Notes under the pieces: generated by a model
The model's database searches: none
Seen by the model: the letters and a program-made list of their open reading frames with translations, nothing else
What the model was told of the DNA's origin: nothing
Translations under genes and position numbers: made by a program
NCBI RefSeq assembly: GCF_056746865.1
Contig: NZ_CM163382.1
Length of the DNA stretch: 64,000 nt
Direction: 5' to 3' (one strand)
Part shown: piece by piece, positions 1 to 64,000 of the stretch
Position numbering within the stretch: the first letter of the stretch is position 1
Layout: the number at the start of each line of letters is the position of its first letter

Positions 1-1
1 C

Positions 2-889
2 GTCCAACTGATCAATCAGTTAGGCTATTACATCGTCAGCGGCGGCGGTAAACGTATTCGCCCGATGATTGCTGTACTGGCTGCACGAGCTGTTGGCTAT
101 GAGGGAAATGCGCATGTCACCATTGCTGCCCTGATCGAGTTTATCCACACGGCGACTCTGCTGCACGACGACGTTGTGGATGAATCAGATATGCGCAGGG
201 GTAAAGCTACCGCCAACGCCGCATTTGGCAATGCCGCCAGCGTGCTGGTAGGCGATTTTATTTATACCCGCGCGTTCCAGATGATGACCAGCCTCGGCTC
301 GCTCAAAGTGCTGGAAGTCATGTCAGAAGCCGTAAACGTCATCGCAGAAGGTGAAGTTCTGCAACTGATGAACGTTAACGATCCGGACATCACTGAAGAA
401 AACTACATGCGCGTTATCTATAGCAAAACCGCGCGTCTGTTTGAGGCTGCCGCGCAGTGTTCCGGGATTCTGGCTGGCTGTACGCCGGAGGAGGAGAAAG
501 GCCTGCAGGATTATGGGCGCTATCTCGGCACTGCTTTCCAGTTGATCGACGATTTACTCGATTACAATGCCGATGGCGAACAGTTAGGTAAAAACGTCGG
601 CGACGATCTGAACGAAGGTAAACCGACGCTGCCGCTGCTGCATGCAATGCATCATGGCACACCAGAACAGGCACAGATGATTCGTACCGCCATCGAACAG
701 GGTAACGGTCGCCATCTTCTGGAACCGGTTCTGGAAGCAATGAACGCTTGTGGATCTCTTGAATGGACGCGTCAGCGTGCCGAGGAAGAAGCAGACAAAG
801 CCATCGCAGCGTTACAGGTGCTCCCGGACACCCCGTGGCGAGAAGCACTCATCGGCCTCGCGCACATCGCTGTTCAACGCGATCGTTAA
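2..889 (+). CDS. ispB: octaprenyl-diphosphate synthase, 5'-truncated by window edge
   Basis: Frame open from nt 2; translation (…LINQLGYYIVSGGGKRIRPMIAVLAARAVGY…DDxxD motifs…VQRDR*) matches polyprenyl synthase IspB; stop at 887-889. Confidence 0.9.
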   Translation, partial: VQLINQLGYYIVSGGGKRIRPMIAVLAARAVGYEGNAHVTIAALIEFIHTATLLHDDVVDESDMRRGKATANAAFGNAASVLVGDFIYTRAFQMMTSLGSLKVLEVMSEAVNVIAEGEVLQLMNVNDPDITEENYMRVIYSKTARLFEAAAQCSGILAGCTPEEEKGLQDYGRYLGTAFQLIDDLLDYNADGEQLGKNVGDDLNEGKPTLPLLHAMHHGTPEQAQMIRTAIEQGNGRHLLEPVLEAMNACGSLEWTRQRAEEEADKAIAALQVLPDTPWREALIGLAHIAVQRDR

Positions 890-1115
890 TCCCCTCCCCT
901 CATCCCGCGCAGCGCGCGGGATGATTCCAGTAAATTCCATAAAAACACTTATTCAGCTCTATAACACCTGAAAATAGGGCTGTACATCTTTATATATTCT
1001 GAATATTCACACTCTTTACAGGAACTTTTTAGAGCAATAGGCCATCAGGAGTATAGTGATGCTCGACAGAAGAAGTGTTCTGAATGAAAGCGACTAACTT
1101 AAGGAGTGAGGAAAG

Positions 1116-1394
1116 ATGGAAAGTAATTTCATTGACTGGCATCCCGCTGACATCATTGCGGGTTTGCGCAAGAAGGGAACGTCAATGGCGGCGGAATCTC
1201 GCAGAAATGGTTTGAGTTCCTCAACGCTGGCGAACGCATTATCGCGCCCCTGGCCGAAAGGAGAGATGATTATTGCGAAAGCCCTGGGAACTGACCCCTG
1301 GATTATCTGGCCATCTCGCTACCATGATCCGCTGACCCATGAGTTTATCGACAGAACGCAGTTGATACGTAGCTACACTAAACCGAAAAAATGA
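1116..1394 (+). CDS. sfsB: Ner-like DNA-binding protein (sugar fermentation stimulation protein B)
   Basis: 92-aa ORF MESNFIDWHPADIIAGLRKKG…; Ner/Nlp family, expected between ispB and murA. Confidence 0.85.
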   Translation: MESNFIDWHPADIIAGLRKKGTSMAAESRRNGLSSSTLANALSRPWPKGEMIIAKALGTDPWIIWPSRYHDPLTHEFIDRTQLIRSYTKPKK

Positions 1395-1441
1395 GTGGTC
1401 TGGCGGTAGCCCCGCGAACGGGGCTGCCAGCTCTCAGACGA

Positions 1442-2701
<1,260 letters not shown>

Positions 2702-2755
2702 TTAGTTTGTTCTCAGTTAACAATTCATATCCGCTACCGGCGAATCGCCCATAGC

Positions 2756-3010
2756 TCAAAAGCCGTTCAGTTTGCGATCGCGCGCCCACTCCGCAGGGGT
2801 ATACGCTTTGATCGACACAGCATGAATGCGGTTATCCGCAATATATTCCATCAGCGGCCCATAGACCGTCTGCTGTTTTTTAACCCGACTCATGCCGTCA
2901 AACAACTCACCCACGGCAATAACCTGAAAGTGGCTGCCATCGCCGGAAACGTGGACTTCCTGGAGGGAGAGAGCGTTCATCAACACGCTCTGAATTTCAT
3001 TATTTTCCAT
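2756..3010 (-). CDS. ibaG: BolA-family acid-stress protein IbaG (YrbA)
   Basis: ORF track 2756..3025; start trimmed to internal Met ([14 protein letters not shown]…, 84 aa). Confidence 0.8.
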
Positions 3011-3129
3011 GGGATCTTCAATCATCAGTTAATAAACCAGCGAAACATCTTAGAGCAAAGTTGCGCTGGCATAAATAAGCAAAAAGCCTCGCTGATAAAT
3101 CAGACAAGGCTCGACTTGCAGGCAGGTTT

Positions 3130-3159
3130 GCCGGACAGGCGTTAACGCCATATCCGGCC
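3130..3159. repeat. REP-like palindromic element between ibaG and mlaB
   Basis: GCCGGACAGGCGTTAACGCCATATCCGGCC. Confidence 0.5.
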
Positions 3160-3168
3160 TGAAAAAAT

Positions 3169-3461
3169 TTAACGAGGCAGAACATCAGCAGGCAAATTAT
3201 ACAATTTCGCCAGGGTATACACTTTATCGTTTACCCCCTGAAGCGTCACGTTGTTGCCCTGCTTTTTCGCCAGATCGATAAGATGGAGCAGCAGTGCCAG
3301 TCCACCCGTATCCACGCGGGACACACGGCTAAGATCGATGCAGGTAATCCCCTTCACCGCTTCCTCACGCATTTCCCAAAGCGGTAGCAGAACGTCCTGA
3401 TCCAGCTCTCCGGATAGCGCCAGCGTGTCACCCGTCTGCATCCAGCTCAGTGACTCGCTCA

Positions 3462-3462
<1 letters not shown>
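3169..3462 (-). CDS. mlaB: Mla phospholipid transport STAS-domain protein
   Basis: 97-aa product MSESLSWMQTGDTLALSGELD… from internal Met of ORF 3169..3558; start overlaps mlaC stop. Confidence 0.85.
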
Positions 3463-4115
<653 letters not shown>

Positions 4116-4667
4116 TTATTTCGTTGTACCCACAGGTTCAGTGGTTTCATTATTACCTGGCGCAGCAGCTGGCGCATCGCCACTATTCTTATTGTCATCG
4201 CCTTTACTACCGTAAAGGAACTGACCAATAAGATCTTCCAGCACCATCGCAGACTTGGTGTCCTGAATTGTATCGCCATCCTTCAGGATAGCAGTCCCCA
4301 GTTCCGGGTCTTCAAAACCGACGTTTAATGCCAGATATTGTTCCCCCAGCAGGCCGGAAGTACGAATGCTCAGCGAACTGGTATCAGGAATGTGGTTATA
4401 ACGTTGTTCAATTTCCAGCGTTACGCGCGGCAGATAGGTTTTCGGGTCCAGCGTAATATCCGCCACCCGGCCCACAACAACACCACCAATGCTGACCGGA
4501 GAGCGCGCTTTCAGGCCGCCAATGTTATCGAACGTCGCATAAAGCGTGTAGGTCGGTTCAGTACGTATGGACGTCACGTTCGCCGCCTTCAGGCAAACAA
4601 ACAGCGCCGCCAGTAGTGCTGCTAATAAAAAGATACCCACCCAAATTTCATTTTTTTTCGTTTGCAT
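4116..4667 (-). CDS. mlaD: Mla MCE-domain inner-membrane protein
   Basis: Start at internal Met MQTKKNEIWVGIFLLAALL… (183 aa) of ORF 4116..4682. Confidence 0.9.
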   Translation of the reverse strand: MQTKKNEIWVGIFLLAALLAALFVCLKAANVTSIRTEPTYTLYATFDNIGGLKARSPVSIGGVVVGRVADITLDPKTYLPRVTLEIEQRYNHIPDTSSLSIRTSGLLGEQYLALNVGFEDPELGTAILKDGDTIQDTKSAMVLEDLIGQFLYGSKGDDNKNSGDAPAAAPGNNETTEPVGTTK

Positions 4668-4671
4668 GAAC

Positions 4672-6271
<1,600 letters not shown>

Positions 6272-6480
6272 AATTCACCCTTCGTCTTGCGTTGATTTTC
6301 TAAGCATGGCGCTCAATTTAACCTTGAACCCAACATATTTACAGAATATTACCCGCCGTGGTTAGCGAAAGCTGGCATTTGTTTTACTTTTTAGCCGCAT
6401 AAAGTCAAAATTAAGAATCCGTTACGGCTTTCTGAAAATCTTCAGCGGACCGGCGAGTATACCTGAAGAAAGGACGTTAG

Positions 6481-7458
6481 ATGCTTTTAGCTACGGCACT
6501 GTTAATTGTTGGTTTACTTTTGGTCGTTTACAGTGCCGACCGCCTGGTTTTTGCCGCGTCTATTCTTTGCCGAACCTTTGGCATCCCGCCGCTGATCATC
6601 GGCATGACGGTGGTCAGTATTGGTACATCGTTACCAGAAATCATCGTCTCGCTTGCCGCGTCTCTGCACGAACAACGCGATTTAGCCGTTGGTACAGCCC
6701 TCGGCTCAAACATTATCAATATATTGCTGATCCTCGGTCTGGCTGCGCTGGTTCGTCCTTTTACCGTCCATTCTGATGTTCTACGCCGTGAATTACCCTT
6801 AATGTTGTTGGTCAGCGTGGTGGCCGGTTCCGTACTCTATGACGGACAACTTAGTCGCAGCGATGGTATCTTTCTCCTCTTTCTGGCTGTGCTATGGCTG
6901 CTGTTCATTGTTAAACTTGCACGTCAGGCTGAACGTCAGGGGACTGACAGTCTGACCAGAGAGCAGCTTGCAGAGCTGCCGCGTGAAGGTGGATTGCCCG
7001 TCGCGTTTTTATGGCTCGGCATTGCGCTTATCATCATGCCAGTGGCCACGCGGATGGTGGTTGATAACGCCACGGTGCTGGCGAATTACTTTGCCATCAG
7101 CGAGTTGACGATGGGGCTGACGGCAATTGCTATCGGAACCAGCCTGCCGGAACTGGCAACCGCAATAGCGGGGGTTCGCAAAGGTGAAAACGACATTGCT
7201 GTCGGAAACATCATTGGCGCAAACATTTTTAATATTGTCATCGTGTTGGGTTTACCCGCGCTGATAACGCCAGGAGAGATTGATCCACTGGCGTACAGTC
7301 GTGACTACAGCGTGATGTTGCTGGTGAGCATTATTTTTGCGTTGCTGTGCTGGCGGCGCTCCCCGCAATCGGGCCGTGGTGTAGGGGTATTATTAACTGG
7401 CGGATTTATCGTATGGCTGGCGATGTTGTACTGGTTATCGCCAATACTCGTTGAATAA
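6481..7458 (+). CDS. yrbG: Na+/Ca2+ exchanger-family inner membrane protein
   Basis: 325-aa hydrophobic ORF with duplicated GTSLPE motifs (CaCA family). Confidence 0.9.
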   Translation: MLLATALLIVGLLLVVYSADRLVFAASILCRTFGIPPLIIGMTVVSIGTSLPEIIVSLAASLHEQRDLAVGTALGSNIINILLILGLAALVRPFTVHSDVLRRELPLMLLVSVVAGSVLYDGQLSRSDGIFLLFLAVLWLLFIVKLARQAERQGTDSLTREQLAELPREGGLPVAFLWLGIALIIMPVATRMVVDNATVLANYFAISELTMGLTAIAIGTSLPELATAIAGVRKGENDIAVGNIIGANIFNIVIVLGLPALITPGEIDPLAYSRDYSVMLLVSIIFALLCWRRSPQSGRGVGVLLTGGFIVWLAMLYWLSPILVE

Positions 7459-7471
7459 CTGGAAACGCATT

Positions 7472-8458
7472 ATGTCGCACGTAGAGTTACAACCGGGTTT
7501 TGACTTTCAGCAAGCAGGTAAAGAAGTCCTGGCGATTGAACGTGAATGCCTGGCGGAGCTTGATCAATACATCAATCAGAATTTCACGCTTGCCTGTGAA
7601 AAGATGTTCTGGTGTAAAGGGAAAGTTGTCGTCATGGGGATGGGGAAATCGGGGCATATTGGGCGCAAAATGGCGGCAACGTTTGCCAGCACCGGTACAC
7701 CTTCATTTTTCGTCCATCCTGGTGAAGCCGCGCATGGTGATTTAGGCATGGTCACCCCACAGGATGTGGTGATTGCTATCTCTAACTCAGGTGAATCCAG
7801 CGAAATCACGGCCTTAATTCCAGTGCTTAAGCGTCTTCACGTACCGTTAATCTGCATCACCGGTCGCCCGGAGAGCAGCATGGCGCGCGCCGCAGATGTG
7901 CATCTGTGTGTTAAAGTAGCGAAAGAAGCCTGTCCGTTAGGGCTGGCACCGACCAGCAGCACCACCGCCACGCTGGTTATGGGCGATGCCCTCGCTGTCG
8001 CGCTGTTAAAAGCACGCGGCTTTACTGCTGAAGATTTTGCGCTCTCACATCCAGGCGGCGCACTGGGTCGTAAACTTCTGCTGCGCGTAAACGATATTAT
8101 GCATACGGGCGATGAGATCCCGCATGTTAAGAAAACGGCCAGTCTGCGTGACGCATTGCTGGAAGTTACCCGCAAAAATCTTGGTATGACTGTCATTTGC
8201 GATGACAATATGATGATTGAAGGCATCTTTACCGACGGTGATTTACGCCGTGTCTTCGATATGGGCGTGGATGTTCGTCAGTTAAGTATTTCCGATGTTA
8301 TGACGCCGGGGGGAATACGTGTGCGCCCTGGCATTCTGGCCGTTGAGGCACTGAACTTAATGCAGTCCCGCCATATCACCTCCGTGATGGTTGCCGATGG
8401 CGACCATTTACTCGGTGTGTTACATATGCATGATTTACTGCGTGCAGGCGTAGTGTAA
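7472..8458 (+). CDS. kdsD: D-arabinose 5-phosphate isomerase
   Basis: Start at internal Met MSHVELQPGFDF… (328 aa); SIS domain plus C-terminal CBS pair. Confidence 0.9.
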   Translation: MSHVELQPGFDFQQAGKEVLAIERECLAELDQYINQNFTLACEKMFWCKGKVVVMGMGKSGHIGRKMAATFASTGTPSFFVHPGEAAHGDLGMVTPQDVVIAISNSGESSEITALIPVLKRLHVPLICITGRPESSMARAADVHLCVKVAKEACPLGLAPTSSTTATLVMGDALAVALLKARGFTAEDFALSHPGGALGRKLLLRVNDIMHTGDEIPHVKKTASLRDALLEVTRKNLGMTVICDDNMMIEGIFTDGDLRRVFDMGVDVRQLSISDVMTPGGIRVRPGILAVEALNLMQSRHITSVMVADGDHLLGVLHMHDLLRAGVV

Positions 8459-8478
8459 AGATTCAAGGATAAACAACA

Positions 8479-9045
8479 ATGAGCAAAGCAGGTGCGTCGC
8501 TTGCGACCTGTTACGGCCCTGTCAGCGCCGACGTTATAGCAAAAGCAGAGAACATTCGTCTGCTGATCCTCGATGTCGATGGCGTACTGTCAGATGGCCT
8601 GATTTATATGGGCAATAATGGCGAAGAGCTGAAAGCGTTCAATGTTCGTGACGGTTATGGCATTCGTTGTGCGCTCACCTCTGATATTGAAGTCGCTATC
8701 ATTACCGGGCGAAAGGCTAAACTGGTAGAAGATCGTTGTGCCACATTGGGGATCACTCACTTGTATCAGGGGCAGTCAAACAAACTGATCGCCTTTAGCG
8801 ATTTGCTGGAAAAACTGGCGATTGCCCCGGAAAATGTGGCTTATGTCGGCGATGATCTCATCGACTGGCCGGTAATGGAAAAAGTGGGTTTAAGCGTCGC
8901 CGTGGCCGATGCGCATCCACTGTTGCTCCCGCGCGCCGATTACGTGACGCGCATTGCTGGCGGTCGTGGTGCAGTGCGTGAAGTTTGCGACTTATTACTC
9001 CTGGCGCAGGGCAAACTGGATGAAGCCAAAGGGCAATCGATATGA
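8479..9045 (+). CDS. kdsC: KDO-8-phosphate phosphatase
   Basis: 188-aa HAD-family ORF (LLILDVDGVLSDG…). Confidence 0.9.
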   Translation: MSKAGASLATCYGPVSADVIAKAENIRLLILDVDGVLSDGLIYMGNNGEELKAFNVRDGYGIRCALTSDIEVAIITGRKAKLVEDRCATLGITHLYQGQSNKLIAFSDLLEKLAIAPENVAYVGDDLIDWPVMEKVGLSVAVADAHPLLLPRADYVTRIAGGRGAVREVCDLLLLAQGKLDEAKGQSI

Positions 9046-9617
9046 GTAAAGCCAGACGTTGGGTTATCATTGTGCTATCACTGGCGGTTCTGGTGATGAT
9101 CGGCATTAATATGGCCGAAAAAGACGATACCGCCCAGGTGGTCGTCAACAACAATGATCCCACCTATAAAAGCGAGCATACGGACACGCTCGTCTATAAC
9201 CCAGAAGGGGCACTAAGCTATCGATTGATTGCTCAACACGTTGAATATTATTCCGATCAGGCCGTTTCGTGGTTTACGCAGCCGGTACTTACCACGTTTG
9301 ATAAGGATAAAATCCCGACATGGTCCGTAAAAGCAGATAAAGCCAAGCTGACCAATGACCGGATGCTCTATTTATATGGACACGTTGAAGTCAACGCACT
9401 TGTGCCGGACTCTCAACTTCGCAGAATCACGACGGATAACGCGCAGATCAATCTGGTGACGCAGGATGTTACCTCTGAAGACCTCGTCACGTTATACGGA
9501 ACAACATTTAACTCCAGCGGTCTGAAAATGCGCGGCAACTTACGCAGCAAGAACGCCGAGCTGATTGAAAAGGTTAGAACATCCTATGAAATTCAAAACA
9601 AACAAACTCAGCCTTAA
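9042..9617 (+). CDS. lptC: LPS export system protein LptC
   Basis: 191-aa ORF with N-terminal TM helix; overlaps kdsC stop by 4 nt. Confidence 0.9.
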   Translation: MSKARRWVIIVLSLAVLVMIGINMAEKDDTAQVVVNNNDPTYKSEHTDTLVYNPEGALSYRLIAQHVEYYSDQAVSWFTQPVLTTFDKDKIPTWSVKADKAKLTNDRMLYLYGHVEVNALVPDSQLRRITTDNAQINLVTQDVTSEDLVTLYGTTFNSSGLKMRGNLRSKNAELIEKVRTSYEIQNKQTQP

Positions 9618-10143
9618 TCTTGTGCTTGCCAGCTCACTTCTGGCCGCCAGCATTCCGGCATTTGCCGTAACCGGAGACACTGATCAGCCGATCCACATTG
9701 AATCGGACCAGCAATCTCTTGATATGCAAGGCAACGTGGTTACCTTTACCGGTAATGTCATCGTCACCCAGGGCACCATCAAAATTAATGCCGACAAAGT
9801 GGTCGTTACCCGTCCGGGCGGCGAACAAGGTAAAGAAGTGATTGACGGCTACGGTAAACCGGCAACGTTCTACCAGATGCAGGACAATGGTAAACCCGTT
9901 GAAGGTCACGCTTCCCAGATGCACTACGAACTGGCAAAAGATTTTGTCGTTCTGACGGGTAATGCTTATCTGCAGCAGGTCGATAGCAACATTAAGGGCG
10001 ATAAGATCACTTACCTGGTGAAAGAGCAGAAAATGCAGGCTTTCAGCGACAAAGGTAAGCGCGTAACCACCGTTCTGGTGCCGTCGCAGCTGCAGGACAA
10101 AAACAACAAAGGCCAGACCCCGGCACAGAAGAAGGGTAATTAA
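9586..10143 (+). CDS. lptA: LPS export periplasmic protein LptA
   Basis: Start at internal Met MKFKTNKLSLNLVLASSLLAASIPAFA (185 aa); overlaps lptC 3' end. Confidence 0.9.
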   Translation: MKFKTNKLSLNLVLASSLLAASIPAFAVTGDTDQPIHIESDQQSLDMQGNVVTFTGNVIVTQGTIKINADKVVVTRPGGEQGKEVIDGYGKPATFYQMQDNGKPVEGHASQMHYELAKDFVVLTGNAYLQQVDSNIKGDKITYLVKEQKMQAFSDKGKRVTTVLVPSQLQDKNNKGQTPAQKKGN

Positions 10144-10149
10144 TTCGTT

Positions 10150-10875
10150 ATGGCAACATTAACTGCAAAGAACCTTGCAAAAGCCTATAAAGGCCGTCGC
10201 GTGGTAGAAGACGTCAGCCTGACCGTCAACTCCGGGGAAATTGTCGGTCTGCTGGGGCCAAACGGTGCCGGTAAGACCACCACTTTCTACATGGTTGTAG
10301 GCATTGTGCCGCGCGATGCGGGCAACATCATTATTGATGATGACGATATCAGTCTGCTGCCTCTGCATGCACGCGCGCGCCGCGGTATCGGCTATCTGCC
10401 ACAGGAAGCCTCCATTTTCCGTCGCCTCAGCGTTTACGATAACCTGATGGCGGTACTGCAAATTCGTGACGACTTGTCTGCTGAACAACGTGAAGACCGC
10501 GCGAACGAGCTGATGGAAGAGTTTCACATTGAGCACCTGCGTGACAGCATGGGGCAGTCACTCTCCGGGGGTGAACGTCGCCGTGTAGAAATTGCCCGCG
10601 CACTGGCTGCGAATCCGAAATTTATTCTGCTCGACGAACCGTTTGCCGGGGTTGACCCGATCTCGGTTATCGACATTAAACGCATCATTGAGCACCTGCG
10701 CGACAGCGGCCTGGGCGTACTGATCACTGACCACAACGTGCGTGAAACACTGGCGGTTTGTGAACGCGCTTATATCGTCAGTCAGGGGCATTTGATCGCC
10801 CACGGCACGCCTACAGAAATCTTACAAGACGAACACGTTAAGCGTGTATACCTTGGGGAAGACTTCAGACTCTGA
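10150..10875 (+). CDS. lptB: LPS export ABC transporter ATPase
   Basis: 241-aa ORF; Walker [18 protein letters not shown], Walker [12 protein letters not shown]. Confidence 0.95.
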
Positions 10876-10922
10876 TAGGGTAGAAGTTTGCGACGTTTTA
10901 GCAGGAGAGTACGATTCTGAAC

Positions 10923-12356
10923 ATGAAGCAAGGTTTGCAACTCAGGCTTAGCCAACAACTGGCGATGACGCCACAGCTCCAACAGGCAATTCGTCTGTTG
11001 CAGTTGTCGACGCTGGAACTTCAGCAGGAGCTACAGCAGGCGCTGGAGAGTAATCCGCTGCTTGAGCAAATCGACACTCATGAAGAAATCGACACCCGCG
11101 AAACGCAAGACAGTGAAACACTGGACACCGCCGACGCGCTCGAACAAAAAGAGATGCCGGAAGAGCTGCCGCTCGATGCCAGTTGGGACACCATTTACAC
11201 CGCTGGTACACCATCCGGCACCAGCGGTGACTACATTGACGACGAGCTGCCGGTCTATCAGGGCGAAACGACGCAGACCTTGCAGGATTACCTGATGTGG
11301 CAGGTCGAGCTGACACCGTTTTCCGATACTGACCGCGCCATTGCTACCTCTATCGTCGATGCCGTTGATGACACCGGTTATCTGACTGTCCCGCTGGAAG
11401 ATATTCTCGAAAGTATGGGCGATGAAGAGATCGACATCGACGAAGTTGAAGCCGTCCTTAAGCGGATCCAACGGTTTGATCCGGTCGGTGTGGCGGCAAA
11501 AGATCTGCGTGACTGCCTGCTGATCCAACTCTCCCAATTCGATAAAACCACGCCGTGGCTGGAAGAGGCCAGACTGATTATTAGCGATCATCTCGATCTG
11601 TTAGCCAATCACGACTTCCGCACTTTAATGCGCGTCACGCGTCTGAAAGAAGATGTGCTGAAAGAAGCCGTCAATCTGATCCAGTCGCTCGATCCGCGCC
11701 CCGGGCAGTCGATCCAGACGGGCGAACCTGAGTATGTCATTCCAGATGTGCTGGTGCGTAAGCATAACGGTCACTGGACGGTAGAACTCAACAGTGACAG
11801 CATTCCGCGTCTGCAAATCAACCAGCACTACGCCTCGATGTGCAATAACGCGCGCAACGATGGTGACAGCCAGTTTATCCGCAGCAATCTGCAGGATGCC
11901 AAATGGTTGATCAAGAGTCTGGAAAGCCGTAACGATACGCTACTGCGCGTGAGTCGCTGTATCGTTGAACAGCAGCAAGCCTTCTTTGAGCAAGGCGAAG
12001 AATATATGAAACCGATGGTACTGGCCGATATCGCCCAGGCTGTCGAAATGCATGAATCGACGATATCTCGCGTGACCACGCAAAAATACCTGCATAGTCC
12101 ACGAGGCATTTTTGAACTGAAGTATTTCTTTTCCAGTCACGTCAATACCGAGGGCGGCGGCGAAGCCTCCTCCACGGCGATTCGTGCGCTGGTGAAGAAA
12201 TTAATCGCGGCGGAAAACCCAGCGAAACCGTTGAGCGACAGCAAGTTAACCTCTTTGCTGTCGGAACAAGGTATCATGGTGGCACGCCGCACTGTTGCGA
12301 AGTACCGAGAGTCTTTATCCATTCCGCCGTCAAACCAGCGTAAACAGCTCGTTTGA
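10923..12356 (+). CDS. rpoN: RNA polymerase sigma-54 factor
   Basis: 477-aa ORF; Gln-rich N-terminus [33 protein letters not shown] and C-terminal RpoN box. Confidence 0.95.
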
Positions 12357-12378
12357 CCCAACCGATAAGGAAGACACT

Positions 12379-12666
12379 ATGCAGCTCAACATTACCGGAA
12401 ATAACGTCGAGATCACCGAGGCACTGCGCGAATTTGTTACAGCCAAATTTGCCAAACTTGAGCAATATTTTGACCGAATCAACCAGGTCTATGTTGTTCT
12501 GAAAGTGGAGAAAGTCACCCACACCTCAGATGCAACACTGCATGTAAACGGTGGTGAAATTCATGCCAGCGCGGAAGGTCAGGACATGTACGCTGCCATT
12601 GATGGCTTAATTGATAAGCTGGCACGCCAGTTGACCAAACATAAAGATAAACTGAAACAACACTAA
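12379..12666 (+). CDS. hpf: ribosome hibernation promoting factor
   Basis: Start at internal Met MQLNITGNNVEITEALREF… (95 aa). Confidence 0.9.
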   Translation: MQLNITGNNVEITEALREFVTAKFAKLEQYFDRINQVYVVLKVEKVTHTSDATLHVNGGEIHASAEGQDMYAAIDGLIDKLARQLTKHKDKLKQH

Positions 12667-12783
12667 TTGTCCGGGCAATTAGCATGTGCATGGCGGCCTG
12701 TTGTGCGGCACAACGGGCCATTTGTACGGTTAATGCTCCGAGCCTGTTCCACTGTTTGAGTGGGCAGGTTCTTAGGTGAAATT

Positions 12784-13275
12784 ATGACAAATAATGATAC
12801 AACTCTACAGCTTAGCAGTGTTCTTAACAGGGAATGTACGCGAAGCCGCGTCCACTGTCAGAGCAAAAAACGCGCCCTGGAAATCATCAGCGAGCTGGCG
12901 GCGAAACAACTTAGTCTGCCGCCTCAGGTGGTTTTTGAAGCTATCCTGACGCGGGAAAAAATGGGCAGTACCGGTATCGGCAATGGTATTGCCATTCCGC
13001 ATGGCAAACTGGAAGAAGATACTCTTCGCGCCGTTGGCGTTTTCGTTCAGCTCGAAACGCCTATAGCTTTCGATGCCATCGACAACCAACCGGTGGATTT
13101 ACTTTTTGCCCTGCTGGTGCCGGCAGACCAAACTAAAACGCACCTGCATACTCTGTCACTGGTGGCGAAACGTCTGGCGGACAAAACCATCTGCCGCCGT
13201 TTACGCGCAGCCCAGAGCGATGAAGAGCTGTATCAAATCATTACGGATACCGAAGGTACTCCGGATGAAGCGTAG
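12784..13275 (+). CDS. ptsN: nitrogen PTS EIIA(Ntr)
   Basis: Start at internal Met MTNNDTTLQLSSVL… (163 aa); EIIA fold motifs. Confidence 0.9.
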   Translation: MTNNDTTLQLSSVLNRECTRSRVHCQSKKRALEIISELAAKQLSLPPQVVFEAILTREKMGSTGIGNGIAIPHGKLEEDTLRAVGVFVQLETPIAFDAIDNQPVDLLFALLVPADQTKTHLHTLSLVAKRLADKTICRRLRAAQSDEELYQIITDTEGTPDEA

Positions 13276-13320
13276 TTATTCGGTAATGTCTCTTTTAGAC
13301 GTTGTGAGGAGAAACAGTAC

Positions 13321-14175
13321 ATGGTACTGATGATCGTCAGCGGACGTTCAGGTTCAGGTAAATCTGTCGCCCTGCGTGCGCTGGAAGATATGGGTTTTTA
13401 CTGCGTGGATAACCTTCCCGTAGTGTTGTTACCCGATCTGGCTCGAACTCTGGCCGATCGCGAGATTTCTGCCGCCGTCAGCATTGATGTTCGTAATATG
13501 CCGGAGTCACCAGAAATATTCGAACAGGCGATGAGTAACCTGCCTGACGCTTTCTCACCGCAACTCCTGTTCCTGGATGCCGACCGTAATACCTTAATTC
13601 GTCGTTACAGTGACACGCGCCGACTGCATCCGCTTTCCAGCAAAAACCTGTCGCTGGAAAGTGCTATCGACAAAGAAAGCGATTTGCTGGAGCCTCTGCG
13701 TTCGCGAGCGGATCTGATTGTCGATACCTCAGAAATGTCCGTTCACGAGCTGGCAGAAATGCTGCGTACCCGTCTGCTGGGTAAACGTGAACGTGAACTG
13801 ACCATGGTCTTTGAGTCTTTCGGCTTCAAACACGGTATCCCTATCGATGCAGATTACGTCTTTGACGTGCGCTTCTTGCCGAACCCGCACTGGGATCCGA
13901 AACTGCGTCCAATGACAGGTCTTGATAAGCCCGTCGCCGCGTTCCTCGACCGCCACACAGAAGTACACAATTTTATCTACCAGACGCGAAGCTATCTTGA
14001 GCTATGGTTACCTATGCTGGAAACCAACAACCGTAGCTACCTGACGGTCGCCATTGGTTGTACCGGCGGGAAGCACCGTTCGGTGTATATTGCAGAGCAA
14101 CTGGCAGACTACTTCCGCTCGCGCGGTAAAAATGTCCAGTCACGCCATCGTACGCTGGAAAAACGTAAACCATGA
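13321..14175 (+). CDS. rapZ: RNase adaptor protein RapZ (P-loop NTPase)
   Basis: 284-aa ORF; Walker A GRSGSGKS near N-terminus. Confidence 0.9.
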
Positions 14176-14444
14176 CCGTCAAGCAAACTGTTGAAATCAC
14201 AAACAAGCTGGGCATGCATGCCCGGCCTGCAATGAAGCTGTTTGAATTAATGCAAGGTTTTGACGCTGAAGTGCTGTTACGTAATGACGAAGGCACCGAG
14301 GCTGAAGCCAACAGCGTTATTGCGCTGCTGATGTTGGATTCTGCCAAAGGACGGCAGATTGAAGTTGAAGCGACCGGTCCACAGGAAGAGGAAGCACTGG
14401 CCGCCGTTATCGCCCTCTTTAACTCTGGTTTTGATGAAGATTAA
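14172..14444 (+). CDS. npr: nitrogen-related HPr-like phosphocarrier NPr
   Basis: 90-aa [27 protein letters not shown]… (HPr fold, active His); 4-nt overlap with rapZ. Confidence 0.9.
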
Positions 14445-14589
14445 TCTTCATCACTTTGACATTCAAATCCCTTCAAGCTCCCCCGGCAATAAGAAAAGCG
14501 CGTACTGAAATCGTTCTCAATCAACGTCAATTGTACATTTCGTGCGCTTTTTACTTTCAGAAGAACCTTAAGAAAACCTTAAGAAGCAT

Positions 14590-14606
14590 TGTTTAGGTTT
14601 CGTTTA
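14590..14606 (+). promoter_or_regulatory. PhoP-box-like direct repeat upstream of yrbL
   Basis: TGTTTAGGTTTCGTTTA = (T/G)GTTTA-N5-(T/C)GTTTA about 50 bp upstream of the yrbL ATG. Confidence 0.5.
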
Positions 14607-14656
14607 AGTTAATCGACCATACTGGAGATCGTCAGAAAATATTTCCAGGAGATGGC

Positions 14657-15289
14657 ATGATTCGCTTATCTGAACAAAGTCCCCTGGGCACCGGAAGACA
14701 TCGGAAATGTTATGCGCATCCGGAAGATGCCCAACGCTGTATCAAGATTGTCTACCATCGTGGCGATGGTGGCGATAAAGAGATCCGCCGTGAGTTAAAG
14801 TACTACGCGCATCTTGGTCGCCGGTTAAAAGACTGGAGTGGAATACCGCGCTATCACGGTACCGTTGAGACGGATTGCGGAACCGGTTATGTCTACGATG
14901 TGATTGCAGATTTTGACGGCAAACCCTCCATTACGCTGACCGAATTTGCTGAACAATGCCGTTACGAAGAAGACATTGCACAACTGCGCCAGATACTGAA
15001 ACAGCTGAAGCGTTATTTGCAGGATAACCGTATCGTGACGATGTCGCTGAAGCCGCAGAATATCCTCTGTCACCGCATCAGTGAGTCAGAGGTTATCCCC
15101 GTCGTCTGCGACAACATTGGTGAAAGCACATTGATTCCACTGGCGACCTGGTCGAAGTGGTGTTGTCTGCGTAAGCAAGAGCGGTTATGGAAACGATTTA
15201 TCGCCCAACCGGCGCTGGCTATTGCCCTGCAGAAAGATCTGCAACCTCGTGAGAGCAAAACGCTGGCCCTCACTTCGCGCGAAGCTTAA
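14657..15289 (+). CDS. yrbL: PhoP-regulon protein YrbL
   Basis: 210-aa ORF in the expected position; PhoP-box-like repeat upstream. Confidence 0.8.
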
Positions 15290-16014
15290 TCAAGCTGGTG
15301 CTGTTGCATAAACGACTCACCGCCTAACTGATACATCTGCCGTAAAATCCACGCCTGACGGCCACGCACGTAGCCCGATGGCGCGGAGACTTTGAAACGA
15401 AGTGGATTAGGTAATACAGCTGCCAGTAATGCAGCTTCCGAGCGGGTAAGTTTGCTCGCGGGTTTGTGGAAATAACGTTGTGCCGCAGCTTCGACGCCAA
15501 ACACACCGTCGCCAAATTCGGCGATATTCAGGTAAACCGTCAGGATACGCTTTTTGCTCCAGACAGTTTCTATCCCCAGCGTTAATCCAGCTTCCAGCCC
15601 TTTTCGAACCCAGCTACGCCCATCCCATAAAAAGAGATTTTTGGCTGTCTGCTGAGAAATCGTTGACGCACCGCGAATACGGTTTTCATTGCGCTCGTTG
15701 TGGGCCAGGGCTTGCTCAATGGAGGCGACATCAAAGCCCCAGTGCTCAGGAAACTTCTGATCTTCTGCGGCAATCACCGCCAGTCCCATCCACGGCGAAA
15801 TTTGATCCATACTGACCCAGTCAGAATGTGCCACGTAACGAAAATTGCCATGCAGCCAGGCGCTGACTTGTCGCTCGGCCATTACCGCTGAGAAAGGAAC
15901 AGGCGCAACGCTAAACAACGCGATGCCCCCGCCCCAGAAAACGGCGAGGACAACCATTAACCGCAGAAGAAAACGGCGAACGAAACTAAACACCGTTAAG
16001 CGGCTTTTACTCAT
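15286..16014 (-). CDS. mtgA: monofunctional peptidoglycan glycosyltransferase
   Basis: 242-aa ORF with N-terminal TM helix and GT51 transglycosylase motifs. Confidence 0.9.
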
Positions 16015-16664
16015 TCAGCCAGAACCAGCACGCGGGAAACCAGCTTATCAATGCCGCTCGCCGCTTCTGCAATGTTCTGCGCCAGCATATATGCCGGGGT
16101 GGTGACAATCTTATTGTCTTCATCAACCACGATATCATCGACAGGACACGGCACATGCTCCGCGCCCATCTCTTCCAGCACTTCTGCGGTATCGATATCA
16201 GTACCGATGGTCAAACGCAGCGGGAAATCGAAAATTTTCGGCAGCATCGCCGGGGCAATACACATAAAACCAAGCGGTTTTCCGGCCTGATGCATCGCTT
16301 GTGCCAGCGCCTTTAATTCACGGTCAACGGTGCATTCGCTACCAAGACTGGCAAAATTGCTTAAATTCTTCGCCGCGCCAAAACCCCCCGGCACAATCAA
16401 CGCATCCAGTTCAGCGGCATCGGCCTGGGCCAGAGGACGGATTTCACCGCGCGTTATTCGTGCCGCTTCAATCAGCACATTGCGCGTTTCCGTCATCGCT
16501 TCGCCCGTTAAATGGTTGATAACATCAACCTGCTGCTTATCCGGTGCAAAGCAGACCGCCTGCGCACCGCTGCGTGAAATAGCTAACAACGTCAACACCG
16601 CTTCATGAATTTCAGAACCGTCATAGACGCCGCATCCGCTCAGAATTACGCCAATTTTCTTCAT
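16011..16664 (-). CDS. elbB: DJ-1/PfpI-family glyoxalase ElbB
   Basis: Start at internal Met [21 protein letters not shown]… (217 aa). Confidence 0.85.
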
Positions 16665-16781
16665 TGTGATCATCCTTTCGCAATTGACTGAAACACATTA
16701 ATTTTTTTAATAAAAATGCTACGCATCACACATTTAACTGATTCATGTAACAAATCATTTAAGTTTTGCTATCTTAACTGC

Positions 16782-16902
16782 GTGCAGCCTGAAAAACAGT
16801 GCTGTGCCCTTGTAACTCATCATAATAATTTACGGCGCAGCCAAGATTTCCCTGGTGTTGGCGCAGTATTCGCGCACCCCGGTCTAGCCGGGGTCATTTT
16901 TT
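16782..16902 (+). ncRNA. arcZ: ArcZ small RNA (Hfq-dependent), 3' end convergent with and overlapping arcB stop
   Basis: Sequence GTGCAGCCTGAAAAACAGTGCTGTGCC…GGCGCAGTATTCGCGCACCCCGGTCTAGCCGGGGTCATTTTTT matches the ArcZ sequence as I recall it, including seed region and intrinsic terminator. Confidence 0.8.
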
Positions 16903-19230
16903 AGTGGCTTTTGCCACCCACGCTTTCAGTACTTCTACGTCGTGACGCCACTCTTCTTTCATCTCTTCAATCCATTCACCGACGTTATCTTCCCAGGCGG
17001 GAAGGTCAGGAGACTGAATTTGCTGACCCAGCTGTTGCAGATGGCGTAACCCCACTGACCCCGCCGCACCTTTAATTTTATGTCCTTCCTCAACAATGCC
17101 TTTTTTATCCTGCGCCGTCAGATTCGACTCCAGCACGCTGACATAGCCCGGCATCATCTTCTCAAACACCGCTAACCCGTCGGTGATCAGCTTCGGTCCT
17201 ACAAGTTCGAGATACTGTTCCAGCATGGGAATATCGAGCAATGCTTCTGATTTACTGTTCTCTTCTGTCGTCACCGTACTTTCCTCATCATCCTGGGTAT
17301 CCCAGAATTTCTTGATCATCGCGGTTAGCGCCGGAACAGAAAGCGGCTTACTCAGCACATCATCCATTCCAGCATTGAGGTACTCTTGCTTGTCTTTCAG
17401 CACGTTAGCGGTTAAGGCCACCAGCGGCGGTAAATCCTCGCGCGGATAACGCTTCGTCAGTTCACGAGAGATATCCAGCCCGGTCATATCTGGCAACTGA
17501 ATATCCAGCAACACCAGGTCGTATTCGCCCGGTTTAAACATTTCCAGCGCCGCCTTGCCGGTCATGGCGACATCAACGCTGTTACCTAATTTTTCCAGCA
17601 CAGAGCGTGCGACAATCACGTTCAGTTCAATATCTTCCACCAGCAGCACATTCAGCGCCGGTAAAGGCATATCGTCTTCATCAAACGCATCATCGACCTC
17701 TTCAGCCACCGACGGTGCGTGGATCGTCAACGTAAAGGTTGAACCTTTGCCCTGTTCGCTGGTAACCGTAATATCGCCGCCCATATTTTTCGCCAGACGA
17801 CGAGAAACGGCCAGACCAATACCGGTGCCGGTGGCAGGTTTACCGCCATGACTGTCTTTCACCTGGTAATACATGGCAAAGATTTTATCCAGCTCATCCT
17901 GCGGAATGCCGATACCAGAGTCTTCCACTTCAAAATGCAGCATATCGCCTTCATCGTAGCGCACGCGCACGGTAACCTGGCCTTGCTGGGTGAATTTGAC
18001 GGCGTTACTGATGAGATTCCACAGGATCTGCCGTAAACGCGTCCCGTCGGTAATGACCTGATGCGGTAATGGCAGCGTAGGCTCCAGATTAAAGCGCAAT
18101 CCTTTTTGTTGCGCCTGCAATGCGGAGAGATTTTCCAGATCGGCAAGGAAGCTGGTGAAATCAACCGGCTGATTATCAAGCTGGACCTTACGCCGTTCCA
18201 TCTTATCCATGTCGATAATATCGTTGAAGATATTCCCGAGCGTGACGGCCGAAACATGGATGGTTTTGAGATATTTTTCCTGCTCGGCGGTGAGTTCGGT
18301 ATCCAGCAGAATGCGGCTCAGGCCGACGATACCATTCAGCGGTGTACGCAATTCGTGACTGATGGTGGAAATAAACGTCGTTTTGTCGCGGCTGGCGCGT
18401 TCAAGCGCATCCTGATACCGCTTACGCTCGGTAATGTCGCGACCAAAACCCATCAAACCGTGACGTTTACCCACGCGGTCGTAGTACGGCACTTTACGGA
18501 TTTCAAAACAGGCTTTGCGCCCGTCCGGGTAATCCAGCCACTGTTCATAGGTCAGTGACACATTATGACGGAACACTTTTTCATCGGTTTCAATGACTTT
18601 CGCAGCGGCTTCCGGTGAGTAAACATCAGCAGGTTTCAGGTGAACCAGTTGTTTTTCGCTTTTTCCGGTCAGCAGCTCCATCGCGCGGTTACAGCCGGAA
18701 AACTCTTTATCTTCGTTACGATAAAAAACCAGGTCGGGTGAAGCGTCAAGGAAGGAACGTAAGAATGAGGATTGCTGCTCGAGCTGAATTTGTGTCTCTT
18801 CGCGCTCTTTGATTTCAATTTTCAGTTGGCCGAAGGTTTCCTGCAGTTCTGCTTCCGCTTTTTCACGAACGGCGATTTCCTGATTTAGCTGGGCAATATT
18901 ATCTTTTAACTGAACGTTGAGGCTCAAATCGCGCTCGCGCATCTCCTCCAGTTTTTGCACCAGTCGTGACAGACGTTGTCGTGACTCCTCCAGTTGCTCG
19001 ACGACCACCGATAGAAAGTAGACCGCCCACGGCGTAATCAGCAAACCAAAGAAGATAGAACGAATAACATCAATGCTTTCGACCTGACCATGCAGCACCA
19101 TGGTTACCGCCATTTGTACCACAATGGCAAGAACGACGAGGGCCAGCGCCAGCAACATTGAGAAGCGCACCAGACCTAACTTCATCATCAGGTCAACATA
19201 ATACTGCGCCAGCAGACGAATTTGCTTCAT
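16894..19230 (-). CDS. arcB: aerobic respiration control sensor histidine kinase
   Basis: 778-aa ORF: TM, PAS, HisKA/HATPase, receiver and HPt domains. Confidence 0.95.
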   Translation of the reverse strand: MKQIRLLAQYYVDLMMKLGLVRFSMLLALALVVLAIVVQMAVTMVLHGQVESIDVIRSIFFGLLITPWAVYFLSVVVEQLEESRQRLSRLVQKLEEMRERDLSLNVQLKDNIAQLNQEIAVREKAEAELQETFGQLKIEIKEREETQIQLEQQSSFLRSFLDASPDLVFYRNEDKEFSGCNRAMELLTGKSEKQLVHLKPADVYSPEAAAKVIETDEKVFRHNVSLTYEQWLDYPDGRKACFEIRKVPYYDRVGKRHGLMGFGRDITERKRYQDALERASRDKTTFISTISHELRTPLNGIVGLSRILLDTELTAEQEKYLKTIHVSAVTLGNIFNDIIDMDKMERRKVQLDNQPVDFTSFLADLENLSALQAQQKGLRFNLEPTLPLPHQVITDGTRLRQILWNLISNAVKFTQQGQVTVRVRYDEGDMLHFEVEDSGIGIPQDELDKIFAMYYQVKDSHGGKPATGTGIGLAVSRRLAKNMGGDITVTSEQGKGSTFTLTIHAPSVAEEVDDAFDEDDMPLPALNVLLVEDIELNVIVARSVLEKLGNSVDVAMTGKAALEMFKPGEYDLVLLDIQLPDMTGLDISRELTKRYPREDLPPLVALTANVLKDKQEYLNAGMDDVLSKPLSVPALTAMIKKFWDTQDDEESTVTTEENSKSEALLDIPMLEQYLELVGPKLITDGLAVFEKMMPGYVSVLESNLTAQDKKGIVEEGHKIKGAAGSVGLRHLQQLGQQIQSPDLPAWEDNVGEWIEEMKEEWRHDVEVLKAWVAKATKK

Positions 19231-19325
19231 TAGGGAATTCCTTCACGACAACCTGCCCCAATAATACCCAATTCTGACAGTTACGTTATAAATTGTGTGA
19301 GAAATGCGGAATTCCCCTCAATGGC

Positions 19326-20255
19326 CTACTCCGTTGGAGGTAGCCACGGACGTCCCAGCGCCGATCCCTGTACGCCATGTTCATTCAGATAGCGATCCAG
19401 CTCGACCATTCCCGTCCATCGATTTTCGCACCACAGAGGAGCAAGCAGCGTCGGGCGACGGGCGCTGGCGGAAATGCGGTGGTAGATCACTTCCGGTGGC
19501 GTATGGCGAATCATTTCTCCGGCAGTGAGCGTGTAATCTTCCAGTTCAATACCGTTCAAACGCCCCGCTTCCCAGGCTTTCGCCATAATGCTGCCTTTCA
19601 CAATATGCAGCGGATGCAGCTTTATGCCGTCCACGCCAGTTTCAACCACTCGCTCCAGCGTTTGCAAACATTCAGCCTGCCCTTCGCCAGGCAGGCCGAC
19701 AATTAAGTGGGAACACACCTTCAGCCCGCGCTGACGTGCCAGCTGGGTTGTACGCTGATAACAGGCAAAATCATGGCCGCGGTTGATGCGATGTAGCGTT
19801 TTGTCGTGGGCGGTTTGTAGCCCCAGCTCCAGCCACACTTCGTAGCCCTGGTCTTTATATTCACAAAGCAGATCCAGCACTGCATCCGGCACGCAGTCCG
19901 GGCGGGTACCAACACACAAACCGACAATATTGGCCTGGCTCACCGCCTGCTGATACATAGAACGCAGCACCTGAACTTCCGCAAAGGTGCTGGTATACGC
20001 CTGAAAGTAGGCCAGATAGCGTTTAGCGCGGTTAACTAAATTCGCCTGGTGCGCCAGTTGTTCGGCAATAGAACGATGTTGCTGCGCTTCATCGGCAAAC
20101 GAGGCAACATTACAGAATGTGCAGCCGCCACGCCCGATGGTACCGTCACGGTTAGGGCAGCTAAAACCGCCGTGCAGCGTCAGCTTATGCACCTTTTGCC
20201 CATAACGACGGGTGAGATCACCACCAAACATATTGACTAATTTCTGTAACTGCAT
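19326..20255 (-). CDS. yhcC: radical SAM protein YhcC
   Basis: Start at internal Met MQLQKLVNMFGG… (309 aa); CPNRDGTIGRGGCTFC cysteine motif. Confidence 0.8.
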   Translation of the reverse strand: MQLQKLVNMFGGDLTRRYGQKVHKLTLHGGFSCPNRDGTIGRGGCTFCNVASFADEAQQHRSIAEQLAHQANLVNRAKRYLAYFQAYTSTFAEVQVLRSMYQQAVSQANIVGLCVGTRPDCVPDAVLDLLCEYKDQGYEVWLELGLQTAHDKTLHRINRGHDFACYQRTTQLARQRGLKVCSHLIVGLPGEGQAECLQTLERVVETGVDGIKLHPLHIVKGSIMAKAWEAGRLNGIELEDYTLTAGEMIRHTPPEVIYHRISASARRPTLLAPLWCENRWTGMVELDRYLNEHGVQGSALGRPWLPPTE

Positions 20256-20929
20256 AATCTGATAGACCGCGCCTTGAAAAGAGGCCAAAGCCTGCCATTT
20301 TTAGCTCAATTCGGCGATGACCTGGATCAATCGTCCCGGCCTGCTTTTATCAACTGCATAATCAATCAAAATTACCGAAATTTCATGCATGATCACATAA
20401 ATCATTTTTGCTTATCTTGTGTCAGATTTTTTTATCTCCTTATAGATTTTAGGCAAAAACAGTAGCATAAAATGCCATTACCAATTAAGGCAGTATAAAA
20501 TGCTGGTTTTCTCGTCAGTTCAAGGCAGGATAAGGGTTAACACGCCTTTATGACAGTCAGGAATTGGCTGTTTCTCTACCGACGCCCCTTTTAGCCTTAA
20601 ATAGAAAATCCACTTTAATTTCAGCAAATTAATAAAGAATTTTGCGCTAAAGCACATTTCTGTACCAATAAGCTTGCCATTTGACCTGTATCATCTTTCC
20701 CGATAAGTTGGAAATCCGCTGGAAGCTTTCTGGATGAGCAGCCTGCTCATCATATTTATGCAGTAATTGAGATCCCCTCTTCACCGTATTAACCGATGCG
20801 AAAAGGACAACAAGGGGGCGAATGCGAGGCGCGCGTATGACACGCAAACCCCGTCGCCACGCTCTTTCTGTGCCCGTGCGCAGCGGTTCGGAAGTGGGGT
20901 TCCCGCAGAGCCTGGGGGAGGTTCACGAT

Positions 20930-23900
20930 ATGTTGTACGATAAATCCCTTGAGAGGGATAACTGTGGTTTCGGCCTGATCGCCCATATAGAAGGCGAACC
21001 TAGCCACAAGGTAGTGCGTACTGCAATACACGCACTGGCCCGCATGCAGCACCGTGGCGCGATTCTCGCCGATGGTAAAACCGGTGACGGTTGCGGCTTG
21101 CTGTTACAAAAACCGGATCGCTTTTTTCGCATCGTTGCGCAGGAGCGCGGTTGGCGTTTAGCGAAAAACTACGCCGTCGGGATGCTCTTCCTGAATAAAG
21201 ATCCTGAACTCGCCGCTGCCGCACGCCGCATCGTTGAAGAAGAGCTGCAACGCGAAACCTTATCGATTGTGGGCTGGCGTGATGTCCCCACCAACGAAGG
21301 CGTGCTGGGTGAAATCGCCCTCTCCTCTCTGCCACGCATTGAGCAAATTTTTGTGAACGCCCCGGCAGGCTGGCGTCCGCGCGATATGGAGCGCCGTCTG
21401 TTTATCGCCCGCCGCCGCATTGAAAAGCGTCTCGAAGCCGACAAAGACTTCTACGTCTGTAGCCTGTCGAATCTGGTGAACATCTATAAAGGTCTGTGTA
21501 TGCCGGCGGATCTGCCGCGCTTTTATCTGGATCTTGCGGACCTGCGTCTGGAATCGGCCATTTGCCTGTTCCACCAGCGCTTCTCCACTAACACCGTACC
21601 GCGCTGGCCGCTGGCGCAGCCGTTCCGCTACCTGGCGCATAACGGTGAAATCAACACCATCACCGGTAACCGCCAATGGGCGCGTGCGCGTACCTATAAA
21701 TTCCAGACGCCGCTGATCCCTGACCTGCACGACGCCGCGCCGTTCGTCAACGAAACCGGTTCTGACTCCAGTTCCATGGATAACATGCTGGAACTGCTGC
21801 TGGCAGGCGGGATGGATATCATCCGCGCCATGCGTCTGTTAGTACCACCCGCCTGGCAGAACAACCCGGATATGGACCCGGAACTGCGTGCCTTCTTTGA
21901 CTTTAACTCCATGCATATGGAGCCGTGGGATGGCCCGGCGGGCATCGTGATGTCTGACGGTCGTTTTGCCGCCTGTAACCTCGACCGTAACGGTCTGCGT
22001 CCGGCGCGCTACGTCATCACCAAAGATAAGCTCATCACCTGCGCCTCTGAAGTCGGTATCTGGGATTACCAGCCTGACGAAGTGGTCGAAAAAGGCCGCG
22101 TCGGGCCAGGCGAACTGATGGTTATCGACACCCGCAGTGGGCGTATTCTGCACTCGGCAGAAACCGATGACGATCTGAAAAGCCGCCACCCTTATAAAGA
22201 GTGGATGGAGAAAAACGTCCGCCGTCTGGTACCGTTTGAAGATCTGCCCGATGAAGAAGTGGGTAGCCGCGAACTGGACGACGACACGCTTGCCAGCTAT
22301 CAGAAACAGTTTAACTACAGCGCGGAAGAGCTGGACTCCGTAATTCGCGTACTGGGCGAAAACGGTCAGGAAGCGGTCGGTTCGATGGGTGACGACACCC
22401 CATTCGCCGTGCTCTCCAGTCAGCCGCGCATTATTTACGACTACTTCCGCCAGCAGTTTGCCCAGGTGACTAACCCGCCAATCGACCCGCTGCGTGAAGC
22501 GCATGTTATGTCGCTCGCCACCAGTATCGGTCGTGAAATGAACGTCTTTTGCGAAGCAGAGGGCCAGGCGCACCGTTTAAGCTTTAAATCGCCGATTCTG
22601 CTCTACTCCGATTTCAAACAGCTCACGACGATGAAAGAGGAGCACTACCGCGCAGATACACTGGATATCACCTTTGACGTCACTAAAACCACGCTCGAAG
22701 CGACGGTCAAAGAGCTGTGCGACAAAGCCGAAAAAATGGTACGTAGCGGCACTGTGCTGCTGGTGCTCTCCGACCGGAATATCGCTAAAGATCGCCTGCC
22801 GGTTCCGGCTCCGATGGCGGTTGGCGCGATCCAGACCCGTCTGGTCGATCAAAGCTTGCGTTGCGATGCCAACATCATCGTCGAAACCGCCAGCGCCCGC
22901 GATCCGCACCATTTCGCCGTGTTGCTGGGCTTCGGTGCGACGGCTATTTATCCGTACCTTGCCTATGAAACGCTGGGCCGCCTGGTAGACACCCACGCGA
23001 TTGCCAAAGATTATCGTACCGTGATGCTCAACTACCGTAACGGCATCAACAAAGGCTTGTACAAAATCATGTCCAAAATGGGCATCTCCACCATCGCCTC
23101 TTACCGCTGCTCGAAACTGTTTGAAGCGGTCGGTCTGCACGATGATGTCGTAGGCCTGTGCTTCCAGGGCGCTGTTAGCCGCATTGGTGGGGCAAGCTTT
23201 GAAGACTTCCAGCAGGATCTGCTGAACCTGTCGAAACGTGCCTGGCTGGCGCGTAAGCCCATCAGCCAGGGCGGCCTGCTGAAATACGTGCACGGTGGCG
23301 AATACCACGCCTACAACCCGGACGTGGTGCGCACACTGCAACAGGCGGTACAAAGCGGCGAGTACAGCGACTATCAGGAATACGCGAAGCTGGTTAATGA
23401 GCGTCCGGCAACCACGCTGCGCGATCTGCTGGCAATTACGCCGGGTGAAAACGCGGTCAACATTGCTGATGTTGAACCGGCAAGCGAACTGTTTAAACGC
23501 TTCGATACCGCTGCGATGTCTATCGGCGCGTTAAGCCCGGAAGCCCACGAGGCGCTGGCTGAAGCGATGAACAGCATCGGCGGCAACTCTAACTCCGGTG
23601 AAGGCGGCGAAGATCCGGCACGCTACGGCACCAACAAAGTGTCGCGCATCAAGCAGGTGGCTTCCGGTCGCTTTGGGGTTACTCCGGCGTATCTGGTCAA
23701 TGCCGACGTCATTCAGATTAAAGTCGCCCAGGGCGCGAAGCCGGGCGAAGGCGGTCAGTTACCGGGCGATAAAGTCACGCCTTACATCGCCAAACTGCGC
23801 TATTCGGTGCCCGGAGTGACGCTGATCTCCCCGCCGCCGCACCATGATATCTACTCTATCGAGGACTTAGCGCAGCTTATTTTCGACCTCAAGCAGGTTA

Positions 23901-25390
23901 ACCCGAAAGCGATGATCTCCGTGAAGCTGGTTTCCGAACCGGGAGTAGGCACCATCGCGACTGGCGTGGCGAAAGCTTATGCCGATTTAATCACCATCGC
24001 AGGCTATGATGGCGGCACCGGCGCAAGTCCGCTTTCATCGGTGAAATACGCAGGCTGTCCGTGGGAACTCGGCCTGGTGGAAACCCAACAGGCGCTGGTT
24101 GCCAACGGTTTACGTCATAAAATTCGTTTGCAGGTTGATGGCGGCCTGAAAACGGGCGTTGATATCATCAAAGCGGCGATTCTCGGCGCAGAAAGCTTCG
24201 GCTTCGGCACTGGCCCAATGGTCGCGCTCGGTTGTAAATATCTGCGAATTTGCCACCTGAACAACTGCGCCACGGGTGTAGCAACTCAGGATGACAAACT
24301 GCGTAAGAATCACTATCACGGCCTGCCGTTCAAAGTGACGAATTACTTTGAGTTTATCGCCCGTGAAACCCGCGAGCTGATGGCACAGCTGGGGGTAACG
24401 CGGCTGGTGGATCTGATTGGTCGCACCGACCTGCTGAAAGAGCTGGACGGTTTCACCGCCAAACAGCAGAAACTGGCGCTGTCGAAACTGCTGGAGACCG
24501 CCGAGCCGCATCCCGGTAAGGCGCTCTACTGCACCGAAAACAACCCGCCGTTTGATAACGGCCTGCTGAACGCGCAGTTGCTGCAACAGGCGAAACCGTT
24601 TGTCGATGAGCGCCAGAGCAAAACCTTCTGGTTCGATATTCGCAACACCGACCGTTCTGTCGGCGCGTCGCTTTCAGGCTATATCGCCCAGACGCACGGC
24701 GATCAGGGTCTGGCAGCCGATCCGATCAAAGCGTACTTCAACGGCACCGCAGGCCAGAGCTTCGGTGTGTGGAACGCGGGCGGCGTGGAACTGTACCTGA
24801 CCGGTGATGCCAACGACTATGTCGGTAAAGGCATGGCGGGCGGCTTAATCGCCATTCGTCCTCCGGTTGGTTCAGCCTTCCGCAGCCACGAAGCAAGCAT
24901 TATCGGCAACACCTGCCTGTATGGCGCGACCGGTGGTCGTCTGTATGCCGCAGGCCGCGCGGGTGAACGTTTCGGCGTGCGTAACTCCGGTGCTATCACC
25001 GTGGTAGAAGGCATTGGCGACAACGGCTGTGAATATATGACGGGCGGTATTGTCTGTATTCTGGGTAAAACCGGCGTTAACTTCGGCGCTGGCATGACTG
25101 GCGGCTTCGCTTACGTTCTCGATGAAAGCGGCGATTTCCGCAAACGCGTTAACCCGGAACTGGTCGAGGTCTTAAGCGTTGACGATTTGGCGATCCATGA
25201 AGAGCATCTGCGTGGACTTATCACCGAGCATGTTCAGTATACTGGCTCTCAGCGCGGTGAAGAGATTCTGGCGAACTGGTCAACCTTCGCCACTAAATTT
25301 GCGCTGGTTAAACCGAAGTCCAGTGATGTAAAAGCACTGCTGGGTCACCGTAGTCGTAGCGCAGCAGAGTTGCGCGTGCAGGCGCAGTAA
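20930..25390 (+). CDS. gltB: glutamate synthase large subunit
   Basis: Glutamine amidotransferase, FMN and GXGXG domains; start set at [15 protein letters not shown] (1486 aa), with in-frame upstream ATGs at 20822 and 20837. Confidence 0.9.
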
Positions 25391-26821
<1,431 letters not shown>

Positions 26822-27004
26822 GCTCTGTCCCAGCGCCGCCTCCTCAGAAAAGAGTCGGCGCTGAAATTCTCCTTTCTTTCTGGAAAGCGCCTCGCATAAT
26901 CTGAAGAAAACCAATGTAATACGCTCATCTGGATTGTTACCGGCAGATGCCCGGCGTATAGCTGATTCCATTATTCAACACAGCGCCATAAAAAGGGACA
27001 GATA

Positions 27005-28132
27005 ATGGAATCGCTCTCAGAGAGAACCACAGCAGGCTACCAGCAAATCCACGACGGCATTATTCATCTGGTCGATAGCGCCCGAACGGAAACGGTACGT
27101 AGCGTTAACGCGTTAATGACCGCGACGTACTGGGAAATTGGCCGACGAATTGTCGAATTTGAACAAGGCGGTGAGGCCAGGGCTGCGTATGGTGCGCAGC
27201 TAATCAAGCGACTATCAAAGGATTTAAGTCTAAGGTATAAGCGTGGGTTCTCTGCAAAAAACTTACGCCAAATGAGGCTTTTTTACCTCTTTTTTCAACA
27301 TGTTGAAATTCGCCAGACAGTGTCTGGCGAATTAACACCATTGGGAATGCCGCAGACACCGTCTGCAGAATTCCCATCGGCAAAGATTTGGCAGACGCTG
27401 TCTGCCAAATCTTTCCCCCTGCCCTGGTCCACCTACGTCCGTCTACTTTCCGTTAAAAACGCTGACGCCCGCAGCTTTTATGAAAAAGAGACGCTCCGCT
27501 GTGGTTGGTCTGTCCGCCAGCTAGAGCGGCAAATTGCGACCCAATTTTATGAGCGAACACTACTGTCACATGATAAATCAGCCATGCTGCAACAACACGC
27601 TCCTGCCGAGATGCATATTCTTCCGCAGCAGGCGATACGCGATCCCTTTGTGCTCGAATTTCTGGAATTGAAAGATGAATACTCAGAATCCGATTTTGAG
27701 GAGGCGCTGATCAACCACCTGATGGATTTCATGCTGGAACTTGGGGATGATTTTGCCTTTGTTGGTCGGCAGCGAAGGTTACGCATTGATGACAACTGGT
27801 TTCGGGTCGATCTGCTGTTTTTCCACCGCCGTTTACGCTGCCTGCTAATCGTCGATCTAAAAGTGGGCAAATTTAGCTATAGCGATGCCGGACAGATGAA
27901 TATGTATCTCAACTACGCCAAAGAGCACTGGACGCTACCGGATGAAAATCCGCCCATCGGTCTGATTCTCTGTGCAGAGAAAGGAGTCGGAGAAGCGCAT
28001 TATGCACTGGCTGGTTTGCCTAACACCGTTCTGGCGAGTGAATATAAGATGCAACTACCTGATGAAAAACGACTCGCGGATGAACTCGTTCGAACACAGG
28101 CGGTGCTAGAGGAAGGCTATAGACGCCGATAA
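27005..28132 (+). CDS. yhcG: DUF1016-family protein with C-terminal PDDEXK-like nuclease fold
   Basis: 375-aa ORF MESLSERTTAGYQQIHDGIIHLVD…; length and sequence match YhcG as I recall it; contains the internal tandem palindromic repeat. Confidence 0.8.
   Translation: MESLSERTTAGYQQIHDGIIHLVDSARTETVRSVNALMTATYWEIGRRIVEFEQGGEARAAYGAQLIKRLSKDLSLRYKRGFSAKNLRQMRLFYLFFQHVEIRQTVSGELTPLGMPQTPSAEFPSAKIWQTLSAKSFPLPWSTYVRLLSVKNADARSFYEKETLRCGWSVRQLERQIATQFYERTLLSHDKSAMLQQHAPAEMHILPQQAIRDPFVLEFLELKDEYSESDFEEALINHLMDFMLELGDDFAFVGRQRRLRIDDNWFRVDLLFFHRRLRCLLIVDLKVGKFSYSDAGQMNMYLNYAKEHWTLPDENPPIGLILCAEKGVGEAHYALAGLPNTVLASEYKMQLPDEKRLADELVRTQAVLEEGYRRR
27307..27411. repeat. three diverged 39-bp tandem units, each with a ~25-27-bp palindrome (GCAGAC…GTCTGC core), in-frame within yhcG
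   Basis: Seen directly: AATTCGCCAGACAGTGTCTGGCGAATT (27307-27333), CGCAGACACCGTCTGCAGAATTC (27351-27373), GATTTGGCAGACGCTGTCTGCCAAATC (27385-27411); centres ~39 bp apart. Confidence 0.85.
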
Positions 28133-28146
28133 TTTCAGCAATTTCG

Positions 28147-28173
28147 AATTCTGCAGACAGTGTCTGCAGAATC
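28147..28173. repeat. fourth copy of the yhcG-type palindrome, 15 bp downstream of the yhcG stop
   Basis: AATTCTGCAGACAGTGTCTGCAGAATC, near-perfect palindrome sharing the GCAGACAGTGTCTGC core. Confidence 0.8.
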
Positions 28174-28191
28174 TTTAAAACGAACTAAGTT

Positions 28192-29524
<1,333 letters not shown>

Positions 29525-29528
<4 letters not shown>

Positions 29529-30214
29529 AGCACCGCCTTTTTCATCGCTGTGTTGTACCACTGACAAATGTGTTCAAGACGCGTAATGGCAGAACCGACC
29601 GTCACCGCCCACGCGCCGTGGCGCATCGCATCTGCCGCCTGAGCAGGCGTGTTGTAACGCCCTTCGGCAATCACCCGACATCCGGCGTCGCTCAACGTTT
29701 TCACCAGCGCCAGATCCGGCTCTTCTGGCGTTTCAGGCGTGGTATAGCCAGAAAGCGTAGTGCCAATAATTTCGGCTCCCAGCTTTTGGCATGCCAGGCC
29801 GTCTTCCGGCGTTGAGCAGTCGGTCATCGCCAGTAAACCGTGATGGTGAATACGTGCCAGCAACGTTTCAACAGGCACCGGACGCGGGCGGTCGGTGCCG
29901 TCAATGGCGATAATGTCCGCGCCCGCCTGCGCCAGCGCATCAACATCTTCAATATAGGCCGTGATGCGTACCGGAGAATCCTCCAGATCGCGTTTCACAA
30001 TCCCGATAATTGGCACGCTCACCACCGCACGCGTGGCTTGCAGATTTGCCACACCTTCAATGCGAATGGCAACCGCGCCCGCCTGCTCTGCCGCTAATGC
30101 CATGGCGGCGACGATTTCGGGTTTATCGAGCGGGCTGTCCGGAACCGGCTGGCAGGAGACAATCAGGCCACCGTTAGCAGCGATTTTTTGATCCAGTTGT
30201 GCAAGTAACGACAT
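29525..30214 (-). CDS. nanE: N-acetylmannosamine-6-phosphate 2-epimerase
   Basis: Start at internal Met [23 protein letters not shown] (229 aa). Confidence 0.9.
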
Positions 30215-30261
30215 ACATCTTCCCTTAGCGAAAGGCCCGGTACAGAGACCGGGCAACAGGA

Positions 30262-31752
30262 TTAACTTTTGGTTTTGACTAAATCGTTTTTGGCGCGGCC
30301 AAATGGCACGGCACCGCTAAATGGTTTGCCGTCGATAGCGTCATGAGTACGCAATGCTTCCGGGCGCAACCAACGCTGAACGCGGGAAGGCATATCCAGA
30401 CCAATCAGCAGGATCACCACAAATGTCAGACTGAACGAGAGCGATGCCAGCGCAGTACCCAGATCCAGACGTTGAGCGATCAACGCGCCGATGATTGGGG
30501 CCAGTGCACCGCCCAATGCGCCGACGTTGTAGGTAAAGCCCAGGCCCGCTGCACGCTGGTCGGTATCGAAATAACCGCCAATCAGTTTCGGTAAGATCCC
30601 GGCGATCCCTTGTCCAAGCATTTGCTGGAAGAACAGTAACAGACCGAGCACCCAGACGTTTGCGCCGCCAATCGCAAATACCGGAATAATCAGCAGCTGC
30701 GAGGCCAGCAGGCTACAAACGTACGCTTTGCGGGTTCCCAGCCAGTCACCGAGGAAGCCACCTACGCAGCATCCCACCGCCGCGCCAAAGCCACTAAAGA
30801 ACAGCACATTGGCGACAGTATGCGGGTTATAAGCCAGATCGGTTTTCAGATACGTTGGCAGCAGCGCCTGAATCGGCCATGAGTAGAGGAAAGCAAACAA
30901 CACGACCACCATCAGCATTACGCCCGTTGGCCAGCGTTTGCCCGTACTTTGCACCATAAAGCTGATAAAGATTGCGGCGCATAACAGCCCAAGAACAGCG
31001 ACGATCGCGGCATTTTGCAGGTTACCGGCGAAGCAAAACCACAGCGCAGTAGCCGCCGCCAGTGTCATTACGATATTGGCAATGCGATGTTCACCACGGT
31101 AGAGAATATCTACCATCGTGCGTACTGGTGCTTTACCAGCATGTTTCTCTTTCCAGTCTTCCGCTTCCGGGATGTTTTTACGCAGCCAGAGAGCAAAGAT
31201 GATTGGCAAAATGCCGATAAAGAACAGCGCACGCCAGCCCCAGACCGGAACCACCAGGCTATAGACCTGAGCGGCAACGACGGCCCCCACAGAGAAGCCG
31301 GAAATCAGAAAACCACTGGCTTTATTACGCAGATGTTTTGGCCAGCTTTCAATGACATAGGTGGCGCTGGAACCGTATTCACCCGCCATCCCCATGCCGA
31401 TGACCAGACGAGCGATAAACATGGTGATGTAGCCTGGCGCAAAGCCGCAGGCCAGCGTCCCGGCCGAGAAGAGAACGATGCTGGTGACCATTGCCAGACG
31501 ACGCCCGTAGCGGTCACCCATAGCGCCGAGCATCAGGCCGCCGAACCAGCGAGAGATAAAGGCTGCGGAGATCAGACTTGCCGCCTGCACCGTCGTCAGC
31601 CCGAATTCACCTTGTACTTCGGTGAGTACCAGGGCGATTAAAACGAAATCAAAACCGTCAAGCAGATATCCCAACCAGGCAGCGGAAAATGCCCGCCATT
31701 GTGCACGATTGAGATGGCGATACCACGGGATATTCTGGGTTGTAGTACTCAT
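30262..31752 (-). CDS. nanT: sialic acid MFS transporter
   Basis: Start at internal Met [15 protein letters not shown] (496 aa); polytopic MFS. Confidence 0.9.
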
Positions 31753-31823
31753 TGTGAGTCTCCCGCGGTGGGCGATGCCCACACGCTTTGGTATGAAAAT
31801 TGTAGGGTACAGATGCGTTTATT

Positions 31824-31854
31824 TCCCCTCACCCGGTAGGGGCGAGCGAGGGGA
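31824..31854. repeat. GC-rich intergenic palindromic element (CCCCTCACCC…GGGGCGAGCGAGGGGA type) between nanT and nanA
   Basis: TCCCCTCACCCGGTAGGGGCGAGCGAGGGGA. Confidence 0.4.
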
Positions 31855-31860
31855 AACAAC

Positions 31861-32754
31861 TCACCCGCGCTCTTGCATCAACTGCTGGGCCAGCGCCTTC
31901 AGTTCTGGCAGATATTTTTCATCTACCGGTCCAAACGGTTTGCGGCACAGCGGCACAGAAACGACATCCATATAATGCAGGACCGTTTTCAGGCCGCGGA
32001 ATACGCCCGTTTTGATCAGTAAATCAATGACTTTATTACATTCGGTTTGCAGCTTCTGCGCGGTCTGGATATCGCCTTCTTTCAGCGCCTTCACAATCCC
32101 CTGATAACGCCAGCCCATGATGTTGTAGGTACTACCGATACCACCATCAGCGCCCGCCAGAAGACCAGAGGCGAAGATTTCGTCGTAACCGTTATAGAGC
32201 ACCAGATCAGGATGTTCACGACGGATCTGTTCCATCTGATAGAGATCGCCAGAGGTCTGTTTCAGCGCGCCGACACCAGGCAGCGTAACCAGGGTGTTGA
32301 TCTGATCCAGGGTTAGTTTTACCCCGCTCAGGGCAGGAATGTTGTACACCACCATCGGCAAACCATCCGCCGAATCAATAATTGCCCGATAGTGATCGCA
32401 GTGTTCTTCAAAGCTGAAAGGATAGTAGAACGGCGTGACGGCGGAGACGGCATCGAAGCCATAACGTTTAGCCGATGCCGCAAGTTGTTGGCTTTCAGCA
32501 GTGCTGACGCAACCGACGTGAGCGATGAGTTTAATCTTGCCTTTCGCCTCTTCGGCGACGATTTCCAGTACCTGTTCACGCTCGGAAAGGCTTTGTACAA
32601 AGGCTTCGCCGGTAGAACCACCCACGTATAAACCGTCGATGCCCTGCTGAATATTGAACTGAACCAGGCGACGCAGACTCGCTTTATCCAGTGCTTGTTG
32701 TTGATCAAAAGGAGTCAGGAGTGCGGCCATTACGCCACGTAAATTCGTTGCCAT
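31861..32754 (-). CDS. nanA: N-acetylneuraminate lyase
   Basis: Start at internal Met [16 protein letters not shown] (297 aa); DHDPS/NAL fold. Confidence 0.9.
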
Positions 32755-32790
32755 AAATACCTCTGAAGTGATGCTTGTCTGATAAAACGA

Positions 32791-32813
32791 TATACCTTTA
32801 TACCTGTTATACC
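32791..32813 (-). promoter_or_regulatory. NanR operator (three GGTATA repeats) in the nanA promoter/leader
   Basis: Minus-strand sequence GGTATAACAGGTATAAAGGTATA, 37 bp upstream of the nanA ATG. Confidence 0.75.
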
Positions 32814-32876
32814 AGATCAATTAAGCAACACCCCATACAGAAAGCTTATAATGCGATCTGCTTCACTAAAGTGGCA

Positions 32877-33668
32877 TTATTTCTTTTTGTTGGTGCTCTG
32901 ACCGAAGGCATGCCAGGTAGCAGAGACGCTGTTGAGATGCGATTGCAACGCGCGATCGGCTTCATCGGGATCATGGCGGCGGATCGCGTCAACGATCGCA
33001 ATATGCTGTTGATAGCTAACGTTGTTATGCTCGTGCAGAGCCTGATCAGCCACGGTTGGACGTGCGGCGATCAGCCAGTCGAGCAAGGCAACGTGGATCG
33101 CCATGAAGATTGGGTTACCGGGGATCTCCGCCAGCACGCGGTGGAAATCAACGTCTGAACGAATGAATGCCGCGTTGTTATCCAGCGACTGACTGTTGAT
33201 TTCCAGTGCTTTTGCCAGCAAATCGATTTGCTCATCGGTGGCGTGTTCAGCCGCATAGCGCACCAGGCTGGATTCAAAGAACAGACGTAATTGTTCGAAA
33301 TGGGCAATCCCACCAGGATGAGAAAGGAAATCTTTCGCCATGCCGGAAAGCTCGCCGATGATGGTGTCCGCAGAAGGACGTGAGACGCGAGCGCGTTCGC
33401 CGTTGTTTATTTGCACCAGACCTTTACGTTTTAACGCTGCCAGCGCTTCACGCACCGAAGGACGCCCGACATTAAAGAACGCCATCAGTTCGCGTTCAGA
33501 CGGTAATTGTTCACCTTCGCCAAATTCACGACGGCGGATCATCTGTTCCAGCTCTTCTTCCACCATTTCGGAGAGTTTTTTACGCGCCAGCGGGCGGCTA
33601 CGCAAGTTGCGACCAATTGCAGGTGAAGAATCTTCGGTTTGCGAATCAAATGCGTTCATAAGGCCCAT
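32877..33668 (-). CDS. nanR: GntR/FadR-family repressor of sialic acid catabolism
   Basis: 263-aa ORF with N-terminal HTH (GntR) and FCD domain, upstream of nanA. Confidence 0.9.
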
Positions 33669-33774
33669 TCTGTAAGGTCAGTGTGATTAACATCATCAGT
33701 GACATCCTATCACAGGATTGAAAGTAGGGGAAAATGGCAGGGTTTTCTCTTTGTGCCTCATCATTACCATAATT

Positions 33775-33783
33775 AACGGAATA
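33775..33783. repeat. IS1 target-site duplication, left copy (AACGGAATA)
   Basis: Identical 9-mer directly flanks both IS1 termini. Confidence 0.85.
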
Positions 33784-33798
33784 GGTAATGACTCCAAC

Positions 33799-34302
33799 TT
33801 ATTGATAGTGTTTTATGTTCAGATAATGCCCGATGACTTTGTCATGCAGCTCCACCGATTTTGAGAACGACAGCGACTTCCGTCCCAGCCGTGCCAGGTG
33901 CTGCCTCAGATTCAGGTTATGCCGCTCAATTCGCTGCGTATATCGCTTGCTGATTACGTGCAGCTTTCCCTTCAGGCGGGATTCATACAGCGGCCAGCCA
34001 TCCGTCATCCATATCACCACGTCAAAGGGTGACAGCAGGCTCATAAGACGCCCCAGCGTCGCCATAGTGCGTTCACCGAATACGTGCGCAACAACCGTCT
34101 TCCGGAGCCTGTCATACGCGTAAAACAGCCAGCGCTGGCGCGATTTAGCCCCGACGTATCCCCACTGTTCGTCCATTTCCGCGCAGACGATGACGTCACT
34201 GCCCGGCTGTATGCGCGAGGTTACCGACTGCGGCCTGAGTTTTTTAAATGGCGGAAAATCGTGTTGAGGCCAACGCCCATAATGCGGGCGGTTGCCCGGC
34301 AT
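33799..34302 (-). CDS. insB: IS1 transposase InsB reading frame (expressed as InsAB' by -1 frameshift)
   Basis: 167-aa [28 protein letters not shown]… overlapping insA 3' end in the -1 frame. Confidence 0.85.
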
Positions 34303-34496
34303 CCAACGCCATTCATGGCCATATCAATGATTTTCTGGTGCGTACCGGGTTGAGAAGCGGTGTAAGTGAACTGCAGTTGCCATGTTTTACGGCAGTGAGA
34401 GCAGAGATAGCGCTGATGTCCGGCAGTGCTTTTGCCGTTACGCACCACCCCGTCAGTAGCTGAACAGGAGGGACAGCTGATAGAAACAGAAGCCAC
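34221..34496 (-). CDS. insA: IS1 InsA transcriptional repressor / transposase N-terminal part
   Basis: 91-aa [46 protein letters not shown]… (zinc finger + HTH). Confidence 0.9.
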
Positions 34497-34551
34497 TGGA
34501 GCACCTCAAAAACACCATCATACACTAAATCAGTAAGTTGGCAGCATCACC

Positions 34552-34560
34552 AACGGAATA
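34552..34560. repeat. IS1 target-site duplication, right copy (AACGGAATA)
   Basis: Identical 9-mer to 33775-33783. Confidence 0.85.
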
Positions 34561-34824
34561 ATTAACTATTGCGAAAAATTAATGTAACGCAGATAAAAAC
34601 ATCCCGATTGAATTATTTATAAGACTATTCACGAGCATTATGAATATTATGAATGTGTTCTTACAAAATAATCATAAGCGCATATTTTTTAATGAAAAAT
34701 CACCTCACCTACAATTAAAAACACGACATCCGCACCATAAATAACCTTGCAAAAAATATAACATCATTGTTTTCAATCTGCCGTTTATGGGATTGACCGT
34801 TTTCTTTTGACACGGAGTTCAACA

Positions 34825-36192
34825 ATGTTCGGCATAATTATATCTGTCATCGTATTAATTACGATGGGCTATTTGATCCTGAAAAACTACAAACCTCAGG
34901 TGGTGCTGGCTGCCGCAGGTATCTTCCTGATGATGTGCGGTGTCTGGTTAGGGTTCGGTGGTGTGCTCGATCCCGCCAAAAGCAGCGGCTACTTGATCGT
35001 CGATATTTATAATGAAATCCTGCGCATGCTGTCCAACCGCATTGCTGGATTGGGGCTGTCGATTATGGCAGTGGGCGGTTATGCCCGCTATATGGAGCGC
35101 ATAGGGGCAAGTCGCGCGATGGTGAGCTTGTTAAGCCGCCCGTTAAAACTCATTCGCTCGCCGTATATTATTCTGTCGGCAACTTACGTCATCGGCCAAA
35201 TCATGGCGCAGTTTATTACCAGCGCCTCCGGTCTGGGTATGTTGCTGATGGTCACCTTATTTCCGACGCTGGTGAGTCTGGGAGTAAGTCGTCTCTCTGC
35301 GGTGGCGGTTATCGCAACCACCATGTCCATTGAGTGGGGGATTCTGGAAACGAACTCCATTTTTGCTGCCCAGGTCGCAGGAATGAAAATTGCCACTTAC
35401 TTCTTCCACTACCAGCTTCCGGTCGCCTCTTGCGTCATTATCTCGGTGGCGATCTCCCACTTTTTCGTGCAACGCGCTTTCGACAAAAAAGATAAAAATA
35501 TCAATCACGAACAGGCAGAGCAAAAAGCTCTCGATAATGTCCCGCCGCTCTATTACGCCATTTTACCGGTGATGCCGTTAATCCTGATGCTCGGCTCGCT
35601 GTTCCTTGCCCACGTCGGGCTGATGCAGTCAGAACTGCATCTGGTGGTGGTGATGTTACTGAGTTTGACGGTGACGATGTTTGTTGAGTTCTTCCGCAAG
35701 CATAACTTGCGCGAAACAATGGATGATGTGCAGGCGTTTTTTGACGGCATGGGTACGCAGTTTGCCAACGTGGTAACGCTGGTGGTCGCGGGTGAAATAT
35801 TTGCGAAAGGCTTAACGACGATTGGCACTGTCGATGCGGTTATCAGGGGTGCGGAGCATTCTGGTCTGGGCGGTATTGGCGTGATGATTATTATGGCGCT
35901 GGTCATTGCCATTTGTGCCATTGTGATGGGCTCAGGCAATGCGCCGTTTATGTCATTTGCCAGTCTTATTCCGAATATCGCAGCCGGACTACATGTGCCA
36001 GCGGTTGTAATGATTATGCCGATGCATTTTGCCACGACGCTAGCGCGCGCTGTTTCGCCGATTACTGCGGTGGTGGTCGTTACGTCAGGAATTGCAGGCG
36101 TTTCGCCTTTTGCGGTAGTGAAGCGGACAGCGATCCCCATGGCAGTCGGTTTCGTGGTGAATATGATTGCCACAATCACGCTATTTTATTAA
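34825..36192 (+). CDS. dcuD: DcuC-family C4-dicarboxylate transporter
   Basis: Start at ATG 34825 ([11 protein letters not shown]…, 455 aa) preceded by GGAG; the ORF-track start at 34807 is a TTG. Confidence 0.88.
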
Positions 36193-36206
36193 GTCATTAA
36201 AAAGAC

Positions 36207-36231
36207 AAAACAGGCCGCCAGGGCCTGTTTT
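36207..36231. terminator. bidirectional intrinsic terminator between dcuD (+) and sspB (-)
   Basis: AAAACAGGCCGCCAGGGCCTGTTTT: GC stem flanked by A- and T-runs. Confidence 0.7.
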
Positions 36232-36235
36232 AGTA

Positions 36236-36733
36236 TTACTTCACAACGCGTAATGCTGGTCGACCACCACGTGGTGGCTGCGGTGGTTCATCGTCAGGAT
36301 GAGTGTCATCATCGTGATCTGGCTTGTCGCCATCAATAACCGACATAACGGTTTCGTTGTCTGCCGATGCCTCTTCATCATTCATGATGCTGGCATCTTC
36401 ATCGTAGGCAGCTTCAGGTTCAAACATCGTGCCTGCGCCATTTTCACGGGCGTAGATAGCCAGCACGGCAGCCAGCGGCACAGAAACCTGACGCGGAATG
36501 CCACCAAAGCGCGCGTTAAAGCGCACCTCATCATTCGCCAGTTCCAGATTGCCGACAGCACGCGGCGCAATGTTGAGTACGATTTGCCCGTCACGCGCAT
36601 ATTCCATAGGAACCTGCACGCCAGGGAGCGTCACATCCACCACCAGGTGCGGCGTGAGCTGGTTATCCAGCAACCACTCATAGAATGCACGCAGCAGATA
36701 GGGACGACGTGGTGTTAGCTGTGACAAATCCAT
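36236..36733 (-). CDS. sspB: ClpXP specificity-enhancing adaptor
   Basis: 165-aa ORF MDLSQLTPRRPYLLRAFYEWLLDNQLTPHLVVD…. Confidence 0.9.
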   Translation of the reverse strand: MDLSQLTPRRPYLLRAFYEWLLDNQLTPHLVVDVTLPGVQVPMEYARDGQIVLNIAPRAVGNLELANDEVRFNARFGGIPRQVSVPLAAVLAIYARENGAGTMFEPEAAYDEDASIMNDEEASADNETVMSVIDGDKPDHDDDTHPDDEPPQPPRGGRPALRVVK

Positions 36734-36738
36734 ACAGA

Positions 36739-37377
36739 TTAACTCCGGCCCAGACGCATTTCACGTTCAGCTTCAGTTAAAGAAGCAAGGAAAGAGTCAC
36801 GCTCAAAGACGCGGGTCATATAGCCTTTCAGCTCTTTCGCACCCGGGCCGCTGAACTCGATACCCAGTTGCGGCAGACGCCACAGCAGCGGAGCAAGGTA
36901 GCAATCGACCAGGCTGAACTCATCGCTCAGGAAGTACGGCTTCTGACCGAAGACCGGCGCAATCGCCAGCAGTTCTTCGCGCAGTTGCTTACGTGCGGCA
37001 TCTGCTTCAGAAGCTGAACCGTTGATGATGGTGTTCATCAGCGTGTACCAGTCTTTTTCGATGCGATGCATGTACAGACGGCTTTCACCGCGAGCTACCG
37101 GGTAAACAGGCATCAGTGGCGGATGCGGGAAACGCTCATCCAGATATTCCATAATGATGCGAGATTCCCACAGGGTCAGCTCACGATCCACCAGGGTCGG
37201 AACGCTCTGATTCGGGTTGAGGTCAATCAGATCCTGAGGCGGATTGTCCTTTTCCACGTGTTCGATCTCGAAACTTACACCTTTCTCAGCCAGCACAATG
37301 CGGACCTGATGGCTATAGATGTCAGTAGGACCGGAAAACAGCGTCATTACCGAACGTTTGTTGGCAGCGACAGCCAT
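36739..37377 (-). CDS. sspA: stringent starvation protein A (GST-like)
   Basis: 212-aa ORF MAVAANKRSVMTLFSGPTDIYSHQVRIVLAEKGV…. Confidence 0.95.
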   Translation of the reverse strand: MAVAANKRSVMTLFSGPTDIYSHQVRIVLAEKGVSFEIEHVEKDNPPQDLIDLNPNQSVPTLVDRELTLWESRIIMEYLDERFPHPPLMPVYPVARGESRLYMHRIEKDWYTLMNTIINGSASEADAARKQLREELLAIAPVFGQKPYFLSDEFSLVDCYLAPLLWRLPQLGIEFSGPGAKELKGYMTRVFERDSFLASLTEAEREMRLGRS

Positions 37378-37712
37378 GAAAACCTCCAGGTATAGTCAGA
37401 ATTTTTACTGCTACCAGCCACCAGGTGGCCAGTCAGAAGTTGTGTTACCCAGTAAGGAACGACTCTCTTTGTTCGAAAATCAAACAAAAAATGAGCAATA
37501 CCCGACATTTGGGCAGAAAATTGGATGATAGTTTACCAGATTTTGCGACCTTTGTGGTGAGTCGATGCCGGAAATGGGGAAAAAGAGATGCGCTTTAGTC
37601 TGAAATAGTTGACTTAGTCCCTTATTGGCGATGTGGTTTTTGTTTTGCCTGTCTGTCAGACGGCAGCAAAAAGCAACTTTCCATTTTTTACGCTGATTCA
37701 GAATTTAGCCAT

Positions 37713-37739
37713 AAAAAAACCCGCCGAAGCGGGTTTTTT
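37713..37739 (-). terminator. intrinsic terminator downstream of rpsI
   Basis: AAAAAAACCCGCCGAAGCGGGTTTTTT: GC hairpin with flanking A/T runs. Confidence 0.8.
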
Positions 37740-37771
37740 CGCAAATTGTTTTCTGCCGGAGCAGAAGCCAA

Positions 37772-38167
<396 letters not shown>

Positions 38168-38179
38168 CTATAATCCCGA

Positions 38180-38695
<516 letters not shown>

Positions 38696-38826
38696 CTACC
38701 CCTTCGAATAGCCTATGCCAGCACACAAAAAGTTTTGGGAAAAAAACTTTCTTGTAACGTGGGGTCGCAGGATTATAGAGAAGTCGGGGTCAAAGATCGA
38801 CCCCTTTTTGTGATTTGTGGCAGGTT

Positions 38827-39954
38827 TTAACCCGCTAAATGCTCGCGCTTCAGATACTCTTCGCTTTGCATCTCTTGCAGACGTGACAGGCAACGCTGGA
38901 ACTCAAATTTCAGCCGCTCGCCCTGATAAATGTCATATAGCGGCACTTCTGCACTCACCACTAATTTGACATGGCGCTCGTAAAACTCATCCACCAGCGC
39001 AATAAAGCGCCGCGCTTCGCTCTCCATCAACCGCGTCATAACTGGCACATCAAACAACATGACCGTGTGAAAGAGGCGTGAGAGCGCAATATAGTCATGC
39101 TGACTGCGGGCGTCGACGCACAGCGTAGTAAAAGAGACCGCCAGCGTCTGGTTCTCGACGCCCATTGTCGCCAATGGCCGATGGTTGATTTCTAACGTCG
39201 GTGAATTTTCTCGTTTCGCCCCCGCCAGCGCCAACCATAGTTTATCCATTTGCGCCCGGGTTTCATCGTTGAGGGGCGAAAGCCACAGATGCGCCTGAGT
39301 GAGTGTACGCAGTCGATAATCAACACCAGCGTCCACGTTCATTACATCACAATGCTGTTTAATGGCATCGATTGCAGGCAAAAAACGCGCACGTTGTAGG
39401 CCATTTCGATAAAGTTCGTCCGGCGGAATATTTGACGTCGCTACCAGGGTAATACCGCGGGCGAACAGGGCTTTCATCAGACCGCCAAGTAGCATGGCAT
39501 CGGTAATATCAGAAACAAAAAATTCGTCAAAACAGAGCACGTCAGTTTCTGCTTTAAAGCGATCGGCAATAATTTCCAGCGGATCGCTTTGGCCTTGTAA
39601 TTCGGTCAGCTCTTCGTGCACCCGCAGCATAAAACGGTGAAAGTGCAGACGCTGTTTCCGCTCTCCCGGCAGGCTTTGATAGAAAAGGTCCATCAGCCAG
39701 GTTTTCCCGCGTCCTACACCGCCCCACATATATAAGCCACGCACTGGCGTATGCTTTGTGTCTTCGCGTTTACCCCACAGCTTACCGACCCGCGCCATTA
39801 GCCCACTCGTCCTGGGGGCTGGAGGCGTGCTATTGATGAGTTCCTGATAAATAATTTCCAGGCGGCTGACGGCCTCTTTTTGAACGTCGTCGGGTTGATG
39901 GCTGCCTTCATTGAGCGCCTTCAGGTATTGCGATGTTGGGGTAACGCTTTGCAT
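38827..39954 (-). CDS. zapE: AFG1-like ATPase ZapE
   Basis: 375-aa ORF with Walker A GGVGRGKT. Confidence 0.9.
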   Translation of the reverse strand: MQSVTPTSQYLKALNEGSHQPDDVQKEAVSRLEIIYQELINSTPPAPRTSGLMARVGKLWGKREDTKHTPVRGLYMWGGVGRGKTWLMDLFYQSLPGERKQRLHFHRFMLRVHEELTELQGQSDPLEIIADRFKAETDVLCFDEFFVSDITDAMLLGGLMKALFARGITLVATSNIPPDELYRNGLQRARFLPAIDAIKQHCDVMNVDAGVDYRLRTLTQAHLWLSPLNDETRAQMDKLWLALAGAKRENSPTLEINHRPLATMGVENQTLAVSFTTLCVDARSQHDYIALSRLFHTVMLFDVPVMTRLMESEARRFIALVDEFYERHVKLVVSAEVPLYDIYQGERLKFEFQRCLSRLQEMQSEEYLKREHLAG

Positions 39955-40147
39955 GATCTTATTGTTATTCCTTGAATAATCGGTGCGCCGTTGTTCACGG
40001 TTGACGAAAAAAAGGCCGTTCTACACTACGCGATATGCAGTCGGGATTCCACTTCTGTGGAATTAACGGTTATAGTGGCATAATCAGCCGCAGGCATGGA
40101 GCCTGAAGCCAACACCCTACGGAAACAAAAGACAACGGGAGATGTTC

Positions 40148-40546
40148 ATGACCTGGGAATATGCGCTAATTGGGTTAGTCGTCGGCATCATTATTGGTGC
40201 TGTGGCCATGCGTTTTGGTAATCGTAAACTACGCCAGCAACAGGCGTTGCAGTACGAACTGGAAAAGAATAAAGCTGAACTGGACGAGTATCGCGAAGAG
40301 CTGGTTAGCCACTTTGCCCGCAGCGCGGAATTACTGGATACCATGGCGCACGACTATCGCCAGCTGTATCAGCACATGGCGAAAAGCTCCAGCAGCCTGC
40401 TGCCGGAACTGTCTGCTGAAGCAAACCCGTTCCGTAATCGTCTGGCAGAGTCTGAAGCCAGCAACGATCAGGCACCGGTGCAGATGCCTCGCGACTATTC
40501 TGAAGGCGCGTCCGGCCTGCTGCGTACTGGCGCGAAGCGCGACTAA
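40148..40546 (+). CDS. zapG: inner-membrane protein YhcB (ZapG)
   Basis: Start at second Met MTWEYALIGLVVGIIIGAVAMRF (132 aa); single N-terminal TM helix. Confidence 0.85.
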   Translation: MTWEYALIGLVVGIIIGAVAMRFGNRKLRQQQALQYELEKNKAELDEYREELVSHFARSAELLDTMAHDYRQLYQHMAKSSSSLLPELSAEANPFRNRLAESEASNDQAPVQMPRDYSEGASGLLRTGAKRD

Positions 40547-40556
40547 TTTATTTTTC

Positions 40557-40575
40557 GGGCGCAGCCATTGCGCCC
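40557..40575 (+). terminator. putative terminator hairpin after zapG
   Basis: GGGCGCAGCCATTGCGCCC followed by a pyrimidine-rich tract. Confidence 0.35.
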
Positions 40576-40699
40576 TCCTCTTCTCTCCCTCCCCGACTAT
40601 CATTTAATCTGGTGTCTCATTGTTAGCCGTCTGAAAATTCAATAACATCAAACTGTTTTGAATCTCTTTTCTTATCATTCAGGTACGAGAGCAGGAATA

Positions 40700-42067
40700 A
40701 TGAAAAAACAAACCCAGCTGTTGAGTGCATTAGCGTTAAGTGTCGGGTTAACTCTCTCGGCGTCATTTCAGGCCGTTGCGTCGATTCCAGGCCAGGTTGC
40801 CGATCAGGCCCCCCTCCCCAGTCTGGCCCCAATGCTGGAAAAAGTGCTTCCGGCAGTGGTGAGCGTACGGGTGGAAGGAACGGCCAGTCAGGGACAGAAA
40901 ATCCCGGAAGAATTCAAAAAGTTTTTTGGTGATGATTTACCGGATCAACCTGCACAACCCTTCGAAGGTTTAGGCTCCGGTGTCATCATCAACGCCAGTA
41001 AAGGCTATGTGCTGACCAACAACCATGTGATTAATCAGGCACAGAAAATCAGTATTCAGCTCAATGATGGGCGCGAGTTTGATGCAAAACTGATTGGTAG
41101 CGATGACCAGAGCGATATCGCCCTGTTGCAAATTCAAAACCCGAGCAAATTAACGCAAATCGCTATTGCCGACTCCGATAAATTGCGCGTCGGTGATTTT
41201 GCCGTGGCGGTCGGTAACCCATTTGGCCTTGGGCAAACCGCCACCTCTGGCATTGTGTCAGCATTAGGCCGCAGTGGGTTGAATCTTGAAGGTCTGGAAA
41301 ACTTTATCCAGACAGATGCTTCCATTAACCGCGGTAACTCCGGCGGTGCACTGTTAAATCTTAACGGTGAGTTAATTGGCATCAACACGGCAATCCTTGC
41401 GCCTGGTGGCGGGAGCGTCGGGATTGGATTTGCCATCCCCAGTAATATGGCGCGAACACTGGCGCAGCAGCTTATCGACTTTGGTGAAATCAAACGCGGT
41501 CTGTTAGGCATCAAAGGCACAGAGATGAGTGCCGATATCGCCAAAGCCTTCAACCTTGACGTGCAGCGTGGCGCGTTTGTCAGCGAAGTGTTGCCAGGTT
41601 CTGGCTCGGCAAAAGCGGGCGTCAAAGCGGGCGATATTATTACCAGCCTCAACGGCAAACCGCTGAATAGCTTTGCTGAGTTGCGCTCTCGTATCGCAAC
41701 CACCGAGCCGGGCACGAAAGTGAAGCTTGGCCTGCTGCGTAACGGCAAACCACTGGAAGTAGAAGTGACGCTCGATACCAGCACCTCTTCGTCGGCCAGC
41801 GCTGAAATGATCACGCCAGCGCTTGAAGGTGCAACGTTGAGCGATGGTCAGCTAAAAGATGGCGGCAAAGGTATTAAGATCGATGAGGTTGTCAAAGGAA
41901 GCCCAGCTGCTCAGGCTGGCTTGCAAAAAGACGATGTGATCATTGGCGTCAACCGCGATCGGGTGAACTCGATTGCTGAAATGCGTAAAGTGCTGGCGGC
42001 AAAACCGGCCATTATCGCCCTGCAAATTGTACGCGGCAATGAAAGCATCTATCTGCTGATGCGTTAA
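40700..42067 (+). CDS. degQ: periplasmic serine endoprotease DegQ (HtrA family, two PDZ domains)
   Basis: Start at internal Met MKKQTQLLSALALSVGLTLSASFQAVA (455 aa); trypsin-like domain GNSGGAL. Confidence 0.9.
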   Translation: MKKQTQLLSALALSVGLTLSASFQAVASIPGQVADQAPLPSLAPMLEKVLPAVVSVRVEGTASQGQKIPEEFKKFFGDDLPDQPAQPFEGLGSGVIINASKGYVLTNNHVINQAQKISIQLNDGREFDAKLIGSDDQSDIALLQIQNPSKLTQIAIADSDKLRVGDFAVAVGNPFGLGQTATSGIVSALGRSGLNLEGLENFIQTDASINRGNSGGALLNLNGELIGINTAILAPGGGSVGIGFAIPSNMARTLAQQLIDFGEIKRGLLGIKGTEMSADIAKAFNLDVQRGAFVSEVLPGSGSAKAGVKAGDIITSLNGKPLNSFAELRSRIATTEPGTKVKLGLLRNGKPLEVEVTLDTSTSSSASAEMITPALEGATLSDGQLKDGGKGIKIDEVVKGSPAAQAGLQKDDVIIGVNRDRVNSIAEMRKVLAAKPAIIALQIVRGNESIYLLMR

Positions 42068-42156
42068 TGTCGTAAACCGGGCATCAGGCTGACGTGTGAT
42101 GTCCGGTTAACTCGTGGTATGCTGCTGCCGTTCCCTTTTTTAATGACGCCTCCATC

Positions 42157-43224
42157 ATGTTTGTGAAGCTCTTACGTTCCGTTGCGATTGGATTAATTGT
42201 CGGCGCTATTCTGCTGGTTGCCATGCCTTCGCTGCGCAGCCTTAACCCGCTTTCCACTCCGCAATTTGACAGTACCGATGAGACGCCTGCCAGCTATAAT
42301 CTGGCGGTTCGCCGCGCCGCGCCAGCGGTGGTTAACGTTTACAACCGAGGTTTGAACACCAACTCTCACAACCAGCTTGAGATCCGCACCCTGGGATCCG
42401 GTGTAATCATGGATCAACGCGGTTATATCATCACCAATAAACACGTCATCAACGACGCCGATCAGATCATCGTCGCCTTACAGGATGGACGTGTATTTGA
42501 AGCATTGCTGGTGGGATCTGACTCTCTAACCGATCTGGCGGTACTTAAAATTAATGCCACTGGCGGTTTACCTACTATTCCAATCAATGCACGTCGCGTA
42601 CCGCACATTGGCGACGTGGTACTGGCGATCGGTAACCCGTACAACCTCGGGCAGACCATTACCCAGGGGATTATTAGTGCCACGGGTCGAATTGGTCTGA
42701 ACCCAACCGGGCGGCAAAACTTCCTGCAAACTGATGCTTCCATTAACCACGGTAACTCTGGCGGCGCGCTGGTGAACTCGCTGGGCGAACTGATGGGCAT
42801 TAACACGCTGTCGTTTGATAAGAGTAACGATGGCGAAACGCCGGAAGGTATCGGCTTTGCGATTCCTTTCCAGTTAGCAACCAAAATTATGGATAAACTG
42901 ATCCGCGATGGTCGCGTGATCCGCGGCTACATTGGTATCGGCGGACGTGAGATCGCACCACTGCACGCGCAGGGCGGTGGTATAGATCAACTGCAAGGGA
43001 TCGTGGTTAATGAAGTGTCACCTGACGGCCCGGCGGCGAATGCGGGTATTCAGGTCAATGATTTGATTATTTCGGTGGATAACAAACCGGCCATCTCTGC
43101 TCTGGAGACGATGGATCAGGTGGCGGAAATTCGCCCTGGTTCGGTGATCCCGGTTGTCGTGATGCGTGATGATAAGCAGTTAACGCTGCAGGTCACCATT
43201 CAGGAATATCCGGCAACCAATTAA
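42157..43224 (+). CDS. degS: sigma-E pathway site-1 protease DegS
   Basis: 355-aa ORF; N-terminal TM anchor, GNSGGAL catalytic motif, single PDZ. Confidence 0.9.
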   Translation: MFVKLLRSVAIGLIVGAILLVAMPSLRSLNPLSTPQFDSTDETPASYNLAVRRAAPAVVNVYNRGLNTNSHNQLEIRTLGSGVIMDQRGYIITNKHVINDADQIIVALQDGRVFEALLVGSDSLTDLAVLKINATGGLPTIPINARRVPHIGDVVLAIGNPYNLGQTITQGIISATGRIGLNPTGRQNFLQTDASINHGNSGGALVNSLGELMGINTLSFDKSNDGETPEGIGFAIPFQLATKIMDKLIRDGRVIRGYIGIGGREIAPLHAQGGGIDQLQGIVVNEVSPDGPAANAGIQVNDLIISVDNKPAISALETMDQVAEIRPGSVIPVVVMRDDKQLTLQVTIQEYPATN

Positions 43225-43240
43225 GTCGTGCGCTCAAAAC

Positions 43241-43270
43241 AAAAAACCGGAGTCTGCGCTCCGGTTTTTT
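43241..43270. terminator. bidirectional intrinsic terminator between degS (+) and mdh (-)
   Basis: AAAAAACCGGAGTCTGCGCTCCGGTTTTTT. Confidence 0.8.
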
Positions 43271-43286
43271 ATTATCCGCTAATCAA

Positions 43287-44300
<1,014 letters not shown>

Positions 44301-44598
44301 TTACAATGACCACATCTCAAGAATGTGTAGTCACGCAAGTTTAGCGTTTATGCATTTAATTGCCGTAATCAGGAACCTAACTTACGTAATTAACAGTCGC
44401 TTATGCATTAGCGCAACATTCCAACAGGTGGTGACAATATACCCTACCGTTCAGCCAAAACAACATCAATTTGATAACAATTAATTTACTTTTAAGCAGA
44501 ATTTGCATGCCGTGACGCAGGCATGTTTCTCAATAACGAAATTTGATAAAATCCCGCTCTTTCATAACATTATTTCAGCCTTCTTCAGGGCTGACTGT

Positions 44599-44636
44599 TT
44601 GCATAAAAATTCATCTGTATGCACAATAATGTTGTA
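44599..44636 (+). promoter_or_regulatory. tandem ARG boxes (ArgR autoregulatory operator) in the argR promoter
   Basis: TTTGCATAAAAATTCATCTGTATGCACAATAATGTTGT: two 18-bp TnTGnAT…ATnCAnT-like palindromes immediately upstream of argR. Confidence 0.6.
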
Positions 44637-44656
44637 TCAACCACCATATCGGGTGA

Positions 44657-45130
<474 letters not shown>

Positions 45131-45494
45131 TCTCTGCCCCGTCGCTTCTGGCGGCGGGGAAAATGTTGCTTATCCCTCTCAACCCCCTGCTTTCCTCTGC
45201 GATTAATTTAACGAATAGTGCGTTTTACTGCGACATGTCATTCACACAATGAATACATACGGTAAAAAAAGCACATTATGCAAAATTCATTATCTAATTG
45301 AAAACAATAGAATTAATAATAAATAACCGTGTTTTTAATTCTTTTTTGTTATTAAAACTCACATTTTTAACACTTAGTATCAACTGAAACAGTTAGCGTG
45401 GTATTAATTAGTTCAATAATTAGTGTATACTTGATTTTGTGATATGGGTCACGAAACAAAGGCCCAGCTAAAAGATTATGTCGAGGTAAAAATC

Positions 45495-45758
45495 ATGAAA
45501 ATCAAAACCACTGTTGCTGCATTAAGCGTACTTTCTGTTCTATCTTTCGGTGCATTCGCTGCCGACTCCATTGATGCTGCACAAGCACAAAATCGTGAAG
45601 CAATCGGGACCGTATCCGTAAGTGGTGTGGCGTCTTCGCCAATGGATATGCGTGAAATGCTGAACAAAAAAGCAGAAGAGAAAGGCGCAACGGCCTACCA
45701 GATTACGGAAGCTCGTAGCGGTGACACCTGGCACGCTACGGCTGAACTGTACAAATAA
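45495..45758 (+). CDS. yhcN: YdgH/BhsA/McbA-family small periplasmic stress protein
   Basis: Start at internal Met MKIKTTVAALSVLSVLSFGAFA (87 aa, signal peptide). Confidence 0.85.
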   Translation: MKIKTTVAALSVLSVLSFGAFAADSIDAAQAQNREAIGTVSVSGVASSPMDMREMLNKKAEEKGATAYQITEARSGDTWHATAELYK

Positions 45759-45785
45759 ACCCTCATCGTCTTGTCCGACGATATT

Positions 45786-45810
45786 GCCCCCGGTTCGGGG
45801 GCTTTTTTTT
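45786..45810 (+). terminator. intrinsic terminator of yhcN
   Basis: GCCCCCGGTTCGGGGGCTTTTTTTT. Confidence 0.85.
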
Positions 45811-45813
45811 GCG

Positions 45814-46086
45814 CTAATGACGAACATTAAAACGCAAATGCCCTTCCAACTCTTCCTCTGCCTCATCAAACAGCAATATTAACGCGCCAAAACGGCGACG
45901 CGTTTTCTCTCCCAGATGAACAAATTCAATCTCAAGTGGTAGCGGCAGGACATCGTTCATTAACACATCCCATAATGAGTCGAGATCGCGTACCTTATCT
46001 TTCGCCAGACCAAAGGCTTGGCTGAAGTCGCGATAAAAATCCTCCTGACTCTCAATCTCATCAAAATCAAAGGTATAAATATTCAT
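45814..46086 (-). CDS. yhcO: barstar-like small protein YhcO
   Basis: 90-aa [30 protein letters not shown]…. Confidence 0.8.
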
Positions 46087-46144
46087 CTGTTGCCACCGTC
46101 ACGTTTCGCGGCGAGTTCTGCCGTTCATCGCTAAGTATAGCCAT

Positions 46145-46174
46145 GAAAAAACCGACGCTTTTGGCGTCGGTTTT
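46145..46174 (-). terminator. intrinsic terminator downstream of aaeB (aaeXAB operon)
   Basis: Minus strand CCGACGCCAAAAGCGTCGG followed by TTTTT. Confidence 0.75.
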
Positions 46175-46177
46175 GAC

Positions 46178-48145
46178 TTAACTATCGGTCAACGCATGTT
46201 GATACTTATGGAGCATCCCCGCCAGCCGATGAACCGGTTCCGTCACCTGTGGTGGCGCTTGCCAGATGCGTAGCTTTTCCTGGTAGATTTCAAGTTCTTC
46301 CAGCAACTGGCCAAAGTACCGACGACGTTTATCATCGCTACGGGCAGATATCACATGGTCTGCTGTGCGGCGCATTTGTCGGTGAAACGCCGATAAATCC
46401 TCGTTAACCGGGATCGGCGCATCACGCAGGCGCTGGTGCGCGATAATCATCGTCAGCGCCAGGCGAAATTTCGGCAAATCCCCTGGGAACTTATTCATCA
46501 GCAAAAACAGCTGCTGATAAAGTGCCGGGAGGTGGTTCTCTTTACGACGTGCCACATTGGTAGTCATCGCGGAAACAGCAGCAGAAACAAACTGATTAAG
46601 CAGTACACGTCCAGTCCTGTCGCGCGATTTATCCCGCACCAGCAAAATAACGGTGAACGCGAGCACACAGCCGACGATTTGCCCTAATGCGCTGTCGAGA
46701 AACTGACTGAAATGGAAAGTCATCGGATTATCCAGCACGATAATATTTATGGTGCTGGCCAGCGCCCCCATCGAGCCCAGTCGCCGTTTCTGTACTTCTA
46801 TACCGAGGAAAAATCCCAGCACTGCCAGGCTAATACACAGCAATAACATGCTTTGTTGGGTATTAGGGATAATCACCAAAAAGTAGAGCAGCCCTAACGG
46901 CAGCGCCGCCAGCGTCCCATAGATAAAGTCGATCGCCACCATGCGTGGATTCGGCAAACGCATTGCCAGTGACGTCACTACCGCAATCATCACCATTGCA
47001 CCACTGCCTGAAGTCCAGCCCGTCCACAGCCAGAAAAGCGTCCCCAGAATGCAGGAAAGTGTGGTTCGCCAGAAGTTAACCATCGCATGATGACGTTCGG
47101 CTGACTCTACTTTGACTTCCGGTTCGCCTTGCAGGATCTCTTCTTCGGTGGCGTTGATTTTTGTGTTACTGATAACGCCGCGCTTGAGAAGCTGATAACG
47201 CGTTGCCGCCGCGACCCAGCTATAAATGGTGACAGGCGTTTCCCGTTCCCCGGTCCAGGCGATAACTCTCCGTAGGCGTTTGAGCTGCTTGTGGACGTCC
47301 TGCGCGGTTTCTACCGGCGTGTCAAAAAATTCGCGGAAAGTATCAGTGATCAATTCCGGGCGCGTATTCTGAATAAGATAAGTTTCGCAGGATTGGGTAA
47401 TCAGCGTCAGCGATAGCGTATTGATTGCTTTTAAACGTCGATTGGCCCGCGCCCAGCGGGAAGATTCCATATTCAGGTTGCTGCGCATACCTTGTAACGC
47501 CGTGGTGCGTCGCACCAGATCGCCCCAGGCTTTATCGACAACTTCACCATCGCCATGCTTGATACAGAGTTGCATTAATTGATATTGCGCGACCAGCAAA
47601 CTTTCCAGCTCTCGATCCACTTCTTGTTTGATCGATCGCGGAGAAAAGAGCAAATCCGCCATAATTGCACACACAATACCGATAACGATCTCGCTACAAC
47701 GTTCGACGGCAAACTGCGGCGTAAGCAATGGTTCCGGCTGAATGGTGATCACAATGATCAGCGCGGTATAACCGGCCAGCCCCCACGCATACGAGTTTTC
47801 TATTCGTACCAGCGAGGATATCCAGGTACAAAAACCGGCCCAGATACAGCACACCAGAATCATCAATAATGGTGCGCGGATCATCGCAATGATGATCACC
47901 AGTCCGGCAATACAGCCAATAAATGTGCCGATGATGCGCAAAAAGCCACGATAGCGAATAGCGCCAGAATACGGTTCACCTCCCGCAGCAAAGGCCGGAC
48001 CGGCGGCAACAATCGCCGCTGTCAGTACTGCCCAGCGTGGCGTTTCCAGCTGGAAGTGAAAGCCAACAAACAGCGCCAGTACAATGGCGGTCGCCAGTTT
48101 TACCGCAAAGCGAATATGTTGGTTAGCAATGGAGAAAATACCCAT
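46178..48145 (-). CDS. aaeB: p-hydroxybenzoic acid efflux pump subunit AaeB
   Basis: 655-aa polytopic membrane ORF. Confidence 0.9.
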
Positions 48146-48150
48146 CGTGA

Positions 48151-49083
48151 TTAACCAAACTCACGCAGGCGATGGGCCATTTTACGGAAGAACGAATCCT
48201 GGCTTTCGTCGCGATCTTGTTTGCCAGTGACCACCACTGTAGCAGTGGTGCCCGCAGGCCAGATGTTCTCTTGCTGGTTGTCGAGACGAATACGAACCGG
48301 AACACGTTGCGCCAAACGCACCCATTCAAGGTTAGAGTCGATGGTCGCCATCCCTTTGTCGTCACTCGTGCTGCTGGCGTTGGTGACCCCAGCGGCAACA
48401 CTATCAACAGTCCCTTTCAGCACTTTGTTACTGCCAAGCGGCGTGATCTCTGCACGATACCCAGGGCGCACCCCTTCCAGCTTAGTTTCTTCCATATAGG
48501 CCAGTACATAGAAGGAGTTCTGTTTCACCAGCGCAACCGCCGTTGATCCACGGGTAATAAACTCACCGGTATAGACGTTGAGGTTGGTCACCCAGCCATC
48601 TGCTGGCGCGCGGATCACCGTGCGTTCAAGATCCAGTTTTGCCAGATCGCGGGTCGCCTGCGCTTTCGCTAACTGATGCAGAACCGTTTGTAGTACGTTG
48701 TTGGCCTGATCGATCTCTTCGCGAGACATCGCCTGCACACCGAGACGGTTACGACGTCCGGCCTCCTGGCGTTTCTCCTGTGCCAGTACCTGATAATAAG
48801 CAACATCGGCTTGCGCTTCCTCAAGCGCCTTTTGATAGCGCGGCTGGTCGATGGTGAACAGTACCTGTCCTTTTTTCACCAGCTGGTTATCATGAACATT
48901 CACCTGGGTGATAAGTCCAGAAACGTCCGGCGCGATCGCAACGACGTCAGCGCTAAAGCGCGCGTCACGCGTCCACGGGGATTCGGTGTAATAGACCCAG
49001 GCATTAAAAATTGCGATGAAGGCCAGAATGACTAATACGACCGTGATGGCCGTACGGGAGAATTTTCTTATTAGTGTTTTCAC
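48151..49083 (-). CDS. aaeA: p-hydroxybenzoic acid efflux membrane-fusion subunit AaeA
   Basis: 310-aa ORF with N-terminal TM and HlyD-like coiled-coil/barrel. Confidence 0.9.
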
Positions 49084-49090
49084 TTCAACC

Positions 49091-49294
49091 TCAAACGAAC
49101 AGTCGCGATATCAAATAAAACAAGCAGCAATAGAGCGCGGTGTTGAACAACGCCGGATGCCAGACAAAGTCGTAGATACCTGTTGGCACAAGTACCCGGC
49201 GCACCAGCCAGAAAATCGCCAGTGATAAAAGCAATTCAAAAAATATCGGTGGGAAGGACAGCCCAAACACCACGATAACGGGAAACAGACTCAT
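49091..49294 (-). CDS. aaeX: small membrane protein AaeX
   Basis: Start at internal Met [31 protein letters not shown]… (67 aa). Confidence 0.8.
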
Positions 49295-49476
49295 GTTGAC
49301 CTTGGTTGTATAGAGAGAGCAGGCGTTATTATTTTCAGCATCTGTCGCCGCAGAGAAGGGCATGGAAAGCCGGGCGAGAGCAACATTGCTGTAGATTGAT
49401 ATTTAATATATTAGCGTAACTGTTATGCTGTTATCTATATTATGTGATCTAAATCACTTTTAAGTCAGAGTGAATA

Positions 49477-50406
49477 ATGGAACGACTAAAACGCATGTCG
49501 GTGTTTGCCAAAGTAGTTGAATTTGGCTCTTTTACCGCCGCCGCCAGACAGCTACAGATGAGCGTTTCGTCCATCAGTCAGACGGTGTCAAAACTGGAAG
49601 ATGAGTTGCAGGTAAAGCTGTTAAACCGTAGCACACGCAGCATTGGCCTGACCGAAGCCGGCAGAATTTACTACCAGGGCTGCCGTCGGATGCTCCATGA
49701 AGTGCAGGATGTTCATGAGCAACTGTATGCCTTCAATAACACCCCCATCGGGACGCTGCGCATTGGCTGTTCTTCAACTATGGCACAAAATGTTCTCGCC
49801 GGGCTGACAGCAAAAATGCTGAAAGAATACCCAGGTTTGAGCGTCAATCTGGTTACCGGAATTCCTGCCCCCGACCTGATTGCCGACGGTCTGGATGTGG
49901 TGATCCGCGTCGGCGCGTTGCAGGATTCCAGCCTGTTTTCCCGCCGTCTGGGCGCGATGCCAATGGTGGTGTGCGCCGCGAAAAGCTATCTCACACAATA
50001 CGGCATACCGGAAAAACCCGCCGATTTAAGTAGTCATTCATGGCTTGAATACAGCGTGCGACCCGACAATGAATTTGAACTGATCGCACCGGAAGGGATC
50101 TCGACTCGCCTGATCCCGCAAGGGAGATTTGTGACTAATGATCCGATGACGCTGGTGCGCTGGCTGACTGCAGGCGCTGGGATCGCCTATGTGCCGCTGA
50201 TGTGGGTGATCAACGAGATCAATCGCGGGGAGCTGGAGATCCTGCTGCCACGTTACCAGTCAGATCCACGCCCGGTTTATGCGTTATATACCGAAAAAGA
50301 TAAGCTGCCGCTGAAGGTACAAGTCGTGATCAACTCGCTAACGGATTATTTTGTTGAGGTCGGTAAATTGTTTCAGGAGATGCACGGGCGCGGGAAAGAG
50401 AAGTAA
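49477..50406 (+). CDS. aaeR: LysR-type regulator of aaeXAB
   Basis: 309-aa ORF with N-terminal LysR HTH, divergent from aaeX. Confidence 0.9.
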   Translation: MERLKRMSVFAKVVEFGSFTAAARQLQMSVSSISQTVSKLEDELQVKLLNRSTRSIGLTEAGRIYYQGCRRMLHEVQDVHEQLYAFNNTPIGTLRIGCSSTMAQNVLAGLTAKMLKEYPGLSVNLVTGIPAPDLIADGLDVVIRVGALQDSSLFSRRLGAMPMVVCAAKSYLTQYGIPEKPADLSSHSWLEYSVRPDNEFELIAPEGISTRLIPQGRFVTNDPMTLVRWLTAGAGIAYVPLMWVINEINRGELEILLPRYQSDPRPVYALYTEKDKLPLKVQVVINSLTDYFVEVGKLFQEMHGRGKEK

Positions 50407-50449
50407 TTAATATTATACTGTTACGTTGTACAAACCTGTGCCAACGGGT

Positions 50450-50481
50450 TCCCCTCACCCTAATCCCAGAGGGGCGAGGGG
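50450..50481. repeat. GC-rich intergenic palindromic element (CCCCTCACCC…GGGGCGAGGGGA type)
   Basis: TCCCCTCACCCTAATCCCAGAGGGGCGAGGGGA; a related copy lies at 31824-31854. Confidence 0.4.
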
Positions 50482-50533
50482 ACCGTTCGTGCACGTAAAA
50501 GGATTAATTATCCTTCTGAAAATACTGAAATTA

Positions 50534-51994
<1,461 letters not shown>

Positions 51995-52026
51995 TTAGTT
52001 ACTGCAGTAGAGGATTTTTTACGGCT

Positions 52027-52060
52027 GCCGGATGCGGCGTGAACGCCCTATCCGGCCTAC
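52027..52060. repeat. REP (repetitive extragenic palindromic) element between tldD and yhdP
   Basis: GCCGGATGCGGCGTGAACGCCCTATCCGGCCTAC matches the canonical E. coli REP consensus. Confidence 0.75.
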
Positions 52061-52134
52061 GGTTATGTTCCGGCTCGTTGGCCTTTGGCAACGATTATCA
52101 TATGAGATTGGGGCAATTACGCGCCCTCGTCAAA

Positions 52135-55100
52135 TCATTGCGCTTTTTCTTTACGCGGTTGGCGCAACACTTCGTTGATTTGCGGATCGTCCAGCGGACC
52201 CGAAATGTGATAGCGCAAAATGGAGACTTTGCTCCACAGCGGCCCCAGCACTTTACTGGCTGCAAACACTGCCGCGCCAACAATGGGGTTAACCGCAAAA
52301 GCCGCAGCCACGCCCACCGTCGCAGAAATCTCTGGTGCGACAACCGCTTCCATATTCAGGTCGCGACGCACCAGATTTACCGACCCTTTCATGGCAATGT
52401 CCGCTTCCAGGCCATCCACCAGCGTGTCGTCGGTGTGCATAACGCCGTCTTTAATCCACGCGGTGCTGCGAATGGAGTCAAAATAGAACCCTTCACCAAA
52501 GGTGTCTCTGAAATCAAAACGCAGCTTACGCATCAGGGCATCAACGCTCAATAAGCGCAGCAATTGCCCGGCATGTCCGGTATTGATTTCGGTAATTTCG
52601 CCTTTGCCCAGTTGAGTATGAATGATGCCATTCAACGTCGCCTCATCTGGTTGCCAGGGTGCTTTGCGCCAGTGTAAATCGTAATCCACATTAAATGACG
52701 ACTGGCGTATGGGCGTCGTGACACCAAAAAATTCTGCGGCGGCATCAATTTTCTGCCCACGCAGTTTTCCTTTCAGCGAGGTGCGTTCATTTCCCGGATT
52801 GTTAACCCATTCACCATCGGCAGTAAGCCGCGAGAAACCAGTATCAATCAGTCCATTGGTCAGCGTTAATGTATTGCCAGAAATGGTGATATCACTGTCA
52901 ATGCGCCCGAATTTTTGCCCCCAGAACCAGCACTCTGCGCATCGTATTTGGGCGTCCGGCCAGCCACGGAAGTTAATGCGCTCCGTTGTCGGGAAAGGTG
53001 ATGACTGTGTTGAATCACCACGAGTTTTCGCCACGCTCGGGTTGTAATAAAGATATTTGATATTCGCCAGCCACGGCGCGTTATTACGCATCGCCAGCGT
53101 GGCGTTGATTTCACGCCCTTGCGCCTCAACCAGGGTGCCATTTGCCGTCGGTTGCGAAACAATACTCAGGTTATTCCATTGCTGATTTCCCAGCGACAAC
53201 ATAGGCGTACGTAACGTTATGTGTTGTGGGAAACTCGCTGCACCACCGACACTCTCCGCCGCGCCTTTCTGGAACAGGGCCAGCCACTCGGCACCATTCA
53301 TCGGCGGCATATTGAGTTCAACGCCACTTTGTTCCGGCAACGGCGGGAGCGTTTTACTGTCTGCCGCCCAAATAGCACGGTCGAGCGTCAGCTTTTGACC
53401 AAGCAACCAGCGGCTATTGAAATGGTTATCTGCACCAGCCTGTCCGGTTAACTCAAAGCTGTTGAGATTGCCATCAACCTTAACGTTTACCGGTAGTGGT
53501 TCACCCGCAGGTTTGGCTAACGGTGAAGGTAAGTGACTGCTCACATTCTTCAGATCGCCGTTCAGCTCTACGTTATAGGTCGCGCCAGCATGATAAGGCA
53601 ACTCAATGCCCACTTTACCATCCCACGCCACGCTGCCATTTAATGCTTCGTTCACCGCTTCAGGCAGAACGCCGGTTTTCGCTGGTTGCCAGTTACCGTT
53701 GAGATTCACCGCGACCTGGTAGGCTTTTGCCCCTTCTTTGGTGGAAAAATCCACGTTCAACGGCTGATTAAACCAGCTTGCTGTCAGTGGTTCACTTTGC
53801 AGATCGCCATTAATAAAGCTGAATTTCCCGCTCAAATTTTTCAGGGTGCTGTCGAGTGGTTTGATAAACAGACTGTTATTACGCAGCGTCACTTCACCTT
53901 TCGCGGTTACCAGTTCGCCGTTCAGCGGGATATCAAGATGTAAGCGAGCATTCACATCGCCGTCGAGCTGGAGTTCTTGCAGGGTCGCACCCAGAGAATC
54001 TTTCAGCGGTGTCTCATCAAAGTAAGGGCCAACGGCTTTACCCGGGCCTTTAATGTCAGTGTCAATCAGCAGTTTTTCTTTTGAGTAGTCAGGGATCACT
54101 GCGGTGAGATTACTCGCGCGCACGCCGCCCAGATTAACGCCATCGGTTTTCATCCATAAACCGTCGTTGATAAAGTCCAGTTCAATATCAAGGTTAGTTA
54201 ATGCAGGCCAGTCCGGCTGGAAGGCAAACTTCGCGTTGCGCAGCGGCACCAGCACTTCAAACTGACCTTCGTTGTGTTTATAGGGGAAGAGTTGCGGATT
54301 GCCACCATAAACCAGCGTCGCGTTATCCGCTTCTCCGCCCTGAATCGCGCCACTTAAGTAATCAACCAGGTCTTTACCCATCAAGTTTTCCGGGAAATAG
54401 CGCCAGGCTTGTGAACCATCATCGGTACTGATGCCAGCCAGAATACCCAGCCAGGGTTCATCGTTAGCTGGTTGCAGGTAACGAAAACCGCCGCGCGCAT
54501 GGACGGCTTTGGCTTTAACGTCAATATTACGCCCATCCAGCTGGAAACCTTTGTCATTGTTCAGCCAGCTTATCGTTGCCTGGCCGTCGGCGATTTCCAG
54601 TGGCGCACGGAATACCGTTTCGTAAGGCATCTTTGCCTGTTTCATCGACGCGGTAAGCAAACCATTTTCTACGCTGCCGGAAAGCGTCCCGGAGAAGTGT
54701 TCCGCACCCGGTAATAATTTCCATTGATTCCAGGCCAGATCGCTCCACGATGCCTGAAAACGGGTCTTGTCTGCCGCCTGAAGCGGGATATCCAGCGCCA
54801 GAGTGTTAATCTTGCCGCTCGGTTGTGTGGAGCGCCAAACATCACCCAGTGCAGGTGAAAGTTTCGCGGCCAGCGGGCGTATGCCCTCCAGGCCTGCCAG
54901 CTCCAGATTACTGGCGCGAATCCGGAGTTCGTCACTGCGTTTATTGTCTTTGCCGCCAACGTCCTGTTCCGGTATCCAGGCCAGCGTCAATGCTCCGCTC
55001 GGCCAGGGTTTGCCGTCCATCGTGATCCGTGTGTCGGGAATAGAGAACTGCCAGCCCGGATTTTCACGCGTAATATGCGCGGTCAGATTATCCACCGACA

Positions 55101-55935
55101 GCGTATGCGTTTGCTTCTCGCCCAACCAGCTGGCACCGCCCTGTTTCAGCCAGACGTCACCGCCGGTTACATCGCCTTTGTCGATCGTCATCCAGCCTTC
55201 AAGGGAGAACTGTGCCGTTTCCAGCGCAATATTGTCCTGCATCCATTTACCGAGCCACGGCTTCAGGTCGATGTCATCCGCCTGGAGCCAGACGCGACCA
55301 TTGCTTAACAACCCCTCATCATCGCGCAAATCCATGCGCACCTGCATCACGCCGTGCTGTCCGGTAAGGCTGGAGAGGCTTACCAGGCCTTCTGCACGGT
55401 GTCGACGTGGATCGTTCAGCCAGGTGAGTTGTGGGATCGCCAGCTCGGCGCGCTGACCGGATGGCGTCAGGAAACTGACTTCACTGTCGCGGAGATCAAA
55501 ATGGTCGAACTGACGAAGAAACAGATCGCTGATGTGACTGGCTTCCAGGCTATCATTACCACCGCCGCTGGTGATAGGAGTGTTGGTGCGAAAGCGCAGC
55601 TGCCAGAAAGTGAGGTCGCGAAACTGCCAGCGCATATGTAACAGGCTCTGCCAGACATCTAGCGCAAGAGTAACGCGTTTAACCGAAAATTCGCCGCCAT
55701 CCTTTAGTTCTGCACGGATGTCGTGTGCTTCAAGCGTCGGGCCAAAATTCTGCCAGCTGGCTGAGAGCTGACTGGCTTCTACCGGCATGCCAGTCGCGGA
55801 TTCTATTTTGTTGAGGATTTCCGGACGCCAGGCATCAAGATGCGGTAAAGCAATACGCAGGCCGCTAACCAGCAGGGCAGCGATCACAACGAGCGCGGCT
55901 CCAGTAAGCAGTAATATCCCCGGCAATCGCCTCAC
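52135..55935 (-). CDS. yhdP: AsmA-like envelope protein YhdP (putative phospholipid transport)
   Basis: 1266-aa ORF with N-terminal TM anchor MRRLPGILLLTGAALVVIAALL…. Confidence 0.9.
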   Translation of the reverse strand: MRRLPGILLLTGAALVVIAALLVSGLRIALPHLDAWRPEILNKIESATGMPVEASQLSASWQNFGPTLEAHDIRAELKDGGEFSVKRVTLALDVWQSLLHMRWQFRDLTFWQLRFRTNTPITSGGGNDSLEASHISDLFLRQFDHFDLRDSEVSFLTPSGQRAELAIPQLTWLNDPRRHRAEGLVSLSSLTGQHGVMQVRMDLRDDEGLLSNGRVWLQADDIDLKPWLGKWMQDNIALETAQFSLEGWMTIDKGDVTGGDVWLKQGGASWLGEKQTHTLSVDNLTAHITRENPGWQFSIPDTRITMDGKPWPSGALTLAWIPEQDVGGKDNKRSDELRIRASNLELAGLEGIRPLAAKLSPALGDVWRSTQPSGKINTLALDIPLQAADKTRFQASWSDLAWNQWKLLPGAEHFSGTLSGSVENGLLTASMKQAKMPYETVFRAPLEIADGQATISWLNNDKGFQLDGRNIDVKAKAVHARGGFRYLQPANDEPWLGILAGISTDDGSQAWRYFPENLMGKDLVDYLSGAIQGGEADNATLVYGGNPQLFPYKHNEGQFEVLVPLRNAKFAFQPDWPALTNLDIELDFINDGLWMKTDGVNLGGVRASNLTAVIPDYSKEKLLIDTDIKGPGKAVGPYFDETPLKDSLGATLQELQLDGDVNARLHLDIPLNGELVTAKGEVTLRNNSLFIKPLDSTLKNLSGKFSFINGDLQSEPLTASWFNQPLNVDFSTKEGAKAYQVAVNLNGNWQPAKTGVLPEAVNEALNGSVAWDGKVGIELPYHAGATYNVELNGDLKNVSSHLPSPLAKPAGEPLPVNVKVDGNLNSFELTGQAGADNHFNSRWLLGQKLTLDRAIWAADSKTLPPLPEQSGVELNMPPMNGAEWLALFQKGAAESVGGAASFPQHITLRTPMLSLGNQQWNNLSIVSQPTANGTLVEAQGREINATLAMRNNAPWLANIKYLYYNPSVAKTRGDSTQSSPFPTTERINFRGWPDAQIRCAECWFWGQKFGRIDSDITISGNTLTLTNGLIDTGFSRLTADGEWVNNPGNERTSLKGKLRGQKIDAAAEFFGVTTPIRQSSFNVDYDLHWRKAPWQPDEATLNGIIHTQLGKGEITEINTGHAGQLLRLLSVDALMRKLRFDFRDTFGEGFYFDSIRSTAWIKDGVMHTDDTLVDGLEADIAMKGSVNLVRRDLNMEAVVAPEISATVGVAAAFAVNPIVGAAVFAASKVLGPLWSKVSILRYHISGPLDDPQINEVLRQPRKEKAQ

Positions 55936-56002
55936 CCGTCACTCCTTGTCTGCTAAAAATGTGACTCAAAAACCCTTTGCCGGATGGCGGCCCAGCATCT
56001 GT

Positions 56003-57472
56003 TTACATCATTACGACGTCAAACTGCTCCTGGTTATAGAGCGGTTCAATTTGTACTTTAACCTGTTTACCAACGAAAATTTCCACTTCCGCCAGCGAGT
56101 GTGACTCTTCGCCTTTCAAGGCTTCAGCTACTGCCGGGGAAGCATAGACCAGGAAACGGTCGGAATCGTAAGCATGGTGTACACGAACAATCTCGCGCAT
56201 GATTTCATAGCATACCGTTTCCACGGTTTTCACCGTTCCGCGACCGTGGCAGGTTGGGCATTCGTTACATAGTACGTGCTCAATGCTTTCGCGGGTGCGT
56301 TTACGCGTCATCTCCACCAGCCCCAGCGCCGAAAAACCATTAACGCTGGTTTTCACCCGGTCTTTGCTCAACGCCTGCTCCAGCGAATGCAACACGCGGC
56401 GACGGTGATCTTCATTATTCATGTCGATGAAATCAATAATGATAATCCCGCCCAGATTGCGCAACCGTAACTGGCGAGCGATAGCCTGCGTCGCTTCAAT
56501 ATTGGTATTGAAAATGGTGTCGTCCAGATTGCGATGACCGACAAACGCTCCGGTATTGATGTCCACGGTGGTCATCGCTTCGGTCTGGTCGATAATCAGA
56601 TAACCACCGGATTTCAGTTCTACTTTGCGTTCCAGCGCTCGCTGGATTTCGTTTTCGACATCAAAGAGATCGAAAATCGGCTGGCGTCCGGTGTAATGCT
56701 CCAGCTTGCTGGTCATCTCGGGAATGTACTCCGAGGTGAACTCAAGTAATGCTTCGTAAGTCAGGCGTGAGTCAACGCGAATGCGATCCAGTTCGGCGTC
56801 GGCGAAATCACGCAGAACACGCTGCGCCAGCGCCAGTTCGCCGTACAGCTGATAACGAGTCTGCGGGCGCTTTTTACGCTCCATCACTTTGGTCCAGACG
56901 CGTTTCAGATAAGCGGCATCGGAGGCCAGTTCAGCCTCGCCAACCCCTTCAGCTGCGGTACGGATGATAAACCCGCCCTGCTCGTCGCAATACTCTGCGA
57001 CCACTTTTTTCAGGCGTTCACGTTCTGATTCGCTTTCAATTCGTTGGGAAACCCCAACGTGAGAAGCCCCTGGCATAAATACCAGATAGCGAGAAGGCAG
57101 CGTGATATCCGTGGTCAGGCGCGCCCCCTTAGTGCCAAGCGGATCTTTCACCACCTGCACCATCAGATCTTGCCCCTGACGAACCAGTTCCGAGATGTCG
57201 CGCACCGTGAATTGCTTTTGTTCTTCACCCGCCACACATTCGGTGTGCGGCATGATGTCAGATGCATGAAGAAACGCGGCTTTATCCAGCCCAATATCTA
57301 CAAAAGCCGCCTGCATACCCGGAAGTACACGACTTACACGACCCTTGTAGATATTGCCTACTATTCCGCGTCGCGCCTCACGTTCAATATGAATTTCCTG
57401 CAGAATACCGCCATCAATATACGCCACTCGCGTTTCCGAAGGCGTTACGTTTACTAACAATTCAGCCGTCAT
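56003..57472 (-). CDS. rng: ribonuclease G
   Basis: Start at internal Met [17 protein letters not shown] (489 aa); S1 and RNase E/G catalytic domains. Confidence 0.9.
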
Positions 57473-58055
57473 GTTTATCCCTTTTCTCACGCAGTGCGTT
57501 AAAATTACTTAATAATTCATACGTTTCAACCAGCGGTAAGCCGACTACGGCGTGATAGCTGCCATTTATCTTCCTGACAAAACAGCCACCCAGCCCCTGA
57601 ATACCGTATGCACCTGCTTTATCTAACGGTTCACCGCTGGCGACATAGCCCGCGATGTCTTCGTCTGTTAACGTTCTGAAAGTCACATCGGTGACCACCA
57701 GGCAATCGAGAATGTGCTGGCTGTCGGCCAACGCCACTGCCGTCATTACCTGATGGGTCTGACCCGATAATTTGCGCAACATCTGCACCGCATGCTCTGC
57801 GTCGCGCGGTTTCTCCAGCACTTCTCCGTTCAGGATAACGATAGTGTCCGCACCCAGCACCGGGAGATCCTGCGCCGTTTGCGCGACACCCGCCTGTGCT
57901 TTCTCGCGCGCCAGACGCACAACATACTGCTGCGCGCTCTCCTGCGGCTGACGCTGCTCCTCAATGCCCGTAACAATACGTTCAAAGGTCACGCCAAGTT
58001 GCGCAAGTAACTCCTGACGACGCGGAGAACCGGAAGCTAAATACAGAGAAGTCAT
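57462..58055 (-). CDS. yhdE: Maf-family nucleoside triphosphate pyrophosphatase
   Basis: 197-aa [24 protein letters not shown]…. Confidence 0.85.
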
Positions 58056-58063
58056 AGAAACCT

Positions 58064-59568
<1,505 letters not shown>

Positions 59569-59594
59569 AAGTTATGCGTATTCTCGTATCAGAC

Positions 59595-59626
59595 CAGGCA
59601 GGGTAAACAGACATTTCCCCTGCCTG
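59595..59626 (-). other. intercistronic stem-loop between mreB and mreC
   Basis: CAGGCAGGG…CCCTGCCTG 9-bp stem; no U-tract, so likely attenuator or processing structure. Confidence 0.4.
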
Positions 59627-59633
59627 CATCCGA

Positions 59634-60803
<1,170 letters not shown>

Positions 60804-60981
60804 TTACAAATCTCTGCCTGAGTCCAGAAAGGCTTAATGCATCAGCAGCATTCCTCGCCTGTTTGCAACCGCGTAAGGTCATTCATCTGCATATGTGCTG
60901 CAACAATCTGGCGAGCAGACAAGCACACTCCCATGAGACGCAGCGCGCGTTATTCTACGTGAAAACGGATTAAACGGCAGG

Positions 60982-62922
60982 TTAAACCGAGTATCTTTGT
61001 GAATATTTTTTCACGTTAGTATCAAGTGGCTGTGAGGACGCGAAAAAATCCCCTTGCCCACCTGTAACACCGCGCTGAATCAGGGTCTGCCACTCGCTTC
61101 GCGAACGCACGCCGGTGGCGTAAACCTGGGTGCTGGTCCCGGAGCAGGCTTCCACCAGGCTTTGAACCAGCAGCTGGTTCTCCGTTCGCTTCTCAATGTT
61201 TCTGACCAGCCCCGGATGGAGCTTGAGTAACTCAACATTAAGTTCTTTGATCCAACTGGTGCTTACCAGCGTCAAACCAGCCTGGTTGACGGCTACCCGT
61301 ACCCCTAAAGCATTCACTAAACGAATAACAGGTTGTAAGCGACTGATATGTTGACCTACATCGGCCTCTGCAAGTTCAATAATTATGCGTTTTCGTTGCG
61401 ATCTTTCACATTGCATTAACGTATCTCGCAGCCAACGCTGAAAACGCGGGCGAATCAGCGACTCAACAGTAACCTGAATCGCCAGATTTTCCTCAGGCCA
61501 GTAACGCAATAGTGGAATAAGACGGCTGATTTGCAGGCGGTCATACTCTTCCGATAAGCCAAACTGCAAGACCATCGGCATATACTCCGCCGAGCTAACC
61601 TCTTCATTACCATCGAAGATGCGGCACATGAGTTCGCGATGATGAACCTGACCTTCGCGAGTAACCGCCGGTTTTTGATAAAGGCGCGGGCCGCCGCGAC
61701 TCAGCATTTGCTCGATAAGCGTACGCCAGCGAACATTACCGCGTCCTTTTTCAGGCAACGAGTCATCGTAAATAGCCCAGCTATTGCCGCCCTGCAATCC
61801 CGCATTACGCGTGGCAGACTCTGCATGTTCCATTACCTGCTCGGTATCCTGACCACTACGCCAGGCGCAGATACCAATGTGGATCATATCGTCGCGATCG
61901 AGCATTTTATTGTTCGGCAAGGTATCGACGGCTTTGATTAACTGACCGGCGATGCTCTCTGCCTCTTTTAACGTCCGGTGCGGTAACAGCGCAGCAAAAT
62001 CACTGCGGTGGTAACGCGCCAGCAGTGCGCCAGGGTAGCGCATCATAAATGTCGATAGCAGATTCGTCAGAGAGAAGAACTGTTCTTCAACCTGGCTGTG
62101 CCCCCAGGTATCACTCAACATATTGAAATCCGGCAGACGAATCATCATCACGATCCCGTGGGTACCTACTTTCTCCTGATCTTCCAGTAACGTTGCTAAC
62201 TGATTATCGAAGAAGAGTCGGTTATTGAGGCCGGTTTTCATGTCCTGGGCGGCATAAGAGCGGATCAGCGTATCAAGACGGCTGTGTTGTTCGCGTGCGT
62301 TCTGAATTTCACGAAGCAGCGTATCCAGCGCACTGCTGGTTCTGGGCGGCCATTCATAGATGGTTCCCAAAACATTAGAGCCACGCTCACCGTTTAAGAT
62401 ACGAGTAGCCCGGGTTTCCAGCAATTCTTGCCCGGCAAGTTGCCGTTGTAACCAGCGTACCGCCAGAAAGAGCATAAGAATGATAAAGCCAATCGCCCCC
62501 GTGAGCGGCGCGGTGGTCATCAACGAATGGAAATAGTTGCCCATCGGATCCTGATAAACCAGACGCAGCGACATCCCCGGATGCTTTATCAACGGAACGC
62601 TCAGTTCGCGAAACAGATCGCTGGTGCCAACCGGACGATAACTTCCATTTCTGGCCAGGGTATATACCTGTTTATCACCATGCAGCAGGTCTACACGAAC
62701 GATATCTGCCGACATCATTAATTCGGTAATTTGTGGCCTTAATGCGCTGAAGTCATTCGACACAAGGTGGGTATCAATTGCCGTCGCCACCGCCTGAACG
62801 CGATGACTAAACTTATACTGAATGGCATTGTAGAAACTTAGCGAACAGCCCAGCAAAGTCACAAAAATTGTTAACCCGGTGAGCAGCGTAACAAAGGCCG
62901 AAAATTTCGTCGTTAATCTCAT
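60982..62922 (-). CDS. csrD: CsrB/CsrC decay regulator with degenerate GGDEF-EAL domains
   Basis: 646-aa ORF with N-terminal TM segments. Confidence 0.9.
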   Translation of the reverse strand: MRLTTKFSAFVTLLTGLTIFVTLLGCSLSFYNAIQYKFSHRVQAVATAIDTHLVSNDFSALRPQITELMMSADIVRVDLLHGDKQVYTLARNGSYRPVGTSDLFRELSVPLIKHPGMSLRLVYQDPMGNYFHSLMTTAPLTGAIGFIILMLFLAVRWLQRQLAGQELLETRATRILNGERGSNVLGTIYEWPPRTSSALDTLLREIQNAREQHSRLDTLIRSYAAQDMKTGLNNRLFFDNQLATLLEDQEKVGTHGIVMMIRLPDFNMLSDTWGHSQVEEQFFSLTNLLSTFMMRYPGALLARYHRSDFAALLPHRTLKEAESIAGQLIKAVDTLPNNKMLDRDDMIHIGICAWRSGQDTEQVMEHAESATRNAGLQGGNSWAIYDDSLPEKGRGNVRWRTLIEQMLSRGGPRLYQKPAVTREGQVHHRELMCRIFDGNEEVSSAEYMPMVLQFGLSEEYDRLQISRLIPLLRYWPEENLAIQVTVESLIRPRFQRWLRDTLMQCERSQRKRIIIELAEADVGQHISRLQPVIRLVNALGVRVAVNQAGLTLVSTSWIKELNVELLKLHPGLVRNIEKRTENQLLVQSLVEACSGTSTQVYATGVRSRSEWQTLIQRGVTGGQGDFFASSQPLDTNVKKYSQRYSV

Positions 62923-63073
62923 CCTTGTGTTAACTCCGATAGTGAGGAAGCGGGCATACTAGCAAATCAGATTTATCTCGCAATTTATTGCGCTTCATCG
63001 GCTTTGCTTTTCCATTAGCGAGTATAGTCTTCAGAAATTATTTTCCAATCCATCATGCACATGAGGACCACTT

Positions 63074-64000
63074 ATGCAGGCGTTACTTTTAGAACAGCAG
63101 GACGGCAAAACTCTCGCATCGGTACAGACTCTGGACGAAAGTCGCCTGCCGGAGGGCGATGTCACGGTTGATGTTCACTGGTCGAGCCTGAACTACAAAG
63201 ATGCGCTGGCAATTACCGGTAAGGGAAAAATCATCCGTAATTTTCCGATGATTCCTGGGATCGATTTTGCCGGAACTGTACGCACCAGCGAAGATCCGCG
63301 TTTTCATGCCGGTCAGGAGGTATTACTCACTGGCTGGGGCGTTGGTGAAAACCACTGGGGTGGGCTGGCGGAGCAGGCGCGAGTGAAAGGTGACTGGCTG
63401 GTTGCCATGCCGCAAGGGCTGGACGCGCGTAAAGCAATGATTATCGGTACTGCCGGTTTTACCGCCATGCTGTGTGTGATGGCGCTGGAAGATGCCGGTG
63501 TTCGCCCGCAGGACGGCGAGATTGTCGTAACGGGTGCCAGTGGTGGCGTCGGCAGTACCGCCGTGGCGCTGCTGCATAAGTTGGGTTATCAGGTCGTTGC
63601 CGTTTCTGGTCGCGAAAGTACCCATGAATATCTGAAAAGTTTAGGAGCCAGCCGTATTCTCTCTCGCGATGAGTTTGCCGAATCCCGTCCTCTGGAAAAA
63701 CAACTCTGGGCTGGGGCAATTGACACCGTTGGCGACAAAGTGCTGGCGAAAGTGCTAGCGCAAATGAATTACGGCGGCTGCGTGGCGGCCTGTGGTCTGG
63801 CGGGTGGTTTTACTCTGCCAACCACGGTCATGCCATTTATTCTGCGTAATGTCCGTTTACAGGGGGTGGATTCAGTGATGACGCCACCAGCACGCCGCGC
63901 ACAAGCCTGGCAGCGACTGGTCGCCGATTTACCGGAATCATTCTATACCCAGGCGGCAAAAGAGATATCTCTGGCAGAGGCACCGAAGTTTGCCGAGGCC
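63074..64000 (+). CDS. acuI: acrylyl-CoA reductase / quinone oxidoreductase family, 3'-truncated by window edge
   Basis: ATG at 63074 (MQALLLEQQDGKTLASVQTLDESRLPEGDVTVDVHWSSLNYKDALAITGKG…), open to the end of the window; absent from the ORF track because there is no stop. Confidence 0.85.
   Translation, partial: MQALLLEQQDGKTLASVQTLDESRLPEGDVTVDVHWSSLNYKDALAITGKGKIIRNFPMIPGIDFAGTVRTSEDPRFHAGQEVLLTGWGVGENHWGGLAEQARVKGDWLVAMPQGLDARKAMIIGTAGFTAMLCVMALEDAGVRPQDGEIVVTGASGGVGSTAVALLHKLGYQVVAVSGRESTHEYLKSLGASRILSRDEFAESRPLEKQLWAGAIDTVGDKVLAKVLAQMNYGGCVAACGLAGGFTLPTTVMPFILRNVRLQGVDSVMTPPARRAQAWQRLVADLPESFYTQAAKEISLAEAPKFAEA

Follow-up and report, generated by a model that had tools for sequence, protein, structure and literature searches.

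A short perfect tandem repeat lies directly upstream of a PhoP-type box in front of the yrbL gene of Escherichia coli, and the question raised by this locus is which regulator the repeat serves and how it acts beside PhoP. The window, meaning the whole stretch of DNA that was analysed, comprises 64,000 nucleotides, and its positions 14560–14610 read GAAGAACCTTAAGAAAACCTTAAGAAGCATTGTTTAGGTTTCGTTTAAGTT. According to the annotation underlying the genome match, the locus is the npr–yrbL intergenic region of E. coli, 212 bp in length. The 301 bases around the motifs have a match in 5425 of 5426 complete E. coli genomes and are 100% identical to those of O157:H7 and related strains. The control region of yrbL is an already known promoter, activated by PhoP and repressed by PmrA (BasR in E. 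coli); the additions made here, namely the orientation of the BasR box, alleles with one or three repeat units and an invariant element farther upstream, are minor. The region is bounded by two genes:

14172–14444, plus strand: npr (ptsO) coding sequence, last gene of the rpoN operon and same-strand upstream neighbour (open reading frame list and RefSeq annotation).
14657–15289, plus strand: yrbL coding sequence, 210 amino acids, PF10707 'PhoP regulatory network protein YrbL' (open reading frame list and annotation).

The initial annotation had taken TGTTTA-GGTTT-CGTTTA for a PhoP box and had mentioned that yrbL is reported to be regulated by PhoP, and both points stand. The motif lies exactly at 14590–14606, and a pattern search with the relaxed form (C/G/T)GTTTA-N5-(C/G/T)GTTTA returned it as the single exact match in 64 kb, for 0.02 expected. 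Under the stricter (T/G)GTTTA consensus the box has one mismatch, the C at 14601; (T/G)GTTTA-N5-(T/G)GTTTA with one mismatch allowed has 2 matches in the window for 0.70 expected, which is not surprising when taken alone. This C falls within a published (C/T/G)GTTTA subclass of PhoP boxes, and the yrbL allele of K-12 and Shigella has a perfect TGTTTA…TGTTTA box. The elements of the promoter proper are as follows:

14590–14606, plus strand: PhoP box TGTTTA-GGTTT-CGTTTA (pattern search; position and spacing as in the footprinted Salmonella yrbL box; conservation across genera).
14618–14623, plus strand: −10 hexamer CATACT (invariant in the alignment and in further genera; same hexamer and spacing as in Salmonella yrbL).
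14625–14631, plus strand: interval of the probable transcription start (the Salmonella 32-nt leader transferred to the ATG at 14657, or the usual 6–7 nt past the −10).

Work of the Groisman laboratory describes, at Salmonella yrbL, one PhoP box in direct orientation, with CATACT 11 nt downstream of it ('architecture I', with activation of the class II type). S1 mapping and footprinting there gave one PhoP-dependent start and a 32-nt leader. Comparison with mapped PhoP sites had been suggested at the outset, and it reveals the same hexamer and the same gap, 11 nt (14607–14617) separating box and CATACT in the window. The arrangement in the window is a single direct PhoP-type repeat over the −35 position, 11 nt before the −10 and so within the 11–12 nt typical of this architecture. 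In Shigella, phosphorylated PhoP shifts a yrbL fragment in gel-shift assays, and a phoPQ deletion mutant expresses yrbL at 0.02 of the wild-type level, a 50-fold drop. PhoP regulation is in this way documented in the literature by S1 mapping and footprinting in Salmonella, and by gel shift and deletion in Shigella. The initial annotation had also considered that the start might lie upstream of its motifs; the start mapped by S1 in Salmonella, with its 32-nt leader, lies downstream of them. A consensus scan for promoters and terminators over 14400–14720 on both strands found nothing, including no sigma-70 −35/−10 pair, a result that is expected for an activator-dependent promoter and uninformative about it. 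Folding of the leader RNA (14625–14680) yielded no structure (z = +1.4). Judged by motif and position, 14590–14606 is the predicted PhoP box of yrbL, an activator site that would replace the −35 element.

The repeat next to this box had been described as a tandem decamer. The decamer ACCTTAAGAA does occur twice, at 14565–14574 and 14576–14585; one A stands between the copies, so that it is not a tandem decamer, and the real unit is the 11-mer AACCTTAAGAA. This unit is present in two perfect tandem copies, with a spacing of 11 in the repeat search and a period of 11 in Tandem Repeats Finder, and a pattern search showed that the two copies are its sole occurrences, the rest of the 64 kb having none. 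Chance is no plausible source of either motif, the PhoP-type box or the repeat. A period of 11 bp, or one helical turn, typifies the sites of response regulators of the OmpR/PhoB family. Each copy contains a CTTAAG hexamer:

14564–14574, plus strand: first copy of AACCTTAAGAA, with the distal BasR/PmrA hexamer CTTAAG at 14567–14572 (repeat search, 100% identity; pattern search).
14575–14585, plus strand: second copy of AACCTTAAGAA, with CTTAAG at 14578–14583 beside the PhoP box (repeat and pattern searches).

The resulting CTTAAG-AAAAC-CTTAAG at 14567–14583 has no mismatch to the PmrA/BasR hexamer pair with its 5-bp spacer and 11-bp period. When one mismatch was allowed in CTTAAG-N5-CTTAAG, this site remained alone in 64 kb, compared with 0.06 expected. 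The published PmrA box consists of CTTAAG and xTTAAT half-sites separated by 5 bp and bound head-to-tail by a PmrA dimer. The earlier remark that the PhoP box fails to account for its neighbour is therefore borne out; the repeat, which had been left unidentified, is on sequence grounds the predicted BasR (PmrA) box of yrbL.

CTTAAG is self-complementary, so that in E. coli the orientation of this box can be read from the spacer and flanks only. The extended motif YTTAAKnTTnnYTTAAKnTT is matched on the minus strand, and TTAAnnTT-N3-TTAAnnTT has one match in the window, on the same strand. Read on the minus strand, the orthologous site is CTTAAG-GTTTT-CTTAAT-ATT in Citrobacter and Pluralibacter and TTTAAG-GTTTT-CTTAAT in Salmonella; both are canonical asymmetric boxes, which settles the orientation of the E. 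coli box as that of the minus strand:

14564–14583, minus strand: extended BasR/PmrA box CTTAAGGTTTTCTTAAGGTT, inverted relative to yrbL (zero mismatches to YTTAAKnTTnnYTTAAKnTT, on the minus strand only).

For comparison, the promoters of BasR targets in K-12 were taken from the annotated genome and scored against YTTAAKnTTnnYTTAAKnTT:

eptA: CTTAAGGTTGGCTTAATTTT, 0 mismatches, directed towards the gene.
arnB: CTTAAGGTTAAGTTAATATT, 1 mismatch, directed towards the gene.
pmrR: CTTAAGGTTCACTTAATCTC, 1 mismatch, directed towards the gene.
waaH: CTTAATAGTTTCTTAATACA, 3 mismatches, directed towards the gene.
yrbL: CTTAAGGTTTTCTTAAGGTT, 0 mismatches, directed opposite to the gene.

The yrbL box thus resembles those of eptA, arnB, pmrR and waaH in its pair of hexamers with an 11-bp period and in the extended motif CTTAAGGTT-nn-YTTAAKnTT. 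Its two half-sites are both of the CTTAAGGTT type, whereas BasR-activated promoters combine CTTAAG with CTTAAT. The geometry differs as well: in BasR-activated promoters the box occupies the −35 position, 10–13 nt from the −10, and faces the gene, an arrangement that is not found at yrbL, where the box is inverted and lies upstream of the PhoP site. Such a position is consistent with the repressor-site role reported for it, as at pmrD. In the K-12 eptA promoter (minus strand, positions 4635–4668 of the extracted locus) a third, inverted hexamer is present upstream of the BasR box, and the palindrome CCAACCTTAAG-AA-CTTAAGGTTGG found there includes the 11-mer AACCTTAAGAA of yrbL.

Both boxes are kept in at least seven genera of enterobacteria. 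When the upstream region was aligned with those of six further Escherichia lineages, four Citrobacter and S. arizonae, the surroundings diverged, while three features proved invariant or nearly so: the TTAAG-AAAAC-CTTAA core, CATACT, and the GTTTA/TTTA cores of the PhoP box. More distant yrbL loci were located through the protein. In S. enterica, Siccibacter and Superficieibacter, the PmrA box, PhoP box and CATACT occur at the E. coli spacings, the PmrA box starting 22–23 bp ahead of the PhoP box and CATACT lying 11 nt past the latter. In Pluralibacter the PmrA box is kept and the PhoP box is degenerate, and in 'Erwinia sp.' CPCC 100877 and Cedecea colo the PmrA box is flipped towards yrbL and located farther away. 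Enterobacter hormaechei has a yrbL-like gene (60% identical; positions 550–700 of the extracted locus) that is not next to npr; it is preceded by a PhoP box, TGTTTA-ATGTC-CATTTA, with CATAAT, and by a degenerate PmrA box, CTTATG-N5-CTAAAG. Judged by these motifs, the paralogue may be a copy that answers to PhoP alone.

Within E. coli the exact 32-mer 14553–14584, which spans the repeat, is present in 5165 of 5426 complete genomes (>95%). The initial annotation had allowed that its repeat might be unconserved; this figure, and the conservation of the hexamers and spacer across genera, indicate the opposite. The exact 66-mer haplotype of K-12 (TGTTTA…TGTTTA) occurs in 3119 of the 5426 genomes and the CGTTTA haplotype of the window in 603, while most of a further 1511 combine a GATTT spacer with CGTTTA, so that C at 14601, in the second PhoP hexamer, is carried by about 2100 of the 5426. 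The yrbL promoter is polymorphic within the species at window positions 14601, 14597 and 14585; the PhoP spacer is GGTTT or GATTT, and AAGAAG or AAGAGG directly follows the box.

Two exceptional alleles change the number of repeat units, each in one genome of 5426. ST131 strain 4993 (NZ_CP103557.1, locus positions 150–170, equivalent to window 14564–14585) has a single unit of AACCTTAAGAA, the other being exactly deleted, which leaves one BasR half-site, and O157 strain 493/89 (NZ_CP038412.1, locus positions 77–109) has three. Unless they are assembly errors, these are natural repeat variants, and the ST131 allele represents either a natural loss of the operator or such an error. With two units in at least 5165 of 5426 genomes and variants limited to singletons, the repeat is not a hypervariable tandem repeat of the contingency-locus kind. 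These singleton alleles do show that slippage happens, and together with the perfection of the duplication they could be taken to mean that the repeat is a functionless product of slippage, or else the site of another factor, for example RcsB. We find this scarcely credible. Genera with different flanks and an imperfect repeat still keep the hexamers and their 5-bp spacer, as would be seen for a binding site under selection, and this excludes a neutral duplication; moreover, the two-unit form prevails in >95% of E. coli genomes and the BasR motif has zero mismatches.

What is known of regulation agrees with a BasR site. Three papers from the Groisman laboratory state that PmrA represses the E. 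coli yrbL promoter, and PmrA binding is also stated; direct repression by PmrA is taken from later statements by the laboratory behind Zwir et al. 2005 (PNAS). The yrbL promoters of both E. coli and Salmonella are described as having PhoP and PmrA sites, which in Salmonella are ~24 bp apart. In the window the four hexamers start at 14567, 14578, 14590 and 14601, placing the boxes 23 bp apart from centre to centre, in agreement with the published value. In iron-adapted populations of E. coli B, basR, eptA and arn increase and yrbL ranks with the most strongly decreased genes; a fall of yrbL while the BasR regulon rises is the direction expected under repression by BasR.

The box could nevertheless be read as the site of a co-activator of class I type, through which BasR would assist rather than repress yrbL. 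Its centre lies about 50–55 bp upstream of the probable start, where some activators work, and a table drawn from regulatory databases of E. coli names two regulators of yrbL, BasR and PhoP, and gives BasR without a sign. This reading is improbable, considering that repression is stated in three papers, that yrbL falls as the BasR regulon rises and that the box faces away from the promoter, unlike that of every BasR-activated promoter examined.

Taken together, the region 14564–14606 is very probably a dual-input promoter of yrbL, activated by PhoP and repressed by BasR (PmrA). The motifs, their spacing and conservation, and the match to the BasR box come from the present analysis, activation, binding and repression from the literature, and the way in which repression is achieved is our proposal. 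Several points weigh against the dual-input reading: class I activation is in principle conceivable from a site near −50, the E. hormaechei paralogue has a PhoP box accompanied merely by a degenerate PmrA box, the sign of BasR is absent from the regulator table and the E. coli start is transferred from Salmonella.

The promoter has close relatives among known systems. It is the yrbL promoter of Zwir et al. 2005 and 2012, described as PhoP-activated and PmrA-repressed (a 'bi-fan'), with the same locus, PhoP box, 11-nt gap and PmrA spacing; nothing essential differs, the strain of the window having C for T at 14601. The pmrD promoter of Salmonella (Kato, Latifi and Groisman 2003) is alike, with a direct PhoP box ~12 nt before the −10 and a repressing PmrA site upstream of it that produces negative feedback. 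The distance between PhoP and PmrA boxes is ~38 bp in Salmonella pmrD as against 23 bp at yrbL. A search of the 109 bp ahead of pmrD in E. coli K-12 found no PmrA box at up to 3 mismatches. The ugd promoter of Salmonella, which has sites for PhoP, PmrA and RcsB, likewise combines PhoP and PmrA boxes; unlike at yrbL, they are ~65 bp apart and PmrA activates.

The geometry suggests how the two regulators would share this DNA. With a start at about 14625–14631, the PhoP box extends from about −40 to −20 and the BasR box from about −60 to −40. The proximal BasR hexamer is 6 bp from the first PhoP hexamer and the four hexamers follow a nearly continuous 11-bp phase; the small gap and the shared phase imply that two dimers would be neighbours facing the same side of the helix. 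On the minus strand the BasR unit reads TTCTTAAGGTT, and it is similar to TTGTTTAGGTT, the PhoP unit of the plus strand. The similarity of units on opposite strands makes the whole 47 bp a quasi-palindrome, with 22-nt arms that are 73% complementary and a centre near 14587, and it would bring the two regulators head-to-head. The 22-nt inverted repeat was rejected as a hairpin: it follows from two similar, opposed 11-mers and lies upstream of the transcription start.

At low Mg2+, phosphorylated PhoP would bind 14590–14606 at the −35 position and activate yrbL. When BasS/BasR is active, through Fe3+, mild acid or PmrD, a dimer of phosphorylated BasR on 14567–14583 would lower the transcription of yrbL, and it might do so in two ways. 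BasR could sterically exclude or destabilise phosphorylated PhoP, or it could occupy the DNA upstream of a class II activator that would otherwise be usable by the C-terminal domain of the polymerase alpha subunit. In its inverted orientation BasR would turn its activating surface away from polymerase, and no recruitment of polymerase would be expected. The flipped boxes of 'Erwinia sp.' CPCC 100877 and Cedecea colo may mean that orientation is irrelevant. The circuit would keep yrbL on at low Mg2+ and damp it under active BasS/BasR, the same design as that of pmrD.

The inverted box could also point to a different target, namely a divergent promoter on the minus strand, activated by BasR, whose transcript would overlap the 3′ end of npr in antisense, with any effect on yrbL arising as a by-product. 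The extended motif does lie on that strand, and a TAAAAA hexamer (14553–14548) occurs 13 nt past it, a spacing similar to that of eptA. This candidate −10 is unconserved: K-12 has TGAAAA at this place, E. whittamii AGGAAA and Citrobacter AAGAAA, for which reason the divergent promoter was rejected. In addition, the promoter scan is empty on both strands, the sequence downstream has neither an Rfam family nor an open reading frame, and in two genera the box is directed towards yrbL. Such a promoter is very unlikely.

Conservation extends beyond the two boxes, to a short element farther upstream:

14531–14550, no strand assigned: invariant 20-bp element TTGTACATTTnGTGCnCTTT (invariant alignment columns; 3′ arm of a weak hairpin after npr in the strain of the window).

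Every genus with the E. coli-type arrangement has this element, which precedes the BasR box by a constant ~35 bp and the PhoP box by 58 bp, as seen in Escherichia, Citrobacter, Salmonella, Superficieibacter, Siccibacter and Pluralibacter. The yrbL paralogue of E. hormaechei, which has no neighbouring npr, carries it too, 58 bp ahead of its PhoP box. In the strain of the window, the region of TTGTACATTTnGTGCnCTTT can pair with 14494–14501 to form a hairpin followed by a run of U. A long imperfect hairpin, AAAAGCGC…GCGCTTTT, with the U-run (14493–14552), has a folding energy of −18.1 kcal/mol (z = −2.0), and the K-12 version one of −9.2 kcal/mol (z = −0.46). This hairpin may terminate npr in the strain of the window. 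A search of Rfam at a permissive threshold over 14100–14800 gave matches at chance level only, with E-values of at least 0.29 and far under the gathering scores.

The explanation of TTGTACATTTnGTGCnCTTT as simply the terminator of npr was rejected. The K-12 hairpin is weak, a separate strong terminator precedes the element in Siccibacter and Pluralibacter, and the element is kept in the paralogue without npr; its persistence beside separate terminators and at the npr-less gene argues that it is not simply a terminator. Comparison of TTGTACATTTnGTGCnCTTT with consensus sequences of OmpR, RstA, CRP, FNR, sigma-54 and the marbox gave partial matches only. A Fis site was likewise discarded: the element fits G-N2-YA-N5-TR-N2-C, as do 16% of intergenic shuffles, and the comparison was made post hoc. 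From its distribution, TTGTACATTTnGTGCnCTTT looks like a part of the yrbL control region, and its fixed 35-bp distance in at least six genera, together with its presence at the npr-less paralogue, suggests that it may be the site of a factor. On this basis we tentatively offer the idea, which we hold to be rather doubtful, that TTGTACATTTnGTGCnCTTT is a candidate site of a third input and, as a separate point, that BasR, otherwise an activator, becomes an anti-activator at yrbL through the head-to-head placing of its box and that of PhoP.

Beyond correct annotation the locus has little to add, as it represents a published, textbook-type convergence of two response regulators on one promoter. 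The inverted box, the alleles with one and three units and the upstream element are possible test material for the conversion of an OmpR-family activator into a repressor.

A few observations concern the sequence around the yrbL start and the gene itself. A Dcm site, CCAGG, at 14645–14649 overlaps the ribosome-binding site of yrbL, and a Dam site, GATC, at 14627–14630 coincides with the probable start region; in a preprint, yrbL is among the five most significantly up-expressed genes of a dcm deletion mutant. A YrbL fragment that is 98% identical to the E. coli protein is encoded on a 420-bp contig, NZ_JUET01000135.1, labelled Tannerella forsythia ATCC 43037; this yrbL contig is almost certainly E. 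coli contamination of that assembly.

Follow-up and report, generated by a model that had tools for sequence, protein, structure and literature searches.

The arcZ locus between elbB and arcB

The whole stretch of DNA that was analysed, 64 kb in length and referred to below as the window, was scanned with Rfam 15 at gathering thresholds. The scan showed that the covariance model RF00081 (ArcZ) matched positions 16782-16889 of the + strand with a score of 120.1 bits against a gathering score of 66 (E = 6.2e-27), and that the match spanned the full model (positions 1-106 of 106). When the RefSeq record of Escherichia coli K-12 MG1655 was offset to the window, the arcZ gene (b4450) fell on 16782-16902 (+) and the arcB gene (b3210) on 16894-19230 (-). 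The first-pass annotation had reported ArcZ at 16782-16902, and both the RF00081 score and the base-for-base agreement with the coordinates of K-12 arcZ bore this out. The gene is also known as sraH and ryhA. The features of the locus are the following (position, strand, description, basis).

16011-16664, - strand: elbB, the divergent upstream neighbour and boundary of the spacer (K-12 annotation mapped to the window; ORF list)
16719, + strand: substitution at promoter position -63, C in the window and G in K-12 (alignment to K-12)
16722-16755, + strand: conserved upstream block GCATCACACATTTAACTGATTCATGTAACAAA, including the -35-like GTAACA at 16747-16752, a candidate regulator-binding region (footprinting)
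16767-16775, + strand: extended -10 (TGC TATCTT), 6 nt upstream of the transcription start site (footprinting)
16782-16902, + strand: arcZ, full-length ArcZ primary transcript of 121 nt (Rfam RF00081; K-12 arcZ coordinates; 120/121 nt identical to K-12)
16786, + strand: substitution at ArcZ +5, A in the window and G in K-12, a minority allele (alignment to K-12)
16845-16849, + strand: RNase E cleavage motif GA↓UUU, consensus RN↓WUU (sequence; consensus from PMC11331407)
16847-16902, + strand: processed 56-nt ArcZ, the 3' part, with the putative cut before U16847; same as in K-12
16850-16865, + strand: conserved seed block CCCUGGUGUUGGCGCA (exact match)
16876-16902, + strand: Rho-independent terminator, stem-loop 16876-16894 followed by the U-run; Hfq-binding 3' end (terminator scan)
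16894-16902, both strands: convergent 9-nt overlap of arcZ and arcB, covering the arcB TGA stop and the codons of Lys778 and Lys777; it reads UCAUUUUUU of ArcZ on the + strand
16894-19230, - strand: arcB, sensor histidine kinase, 778 aa (K-12 annotation; protein comparison)

The locus shares with K-12 arcZ its position, the length of 121 nt, the orientation, the neighbours elbB and arcB and the 9-nt overlap. The RNase E site, the seed, the seed-proximal hairpin, the terminator, the -35-like element and the extended -10 are likewise the same in both, and the encoded ArcB is identical to that of K-12 in 778/778 residues. The gene and its arrangement are already known. The K-12 annotation and the literature both describe this gene in this place, and its description in the first-pass annotation as established rather than novel biology is correct.

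It should be noted that the PGAP RefSeq record of E. coli 118UI (NZ_CP032515.1) shows the elbB-arcB interval (2991-3221) without any feature. The arcZ locus of 118UI is 100% identical to that of the window, yet arcZ is unannotated there, unlike in the K-12 record. The 118UI record indicates that the gene missing from a feature table does not imply that the gene itself is missing.

Comparison with K-12 and allele frequencies

To K-12 we aligned 257 nt (16664-16920) comprising the start of elbB, the spacer, arcZ and the end of arcB. The alignment contained no indels and two substitutions: the RNA differs from K-12 by G5 to A and the promoter by G to C at -63. Nucleotides 6-121 of ArcZ, the seed and the terminator included, are the same as in K-12. 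The earlier statements that the elbB-arcB spacer is intact and that the seed and the terminator are present therefore hold, since the spacer has the length of its K-12 counterpart and no substitution was found in nt 6-121. Alignment to a reference ArcZ had been named in the first-pass annotation as the way to detect disruptive substitutions in the seed or terminator; it revealed none, yet +5 and -63 do differ from K-12. As the window is ~98.5% identical to K-12 over its first 26.8 kb, a single difference in 121 nt does not exceed the background.

The frequencies of both alleles were determined among 5,426 complete E. coli genomes by exact 30-mers. For this, 30-nt queries were centred on the SNP, and the 28-base word of megablast thus requires the allele. 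The -63 C is the majority state among species (42/48 distinct species promoter sequences), and its exact 30-mer was found in 1,819 of the 5,426 E. coli genomes. At +5, the A form was present in 125 of these genomes (2.3%), which come from varied hosts, and the G form in 5,251.

The arcZ locus was found in 5,416 of the 5,426 genomes. Fifty-four of the 5,416 matched genomes cover less than 80% of the locus query (window 16674-16910). In strain HSP60, the match begins at query position 93 (~16766 of the window, within the -10 region), and a further place elsewhere also matches. Such cases of reduced cover suggest that, in some strains, the arcZ promoter carries an insertion or falls in a gap of the assembly.

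Conservation of ArcZ across Enterobacterales

A 38-nt core of the RNA, GAUUUCCCUGGUGUUGGCGCAGUAUUCGCGCACCCCGG, was found to be exact in 74 species-representative genomes across Enterobacterales. As this core is exact in 74 species and the locus occurs in 5,416/5,426 E. coli genomes, the assignment to ArcZ is far beyond chance. In the alignment of 37 distinct full-length ArcZ sequences, the columns from about nt 53 onward were invariant or nearly so, and the 5' half varied in both sequence and length. Namely, the orthologues of Salmonella, Citrobacter, Enterobacter, Kosakonia, Phytobacter, Yersinia and others have the same exact 38-nt core and the terminator, but their 5' halves diverge and their lengths range from 119 to 133 nt.

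The +5 substitution lies in the variable half. Column 5 is G or A across genera; an A stands there in 8 of the 37 distinct sequences (seven species and the window), including Kosakonia, Phytobacter and Yokenella. The A at +5 is shared by Kosakonia, Phytobacter and Atlantibacter with the window, and it always faces a U (U23) in the local 5' hairpin described below.

Processing site and seed

The active 56-nt 3' form arises from the 121-nt ArcZ, to which Hfq binds, through a cut by RNase E at the sequence RN↓WUU (PMC11331407). The CCCUGGUGUUGGCGCA block right after the cut is highly conserved and is required for the unique RNase E cleavage, and the seed domain was used by 330 of 335 RIL-seq interactions (PMC11331407). 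In the window, the sequence GA↓UUU lies directly 5' of the seed block and predicts a product of 56 nt (55-60 nt expected), and the conserved 3' part contains the CCCUGGUGUUGGCGCA block as an exact match at 16850-16865. The processed 56-nt RNA is the same in the A5 and G5 alleles. The seed is also the same as in K-12, for which pairing with targets is published; judging by this identity, target pairing, that with the rpoS leader included, is expected of this copy.

We conclude, with a probability of about 97%, that 16782-16902 (+) is the canonical E. coli arcZ gene, which encodes an Hfq-dependent trans-acting small RNA and is expected to be fully functional. The expectation of full function follows from the fact that the only difference of the RNA from K-12 is the G-to-A change at +5, and that the 5' segment in which it lies is discarded on processing.

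The +5 A allele and folding of the precursor

Three mutually exclusive helices make use of nt 20-27 of the precursor. They were scored by pair counts over the 37 distinct sequences, with the following results (columns of the alignment).

Columns 1-9 with 19-27: local 5' hairpin; 88.6% of cells paired, four pairs changed on both sides; position 5 is G·U in 20 sequences, A-U in 8 and unpaired in 9
Columns 21-28 with 59-66: Rfam stem; 93.9% of cells paired; position 5 lies outside the stem
Columns 1-6 with 95-100 and 19-28 with 85-94: long-range helix between the 5' region and the seed-proximal region; 93.2% and 85.9% of cells paired; position 5 is G-C in 29 sequences and unpaired in all 8 that have A

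All three candidate helices were thus 86-94% paired, and the shuffle controls were weak. Covariation is impossible in the long-range helix, as its 3' side does not vary.

Thermodynamic prediction gave a different minimum-energy structure for each allele. With G5, the 5' end pairs with nt 89-94 and nt 18-27 pair with nt 79-88; with A5, the local 5' hairpin forms instead. The predicted probability of pairing between the 5' end and nt 89-94 fell from 0.90 (G5) to 0.22 (A5), and the local hairpin of A5 reached 0.57. The alternative folds are 1-3 kcal/mol apart, which is within the error of the model. The predicted accessibility changed from 0.34 to 0.41 at the cleavage site and from 0.37 to 0.43 in the seed on going from G5 to A5.

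From these models, it could be proposed that A5 removes the G5-C90 pair of the predicted long-range helix, which would sequester the seed-proximal region, and shifts the precursor to the local hairpin, so that the rate of ArcZ processing in this lineage, or the activity of the unprocessed form, would be altered. We regard such an effect as improbable, and the A5 allele, which looks harmless, was judged benign.

Still less probable, though the likeliest of the rival readings, is that arcZ is present but hypomorphic or non-functional, the +5 A refolding the 121-nt precursor in such a way that the Hfq-guided cleavage by RNase E would be less efficient. The difference in predicted folding, long-range with G5 and a local hairpin with A5, speaks for this, as does the rarity of A5 (125/5,426 genomes). 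Moreover, single substitutions that alter the structure of the precursor can block its processing by RNase E (PMC11331407), and the processing of ArcZ can be lost through a single substitution at a distance, as in the natural G-to-A allele of Dickeya solani (PMC11331407). However, the gaps in energy that separate the folds are of the size of the model error, and the predicted accessibility of the cleavage site and of the seed goes slightly up, not down. The +5 A is also the natural state in seven other species sequences with the identical 3' core, and in E. coli it persists in 125 genomes from varied hosts.

The comparison with D. solani points in the same direction. The arcZ genes of D. solani and of the window are both natural single-nucleotide G-to-A variants predicted to alter the folding of the precursor. 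In D. solani IPO2222, the change lies 17 nt past the cleavage site, in the conserved 3' core, and was shown to block processing (PMC11331407). The change in the window lies at +5, in the variable 5' part that is discarded, and the known loss-of-function position in the 3' core is unchanged here (G16863).

Coding potential of the transcript

The stretch could also be read as a small protein gene or a dual-function RNA. A frame of 40 codons runs from a 5'-terminal GUG to a TAG just past the U-run, as part of a 62-aa ORF at 16716-16904; in E. coli, E. albertii and some further species it stays open along the entire RNA. However, no more than 16 of the 37 species keep the frame open. The lengths of ArcZ differ by non-multiples of three, and across genera three different frames run through the invariant 3' core. 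The 5' end has neither a Shine-Dalgarno sequence nor an AUG, and the conservation is at the level of nucleotides, the pattern expected of an RNA. The 40-codon frame was rejected on account of its being open in 16/37 species and of the three frames in which the invariant core is read, and a coding role of the stretch is scarcely credible.

Promoter, terminator and overlap with arcB

The transcription start site of arcZ was taken from the K-12 annotation and the literature; it was mapped experimentally in K-12. Phylogenetic footprinting of 48 distinct promoter sequences showed no variation in TTTGCTATCTTA, and the extended -10, TGCTATCTT, ends 6 nt before the annotated +1. The transcript thus has a promoter of its own on the + strand, opposite to arcB, with the invariant TTTGCTATCTTA 6 nt before +1. 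A generic sigma-70 scan called no arcZ promoter, because the hexamers GTAACA and TATCTT match the consensus at only 8 of 12 positions.

Further upstream, the columns of the block TCACACATTTnACTGATTCATGTAACAA, at about -60 to -28, were near-invariant in the 48 sequences. Phosphorylated ArcA was reported to bind the arcZ promoter and to repress it at low oxygen (PMC11331407); an ArcA ChIP study reported no site upstream of arcZ (PMC3798270). The pattern TGTTA-N6-TGTTA with up to two mismatches had no match in 16674-16781, but this pattern is naive and barely enriched across the window (52 hits in the whole window vs 40.5 expected). The conserved upstream block may be a site for phosphorylated ArcA, and direct binding of ArcA at the arcZ promoter is uncertain.

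At the other end of the gene, the terminator scan identified a stem of 8 pairs, including 6 G-C pairs, with CATTTTTT behind it, on the + strand only. The stem columns were invariant in the 37 distinct ArcZ sequences. The trinucleotide at 16894-16896 reads TCA on the + strand, which is the TGA stop of arcB on the - strand, and the end of arcB on that strand is AAAAAATGA, that is, ...GCC ACT AAA AAA TGA (...ATKK and stop). The U-tail of ArcZ is therefore the antisense of the last two lysine codons of arcB and its stop. That ArcZ is convergent with arcB and that its 3' end lies over the final codons of arcB had been pointed out in the first-pass annotation; the overlap can now be given as 9 nt, made up of the stop, K778 and K777, and this convergent arrangement is the synteny known for ArcZ. 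As a rule, the 3' end of arcZ shares about ten bases with arcB (PMC11331407).

The same overlap was looked for in 75 loci, namely those of the 74 species-representative genomes with the exact 38-nt core and that of the window. An overlap of 9-11 nt, with ArcB ending in KK and the arcB stop right after the terminator stem, was found in 67 of the 75 loci across Enterobacterales; it was absent in Pantoea, Pluralibacter, Edaphovirga and Chimaeribacter. With the arcB stop directly behind the stem and two lysines at the end of ArcB, the U-tail corresponds to the antisense of AAA AAA TGA or AAA AAA TAA.

On the - strand, the terminator scan found no intrinsic-terminator-like site after the arcB stop in 16600-17000, and consequently the arcB 3' UTR probably runs antisense through arcZ towards elbB. 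The absence of such a terminator fits the published suggestion that arcB mRNA reaches antisense across arcZ (PMC11331407).

The abutting of the terminator hairpin on the arcB stop, together with the missing terminator-like site on the - strand in 16600-17000, might be taken to mean that the stretch is merely the 3' untranslated tail of arcB and a terminator region resembling ArcZ, but this can be practically dismissed, as the orientation of the terminator is that of the + strand, on which alone its T-run lies, the invariant extended -10 lies at the right distance from the mapped + strand start, the covariance model matches the + strand, and the K-12 record has a separate ncRNA gene here, whose start site was mapped by experiment.

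Other RNA genes and other differences in the window

At gathering thresholds, Rfam 15 found no RNA gene besides ArcZ in the whole window, and ARAGORN found no tRNA or tmRNA in it. For the corresponding 64 kb of K-12, the annotation lists no other ncRNA. Rfam 15, ARAGORN and the K-12 RefSeq record thus agree, within the contents of these libraries, with the earlier claim that ArcZ is the only ncRNA gene that can be supported in the window.

A permissive Rfam scan returned sub-threshold matches to Rev11, to the REP-like naRNA4, to RsmY and to sR43, which were not regarded as genes. The match to Rev11, a family of antisense RNAs of soft-rot Enterobacteriaceae, covers 53834-54242 (+) at full model length, with 48.6 bits against a gathering score of 91.3 (E = 3.4e-11). 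By K-12 mapping, it is antisense to yhdP, and the conservation of the underlying coding sequence may explain it. The sub-threshold matches to naRNA4, which is REP-derived, lie at 52013-52057 (-) and 3103-3159 (-). The tldD-yhdP spacer is ~210 bp longer in K-12 than in the window, which is consistent with variation in REP copy number.

Several differences from K-12 were observed elsewhere in the window. Over the first 26.8 kb, the alignment to K-12 has three gap openings in total. At 14444-14657 and upstream, the coordinates of the genes before yrbL stand 1 nt off those of K-12 (rapZ at 13321-14175 vs 13320-14174), a shift that implies an indel of 1 bp between npr and yrbL. At 26823-26877, the K-12 segment gltF-yhcA-yhcD-yhcE::IS5-yhcF (~7.1 kb) is absent; gltD is followed by ~50 bp and then by sequence matching the K-12 region just upstream of yhcG. 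Meanwhile, an IS1 element is present at 33783-34552, between nanR and dcuD, where K-12 has none. Its genes are the following.

34221-34496, - strand: IS1 InsA
33799-34302, - strand: IS1 InsB
(Pfam PF03811, PF12759 and PF03400)

A 24.9-kb portion including this IS1 was found at 100% identity only in EC31, EF5-18-41, HSP60 and CFSAN061770 among the listed complete genomes.

Proposed working of ArcZ and its significance

On the published model of ArcZ (PMC11331407), the gene in the window would be transcribed under aerobic and stationary-phase conditions. Hfq would bind the 3' end of the RNA and RNase E would cut before U16847, freeing the active 56-nt form (PMC11331407). The seed of this form would pair with many mRNAs; on the rpoS leader (-91 to -63), it would open the inhibitory hairpin and block Rho, so that RpoS synthesis would rise (PMC11331407). 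ArcZ would also repress flhDC, mutS, tpx, sdaC and eptB, and trigger the decay of the small RNA CyaR (PMC11331407). Under low oxygen, arcZ would in turn be repressed by phosphorylated ArcA. ArcZ would lower the expression of arcB, which would close a negative feedback loop aided by the convergent overlap (PMC11331407).

Beyond the quality of the annotation, the importance of finding this gene here is small. ArcZ itself is a major and well-studied regulator, through which the sensing of oxygen by ArcAB is tied to motility, mutagenesis and the RpoS stress response; the strain has an intact copy of it. A catalogue of natural arcZ alleles and of their processing has been called for (PMC11331407), and the +5 A is one such natural allele with a predicted effect on folding. 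If the effect of A5 on the precursor were true, it would amount to a subtle retuning of the control of RpoS, motility and mutagenesis.

Follow-up and report, generated by a model that had tools for sequence, protein, structure and literature searches.

The DNA analyzed here (the window) is a stretch of 64,000 nucleotides from contig NZ_CM163382.1 of assembly GCF_056746865.1, corresponding to the Escherichia coli arcB–yhcC–gltBD region, with a yhcC-gltB intergenic region of 674 bp (20256-20929). The order arcB-yhcC-gltB-gltD is the same in E. coli K-12 MG1655, to which the window is identical over 20695-20969, a span that takes in the leader, the three ATGs, and the first codons; within the intergenic region about 20 substitutions separate the two, in the AT-rich portion far from the promoter. 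The transcription of glutamate synthase, a major enzyme of nitrogen assimilation, has received thorough study (Lrp, IHF, Crp, and ArgR). The features that define the gene and its candidate starts are listed below.

20768-20770, plus strand: in-frame TGA, the upstream bound of the long open reading frame (sequence and ORF list)
20822-20824, plus strand: first upstream ATG, which would give 1,522 aa; in the P5/P6 internal loop of the leader RNA, judged untranslated
20837-20839, plus strand: second upstream ATG, which would give 1,517 aa; nt 1-3 of the 5-nt P7 apical loop, judged untranslated
20930-25390, plus strand: gltB coding sequence, 1,486 codons plus stop, glutamate synthase large subunit (RefSeq starts, tblastn, and Pfam)
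20930-20962, plus strand: propeptide of 11 codons, removal of which would expose the catalytic Cys
20963-20965, plus strand: TGT, Cys12 of the precursor and Cys1 of the mature protein, N-terminal nucleophile of the glutaminase domain (Pfam and PDB alignment)
25403-26821, plus strand: gltD, small subunit, a 472-aa ORF beginning 12 nt past the gltB stop

The naming of the gene as gltB in the preliminary description is borne out by four Pfam domains in the expected order (GATase_2, Glu_syn_central, Glu_synthase, and GXGXG; E-values 1e-76 to 5e-178), the first of which begins, at position 1 of its profile, exactly on the Cys of DNCGFG. The K-12 coding sequence at the same offset as the 472-aa ORF is annotated as gltD. 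Cys1 is a marker of the glutaminase site (PMC8097209), and the earlier statement that the mature enzyme starts at this Cys agrees with the solved chains 1ea0_A, 2vdc_A, and 1llw_A, which begin at a Cys1 that aligns to Cys12 of the GltB precursor; PDB sequences of precursor length align from the LY motif onward. Judging by these homologous structures and by the literature, the propeptide would likewise be removed from E. coli GltB.

Choice among three in-frame ATGs

As first described, ATGs in a single frame lie at 20822, 20837, and 20930 (offsets of 15 and 108; MG1655 positions 3354617, 3354632, and 3354725), and the longest listed ORF, 20822 to 25390, encodes 1,522 aa. The pattern is close to chance: among 5,000 dinucleotide-preserving shuffles of 20771-20929, 28% contain at least one in-frame ATG with the frame open through to 20930, and 5.4% contain at least two. 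The start had been called ambiguous from sequence alone, which is fair for one sequence, given three candidates and the presence of all three forms in public databases, but the ambiguity is gone once relatives are compared (about 150 related genomes overall). Nor does the choice depend on experiment, as had been proposed, since the relatives, Shine-Dalgarno (SD) pairing and accessibility, and a natural frameshift variant all favor 20930. It is in fact already settled in RefSeq and in the current K-12 annotation, both of which use ATG 20930: the RefSeq start maps there in four E. coli genomes, one of them K-12 (b3212, NP_417679.2, 1,486 aa). We hold it to be very likely that translation starts at 20930 and that 20822 and 20837 are non-starts inside an untranslated leader of about 216 nt that is conserved as RNA.

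Counted in residues of the MLYDK form, tblastn homology in 80 genomes sets in at residue 1-2 in 75 loci and at residue 9 in 5, and in none of them does it reach upstream of the MLYDK start. Most of the 80 have only one start in common, an ATG that lies 10-14 codons ahead of the Cys and recurs across the gamma-proteobacteria; an in-frame stop lies 7 codons upstream of this ATG in five close enterics, and a stop at this distance is found in 22 of 75 distinct enterobacterial leaders. An in-frame upstream ATG before the stop is absent from 49 of these 75. The counterpart of ATG 20822 is present in 43 leaders and spread over frames 0, 1, and 2 (13, 17, and 13 leaders), as expected of noncoding sequence, and in some genera the position reads ACA or ACG. 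The apical hairpin that bears ATG 20837 differs in sequence or is missing in other genera, and frame-breaking indels adjoin the start between species (GGGGGAGGTTCACGAT in E. coli vs. GGGGAGGTTCACTGAT elsewhere). Position and frame of the start codon are conserved among orthologues at 20930 and at neither of the other ATGs. In one E. coli isolate, 23S01245-7, the loss of 1 nt near 20890 shifts both upstream ATGs into another frame, and its gltB is still called intact.

The deletion in isolate 23S01245-7 could be a sequencing error.

A genuine start was taken to have an SD at 5-9 nt and an accessible initiation region, as 20930 does. The suggested analysis of SD spacing, once run, gave this ATG both the best SD match and the lowest unfolding cost of the three: its anti-SD duplex is worth -12.0 kcal/mol at a spacing of 6 nt, with 11.6 kcal/mol to open the site, compared with -10.5 kcal/mol, 2 nt, and 17-20 kcal/mol for 20822 and -5.9 kcal/mol, 6 nt, and 17-18 kcal/mol for 20837. 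The element concerned is the following.

20914-20921, plus strand: Shine-Dalgarno sequence GGGGGAGG, serving ATG 20930, 8 nt upstream

Codon usage was dropped as a discriminator, the true N-terminal codons scoring as low as the upstream extension (log2-odds per codon of 0.15 for the first 36 true codons and 0.09 for the extension, vs. 0.77 +/- 0.17 for the rest of gltB). A search of the literature and data sets on initiation-inhibitor ribosome profiling and precursor N-terminomics found no direct mapping of the gltB start.

Initiation might instead be mostly at 20930 with occasional use of an upstream ATG, in E. coli only and with neutral effect, since cutting at the Cys would remove the presequence and yield one mature enzyme from any of the starts. 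Almost all E. coli keep the upstream frame open (leader at least 99% identical in 5,411 of 5,416 genomes), and AUG 20837 is predicted to sit unpaired in a hairpin loop. This conservation within E. coli is, however, explained equally well by RNA structure, nothing positive points to such events, and the structure and SD arguments would make them rare; we regard them as improbable. Regular translation from 20837, as in the original K-12 annotation, would give a 1,517-residue precursor with a 42-residue presequence. Its frame is open, a weak GAGG lies 7 nt upstream, its AUG shares the predicted loop position, and the 1,517-aa form stands on at least 1,000 contigs, including an older K-12 MG1655 entry. 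Yet no relative has anything that matches the 31 added residues, other genera lack the apical hairpin or carry a different one in its place, and in many leaders in-frame stops follow the position; the weak anti-SD duplex, the cost of opening the site, the loss of frame in isolate 23S01245-7, and the abandonment of this start by RefSeq and the current K-12 annotation add to a case that makes it very improbable. Translation from the first ATG, 20822, is hardly credible: it opens the longest ORF, follows a purine-rich AAGGGGG with a -10.5 kcal/mol anti-SD duplex, and is represented by the 1,522-aa form on 73 contigs, but the SD-like run ends 2 nt before the ATG, which is too close, and doubles as the 5' strand of helix P5, the site is costly to unfold, and the homologous ATG is randomly spread over three frames and absent in several genera.

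The older deposited forms (1,517 aa from MTRKPRR and 1,522 aa from MRGARM) belong to the same gene and frame and are the first two candidates of the preliminary description; their 31 or 36 additional N-terminal residues are unconserved in relatives and overlap the structured leader. The start-codon question is an ordinary one, already known, with little at stake, except that the over-extended N terminus persists in databases, and constructs or fusions designed from such entries would carry structured leader as coding sequence. In the scheme that we favor, ATG 20930 would be read with its strong SD to give a 1,486-residue precursor, loss of the first 11 residues would leave Cys12 as the N-terminal nucleophile, and the ATGs at 20822 and 20837 would be in frame in E. 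coli by happenstance, within the untranslated leader.

Promoter and extent of the leader

The transcribed leader and the elements that position it are as follows.

20638-20659, no strand assigned: Crp binding site AATTTTGCGCTAAAGCACATTT, the anchor for the published numbering (primer gltcrp1 and text of PMC1784095)
20681-20709, plus strand: probable sigma-70 promoter, -35 TTGACC (20681-20686), 17-bp spacer, and -10 TAAGTT (20704-20709)
20714-20929, plus strand: gltBDF transcribed 5' leader, about 216 nt, its start placed to within about 2 nt

The leader had been described as AT-rich and about 550 bp long. An AT-rich intergenic part does exist (27-47% GC, about 20350-20700), but it is mostly promoter DNA, upstream regulatory sequence with Crp and Lrp sites, and the transcribed leader comes to about 216 nt, with 61-64% GC in its 3' half. 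From the numbering in PMC1784095 we infer a transcription start near 20714. The Crp site mutated by primer gltcrp1 is numbered -76 to -55 in that paper and maps to 20638-20659, where the right flank of the primer alone was mapped by machine (20657-20678) and the Crp 22-mer was placed by eye. Lrp-consensus sites at 20491-20505 and 20463-20477 fit the published -215 and -246, and primer gltP2, at 20701-20720, marks the end of the fragment with promoter activity. The -35 hexamer lies 21 bp past the edge of the Crp site, as PMC1784095 states; we consider the assignment of the hexamers probable. The promoter was not among the matches of a consensus scan. An alternative reading of the TTATGCAGT block (20756-20764) as a -10 and start region, with a leader of about 170 nt, was rejected on the same primer and site mapping. 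With +1 near 20714, the 5' hairpin HP1 and the invariant TTATGCAGT block both lie within the RNA. The Cappable-seq and SMRT-Cappable-seq transcription-start tables yielded nothing for gltB.

Architecture and conservation of the leader RNA

Judged from sequence comparison, the leader is conserved across Enterobacterales as an RNA and not as a protein. Its parts, in 5' to 3' order, are a hairpin (HP1), a linker that does not vary, a branched domain (about 140 nt), and a small hairpin at the SD.

20733-20751, plus strand: HP1, a 7-bp hairpin (GAUGAGC-AGCCU-GCUCAUC), +20 to +38 of the leader
20752-20767, plus strand: linker with UUAUGCAGU, in every leader collected and a conserved block in the protein-anchored set
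20768-20907, plus strand: core structured domain, closing helix P1 (about 20771-20780 with 20892-20905) and the long imperfect arm P3-P7
20812-20866, plus strand: apex of the long arm, P5 (AAGGGGGCGA with UCGCC..CUCUU), P6 (CGAGG/CCCCG), and P7 (GCGU/ACGC), which holds both upstream ATGs
20908-20924, plus strand: predicted SD hairpin (GAGCCU-GGGGG-AGGUUC), with the SD partly in the loop and partly in the 3' arm

HP1 is 92.5% paired over 42 distinct variants, with UA/CG, AU/GC, and CG/UA exchanges, a level of pairing reached by none of 2,000 shuffles and falling to 21-42% in slid registers. A scan flagged it as terminator-like, and its tail AUAUUUAU passes the threshold, but the tail is interrupted by A and conserved sequence runs on past it. 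Predictions leave the linker single-stranded or, alternately, pair it with the start-codon region; since that partner is likewise invariant, covariation is uninformative on this pairing. Because UUAUGCAGU doubled as the search anchor for the larger leader set, its invariance there is partly by construction. The 17-mer around the SD is invariant in Enterobacterales except for one extra G in E. coli, partly by construction in the metagenomic leaders, which were fished with this 17-mer as bait. The SD hairpin is predicted by the consensus fold and by almost all folds of single sequences, and its invariance makes covariation uninformative here too.

The core domain is matched by covariance model R1 at 93 bits (E 2e-22), as are 71 other leaders; the matches are limited to Enterobacterales. 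Tested with a structure taken from one member and an alignment (A4) fitted to that structure, 77% of the cells of the domain are paired, vs. 35-55% when slid, and compensatory changes on both sides occur in 31 of its 50 pairs, a count that none of 500 shuffles reaches. The signal is weaker on an unfitted MAFFT alignment, with 23 compensatory pairs vs. 19.4 expected and 30 of 500 shuffles reaching 23. From plain MAFFT alignments RNAalifold derived a poor consensus (covariation term -0.14), and the single-member structure, covariance model, and realignment took its place. At the apex the compensatory variants include GGGCGG/CCCGCC (Yersinia), GAGUGG/CCGCUC (Acerihabitans), GCAUAC/GUAUGC (Mangrovibacter), and GGUGC/GCACC (Klebsiella-like), and 11 divergent sequences folded separately arrive at one shared architecture. 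E. coli has lost a hairpin, P2, that other genera possess. The excess of G-U pairs over A-C mismatches (421 vs. 224) favors the sense strand, and with all model matches on the gltB strand an antisense origin of the structure is unlikely. Two upstream ORFs, an AUG-CAG-UAA mini-ORF and a 14-codon ORF from 20796, were rejected, lacking an SD or conservation.

Conservation of the leader could also reflect constraint on the DNA, such as regulator or RNA polymerase sites downstream of the transcription start, or recent ancestry, and not RNA structure. The E. coli leader folds with no excess stability over shuffled sequence (z = 0.05), several of its segments are invariant and hence uninformative on pairing, covariation is modest on the unfitted alignment, and related sequences may beat column shuffles without any structure. 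Against this, compensatory exchanges between genera preserve the pairing of HP1 and P5-P7 even as the loops change in sequence and length, the pairing disappears when the register is slid, the 11 divergent folds converge, and the shuffles fall short of the observed two-sided changes. We therefore judge this explanation unlikely and retain that of a conserved RNA.

Possible function and comparison with known systems

Among the 4,227 families of Rfam 15, none matches within 20250-21050 even at E <= 10 (best score, 20.7 bits vs. a gathering score of 47), and ArcZ is the only gathering-level match in the whole window. A literature search found no paper on a folded gltB leader. It is possible, and we put it forward tentatively, that the gltBDF leader (20714-20929) is an undescribed cis-regulatory RNA of Enterobacterales through which a metabolite, a protein, or small RNAs would tune expression posttranscriptionally, the E. 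coli version being reduced, without P2. Our best guess as to its role is that the SD hairpin and linker may govern how readily ribosomes reach the mRNA or how stable it is.

RyhB and OmrA/B are reported to affect GltB; such effects are compatible with a cis-regulatory leader, though not tied to it. An 8-nt perfect complement joins leader CUGGAAGC with RyhB GCUUCCAG, against a chance expectation of about 0.26 matches of this kind, and a duplexfold comparison of whole molecules was uninformative, at -54.5 vs. a shuffled mean of -58.4; pairing of RyhB with the leader is only a lead. The leader is the more useful outcome of this analysis, if a modest one: a folded leader around the ribosome-binding site suggests a layer of posttranscriptional control that seems to have gone unexamined.

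The predicted maturation of GltB is that of the glutamate synthases of Azospirillum brasilense and Bacillus subtilis and the Fd-GltS of Synechocystis, class II amidotransferases with a cleaved propeptide. In N-terminal-nucleophile amidotransferases the catalytic Cys must become residue 1 and is preceded by a short presequence containing an (L/G)LY motif. The length of this presequence differs by lineage, with 10-14 codons in most of the gamma-proteobacteria sampled and more in some; B. subtilis PurF has an 11-residue propeptide. As for the leader, the cyanobacterial glutamine riboswitch (glnA RNA) is likewise the conserved folded leader of a nitrogen-assimilation gene, with its ribosome-binding site in a hairpin. 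The gltB leader, which matches no Rfam family and belongs to Enterobacterales only, resembles the glnA RNA in kind and not by membership.

Gene identity and translation start of gltB

The region belongs to an E. coli chromosome, with 100% identity to CFSAN061770 over 851 bp and no difference from K-12 MG1655 across 20695-20969, and the gene order is arcB (-), yhcC (-), gltB (+), gltD (+). Two features lie at its arcB end:

16782-16889, + strand: ArcZ small RNA gene (Rfam RF00081, 120 bits), adjoining arcB
16894-19230, - strand: arcB, neighbor of ArcZ

The preliminary description named the gene correctly: GltB matches all four Pfam domains that make up a glutamate synthase large subunit, of which GATase_2 starts exactly at the Cys of DNCGFG. 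Its statement that the mature enzyme begins at this Cys after propeptide removal is probably also right, judging by aligned PDB chains: for the Azospirillum and Synechocystis enzymes, mature chains have Cys1, aligned to this Cys, as their first residue, and alignment to precursor-length entries runs from the LY of MLYDK. The mature E. coli subunit was reportedly N-terminally sequenced from this Cys in a 1987 sequencing paper. Cys1 marks the glutaminase site (PMC8097209).

The three candidate ATGs at 20822 (1522 aa), 20837 (1517 aa), and 20930 (1486 aa, beginning MLYDK) do share one frame, which opens after an in-frame TGA at 20768-70. When the 159 nt from this TGA to ATG 20930 are shuffled with dinucleotides preserved, 28% of the shuffles contain at least one in-frame open ATG and 5.4% at least two; the upstream in-frame ATG pattern is no more than chance.

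We consider it very probable that translation starts at ATG 20930. In a protein-anchored scan of 80 loci (one genome per species, Citrobacter to Acinetobacter), homology starts at residue 1-2 of the MLYDK form in 75 and at residue 9 in the other 5, with none upstream of that form in any locus. An ATG 10-14 codons 5' of the Cys recurs throughout this set, and five close enterics carry an in-frame stop just 7 codons upstream of it. Further enterobacterial leaders from a metagenome DNA-pattern scan brought the set to 75 distinct sequences. Read upstream from the start, 49 of them meet a stop before any in-frame ATG, and 22 have a stop at a distance of 7 codons. In 43 leaders a recognizable motif holds the counterpart of ATG 20822, which is spread over frames 0, 1, and 2 (13, 17, and 13). 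Beside the start, E. coli has GGGGGAGGTTCACGAT and other leaders have GGGGAGGTTCACTGAT, a difference amounting to a pair of frame-breaking indels within an otherwise invariant stretch; conservation here is at the nucleotide rather than the protein level.

Shine-Dalgarno (SD) analysis, one of the checks proposed earlier, was run on all three ATGs and favors 20930, which has the strongest anti-SD pairing (-12.0 kcal/mol, 6-nt spacing) and the lowest opening cost (11.6 kcal/mol). The purine run of ATG 20822 stands just 2 nt from it, pairing at ATG 20837 is weak (-5.9 kcal/mol), and both cost 17-20 kcal/mol to open. RefSeq places the start at the 20930 equivalent in 4/4 E. coli genomes inspected, including K-12 (NP_417679.2). 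An environmental E. coli isolate (NZ_OZ197100.1) has a 1-nt leader deletion (~20890 equivalent) that leaves neither upstream ATG in frame, and its gltB is still annotated intact at 1486 aa; this is weak evidence because sequencing error is possible. Codon usage does not discriminate, scoring 0.09 for the extension and 0.15 for the true first 36 codons, versus 0.77 +/- 0.17 deeper in gltB. The preliminary description is thus upheld on gene and processing, and the ambiguity it claimed is outdated, since relatives, SD pairing, opening cost, and RefSeq all give 20930. That ambiguity mirrors real annotation history, as all three forms have been deposited publicly: at least 1000 contigs carry the 1486-aa form, at least 1000 the 1517-aa form, and 73 the 1522-aa form. 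The start-codon question is ordinary and its answer already known.

Promoter DNA and extent of the leader

The yhcC-gltB intergenic region spans 674 bp, and its AT-rich part (27-47% GC) is regulatory DNA. The Crp site, numbered -76 to -55 (PMC1784095), was placed at 20638-20659 via a mutagenic primer of that study, which sets +1 near 20714 and the leader at ~216 nt. A TTGACC hexamer lies 21 bp past the Crp site, the distance stated in PMC1784095; Lrp-consensus matches found by eye at 20491-20505 and 20463-20477 agree with its -215 and -246, and the 3' primer of its active promoter fragment ends at 20720. The AT-rich leader of ~550 bp described earlier is therefore regulatory DNA for its AT-rich stretch, and the 3' half of the transcribed leader has 61-64% GC. 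Leader and start region (20700-20960) show at least 99% identity in 5411/5416 complete E. coli genomes, versus only 95-99% in most for the wider 851-bp region (20250-21100), which places most of the variation in the AT-rich promoter-distal DNA.

Predicted structure of the leader

20733-20751 (+20 to +38): HP1, a covarying 7-bp hairpin
20768-20907: core domain, with closing helix P1, small hairpin P2 (not in E. coli), and long imperfect arm P3-P7
20908-20924: invariant hairpin GAGCCU-GGGG(G)-AGGUUC, with the SD inside

HP1 is 92.5% paired over 42 distinct variants, with UA/CG, AU/GC, and CG/UA exchanges, a level reached by 0/2000 shuffles and compared with 21-42% in slid registers. Its 3' neighbor is an invariant CAUAUUUAUGCAGUAA, and a consensus scan calls it terminator-like. 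Candidate roles for HP1 are those of an attenuator, of an element in processing or stability, or of a site for protein binding. The invariant linker 3' of HP1 carries UUAUGCAGU(AA). A near-invariant two-codon start-stop mini-ORF, AUG-CAG-UAA, lies at 20758-20766 without an SD; its stop is gone in ~6/75 leaders.

Folded independently to minimum energy, 11 divergent leaders (Escherichia, Citrobacter, Enterobacter, a Klebsiella-like genome, Mangrovibacter, Yersinia, Pantoea, Acerihabitans, and three metagenomic lineages) share one core architecture. On a MAFFT alignment not fitted to it, the Citrobacter-derived structure has 74.7% pairing, versus 39-53% when slid. A covariance model of the core (R1) gave 72 matches (36-148 bits), and in the realignment made with it (A4), fitted to this single-member structure, pairing is 77% versus 35-55% slid, with both-side changes in 31/50 pairs, a number that 0/500 shuffles reach. 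G-U pairs outnumber A-C mismatches (421 vs. 224) and every R1 match has the orientation of the mRNA, which makes the sense strand the likely carrier of the structure. The E. coli leader fold is no more stable than shuffled sequence (z = 0.05). The P2 hairpin (GCAAGU...ACUUGU, ~20 nt) is deleted in E. coli (20780-20795) and kept by every other enterobacterial leader sampled; the SD 17-mer served as bait for the metagenomic leaders, which accounts in part for the invariance of its hairpin in that set. ATG 20822 is predicted to lie in an internal loop between P5 and P6, and ATG 20837 to occupy positions 1-3 of the 5-nt P7 apical loop. Right after the start codon, gltB codons 6-10 (20945-20959) contain a perfect 6-bp inverted repeat, AUCCCU UGAG AGGGAU, which in E. 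coli folds pairs with itself or with the P1 5' strand.

Relation to known leaders and small RNAs

The leader matches no Rfam family, ArcZ being the sole Rfam match over the whole window, and literature searches returned nothing on a structured gltB leader, though transcriptional control is covered in detail. Two studies connect gltB with small RNAs, neither mapping a leader site: RyhB ribosome profiling lists it among newly repressed genes (PMC4666370), and a preprint from 2026 reports that OmrA/B overexpression reduces GltB and GltD levels, possibly indirectly. An invariant leader octamer, CUGGAAGC (20719-20726), is the perfect complement of GCUUCCAG in RyhB, with ~0.26 such matches expected by chance. 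In a whole-molecule duplex calculation with RyhB, the energy (-54.5) did not stand out from shuffles (mean -58.4). The conserved, folded leader holding the two decoy ATGs offers a modest lead to a putative function.

Follow-up and report, generated by a model that had tools for sequence, protein, structure and literature searches.

Does a strain of Escherichia coli that lacks the Yhc fimbrial operon downstream of gltD owe this to a deletion, or is it K-12, in which the operon is present, that departs from the older arrangement? The question was raised by an earlier note on the 64,000-nucleotide stretch of DNA analysed here (hereafter the window), which pointed out that gltD and yhcG lie only 183 bp apart and stated that in K-12 gltF and the yhcADEF genes stand between them, a difference of roughly 6 kb that it took to be either a deletion here or an insertion in K-12. 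The facts from which the note set out hold: gltD ends at position 26821 and yhcG starts at 27005, leaving a spacer of exactly 183 bp; the K-12 locus (NZ_CP064678) indeed reads gltD, gltF, yhcA, yhcD, yhcE, yhcF, yhcG; and the difference in length amounts to 7,028 bp relative to K-12, or 5,828 bp with the IS5 left out. Our overall reading, which we hold with good confidence, is that the arrangement of this locus in the window is the common one and probably ancestral, and that the haplotypes found there are old and have been exchanged between lineages.

The features of the locus are collected in Table 1; genes were called from the listing of open reading frames together with NCBIfam and Pfam scans. 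The annotation of strain 118UI names the same gene gltD. YhcG carries both domains of its family, DUF1016_N (PF17761, 146 bits) and the YhcG_C PDDEXK domain (PF06250, 192 bits), and the nan operon begins beyond nanQ, which is convergent with yhcG. The reading frames of gltD and yhcG are both intact at the junction, and the part of the spacer next to yhcG is presumed to hold the yhcG promoter and 5' UTR.

Table 1. Features of the gltB-nanQ region, in positions of the window.
Feature	Position	Strand	Basis or remark
gltB	20930-25390		annotated
gltD, glutamate synthase small subunit	25403-26821	+	open reading frame; TIGR01318, 898 bits; left anchor of the junction
gltD-yhcG intergenic spacer, 183 bp	26822-27004	+	operon-less junction
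53-bp segment specific to the operon-less haplotype	26824-26876	+	homology breakpoints against K-12
G+C-rich hairpin followed by a T-rich tract	26831-26863	+	candidate gltBD terminator; fold and inverted repeat
yhcG-proximal part of the spacer	26877-27004	+	counterpart of the final ~130 bp between yhcF and yhcG in K-12 and E. marmotae, by homology
yhcG, 375 codons, PD-(D/E)XK nuclease family	27005-28132	+	right-hand flank of the junction
Three tandem 39-bp (13-codon) units, each with a palindrome, in the yhcG reading frame	27307-27414	+	
Fourth palindrome, same family as the yhcG units	28148-28172	+	between the yhcG and nanQ stops
nanQ (yhcH), N-acetylneuraminate anomerase	28192-28656	-	NF040884, 235 bits; outer right limit of the variable gap

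The pairwise alignment with K-12 that the earlier note had proposed (BLASTN) runs at about 97% identity through gltD, ends 2 nt past its stop codon (26823) and resumes at 26877, so that 53 bp of the window occupy the place of 7,080 bp in K-12, namely gltF-yhcADEF with IS5. To the right of 26877 the two sequences are 72-78% identical over about 100-130 bp, rising to 93-98% at the start of yhcG. In K-12, where yhcE is split by the IS5, 7,211 bp separate the stop of gltD from the start of yhcG; in the IS5-free carrier GSH8M-2 the interval measures 6,011 bp. The K-12 block is atypical in composition, with 29-47% G+C versus 54-59% in the gltB-gltD stretch sampled. As judged from the alignment, the difference is a replacement rather than a clean insertion, 53 bp being exchanged for 6.0-7.1 kb and the adjoining ~130 bp having diverged to the extent just given. 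Of the choice between deletion and insertion that the note had left open, the evidence favours a gain in the haplotype that K-12 carries, though not in the form of a simple insertion.

The main rival explanation is that the Yhc operon was ancestral in Escherichia or more widely, and that the junction of the window goes back to an old deletion and later came to prevail. The junction itself speaks against this. With tblastn, no homologue of GltF, YhcA, YhcD, YhcE or YhcF was found in the whole 64-kb window, nor any usher, chaperone or DUF1120 subunit gene of the kind that marks a beta-class chaperone-usher locus, and blastn of the junction against the K-12 locus at word size 7 returned only unrelated hairpin matches. 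Neither direct repeats nor microhomology bracket the breakpoints in the alignment and the repeat search; the relict fragments or direct repeats for which the earlier note had proposed to inspect the 183 bp failed to appear by blastn, tblastn or repeat search. Deleting the K-12 block would not yield the 53 bp with which the spacer opens, and blastn-short found no counterpart of this segment in those K-12, E. albertii, E. marmotae and Citrobacter loci that contain the operon. A deletion scar of gltF-yhcADEF was rejected on the absence of relics, on the absence of the 53 bp from K-12 and on the presence of the same junction in outgroups. By its sequence, the spacer of the window looks like an intact orthologous intergenic region; since it is not derivable from K-12 by deletion and is conserved between genera, we conclude that the adjacency of gltD and yhcG is probably the older arrangement, and that the strain has lost nothing.

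The survey of presence and absence that had also been proposed was run on 5,426 complete RefSeq E. coli genomes; a genome was scored as window-type when one match covered at least 80% of a 501-bp probe centred on the spacer. The window-type junction was present in 3,140 genomes (58%) and the K-12-type left junction in 1,163, while yhcD was found in 1,136 (21%), every copy being at least 99% identical, also with word-11 blastn. In a further arrangement, seen in 947 of the 5,426 (17%), gltD directly faces nanQ at a distance of 67 bp, with neither the operon nor yhcG between them. The window thus has the majority arrangement, and K-12 a minority one (21% of complete genomes). Divergent yhcD alleles were sought in the 5,426 complete genomes by sensitive blastn, and none was found. 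The yhcG-proximal flank falls into the 80-90% identity band in 1,136 genomes, the same number as carry yhcD, which indicates that the diverged flank is completely linked to the operon. A misassembly or regional collapse as the cause of the short junction has a negligible probability, and we consider it excluded because 3,140 complete genomes share the junction; other species have it as well, and both flanking reading frames are intact.

Two of these arrangements deserve description. The gltD-nanQ allele is carried by, among others, strains M1/5 (L003:9174-9240, where window positions 26822-28191 are missing) and SE15, both of phylogroup B2; it holds one solo hairpin, 28 nt of which are identical to the first yhcG palindrome, and its left flank, GAGGTAACAAT, is common to K-12. 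Among the window-type genomes, 715 (3,140 less 2,425) lack a full-length match to a 2.8-kb probe, and those sampled are of the BL21 type. In BL21 (L085:5606-6407) the spacer is window-type, and yhcG is cut at the end of the third palindrome, at about 27410, its 3' part being replaced by an open reading frame of 101 codons that is annotated as a transposase; we did not accept that annotation, as the frame has no Pfam match. The spacer of the window is 98.4% identical in BL21 and 95.5% identical, the 53 bp included, in the GTDB representative of E. coli, a divergent strain.

Searches were extended to other species by an outgroup scan with GltD as query, one genome per species and at least 80 loci, followed by tblastn and locus look-ups; the scan left out E. 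fergusonii and most Salmonella and Citrobacter. The operon-less junction is found well outside E. coli. The type strain of E. albertii has a window-type spacer that is 97.7% identical, again with the 53 bp; Pseudocitrobacter faecalis has gltD, a spacer of 181 bp, yhcG and nanQ, the spacer aligning end to end with that of the window; and in Salmonella enterica yhcG follows directly after gltD, the yhcG-proximal part of the spacer being alignable. The operon, too, has counterparts at this site. In other strains of E. albertii, gltF-yhcADEF comes right after gltD with a YhcD 82% identical to that of K-12, and nanQ is next, without yhcG. In E. marmotae the operon stands at the same site (YhcD 67% identical) and is followed by a K-12-type yhcF-yhcG spacer, 84.8% identical between K-12 and E. 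marmotae, and a degraded yhcG. In Citrobacter (L093:7465-12619) the gltD-nanQ gap holds a beta-class operon (YhcD 56%) that is inverted and therefore convergent with gltD, and the same gap holds an inverted operon in Enterobacter asburiae (L012:11467-17543) and E. cloacae (L014), with YhcD at 41-49%. Klebsiella oxytoca has a homologous beta-fimbrial operon at a different locus. The flanking GltB and GltD proteins are 98-99% identical within Escherichia and 92.8-95.8% identical in comparison with Citrobacter and Enterobacter. The occurrence of orthologous operons at the same site in Escherichia species, Citrobacter and Enterobacter implies that the presence/absence polymorphism predates E. coli.

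In domain searches of these loci, GltF and YhcF of K-12 match PF06551 (DUF1120), the YhcA orthologue of the E. albertii and E. marmotae operons matches PapD_N, and usher domains are found in the K-12, E. albertii and E. marmotae loci. The K-12 operon is itself a mosaic: from gltF to yhcD its proteins are nearer to those of E. albertii, with 76-83% identity, while at the yhcF end they are nearer to those of E. marmotae (86%). Neither species is acceptable as a recent donor to K-12, given that YhcD is only 82% and 67% identical, respectively. The presence or absence of the operon is combined with that of yhcG in four ways, all of which have been observed. Beside the Citrobacter operon lie a yhcG relic of 68 residues and genes resembling those of cytosine permease and deaminase.

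How far do these counterparts revive the view that the operon was there from the beginning and that the window descends from its loss? Operons orthologous to that of K-12 in the same gap of E. marmotae, E. albertii, Citrobacter and Enterobacter fit such a view, the divergence of YhcD (41-82% identity) suggests a long stay, and the B2-type allele, which shares the left flank of K-12, could derive from the operon haplotype through recombination between its two flanking hairpins. Against it, besides the lack of any relic at the junction, stand the orthology of the whole spacer in P. faecalis, terminator stem included, and the adjacency of gltD and yhcG in Salmonella; the inversion in Citrobacter and Enterobacter, moreover, means that simple vertical descent of a single insertion is insufficient too. 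On balance we regard ancient residence followed by loss as unlikely. It seems to us likelier that an ancestral gltD-yhcG junction received the operon than that a very old loss created the junction. We hold this less firmly than the overall reading, because Citrobacter and Enterobacter have the operon in this gap too and because a solo hairpin of the yhcG type follows gltD in operon haplotypes. Together these two observations point to a reticulate history.

A second rival explanation is a recent insertion in the K-12 lineage, by which a transposon-like or integrase-borne island would have entered the gltD-yhcG spacer. The low G+C content of the block, the IS5 within it, the identity of at least 99% among all E. 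coli copies and the bracketing of the block plus yhcG by two related hairpins might all be read in this way. Yet no integrase or transposase is annotated or called in the block besides the IS5, and this is secondary, as it interrupts yhcE and is absent from GSH8M-2 (L097) and from 13 enterotoxigenic E. coli (ETEC) carriers (PMC5216030). There is no target-site duplication at the 26823/26877 breakpoints, and none of the 1,139 places where yhcD was found is on a plasmid. Orthologues occupy the same chromosomal site in other species, and the diverged 130 bp of flank fit the import of a whole haplotype rather than a clean insertion. We therefore consider recent insertion by a mobile element very improbable.

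On the preferred reading, that of old haplotypes exchanged between lineages, the ancestral gap would have consisted of gltD, a 183-bp spacer with its hairpin, yhcG, a palindromic hairpin and the convergent nanQ. The Yhc operon would belong to an alternative haplotype that replaces the first 53 bp and is linked to the diverged ~130 bp, and crossovers in the conserved flanks, within the gltD 3' end on one side and yhcG/nanQ on the other, would let the haplotypes move by homologous recombination. K-12 and BL21, two laboratory strains that differ in haplotype, are 99.5-100% identical over about 3.2 kb of gltB-gltD up to about 750 bp before the gltD stop; the SNPs between them are clustered in the interval bounded by about -750 in gltD and about +200 in nanQ, and beyond it identity is back at 98-100%. 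Near-identical flanks around different haplotypes are the pattern to be expected from swaps of whole haplotypes, and divergence climbs steeply towards the indel, as fits a long coexistence of two haplotypes. We infer that exchange proceeds by homologous recombination in the flanks and without mobile-element machinery, the extent of the tract being drawn from two or three pairwise comparisons. Along the same boundary, the last ~200 bp of nanQ (28192-28400) are 90-95% identical among E. coli strains, K-12 and BL21 included, that are 98-100% identical further on; such a polymorphic 3' end is consistent with a recombination boundary beside the variable gap. The operon haplotype is old in the genus, being present at deep divergence in three Escherichia species, yet within E. 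coli it is a single, nearly clonal allele. It is reported to belong to phylogroup A, an assignment taken from the literature and a few named strains. The earlier note had placed the event either in this strain or in K-12; that the two differ by the block stands, but both haplotypes are old and occur in other Escherichia species, and neither strain is the origin.

Accessory surface loci are known to be swapped by way of conserved flanks, as in the case of the O-antigen clusters between galF and gnd. The gltD-nanQ gap resembles replacement of this type in having alternative contents at one address between conserved flanks, raised divergence beside the variable segment, near-identical genomes with different haplotypes (K-12 and BL21), and a mosaic likeness to other species. 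It is unlike such replacement in that one of the alternatives is empty and the scale is small (6 kb).

That Yhc is present in some strains and absent from others is already documented as an ordinary strain difference. Among chromosomal chaperone-usher fimbriae, Yhc has been described as 'sporadic' and 'highly under-represented', and whether such loci are remnants or recent gains was left open (Wurpel et al., 2013, PMC3559732). The yhc locus has further been described as a beta-class locus restricted to phylogroup A, intact and without IS5 in 13 ETEC genomes (Del Canto et al., 2017, PMC5216030). That IS5 disrupts the K-12 copy is likewise published. The Yhc operon of K-12, gltF-yhcADEF, is precisely the block that the window lacks; its absence here is the normal state of E. 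coli and carries little weight as a discovery. In neither of the two papers (PMC3559732, PMC5216030) did we find the anatomy of the junction, the counts, the conservation of the empty junction across genera or the operons of E. marmotae and E. albertii. These bear on the question of remnant or gain posed by Wurpel et al., since the empty junction is cross-genus and the operon haplotype is old in the genus yet nearly clonal in E. coli.

The survey also affects how the glutamate synthase operon is described. K-12 is the exception at gltD-yhcG, and the textbook 'gltBDF operon', with the same gltF gene directly downstream of gltD, is confined to roughly one in five complete E. coli genomes. Within that operon, gltF was reportedly assigned a role in regulating glutamate synthase by Castano et al. 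in 1992, a role that Goss et al. are said to have questioned later, in 2001. GltF is a fimbrial-subunit-like protein of the DUF1120 family, and with yhcD as a proxy gltF is absent from about 79% of complete E. coli genomes, so that it cannot belong to the regulation of gltBD in general.

Termination of gltBD probably takes place within the short conserved spacer in most strains, and yhcG comes next. The candidate is the hairpin at 26831-26863, with arms CAGCGCCGCCTC and GAGTCGGCGCTG, which was also detected as inverted repeat I16 and for which RNA folding gave -19.2 kcal/mol (z = -3.1). The tail after the stem, AAATTCTCCTTTCTTTC, is T-rich with interruptions, and the stem is stable and conserved, in a longer form, in P. 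faecalis. A consensus scan for promoters and terminators called nothing in the gltD-yhcG spacer, this hairpin included, which is thus, on folding and conservation, a predicted gltBD terminator. No Rfam family matched either the window's spacer together with yhcG or the left flank of K-12 at E <= 1. In K-12, a putative stationary-phase antisense RNA, G0-10703, overlaps the 5' region of yhcG by 128 bp (PMC7967276); the corresponding region there is the yhcF-yhcG spacer (L001:17450-17633).

A side observation concerns the palindromes within and next to yhcG. The motif CAGAC-NNN-GTCTG occurs 4 times in the window against an expectation of 0.08, with arms of 11-15 bp. Three copies lie in frame in yhcG (27307-27333, 27343-27375 and 27382-27414; repeat family D1, with spacings of 39 and 39), in a region with a fold z of -9.4; their arms are 12-15 bp long, and in the protein they appear as I-x-Q-T-x-S-(G/A)-E-type repeats. 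Among the alleles examined, the length of YhcG goes with the number of units: 349 aa with one, 362 aa with two and 375 aa with three. The fourth palindrome, which follows the yhcG stop, is read through in frame in one allele of 391 aa; it has a positional homologue beside nanQ in every Escherichia haplotype examined and is likely to be a bidirectional terminator. The yhcG of Salmonella has a single palindromic unit, one unit therefore being an ancestral part of the YhcG domain; that of P. faecalis has two, and the arms show compensatory changes. In a set of 16 distinct units, pairing holds in 94% of cells, both partners have changed in 5 of 12 pairs, and none of 500 shuffles reaches the score, bearing in mind that the inner five pairs served to pick the 16 units.

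Such palindromes recall the Rickettsia palindromic elements, which are inserted in frame within coding genes. The likeness lies in short palindromic units that stand in frame in yhcG in variable copy number; unlike the Rickettsia elements, the yhcG units are tandem rather than dispersed in the genome. A dispersed REP-like family was considered and discarded, the genomes holding the CAGAC-NNN-GTCTG palindrome solely at the gltD-nanQ locus (in the genome-wide count every hairpin counts twice, as it matches both strands). As a side observation, the yhcG palindromic units may be new.

Several structural variants at the locus have breakpoints that fall within such a hairpin. Among them are the yhcG truncation of the E. 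albertii type strain, with a hybrid hairpin, the BL21-type truncation of yhcG, the degraded yhcG of E. marmotae, and in-frame losses of one or two yhcG units. The solo hairpins that follow gltD in K-12, the B2-type allele and a metagenome-assembled genome (MAG) of Pseudocitrobacter belong here as well, and E. marmotae also has a solo hairpin after gltD. The palindromes do not lie at the breakpoints of the operon, and so do not explain its absence. One might go further and see the gltD-nanQ gap as a long-lived, trans-species modular polymorphism whose variants arise at a new kind of element, the 39-bp yhcG palindromes, of which the solo hairpins after gltD would be relics, maybe through recombination directed by hairpins or cruciforms and possibly by the YhcG nuclease; we consider this quite unlikely.

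The hairpin after gltD and the following ~45 bp are about 79% identical over some 50 nt, by our own count, between K-12 (L001:10434-10510) and the Pseudocitrobacter MAG (L013:11446-11510). This MAG lacks both yhcG and the fimbrial operon, and some of the terminator stem known from window-type spacers is retained in it. We also considered whether the ~45 bp that follow the left hairpin of K-12 might be a yhcG relic in reverse orientation, a possibility set aside because the similarity beyond the strand-symmetric palindrome is unconvincing. Separately, an 18-nt direct repeat links the 3' end of gltD (26796-26813, GCATTATGAACTGGCTGG) with the 3' part of yhcG (27997-28014, GCATTATGCACTGGCTGG); its copies lie 1,201 bp apart and are identical at 17 of 18 positions, and by a rough estimate about 0.001 such pairs would be expected by chance.

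Elsewhere in the window, the comparison with strain 118UI shows no mismatch and one 1-base gap over the aligned ~50 kb, apart from an extra IS1 (33785-34552, with InsA and InsB frames on the minus strand) that 118UI lacks. This IS1 lies between nanR and a dcuC/dcuD-like transporter gene and is flanked by a 9-bp target duplication, AACGGAATA. A further presence/absence difference in the window concerns this dcuC/dcuD-like gene, which lies at about 34825-36192 between nanR and sspB: the window and 118UI have it, and M1/5, E. marmotae and P. faecalis, in which nanR adjoins sspB, lack it.

Follow-up and report, generated by a model that had tools for sequence, protein, structure and literature searches.

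The yhcG gene in the DNA stretch analysed here (64,000 nt of contig NZ_CM163382.1, hereafter the window) raises the question of why a protein-coding sequence should carry tandem palindromes in frame and be followed, just past its stop codon, by a further copy.

The yhcG locus and its four palindromes

The yhcG gene, which is annotated in 4467 of 5426 E. coli genomes, represents a very large uncharacterized nuclease family (DUF1016/YhcG; 24,561 cluster representatives at E<=0.001) that is over-represented in restriction-modification loci, conjugative elements and prophages and is catalogued among candidate phage-defence genes. The protein encoded in the window matches PF17761 (DUF1016_N; E 1.1e-41, residues 19-184) and PF06250 (YhcG_C; E 1.8e-56, residues 208-360) and falls in PDC-S02, a candidate defence family of PADLOC (PDLC04807, E 6.6e-136, residues 8-370), for which the defence role is a candidate one drawn from survey listings; NCBIfam holds no family for YhcG. 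The N-terminal domain may resemble the helix-turn-helix (HTH) domains of ParB and KorB. The features of the locus are as follows.

27005-28132, plus strand: yhcG, an ORF for a 375-aa protein with DUF1016_N and YhcG_C PD-(D/E)XK nuclease domains
27230-27405, no strand: hypervariable mosaic patch that begins ~80 nt upstream of P1 and ends with P3
27293-27410, plus strand: three-unit array, a direct-repeat family with spacings of 39 and 39, whose 39-nt (13-codon) units encode EIRQTVSGELTPLGMP / QTPSAEFPSAKIW / QTLSAK
27307-27333, no strand: P1, perfect 13+1+13 palindrome AATTCGCCAGACAGTGTCTGGCGAATT; family 25-nt frame 27308-27332, centre 27320
27347-27371 (25-nt frame), no strand: P2, imperfect palindrome ATGCCGCAGACACCGTCTGCAGAAT, centre 27359
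27382-27414, no strand: P3, perfect 15+3+15 palindrome AAAGATTTGGCAGACGCTGTCTGCCAAATCTTT; frame 27386-27410, centre 27398
28133-28195, plus strand: in-frame continuation past the yhcG stop, a copy of the unit with its upstream flank
28148-28172, no strand: P4, extragenic perfect 12+1+12 palindrome ATTCTGCAGACAGTGTCTGCAGAAT, centre 28160

All four palindromes described in an earlier, sequence-only reading of this DNA are present in the window, spaced 39, 39 and 762 nt from start to start; the peptide units quoted there match the ORF translation, and P4 indeed begins 15 nt past the TAA stop (28130-28132). P3, which had been delimited to 27385-27411, is a palindrome as claimed and is longer than that, and the GCAGAC...GTCTGC core that had been assigned to every unit does not extend to P1, where the core is CCAGAC...GTCTGG. 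The sequence CAGACNNNGTCTG occurs four times in the 64-kb window, every time at yhcG, compared to 0.08 expected occurrences, and none of 100 shuffled sequences reached four. The calculated energies of the DNA hairpins are -13.1 kcal/mol (z -8.1) for P1, -10.8 kcal/mol (z -4.5) for P2, which has 2 mismatches among 11 pairs in the window and one in K-12, -15.7 kcal/mol (z -7.8) for P3 and -10.8 kcal/mol for P4, and the whole P1-P3 array folds with -42.6 kcal/mol (z -10). Outside the palindrome, the units share only ~63% identity. The continuation past the stop codon matches the P1 region at 78% identity over 40 nt; in the read-through allele P0019, this unit copy is translated as the end of the protein.

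The repeat had been placed in an apparent linker before the nuclease domain; it instead forms a loop (approximately residues 101-135) inside DUF1016_N, with the PD-(D/E)XK domain starting at residue 208, and the element lies just 5' of the part of the gene that encodes the conserved LSWSHY helix. In the AlphaFold model, residues 101-131 have pLDDT values below 50 and no secondary structure, and the loop is likewise unstructured in the model of an allele with a single unit.

P4, which among the loci examined is found in Escherichia only, lies between the convergent genes yhcG and nanQ, and strains that lack yhcG have a solitary copy between gltD and nanQ, a location that could fit a bidirectional intrinsic terminator, with the internal copies being incidental. 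However, neither strand of P4 has a T-run (the tails are CTTTAAAA and TCGAAATT), a scan for intrinsic terminators reported none of P1-P4, a convergent gene pair flanks just 5 of 37 solitary copies, and the intragenic copies and codon-level conservation found throughout the family would be left unexplained. Given the missing T-run and the negative scan, we rejected the terminator role, including the convergent yhcG/yhcH terminator of the sequence-only reading, as highly improbable.

Nucleotide-level constraint across the DUF1016 family

We analysed codon usage and arm pairing in 123 units from 74 diverse non-enterobacterial DUF1016/YhcG genes (mean GC 59%). The element has the consensus ATT-N3-CAGAC-N3-GTCTG-N3-AAT, with 12-bp arms, and encodes the conserved peptide I-x-Q-T-x-S-[AG]-[EKQ]-[SFL], in which Q-T-x-S is coded as CAG-AC[A/G]-nnG-TCT across the 74 genes. 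The serine codon is TCT in 97.6% of the units vs 11.5% elsewhere in the same genes; the corresponding values are 100% vs 65% for the glutamine codon CAG and 100% vs 50% for the threonine codons ACA or ACG. Pairing between the arms is ~100% at positions k2-6, is found in 115, 105 and 84 of the 123 units at the variable positions k7, k8 and k9, respectively, and still holds in 119 at k12, only to collapse at k13, so that the arms end sharply at 12 bp. The half-site ATT-N3-CAGAC is invariant in ATT and CAGAC in all 123 units, which come from organisms of 40-68% GC, whereas the N3 positions drift freely and yet remain complementary between the arms. At the protein level, 50 of 94 units are palindrome-compatible, compared to a mean of 18.6 and a maximum of 30 in shuffles.

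The genes contain 1-4 copies of the palindrome, mostly 39 nt apart. In taxa other than Escherichia, the 39-nt period holds for 30 of 47 adjacent pairs, the spacing is a multiple of 3 in 46 of the 47, and 124 of 127 copies fall within the gene; in 466 kb around the 74 genes, flanking copies outside Escherichia were not detected.

Distant homologues, gathered without reference to the palindrome, retain one at the corresponding place, with a core that has changed in a compensatory manner. In 29 of 57 distant genes, no palindrome of the ORF is stronger than the one immediately upstream of the anchor, and the cores covary; the best arm length averages 7.9 vs 4.5 under synonymous recoding, a null model that gives p<=0.01 in 21 of 50 genes. 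At least 9 of 11 pairs form at exactly -12 nt in 13 of 44 genes (background, 0.0005 per position), and eight stem positions show 2-4 pair types. The core differs only between distant protein clades. In ~40-50% of the distant homologues, there is no strong palindrome at the corresponding position, and therefore the element is dispensable. The sequence-only reading missed that the palindrome, far from being a novelty of E. coli, is an ancient, family-wide feature of DUF1016 genes at the level of the nucleotides, with a 39-nt period conserved across phyla.

Because the encoded peptide is a predicted disordered loop, the constraint acts on the nucleic acid and not on the protein. A protein-level explanation of the motif was rejected given that the loop is disordered in both AlphaFold models and that synonymous-recoding nulls fail to yield palindromes. 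The palindromes are copies of a cis-acting nucleic-acid element embedded in frame in DUF1016/YhcG genes, and it is this DNA element that gives rise to the conserved peptide rather than the peptide that shapes the DNA.

Such an element might act as RNA. The stems are strong, they covary in the manner typical of conserved RNA stems, and the units could control translation, stability or processing of the yhcG transcript, perhaps with YhcG binding the mRNA that encodes it. A same-strand gene for a ~385-aa protein (HsdS-like by eye, with no NCBIfam match) follows in 26 of the 74 homologues, and in 24 of the 26 it shares 1 nt with the DUF1016 gene; an N6-methyltransferase-like gene is found upstream in 14. 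In hsdM-DUF1016-hsdS operons of this kind, the hairpin could tune the expression of the downstream gene. However, sense-strand G.U-compatible mismatches show no excess (15 vs 31 and 8 vs 19, the opposite bias if anything), although this comparison is confounded by coding constraints. Furthermore, the loops are just 1-3 nt, there is no U-tract, and the settings in which solitary and extragenic copies are retained differ in transcription and include divergent and convergent ones. A known RNA family was rejected, with nothing in Rfam above noise (best covariance model matches of 13-19 bits vs thresholds of 34-100, E above 2). Taken together, these observations make an mRNA hairpin quite improbable.

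Copy number, rearrangements and solitary palindromes

E. coli alleles have 1, 2 or 3 units, and close homologues from 1 up to 3-4; the fixed unit number without copies outside the gene that the sequence-only reading had named as contrary to it was not what we observed. In-register 78-bp deletions, each removing two units, occurred independently in O157:H7 and in P0004. The length of the yhcG amplicon is an LSPA-6 marker for typing E. coli O157:H7 (PMC3514354, PMC8733641), and the element explains this polymorphism along with the local plasticity of the E. coli gltD-nan locus. By sliding-window comparison with EC571, E69 and E. whittamii and by protein alignment, the mosaic patch shows 60-75% identity, with indels, between alleles that are otherwise 97-100% identical.

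In 726 genomes, the 3' half of yhcG has been replaced, with the junction at the outer edge of P3 (27410|27411). The replacement, of 466 bp, is a single event at one locus (>=99% identity), and accordingly, recurrent cassette exchange at P3 is unsupported; neither Pfam nor PADLOC gave a match for its 101-aa ORF, which is annotated as 'transposase'.

The palindrome occurs at a median of 2 places per E. coli genome and at no more than 4, and the three placement classes that we inspected are all at the gltD-nanQ locus, so that of the miniature mobile palindrome amplified in frame that had been suggested, the local amplification stands and the genome-wide dispersal does not. In K-12, a fifth copy, P0, follows gltD, and P0 and P4 bracket a gltF-yhcG island; the empty site consists of the left flank of P0, one palindrome and the right flank of P4. 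XL1-Blue was left out as a K-12 reference owing to an unrelated rsxC-yhcF rearrangement. The window-type arrangement is without P0. P4 itself carries compensatory changes, with ATTCTGCAG...CTGCAGAAT in the window and ATTCTCCAG...CTGGAGAAT in two other loci, L008 and L014, and palindromy is kept, in support of the earlier claim that the palindrome exists independently of coding constraint.

Among 174 pattern matches, 121 are in or adjoin DUF1016 genes; the remainder are mostly intergenic, several with recognizable DUF1016 debris. In 29 of 53 solitary intergenic palindromes, the N3 is still complementary, compared to 1/64 by chance. Solitary palindromes survive the loss of the gene. The possibility that they are empty sites of Type I restriction-modification loci was rejected, with only 5 of 49 located near HsdM/HsdS-like genes.

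Several of these rearrangements could reflect a recombination or breakage site, cut or recombined as duplex or extruded cruciform by the PD-(D/E)XK protein of the host gene or by a host enzyme, such that palindrome-bounded segments would be gained, lost and exchanged. In addition to the island bracketed by P0 and P4 with its one-palindrome empty site, the replacement exactly at the P3 outer edge and the mosaic array, in one locus (L240), 179-nt palindrome-carrying repeats bracket a 1.3-kb two-gene cassette adjoining an integrase, and in another (L173), a truncated IS3 transposase abuts the palindrome; moreover, the C-terminal domain of YhcG is similar to structure-specific nucleases. Conversely, the P3-edge replacement counts as one event however many genomes share it, the window-type arrangement lacks P0, an insertion footprint in Citrobacter has no palindrome at its junctions, no flanking copies turned up outside Escherichia in the 466 kb around the 74 genes, and defence islands often rearrange anyway. 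To our knowledge, PD-(D/E)XK nucleases do not perform strand exchange. We consider this explanation unlikely.

A related and also doubtful possibility is that the DUF1016 nuclease itself recognizes and cuts the palindrome. The gene would then bring along its target, in duplex or extruded cruciform form, as a self-contained and self-repressing module that would also break and rejoin DNA at the palindrome copies. If so, this activity would drive the insertion, excision and swapping of segments bounded by palindromes, among them the island between P0 and P4, the cassette of L240 and the mosaics in the array, and would represent a new form of nuclease-linked, site-specific genome plasticity in defence islands.

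Alternatively, the palindrome might be self-perpetuating, slippage-prone and devoid of function, with template switching during replication (quasi-palindrome correction) maintaining the symmetry of an ancestral palindrome, slippage multiplying or losing units, and rearrangements arising from hairpins that stall replication; insertions would be tolerated because the loop is disordered. The arms do evolve in concert, being complementary even where the sequence is not conserved, and mismatches show no strand asymmetry; copy number varies rapidly in a hypervariable array, symmetry is kept in extragenic copies, and many distant homologues have lost the palindrome. What a functionless palindrome leaves unexplained is the invariance of ATT and CAGAC at synonymous sites, the sharp 12-bp end of the arms and the cross-phyla conservation of position and 39-nt period; furthermore, no similar palindromes are seen to be maintained elsewhere in the same genes, given the background of 0.0005 per position. 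On balance, we view this as the least unlikely of the alternatives.

A candidate site for YhcG and its relation to known elements

Among the three roles suggested in the sequence-only reading, a self-operator stays the most attractive in our analysis, with indirect support from the possible ParB/KorB-like fold of the N-terminal domain. We tentatively favour, at somewhat less than even confidence, a DNA site read by this putatively ParB/KorB HTH-like domain of YhcG itself. The sequence data show the nucleotide-level constraint, the covariation, the variation in copy number, the disorder of the peptide and the link with rearrangements; from these we infer which protein reads the element and that it has a part in regulation. 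The element would be a DNA-level binding site for a dimeric reader specific for both sequence and symmetry, most probably this domain. The invariance of ATT and CAGAC in a large clade in which N3 varies indicates a sequence-specific reader, and a core that changes only between distant protein clades is what a reader inherited together with its site would produce. The gene would thus take its operator or nucleation site along at every transfer, an arrangement that could let a potentially toxic nuclease be autoregulated whatever its promoter, for example, by a roadblock.

Two observations sit less easily with this self-operator. The LSWSHY and WSVRELxRQI helices are nearly unchanged between clades with different cores, which makes direct read-out by them awkward. 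A dimer bound to the duplex does not itself need complementarity in N3, and therefore an extra assumption is required: given that the N3 positions are complementary even though not contacted, either hairpin or cruciform extrusion would also matter, or template switching during replication would homogenize the arms. Copy number could change through slippage or unequal exchange between the 39-nt units, and the palindromes also act as hot spots of rearrangement, which would explain P4, the P0 of K-12, the palindrome-bounded island and the solitary relics.

The most conserved-looking peptide motif in the N-terminal part of the family is the shadow of a DNA palindrome, and family alignments should be reread with this in mind. 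The 25-bp palindrome is a concrete candidate ligand or substrate for a protein without known activity, so that recognition by YhcG becomes directly testable. More generally, the element is a clean bacterial case of a nucleic-acid code laid over a protein code across phyla.

This 25-base palindrome, repeated every 39 bases, is previously undescribed: in the literature on yhcG, DUF1016, PDC-S02 and the palindrome, we found no description of the element. Similarly to REP/BIME sequences, it is a short, hairpin-capable and at times imperfect palindrome that is conserved in both sequence and structure and tied to one protein family. REPs, however, are extragenic, dispersed in hundreds of copies, contain a GTAG motif and flank a Y1 HUH enzyme (RAYT), whereas the yhcG element, with 1-5 copies per genome at one locus, is mostly intragenic and linked to a PD-(D/E)XK nuclease; its sequence does not resemble the REP consensus, the genes around it are gltD, yhcG and nanQ rather than RAYT, and with copies confined to the locus, a REP-like dispersed element was rejected. 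The palindrome also contains no GTTRRRY/RYYYAAC core of integron attC sites, and there is no integrase in the window locus.

The head-to-tail 39-nt units that differ in number between strains are those of a coding VNTR or minisatellite, with in-frame tandem units; the yhcG units are additionally symmetric internally, and both unit and period are conserved across phyla, neither of which is the case for ordinary VNTRs. In Type I HsdS subunits, the number of 4-aa TAEL repeats sets the spacer length in EcoR124I/II. There, as in YhcG, gaining or losing copies of a short in-frame repeat changes how far apart two functional modules of a restriction-related protein stand, but the HsdS repeats are non-palindromic and constrained at the protein level, whereas in yhcG the loop is disordered and what is constrained is the symmetry of the DNA.

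Intragenic operators have precedents, such as lac O2, and in 1998, Lin and Grossman reportedly placed a parS site within the B. subtilis spo0J gene. The conserved half-site in a palindromic site is shared with ParB/KorB-type operators. In contrast to ParB-parS and KorB-OB, YhcG lacks the N-terminal CTPase domain of ParB, its partner domain being a PD-(D/E)XK nuclease, and the candidate site is 25 bp rather than 13-16 bp, tandem with a 39-nt period and complementary even at non-conserved positions.

Finally, Rickettsia palindromic elements (RPEs, 'protein-coding palindromes'; Ogata et al. 2000, 2002), to the extent that they are outlined where PMC4316617 cites them, are likewise in-frame palindromic DNA within coding genes, with the ORF undisrupted and the peptide a passenger of the DNA element; the 13-codon units of yhcG also leave the ORF intact. 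RPEs are 100-150 nt long, limited to Rickettsia and spread as selfish insertions across many unrelated genes and intergenic regions, in contrast to the yhcG element, a 25-nt palindrome in a 39-nt unit that, rather than being dispersed in the genome, occupies one fixed position in a single gene family across many phyla.

Palindromes in and next to yhcG

The sequence-only reading had described four palindromic copies in and behind yhcG, and all four were recovered in place, in the following order in the E. coli window (P1-P3 lie inside yhcG):

25403-26821, plus strand: gltD
27005-28132, plus strand: yhcG
27307-27333: P1, perfect 13+1+13 palindrome
frame 27347-27371: P2, two mismatches in the arms
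27382-27414: P3, perfect 15+3+15 palindrome
28148-28172: P4, perfect 12+1+12 palindrome, 15 nt 3' of the yhcG stop
28192-28656, minus strand: nanQ/yhcH, followed by nanK and nanE

The start-to-start distances are 39, 39 and 762 nt, and CAGACNNNGTCTG occurs 4 times in the 64-kb window compared to 0.08 copies expected. As single-stranded DNA, individual units fold with energies of -10.8 to -15.7 kcal/mol and the whole array with -42.6 kcal/mol (z = -10). The Pfam DUF1016_N match spans residues 19-184 on a 137-position model, with about 30 residues extra, and includes the repeat, so the earlier proposal of a linker next to the nuclease domain does not hold.

An antisense gene at 27204-27383 (minus strand) was rejected: the 59-aa ORF, reading QTVSAAF and QTLSGEF in mirror of the plus-strand peptide, merely follows from the palindromes. 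The probable gltBD terminator, a hairpin (CAGCGCCG…CGGCGCTG) with a T-rich tract behind it, sits directly 3' of gltD at 26831-26880; in its place, K-12-type genomes carry P0, a further palindrome, and a fimbrial island. A stationary-phase ncRNA, G0-10703, is reported for the yhcF-yhcG spacer (window about 26870-27004; PMC7967276); it runs divergently to yhcG, shares 128 bp with the yhcG 5' UTR and stops short of the palindromes.

Variation at the gltD-nanQ locus

The yhcG locus is present in 4467 of the 5426 complete E. coli genomes, and yhcG is altogether absent from about 950. A comparison of repeat number, proposed with the initial reading, showed that the unit count varies among E. coli alleles: O157:H7 yhcG lacks exactly 78 bp, that is, two units (junction between EIRQTVSGELTPL and PWSTY), allele P0004 carries a separate in-register 78-bp deletion (between QTVSGE and SFPLPWS), and further alleles have two or three units of differing sequence. 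The length of the yhcG amplicon is one of the six markers in LSPA-6 typing of O157 (PMC3514354, PMC8733641). In a patch at about 27230-27405, ending with P3, identity between alleles drops to 60-75%, with indels, against 97-100% elsewhere. P4, a copy of the unit with its upstream flank, is translated in a read-through allele and is therefore in frame.

In 726 of the 5426 genomes, the segment from the outer edge of P3 (…GTCTGCCAAAT; junction between window positions 27410 and 27411) to the nanQ stop is swapped for 466 bp (locus L002, E. coli GTEN_24, 2907-3372), with the loss of the yhcG 3' half and P4. The replacement encodes an unrelated 101-aa ORF annotated 'transposase' (WP_000639208.1), which has no match in Pfam or PADLOC, followed by another palindrome (TGGCACAGAGC…GCTCTGTGCCA). 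Such a junction bears on the explanation that the palindrome is a site of recombination or breakage; the replacement is a single event, and we consider this role, which is compatible with a site read by the protein itself (see below), distinctly unlikely.

The genome-wide search for palindromes that had also been suggested found copies outside the gene, namely P4, P0 and those in yhcG-less spacers. P0 (ATTCGCCAGACTGTGTCTGGCGAAT; L246, the K-12-like E. coli NZ_CP026028.1, 156-180) is the fifth palindrome of K-12-type genomes, is not found in the window and is located 14 nt 3' of the gltD stop; therefore, P0 and P4 bracket the entire 8.3-kb gltF-yhcA-yhcD-yhcE(IS5)-yhcF-yhcG island. In yhcG-less genomes, the 67-bp gltD-nanQ spacer consists of the left flank of P0, one perfect palindrome identical to P1 (L005, 2503-2527) and the right flank of P4. 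In E69 and E. whittamii, the symmetry of P4 is kept by compensatory change (from CTGCAG…CTGCAG in the window to CTCCAG…CTGGAG), and P4 matches the second internal unit of the same genome. BLAST of E. coli genomes detected at most 4 palindrome places per genome and none beyond the gltD-nanQ locus in the classes inspected.

Several rearrangements were observed as well. E. coli A30 has a yhcG inactivated by the internal loss of about 375 bp (L003, 1265-1285); the end-points are two AAGATG microhomologies (at about 27675 and 28050 of the window), and the palindromes play no part in it. This deletion and other variants show that yhcG is often decaying in E. coli. In the E. coli XL1-Blue assembly (NZ_CP081007.1; L245, 8096-8100), a large rearrangement adjacent to the locus, with no bearing on the palindromes, joins rsxC directly to yhcF. 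In Citrobacter gillenii, some 100 bp from the 3' end of gltD occur as direct repeats (L010, 2150-2255 and 3547-3652) on either side of a yhcG segment of about 1.4 kb, which is followed by a codB-like permease rather than nan genes. The arrangement resembles what a circular gltD'-yhcG fragment would leave after single-crossover (Campbell-type) insertion; the junctions contain no palindrome.

Constraint on the unit across the family

Among representatives of 50%-identity clusters, the peptide unit I-x-Q-T-x-S-[AG]-[EKQ]-[SFL] occurs 1-4 times directly before the conserved (F)PLPWSHY/LSWSHY helix. The residue preceding Q covaries with the two residues following S as reverse-complementary codons demand (R with GE, L and P with AE, W and S with AK, C or F with GK, V with AQ, G with DQ), and 50 of the 94 units are fully palindrome-compatible, compared to a mean of 18.6 and a maximum of 30 in shuffles.

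The DNA sample comprised 80 genomes (Beta- and Gammaproteobacteria, Acidobacteria, Brocadia, PVC), with codon and pairing counts from 123 units in 74 non-enterobacterial genes (mean GC 59%, range 40-68%). In the unit, Ser is TCT in 97.6% of cases (11.5% elsewhere in the same genes), Gln is CAG in 100% (65%), and Thr is ACA in 76% and ACG in 24% (16% and 34%). Watson-Crick pairing at distance k (in nt, outward from the palindrome centre) is about 100% at k2-6, the invariant CAGAC/GTCTG, 115, 105 and 84 of 123 at k7-9, where the bases vary, and 101, 94 and 119 of 123 at k10-12 (ATT/AAT), dropping to 56 of 123 at k13. The 73 distinct genes contain one (37 genes), two (26), three (9) or four (1) units; 30 of 47 neighbouring pairs have a centre-to-centre distance of exactly 39 nt, and the N3 triplets differ between neighbours in 43 of the 47.

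A further 72 homologues were collected from viral contigs, blind to the palindrome, with protein P0168 as the query (30-84% identity); proteins of the P0168 clade share about 40% identity with E. coli YhcG. For 29 of 57 distant genes, the strongest palindrome in the whole ORF maps no more than 75 nt upstream of the anchor, with cores changed on both arms, such as GAGAC/GTCTC, GTCACGCA/TGCGTGAC, CGGCACAC/GTGTGCCG, GCGAACGC/GCGTTCGC, GTCGACAC/GTGTCGAC, TGCTACACA/TGTGTAGCA and TTGCAAACG/CGTTTGCAA. The best arm length is 7.9, compared to 4.5 when genes are recoded synonymously with their own codon usage (p<=0.01 in 21 of 50 genes). In fixed register, pairing peaks exactly at -12 nt from the anchor (5.55 of 11 pairs against a background of 2.84), at least 9 of 11 pairs form there in 13 of 44 genes (background 0.0005 per position), and eight stem positions show 2-4 pair types. 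In these distant genes, what is deeply conserved is symmetry, not sequence.

AlphaFold assigns residues 101-131 a pLDDT below 50 and no secondary structure, and the loop of a single-unit allele is likewise unstructured (model pLDDT 85.7, pTM 0.75); going by the models, the constraint on the unit is not at the protein level. An mRNA hairpin appears quite improbable: mismatches at k2-12 (15 G:T vs 31 A:C) and in the N3 triplets of 85 oriented units (8 G.U-compatible vs 19) reveal no sense-strand G.U excess, and no Rfam family matches the element. The terminator role considered in the sequence-only reading is extremely improbable, P4 not being terminator-like. Together with the solitary copies, these facts favour a DNA-level element.

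Solitary copies, a candidate reader and related systems

The pattern ATTNNNCAGACNNNGTCTGNNNAAT yielded 174 matches, of which 121 lie no more than 1.5 kb from a DUF1016 match. In the other 53, mostly intergenic, from hosts with 26-65% GC and often paired 8-53 nt apart, the N3 triplets are fully complementary in 29, compared to 1/64 by chance. Some are accompanied by DUF1016 debris, and one adjoins a truncated IS3 transposase. In non-coding DNA of the viral contig L223 (9938-9985), two perfect palindromes overlap by 2 nt with centres 23 nt apart and so are mutually out of frame; tandem units can therefore exist without a reading-frame relation. In viral contig IMGVR_UViG_2534681820_000001 (L240, GC 26%), 179-nt direct repeats (4686-4864 and 6008-6186, 94% identical), each containing a palindrome and DUF1016-like debris, enclose a 1.3-kb cassette. 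Its two small ORFs, of 176 and 126 aa, may be a toxin-antitoxin pair, and it has a 544-aa AAA/PD-(D/E)XK-like gene on one side and a tyrosine integrase on the other.

A functionless, self-perpetuating palindrome seems somewhat unlikely. ATT and CAGAC do not vary across a large clade, N3 does, and this pattern indicates that a putative reader would be sequence-specific; differences in the core are confined to distant protein clades, which is what co-inheritance of reader and site would predict. We tentatively favour, as a real possibility, a DNA site that the protein's own putative HTH domain would read. The nuclease, potentially toxic, would then have a portable operator or nucleation site that does not depend on a promoter; symmetry at non-contacted positions could stem from hairpin extrusion or template-switch homogenisation, and copy-number change from slippage between 39-nt units. 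The YhcG C-domain resembles the nuclease domains of NucS/EndoMS, Bax1 and Can2/Card1, and no solved DUF1016 structure was found; under a more radical reading, which we deem unlikely, the palindrome is the target of the DUF1016 nuclease itself.

PADLOC classifies YhcG as PDC-S02, a candidate defence family. In 26 of 74 diverse genomes (L012-L086), a same-strand gene of about 385 aa, with no NCBIfam match and HsdS-like in looks by eye, lies downstream of the DUF1016 gene; the two share 1 nt in 24 of the 26. Upstream, 14 of the 74 encode an N6-methyltransferase-like protein of about 600 aa (weak, below-cutoff matches to hsdM and MAD2), and 5, all acidobacterial loci, a MobF relaxase.

In full-text searches of the literature on yhcG, DUF1016 and PDC-S02 with palindromes, no account of the element turned up. 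The closest concepts are the Rickettsia protein-coding palindromes, REP/RAYT, parS within spo0J and coding VNTRs; the yhcG element misses at least one defining feature of the Rickettsia palindromes and at least one of REP/RAYT. In kind, it belongs with palindromic cis-elements tied to a protein family.

Follow-up and report, generated by a model that had tools for sequence, protein, structure and literature searches.

Two intergenic palindromes of Escherichia coli as probable decayed copies of the BoxC repeat, one of them a stable hairpin in the nan mRNA

Introduction

The stretch of DNA analysed here (the window, 64 kb of E. coli, with both regions of interest 100% identical to strain 118UI) contains two GC-rich palindromes of similar appearance, one in the spacer between nanA and nanT and the other in that between aaeR and tldD. 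They raise the question of which family of elements they belong to, and of whether the first of them, which is transcribed within the nanATEK-yhcH mRNA and is fixed throughout the sampled Escherichia, has a function in that transcript. An initial annotation of the window had likened both to small dispersed intergenic repeats of the BoxC or RSA type, and had suggested that the nan copy could modulate polarity or mRNA stability.

As for the family, the BoxC repeats of the 1990s (Bergler/Bachellier), the PIT elements (Hoyne et al. 2000) and the TMECO elements are one and the same motif according to Holder et al. 2015 (PMC4666352). Its canonical form consists of three blocks, CCCTCNCCC-N3-6-GGGNGAGGG-N3-GGGNGAGGG, and strain MG1655 has 23 TMECO copies, all of them intergenic (PMC4666352). 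TMECO loci are reported to be unusually variable among strains, an instability attributed to the full three-block motif, while plain hairpins should not cause it; degenerated copies, and inverted pairs collapsing to simple stem-loops (the "palindrome effect"), have already been described (PMC4666352). The intrastrand triplex proposed for the motif was undetected in vivo by Holder et al., and neither these authors nor the works cited there report promoter or terminator activity, or a tie to the function of neighbouring genes, for BoxC (PMC4666352).

Position and architecture of the two palindromes

The features that define the two loci are the following:

31824-31854, minus strand: nanA-nanT palindrome core, two-block and BoxC-like
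31861-31863, minus strand: nanA stop codon (UGA)
31750-31752, minus strand: nanT start codon
50450-50482, minus strand as the G-rich (TMECO) orientation: aaeR-tldD BoxC remnant, with 6 nt of the middle block deleted relative to MG1655
50404-50406, plus strand: aaeR stop
50534-50536, minus strand: tldD stop

The nanA-nanT palindrome, TCCCCTCACCCGGTAGGGGCGAGCGAGGGGA, matches the string at 31824-31854 exactly, as first annotated; the aaeR-tldD palindrome, TCCCCTCACCCTAATCCCAGAGGGGCGAGGGGA, is 33 nt long and ends at 50482, one base beyond the end of 50481 initially assigned to it. The flanking stop and start coordinates bear out the genomic contexts given for both. The nan operon lies on the minus strand, with a spacer of 108 nt from the nanA stop to the nanT start; aaeR and tldD are convergent, with a gap of 127 nt between them. 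Both elements are therefore intergenic, the location that BoxC/PIT/TMECO copies have.

Both are also palindromic as described, in the form of imperfect inverted repeats: the nan element has arms of 17 nt, 82% complementary, with a spacing of 7 nt, and the aaeR-tldD element has arms of 11 nt, 91% complementary, with a spacing of 11 nt. Regarding their shared architecture, the block CCCCTCRCCC occurs three times in the 64-kb window, each time within one of the two elements, against an expectation of 0.19; this count was reached by none of 100 shuffles of the window. The composite pattern CCCCTCACCC-N(2-30)-GGGGCGAG has two occurrences where 0.00 are expected, so that the likeness noticed at the outset is far above chance. 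That two unrelated GC-rich palindromes resemble each other by accident might be argued from the common blocks, each only ~10 nt long; this reading has a negligible probability and was rejected, since the shuffle controls exclude it, the aaeR-tldD site is orthologous to a catalogued BoxC copy (TMECO no. 14), and canonical BoxC copies occupy the nan slot of other genera.

In terms of BoxC blocks, the strict three-block pattern has no match in the window, and neither copy fits it: only the two outer, mutually complementary blocks are left in both. The likeness of the two elements comes from block 1 being almost the complement of block 3, and, with the middle block missing or truncated, each can form a plain hairpin and not the proposed three-strand fold. 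Their BoxC orientations on the plus strand appear to be opposite. What they have in common with BoxC/PIT/TMECO elements is the same block sequences, CCCTCNCCC and GGGNGAGGG, a strictly intergenic location and a dispersed distribution; they differ from them in lacking an intact middle block, and the nan copy differs further in being outside the 23 listed TMECOs of MG1655 and in being nearly invariant across E. coli, unlike typical TMECO loci. The family is dispersed in the genome, as the initial annotation supposed: a 61-nt BoxC query against 5,425 E. coli genomes found relatives at a median of 17 places per genome (range 2-33).

Other known families were considered for the two elements. The REP/BIME (PU) palindrome has the consensus GCC(G/T)GATG...CTTATC(C/A)GGCCTAC, and a direct reading found neither GCCGGAT nor ATCCGGC in either window element. 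The literature retrieved offers nothing that ties the two palindromes to the RSA repeat, whose consensus is roughly 150 bp long. A scan of the whole window with Rfam 15 at gathering thresholds returned only ArcZ and matched neither element; a permissive Rfam search of 31700-31900 gave chance-level matches only (E > 1), the aaeR-tldD spacer being covered by the gathering scan only. The ArcZ sRNA gene is an ordinary known feature, located at 16782-16889 on the plus strand (RF00081, 120 bits). Finally, a promoter scan found nothing at either element.

The aaeR-tldD element and its alleles

The catalogue of Holder et al. 2015 places TMECO no. 14 at MG1655 3,390,494-3,390,529 (Table 1, PMC4666352), and the exact 36-mer of this entry was found in the aaeR-tldD spacer of MG1655. 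On the plus strand, the MG1655 element reads CCCCTCACCC-TAA-CCCTCACCCC-AAA-GGGGCGAGGGG and that of the window CCCCTCACCC-TAA-TCCC-AGA-GGGGCGAGGGG: the window lacks 6 nt of the middle block and has a substitution in what is left of that block and another in the loop next to it; otherwise the two sequences correspond base for base. The aaeR-tldD element is thus orthologous to a canonical BoxC copy and is an allele of a catalogued BoxC/TMECO locus, which agrees with the family first proposed for it; the strict three-block pattern is present in the orthologous alleles of MG1655, O157 and strain D7.

Across 5,426 E. coli genomes the locus is polymorphic, with intact, 6-nt-deleted, 12-nt-deleted and IS-disrupted alleles. 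The intact three-block allele is that of K-12, O157 and D7; the 6-nt deletion occurs in the window and in 2009C-3133, and together with the loss of one further base in 20AH011; the 12-nt deletion of 1162C combines it with a second 6-nt loss, in the first block; and in EPEC1 an ISEc13 insertion lies within the element. Among 40 genomes picked at even steps through the ranking, the 6-nt-deletion type accounted for 21, the full allele for 14, the 12-nt deletion for 4 and the IS for 1. Likewise, a 61-nt query made from the full allele found 2,159 records at least 95% identical to it, and 2,671 that match only with a gap. Each deletion takes six bases between short C-runs, a sequence context that fits replication slippage, from which we infer the origin of the deletions; the three-block form is taken as ancestral at this locus by analogy, being the canonical form of the BoxC family. 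As for the insertion, EPEC1 is derived from E2348/69, and its ISEc13, an IS4-family element with the IS50-like end AGATCTGATCAAGAGACAG, sits in the BoxC remnant at about window position 50465; this is a single case.

Together with its flanks, the element can fold in the transcripts of both genes:

50444-50488, either strand: extended palindrome with flanking AACGG/CCGTT, a hairpin on both transcript strands

Its folding energy is -27.0 kcal/mol in the aaeR-sense transcript (plus strand) and -29.7 kcal/mol in the tldD-sense one (minus strand). No dominant Term-seq 3' end at this BoxC (MG1655 33904xx-33905xx) appears in the tables of Adams et al. 2021. The same work reports a Rho termination region at about window position 50105 on the minus strand, antisense to aaeR (MG1655 3,390,148; Rho score 5.99, p = 5.5e-18), that is ~350 nt beyond BoxC on the tldD strand, so that the polymerase reads through the aaeR-tldD element; tldD transcription appears to run past BoxC into antisense aaeR before Rho stops it. 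Located in the common 3' region of two convergent genes, this copy is probably a neutral, decaying relic.

Identity of the nanA-nanT element

The core of the nan element, identical in MG1655, reads UCCCCUCGCUCG-CCCCUAC-CGGGUGAGGGGA in the mRNA sense. The two arms read CCCTC(A/G)C(C/T)C and GGGTGAGGG, and between them the loop retains a CCCC(C) run at the place where a canonical copy has the C-rich middle block. The comparison with sister genera is informative in this respect: strict TMECO matches are found in the nan slot, directly after the nanA stop, of Pseudocitrobacter faecalis (one), P. vendiensis (five) and Enterobacter sp. kpr-6 (two), and Kluyvera has a BoxC-like variant there. The alignment of the copies nearest to nanA, in the mRNA sense, is:

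Enterobacter sp. kpr-6: CCCTCACCC-TCA-CCCTCTCCC-TAA-GGGAGAGGGGA
E. albertii: CCCTCACCC-G-CCCCC-TAC-CGGGTGAGGGGA
E. coli: CCCTCGCTC-G-CCCC-TAC-CGGGTGAGGGGA

The nan element and the BoxC copies of the sister genera also have the same flanks, with GTTTTT towards nanA and AAACGCATC towards nanT. Slot, flanks, arms and the remnant of the C-run are together suggestive of a descent of the nan copy from canonical BoxC, and on this comparison we conclude that the nan hairpin is a BoxC derivative minus the middle block, decayed in the manner of the aaeR-tldD copy. The canonical copies in the sister genera agree with the BoxC affinity that had been proposed for it, and it is very likely that both window elements are decayed two-block BoxC copies, in which the middle block has been lost or truncated.

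The nan element may come from a single BoxC copy or from a collapsed inverted pair, and its orientation may be either, the remnant of the middle block being only 4-5 nt long. For the same reason, and given the near-symmetry of the element, a mapping of it to the BoxC blocks in a single orientation was dropped.

The nanA-nanT slot across Enterobacteriaceae and within E. coli

In 80 NanA loci across Enterobacteriaceae, the sequence between the nanA stop codon and the nanT start codon was compared. The same two-arm hairpin is present in all sampled Escherichia, namely E. coli, E. albertii, E. whittamii and two further Escherichia species; the palindrome is thus conserved in orthologous spacers, and the comparison leaves the initial assignment standing. 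Beyond Escherichia and the genera with BoxC copies, the slot holds one or two REP/BIME-type palindromes (GTAGGCCGGATAAGGCG...CCGCCATCCGGCA) in Citrobacter, Salmonella, Enterobacter and Lelliottia, and lineage-specific stems in Raoultella, Edwardsiella and others. Judged by these sequences, different repeat families have colonised one intercistronic site. A hairpin of -13 kcal/mol or lower, starting at most 16 nt past the nanA stop, occurs in at least 61 of the 80 Enterobacteriaceae species; the nanA-nanT spacers of Trabulsiella (32-33 nt) and Enterobacter sp. RIT418 (46 nt) have no hairpin, so a hairpin at this site is not essential.

In P. vendiensis the spacer has grown to 403 nt by a tandem 73-nt unit, present in 3.4 copies with a 94% match (locus L017, 3458-3742). 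This unit is made of one BoxC and a second palindrome, ACCGCTGGCGCGGT, and the five strict BoxC matches are those of the whole spacer; evidently, BoxC can amplify locally as part of a composite unit.

Within E. coli, 5,209 of 5,412 genomes (96%) match the 41 nt around the nan hairpin at 100% identity, and the variants inspected alter only the flanking U-run. For the 41-nt linker next to it, the figure is 4,831 of 5,408 genomes (89%), so the hairpin is only modestly better conserved than its neighbour. A fixed nan hairpin, set against a polymorphic aaeR-tldD locus, fits the claim of Holder et al. that instability needs all three blocks.

RNA structure of the nanA-nanT spacer

In the mRNA, the spacer is occupied by two hairpins with a linker between them:

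31820-31858, minus strand: nan mRNA hairpin, 16 uninterrupted pairs, with arms 31843-31858 and 31820-31835 and a 7-nt loop, 31836-31842
31787-31819, minus strand: A/U-rich linker between the two spacer hairpins, containing AAUUU
31765-31786, minus strand: second, smaller hairpin, GCG-U-GUGGGC-AUC-GCCCAC-CGC, abutting the nanT Shine-Dalgarno
31759-31764, minus strand: nanT Shine-Dalgarno, GGGAGA

The stem of the nan hairpin begins 2 nt past the nanA UGA, and its GC-rich core 7 nt past it. The predicted folding energy is -26.1 kcal/mol (z = -6.2) on the mRNA strand and -17.6 kcal/mol (z = -2.3) on the opposite strand. In nine Escherichia sequences, all 14 core pairs of the stem hold on the sense strand (100% paired); read as antisense, this helix is 81.9% paired, the four variable positions being broken. 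These four pairs vary in the 5' arm only, from C-G to U-G or from A-U to G-U, and the wobble keeps the pairing on the mRNA strand alone; convincing double-sided compensation was found at no stem pair among the nine sequences. Such a strand-specific wobble pattern, made up of about four substitutions, is what RNA-level constraint predicts; it could also arise from mutation biased from C to T on the coding strand.

Roughly 37 of the 80 Enterobacteriaceae loci share the smaller hairpin next to nanT. Over 12 genera, 98.6% of the cells of the alignment are paired and two of the six pairs are compensatory (AU/GC/GU and CG/GC/UA); an equal score was obtained in only 2-5 of 500 shuffles, the alignment used for this covariation being ungapped and right-anchored. 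Buttiauxella has a stem of other sequence at this place, and Citrobacter, Salmonella and Enterobacter are without it. It may be a translational element for nanT or one that protects its 5' end. No published description of it was found; similarly, the literature search found no described nanA-nanT stem-loop, and the reviews on sialic acid are silent on the spacer.

Termination and transcript ends

Like intrinsic (Rho-independent) terminators, the two elements are GC-rich stem-loops in transcribed spacers; they differ from them in having no U-tract after the stem on either strand. Past the stem, nan has the tails AAAUAAACG and AAACAAC, and aaeR-tldD has CCGUUCG and ACCCGUUGG; a terminator scan found no terminator-like site at either element. 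That the hairpins are terminators or attenuators causing polarity, be it of nanA versus nanT or at the ends of aaeR and tldD, is suggested by the stability of their GC-rich stems in transcribed spacers; against it stand the missing U-tracts and the empty scan at both sites, the Rho region for the tldD strand, which is located ~350 nt past BoxC within antisense aaeR, and the finding, in earlier cited work, that PIT elements have no terminator activity. Terminator identity was rejected on the scans and the U-tracts, and this reading is very improbable.

Regarding transcript 3' ends, the published Term-seq tables list no dominant one at either element, in the case of the nan hairpin at MG1655 33726xx (tables of Adams et al. 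2021). As for differential decay, the nan operon was among the 390 operons analysed by Dar and Sorek 2018 (PMC5927463) and is absent from their table of 47 differentially decaying operons. Both data sets, of 3' ends and of decay, were obtained on media lacking sialic acid, where the nan operon is repressed and weakly expressed. The role in polarity or mRNA stability suggested early on for the nan copy thus stays a suggestion, in view of the absence of a terminator signature, of a listed 3' end at the hairpin and of the nan operon among those with differential decay.

A strong Term-seq 3' end is instead internal to the nanA reading frame, at about window position 32709 on the minus strand, 45 nt into nanA (MG1655 3,373,531; score 54,366; Adams et al. 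2021). A short leader RNA from the 5' part of nanA, or premature termination, may account for this end, which is unrelated to the palindrome.

Possible functions of the nan hairpin

The reading that best accounts for the whole is that both palindromes are BoxC relics and that the nan copy is possibly a barrier to mRNA decay, with a probability of about 0.7 for this combination. By analogy with the REP hairpins of malE-malF, an endonuclease would cleave the nan mRNA in the A/U-rich linker, the nan hairpin would then block 3'-to-5' exonucleases, and the nanA segment would be favoured over that of nanT. The AAUUU of the linker conforms to RN|WUU, the motif given for RNase E by Dar and Sorek 2018 (PMC5927463), and may mark a cleavage site. 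The nan element resembles the REP/BIME stabilisers of mRNA (malE-malF; Dar and Sorek 2018, PMC5927463) in several respects: it is a stable GC-rich hairpin derived from a dispersed repeat, it lies just past the stop of a gene for a soluble protein and upstream of one for a membrane protein in the same operon, and REP itself fills the nanA-nanT slot in Citrobacter, Salmonella, Enterobacter and Lelliottia. It differs from them in lacking the GCCGGATG...CTTATCCGGCCTAC motif, and in that the nan operon is not among the 47 differentially decaying ones. Taken on its own, a REP-like role as a 3'-exonuclease barrier after cleavage of the linker is a tentative proposal.

The main rival, with roughly even odds, is that the nan hairpin is a functionless, neutral relic, which persists because a two-block hairpin is genetically stable and the spacer tolerates it. 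BoxC has no known function and plain hairpins are argued not to destabilise (Holder et al., PMC4666352), neither a 3' end nor differential decay is recorded at the nan site, the spacers of Trabulsiella and Enterobacter sp. RIT418 do without a hairpin, and the linker is nearly as conserved as the hairpin beside it; what a neutral relic accounts for less well is the strand-specific, wobble-only character of the substitutions, the fixation of the element across all sampled Escherichia species, and the recurrence of unrelated palindromes just past the nanA stop in at least 61 of 80 species. A different effect could follow from the proximity of the hairpin, less than 15 nt, to the nanA stop. By an account attributed to Liang, Rudd and Deutscher (2015), REP elements near stop codons reportedly disturb translation termination and lower output. 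By analogy, the nan hairpin, with its stem starting 2 nt and its GC-rich core 7 nt after the UGA, might lower the output of NanA, and a hairpin at 0-16 nt past the stop is found in most species; a built-in brake would sit badly with the induction of NanA, described as reaching up to 1000-fold, and this explanation is unlikely.

An action at the DNA level, in which non-B structures (triplex or cruciform) promote local instability or the elements serve as protein binding sites, is equally hard to favour. In its favour, the aaeR-tldD locus is strikingly polymorphic, including one IS insertion inside the element, in keeping with the instability of TMECO loci described by Holder et al. (PMC4666352); yet the third block needed for a triplex is missing from both window copies, the nan copy is extremely stable, and the triplex was undetected in vivo (Holder et al., PMC4666352).

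An extension of the decay-barrier proposal takes the spacer as a unit. The exapted BoxC relic, the linker and the hairpin at the nanT ribosome-binding site would form an intercistronic processing module, in which a cut in the linker would yield a nanA fragment protected at its 3' end and a nanT fragment structured at its 5' end, and the amounts of lyase and transporter would be uncoupled. On this view, unrelated palindromes (BoxC, REP and lineage-specific ones) would recur in the slot, in at least 61 of 80 species, owing to selection for a stable stem of whatever kind and not to mere tolerance of selfish repeats. This extension is speculative, and its probability is low.

Conclusions

The BoxC family, its degenerate copies and the instability of its loci were already published; what is new is the assignment of the nan hairpin to BoxC, the allele series at TMECO no. 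14, and the occupation of the nanA-nanT slot by different palindrome families according to the genus. The finding is real and largely ordinary, in that it concerns worn copies of a known repeat with no proven function. Its practical value lies in annotation: both palindromes should be labelled as BoxC remnants, and not as terminators or new RNA elements.

BoxC is among the oldest unexplained repeat families of E. coli, and the window contains two fates of its copies: the aaeR-tldD locus is still shedding 6-nt pieces across the species, and the nan copy became frozen as a plain hairpin before the Escherichia species split. If this frozen copy did set the NanA:NanT ratio, it would provide the first function for any BoxC-derived sequence.

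Follow-up and report, generated by a model that had tools for sequence, protein, structure and literature searches.

The window analysed here, by which we mean the whole stretch of 64,000 nucleotides, is the reverse complement of positions 517383-581382 of the chromosome of E. coli EC31, an isolate from meat duck in China, with which it agrees at 64000 of 64000 bases. The part that concerns us is the spacer between nanR and dcuD. nanR occupies 32877-33668 on the minus strand and encodes an intact protein of 263 aa (408.5 bits against NF003011, cutoff 260), and it belongs to the nanRATEK-yhcH locus, which is core to E. coli and present in >99% of isolates (PMC10088187). dcuD, called "dcuC" by PGAP, occupies 34825-36192 on the plus strand and encodes an intact protein of 455 aa (1030 bits against NF007317, well above the cutoff). 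The native spacer between the two genes is 380 bp long with a G+C content of 33%, and its core lies at 23-35% G+C. In the window it holds a complete IS1 of 768 bp at 33784-34551 on the minus strand, as read from the sequence itself, from its repeats and from reconstruction of the empty site. The element ends 115 nt from the nanR ATG on the IRR side (33669-33783, one copy of the target repeat included) and 273 nt from the dcuD ATG (34825) on the IRL side, and both insA and insB lie on the nanR strand. The element is already part of the RefSeq annotation, the identical copy in EC31 being labelled by PGAP as "IS1-like element IS1B family".

The terminal inverted repeats are IRR (GGTAATGACTCCAACTTATTGAT, 33784-33806, plus strand), beside the insB end and facing nanR, and IRL (GGTGATGCTGCCAACTTACTGAT, 34529-34551, minus strand), beside insA and facing dcuD. 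A repeat finder aligned the two over 23 nt with 18 of 23 positions complementary (78%), a level that is normal for the 23-nt terminal repeats of IS1. Imperfect repeats of ~23 bp starting GGTRATG and an element length of ~768 bp, the features by which IS1 ends were recognised, were both found. This end pattern matched twice in the 64 kb, in each case at one of these ends, against 0 matches expected from shuffles; since it was matched at these two places only, 33784-34551 is the sole IS1 copy in the window. Within the element insA, the transposition inhibitor/repressor of 91 aa, forms an intact open reading frame at 34221-34496 (minus strand), and the insB' reading frame at 33799-34302 (minus strand) is expressed only as the InsAB' fusion, which spans 33799-34496 and is free of stops over its 232 aa. 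The A6C site (AAAAAAC) for the -1 programmed frameshift is at 34239-34245 on the minus strand, IS position 307, and PGAP remarks on a "programmed frameshift" in the identical IS1 sequence. InsAB' scores 243.8 bits against the NCBIfam equivalog model NF033558 (IS1 family transposase; cutoff 100, E = 1.4e-72). A promoter-like match within IRL, CTGCCA-16-TATGAT (34517-34544, minus strand), is a consensus match only, its position being that expected of IS1's own insA promoter (pIRL). With every sequence requirement intact, the copy in the window is probably still mobile. It shares with the IS1 elements of E. coli (IS1A-IS1F of K-12) the length of 768 bp, the imperfect 23-nt repeats, the insA/insB' arrangement with an A6C -1 frameshift, the 9-bp duplication and the preference for AT-rich DNA, so that there is no structural difference and its chromosomal position alone is peculiar to the sub-lineage described below; from the IS1A copies that lie in the same interval in K-12 C3026 and AH01 it differs at 8 of 768 positions.

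Each end of the element is abutted by one copy of a 9-bp target-site duplication, AACGGAATA, the left copy at 33775-33783 and the right copy at 34552-34560. The sequence occurs exactly twice in the window, once against each IS1 end, its length falls within the 8-9 bp of target duplication found in the IS1 family, and the probability of a chance 9-bp match at two fixed positions was calculated as about 4e-6. When IS1 and one copy of the repeat are subtracted from the window, what remains is, base for base, the spacer of the uninterrupted strain 2017C-4173W12. The first-pass annotation, made from the letters of the window, had described a 768-bp IS1 with canonical inverted repeats and intact insA/insB, perfect 9-bp duplications on both flanks, a position ~115 bp upstream of the nanR start with insA/insB on the same strand as nanR, and a simple transposition, and had proposed comparison with an uninterrupted nanR-dcuD region. 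The repeats, the reading frames and the NF033558 score bear out the first of these points, the two abutting copies of AACGGAATA the second and the measured distance of 115 nt the third, while the intact element, the perfect duplication and the exact empty-site match in 2017C-4173W12 agree with a simple transposition.

Among 5,426 complete E. coli genomes, 9 have an IS1 oriented as in the window within the nanR-dcuD interval that was queried, and a match to the IS1 allele of the window at 100% identity is confined to EC31 and EF5-18-41 (chicken, Laos). A third isolate, CFSAN061770 (raw-milk cheese, Egypt), shares the left junction and carries an IS1 that is 100% identical, but 252 bp toward dcuD are gone, including the right repeat, and 12 nt are left before the dcuD ATG. 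Such a structure is what an IS1-mediated adjacent deletion would be expected to leave, and it suggests that this very copy of IS1 was active after its insertion. Closest relatives were taken from an IS-free 25-kb query, as the results of an IS-spanning 25-kb query were confounded by nearby IS1 copies that the search joined into the match. The 25-kb right flank was found without any mismatch in 60 genomes, 15 of which had an uninterrupted spacer (791 bp in the nanR-dcuD search), and HSP60 (human urine, Brazil) has 24 kb of flanks that are 100% identical and an empty site; at least 16 genomes combine identical flanks with an empty site. Since flank-identical genomes have the site empty, the insertion is recent, belongs to a small sub-lineage and is not fixed in the wider clone. 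This supports the earlier description of the insertion as fairly recent, the allele being identical in EC31 and EF5-18-41 and the site empty in relatives with 0 mismatches over 24-25 kb; the same description had named fixation of the IS1 across a whole lineage, with unchanged nanR/nan expression, as the finding that would make it a neutral lineage marker, and fixation is not what the flank-identical genomes display. nanR, nanA, nanT, nanE, nanK, nanQ and dcuD are all annotated as intact, and their protein accessions are those of IS-free relatives. An intact IS1 has entered the AT-rich spacer by ordinary transposition in the recent ancestor of a small poultry- and food-associated sub-lineage. 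Carriers are now known from three countries, so the allele has spread, which is compatible with neutrality and equally with a benefit.

We note in passing several features of the wider neighbourhood. The EC31 chromosome has only 2 places that match the IS1-containing query, as compared to 14 in EF5-18-41, and the nanR-dcuD copy is thus among very few chromosomal IS1 copies in EC31. The arcB-elbB spacer (16665-16893) is empty in the window; HSP60, which in other respects agrees with the window in this part, has an IS1A there, directly past arcB on its 3' side, and the 25-kb search joined an IS1 piece close to arcB in many laboratory derivatives of K-12 as well; this spacer may be another recurrent IS1 site. 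In the gltD-yhcG spacer (~26822-27004) yhcG directly follows gltD in this lineage, and for K-12-type genomes the same query lists the yhcD fimbrial usher and a span ~5-12 kb longer, a pattern suggestive of presence/absence polymorphism in the yhc fimbrial cluster.

The first-pass annotation did not detect that the nanR-dcuD spacer has been struck by IS1 many times. With the IS1 of the query turned round, 39 further genomes emerged that have IS1 in the nanR-dcuD interval, and counting both orientations ~48 genomes carry an IS1 here, about 1% of the 5,426 complete E. coli genomes. An apparent orientation bias, in that the first 12 IS1-bearing genomes all had insAB directed toward nanR, was rejected given these 39 genomes, and arose because the search joins only pieces on the same strand. 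Mapping of junctions in 20 representatives on the empty reference resolved at least 16 distinct IS1 structures. Several are simple insertions. One target, GGGTTTTC / GGTTTTTC at 33740-33747, is occupied in K-12 C3026 in the orientation of the window and in a lineage of 14 genomes from human, dog and cat in the flipped orientation; the window itself has AACGGAATA at 33775-33783 in its own orientation, UTAK-5 has TGTGTTCT in the flipped orientation, and AH01, 258E and WP2-W18-CRE-03 have TGACACGGA in the orientation of the window. Others are in dcuD: a simple insertion at CTGTCATCG (34844-34852, dcuD codons 7-9) is found in GmM062, Evo1, S1-CAM-01-C and FDAARGOS_1282, with both orientations represented, and TUM1586 has one inside dcuD in the orientation of the window. 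The IS1 copies of the four simple CTGTCATCG insertions differ pairwise at 27-67 positions and reside in different dcuD backgrounds, which identifies them as independent events.

The remaining structures involve deletions. The CTGTCATCG junction is common to four deletion derivatives (EC2641, FDAARGOS_943, TOE3 and PRO_A-1443), the deletion of the ABWA45/ECONIH4/CX group extends into dcuD, and in TOE3 and F95 the entire nan operon (nanRATEK-nanQ, window ~27000-33700) has been deleted beside the IS1. The IS1 of TOE3 lies directly against sequence just downstream of gltD, and that of F95 against a truncated DUF1120 gene located downstream of yhcE, with nothing of nanR left in F95 but a stub. IS1-mediated adjacent deletions are well established (Turlan and Chandler 1995, cited in PMC9330008), and the present cases do not differ from this textbook behaviour: in CFSAN061770 one junction and the IS are retained and 252 bp together with the target duplication are missing on the opposite side, and TOE3 and F95 are without the whole nan operon beside their IS1. 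With regard to the targets themselves, CTGTCATCG, empty in the window, is the target in this region that IS1 has used most often in other genomes, and it overlaps a stem-loop, TCATCGTA-TTAAT-TACGATGG, with the palindrome at 34847-34867. The second recurrent target, GGGTTTTC, is 72-79 nt upstream of the nanR ATG and near the deletion endpoints of EC2641 and PRO_A-1443. An IHF site was considered as the cause of the hot spot and rejected, the consensus being not significantly enriched and without a match at the recurrent sites.

Two further AT-rich spacers in the window served as controls in the same two-orientation search. yhcN-argR (364 bp, 34% G+C) and argR-mdh (434 bp, 38% G+C) each gave 1 and 0 genomes with IS1, and the sole positive in both is the same genome, 14EC047, so that the comparison is one of 48 genomes against at most one. 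IS1 is known to prefer AT-rich DNA (Zerbib et al. 1985, cited in PMC9330008), and the repeated hits in the spacer favour target preference over a special event. Selection, like target preference, could produce the excess over the control spacers. We consider that the recurrence most likely and most simply represents the target preference of IS1, with a minority possibility that NanR dosage or the loss of dcuD has been under selection.

What the insertion does to nanR is a separate question. The suggestion in the first-pass annotation, that read-through or outward transcription from IS1, or separation of nanR from upstream elements, might alter NanR levels, is plausible, given that selection in a published evolution experiment yielded IS5 insertions in this spacer. 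There, three BW25113 delta-glk delta-pts lineages were selected for recruitment of NanK; two of them acquired one and the same IS5 insertion between nanR and dcuD, which became fixed in one, and the authors class it among the nan-regulation mutations that precede NanK recruitment (bioRxiv 10.64898/2026.02.02.703383). The exact position of the laboratory insertion is not given in the text or supplement of the paper, as far as these were accessible. The laboratory case has the same spacer in common with the window and differs in being an IS5 with a 4-bp duplication, in a laboratory strain and under strong artificial selection; no such selection is known for the natural isolates. Even so, that study shows that insertions here can matter.

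A full-text literature search that included transcription-start and operon supplements found no mapped promoter or transcription start for nanR, and the promoter evidence consists of consensus matches, which lie on both sides of the insertion point. Two candidate sigma-70-like matches (34637-34698, minus strand, that is, the nanR strand) are the only 9/12 matches on the nanR strand of the native spacer; there the insertion point falls between them and the ATG, which is 192-253 nt downstream, and in the window they are moved 777 bp further from nanR. The count of sigma-70-like matches in the native spacer is no higher than in shuffles. At the junction itself a candidate fusion promoter, TTGGAG in IRR and AATTAT in the flank with 17 bp between them (33769-33797, minus strand), reaches 7/12 in a relaxed scan and falls below the threshold of the standard scan. 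In the same relaxed scan the insertion point is inside the spacer of a weaker native pair, TTCGCA-18-AATTAT, the native -35 having been swapped for the TTGGAG of IRR, and a weak pair with an extended -10, TTTCCC-18-TAGGAT, is still attached to nanR. Fusion promoters of this type are known from blaTEM-1 (Prentki et al. 1986) and from IS1 upstream of acrEF in Salmonella (both reviewed in PMC9330008). As in those cases, a -35-like hexamer points outward from an IS1 end in the window, and a -10-like hexamer in the flanking DNA stands at promoter distance from it; in contrast to them, the pair is weak (7/12) and would replace an equally hypothetical native pair as opposed to activating a silent gene.

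The NanR operator, defined as (GGTATA)3 in PMC8012715, occurs once in the window, at the nanA promoter (32791-32813, minus strand). Autoregulation of nanR through an upstream NanR operator was therefore rejected, and the IS1 neither touches the operator nor parts nanR from an operator upstream. The spacer gave no Rfam match to a non-coding RNA up to E = 1. In the lineage of 14 genomes an IS1 is tolerated even closer to nanR than in the window. Together, the -35/-10-like pair rebuilt at the junction, the untouched operator and nan genes, and this tolerance of a closer IS1 would argue against a strong effect.

How, then, should the insertion be explained? One might suppose that it is adaptive, in that IS1 severs nanR from its upstream promoter or activating sequences and has a polar effect on incoming transcripts, whereupon NanR drops, nanATEK-nanQ and other NanR targets are partly derepressed, and the bacterium is favoured in a gut or poultry niche; a benefit in that niche would, as a corollary, explain why the spacer collects IS insertions. 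That the best nanR-strand sigma-70-like matches are upstream of the insertion point speaks for this, as do the several independent IS1 events 72-115 bp upstream of nanR, the far greater number of IS1 in nanR-dcuD than in the control spacers and the IS5 insertions that appeared in two of three nanK-selected lineages and became fixed in one. However, the most frequently hit site is inside dcuD and not upstream of nanR, the promoter-like matches are no more numerous than in shuffles, a -35/-10-like pair is rebuilt at the junction, and a full-text literature search for IS1 together with nanR returned no mention of such a link. We regard an adaptive role for this insertion as unlikely. A broader version of the same idea would see the nanR-dcuD spacer as a selected "tuning knob", in which IS1 in nature and IS5 in the laboratory are favoured for lower NanR dosage, for derepression of sialic acid use or for removal of dcuD, the IS1 of the window being one natural example in a poultry-associated clone; this we hold to be rather improbable.

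Alternatively, the insertion might have switched on a cryptic dcuD, in a manner resembling the bgl operon, by disrupting a silencing AT-rich region or by supplying an outward promoter from IRL. dcuD is reportedly silent under laboratory conditions, the spacer is very AT-rich (23-35% G+C), and IRL contains an outward TTGGCA hexamer, so the resemblance to bgl, which is activated by IS1 or IS5, extends to an IS in an AT-rich region upstream of a reputedly silent gene. IS1 fusion promoters are moreover known to activate neighbouring genes (PMC9330008). Yet the IRL hexamer has no acceptable -10 at a distance of 16-18 bp, 273 nt separate the IS end from the dcuD ATG, and the CFSAN061770 derivative is without the whole dcuD upstream region. 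Unlike the situation at bgl, most other related IS1 events here either destroy dcuD, through insertion at codons 7-9 or elsewhere in the gene or through a deletion, or remove the region upstream of it. A full-text literature search for dcuD with H-NS gave unrelated table entries only. The want of a usable -10 near the IRL hexamer and the related events that destroy dcuD or its upstream region make activation of dcuD very improbable. As for a copy of IS1 misplaced by the assembler, IS copies are a classic cause of misassembly, but two complete genomes that were sequenced independently have identical junctions, a third has the left one, and the perfect 9-bp duplication with exact reconstruction of the empty site is the signature of real transposition, which together leave next to no room for such an artefact.

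We therefore favour, as the probable explanation, an ordinary recent IS1 transposition that was sited by target preference and now serves as a nearly neutral marker. On this account the preference of IS1 for a few 8-9-bp sites would have put the element here; the recurrence at such sites is observed, and its cause is what we infer. Everything upstream of nanR -107 has been moved 777 bp further off, and the IRR end brings a -35-like TTGGAG to 17 bp from the retained AATTAT. Transcription of nanR would presumably continue, whether it starts at the junction or at proximal signals or reaches the gene as weak read-through from insAB, leaving the insertion near-neutral and the change in NanR dosage, if any, modest. 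The main consequence that has been demonstrated is of another kind: the insertion has acted as a seed for IS1-mediated adjacent deletions, one derivative having lost 252 bp of the dcuD upstream region.

The IS1 between nanR and dcuD is accordingly a known element and an ordinary recent polymorphism, and the observations in its earlier description were correct throughout. Its use is mainly as a marker of a small sub-lineage that has been recovered from duck in China, chicken in Laos and cheese in Egypt. What the present analysis adds is the recurrent targeting of the nanR-dcuD spacer, in which IS1 copies at a few recurrent targets have seeded deletions that remove dcuD sequences or the whole nan operon. 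If it is true that insertions in this spacer shift the dosage of NanR, they would constitute a natural case of IS-driven tuning of sialic acid use, with relevance to colonisation of the gut, and if the spacer is indeed a selected "tuning knob", the insertion described here would represent an adaptive rewiring of the sialoregulon in a poultry-associated clone.
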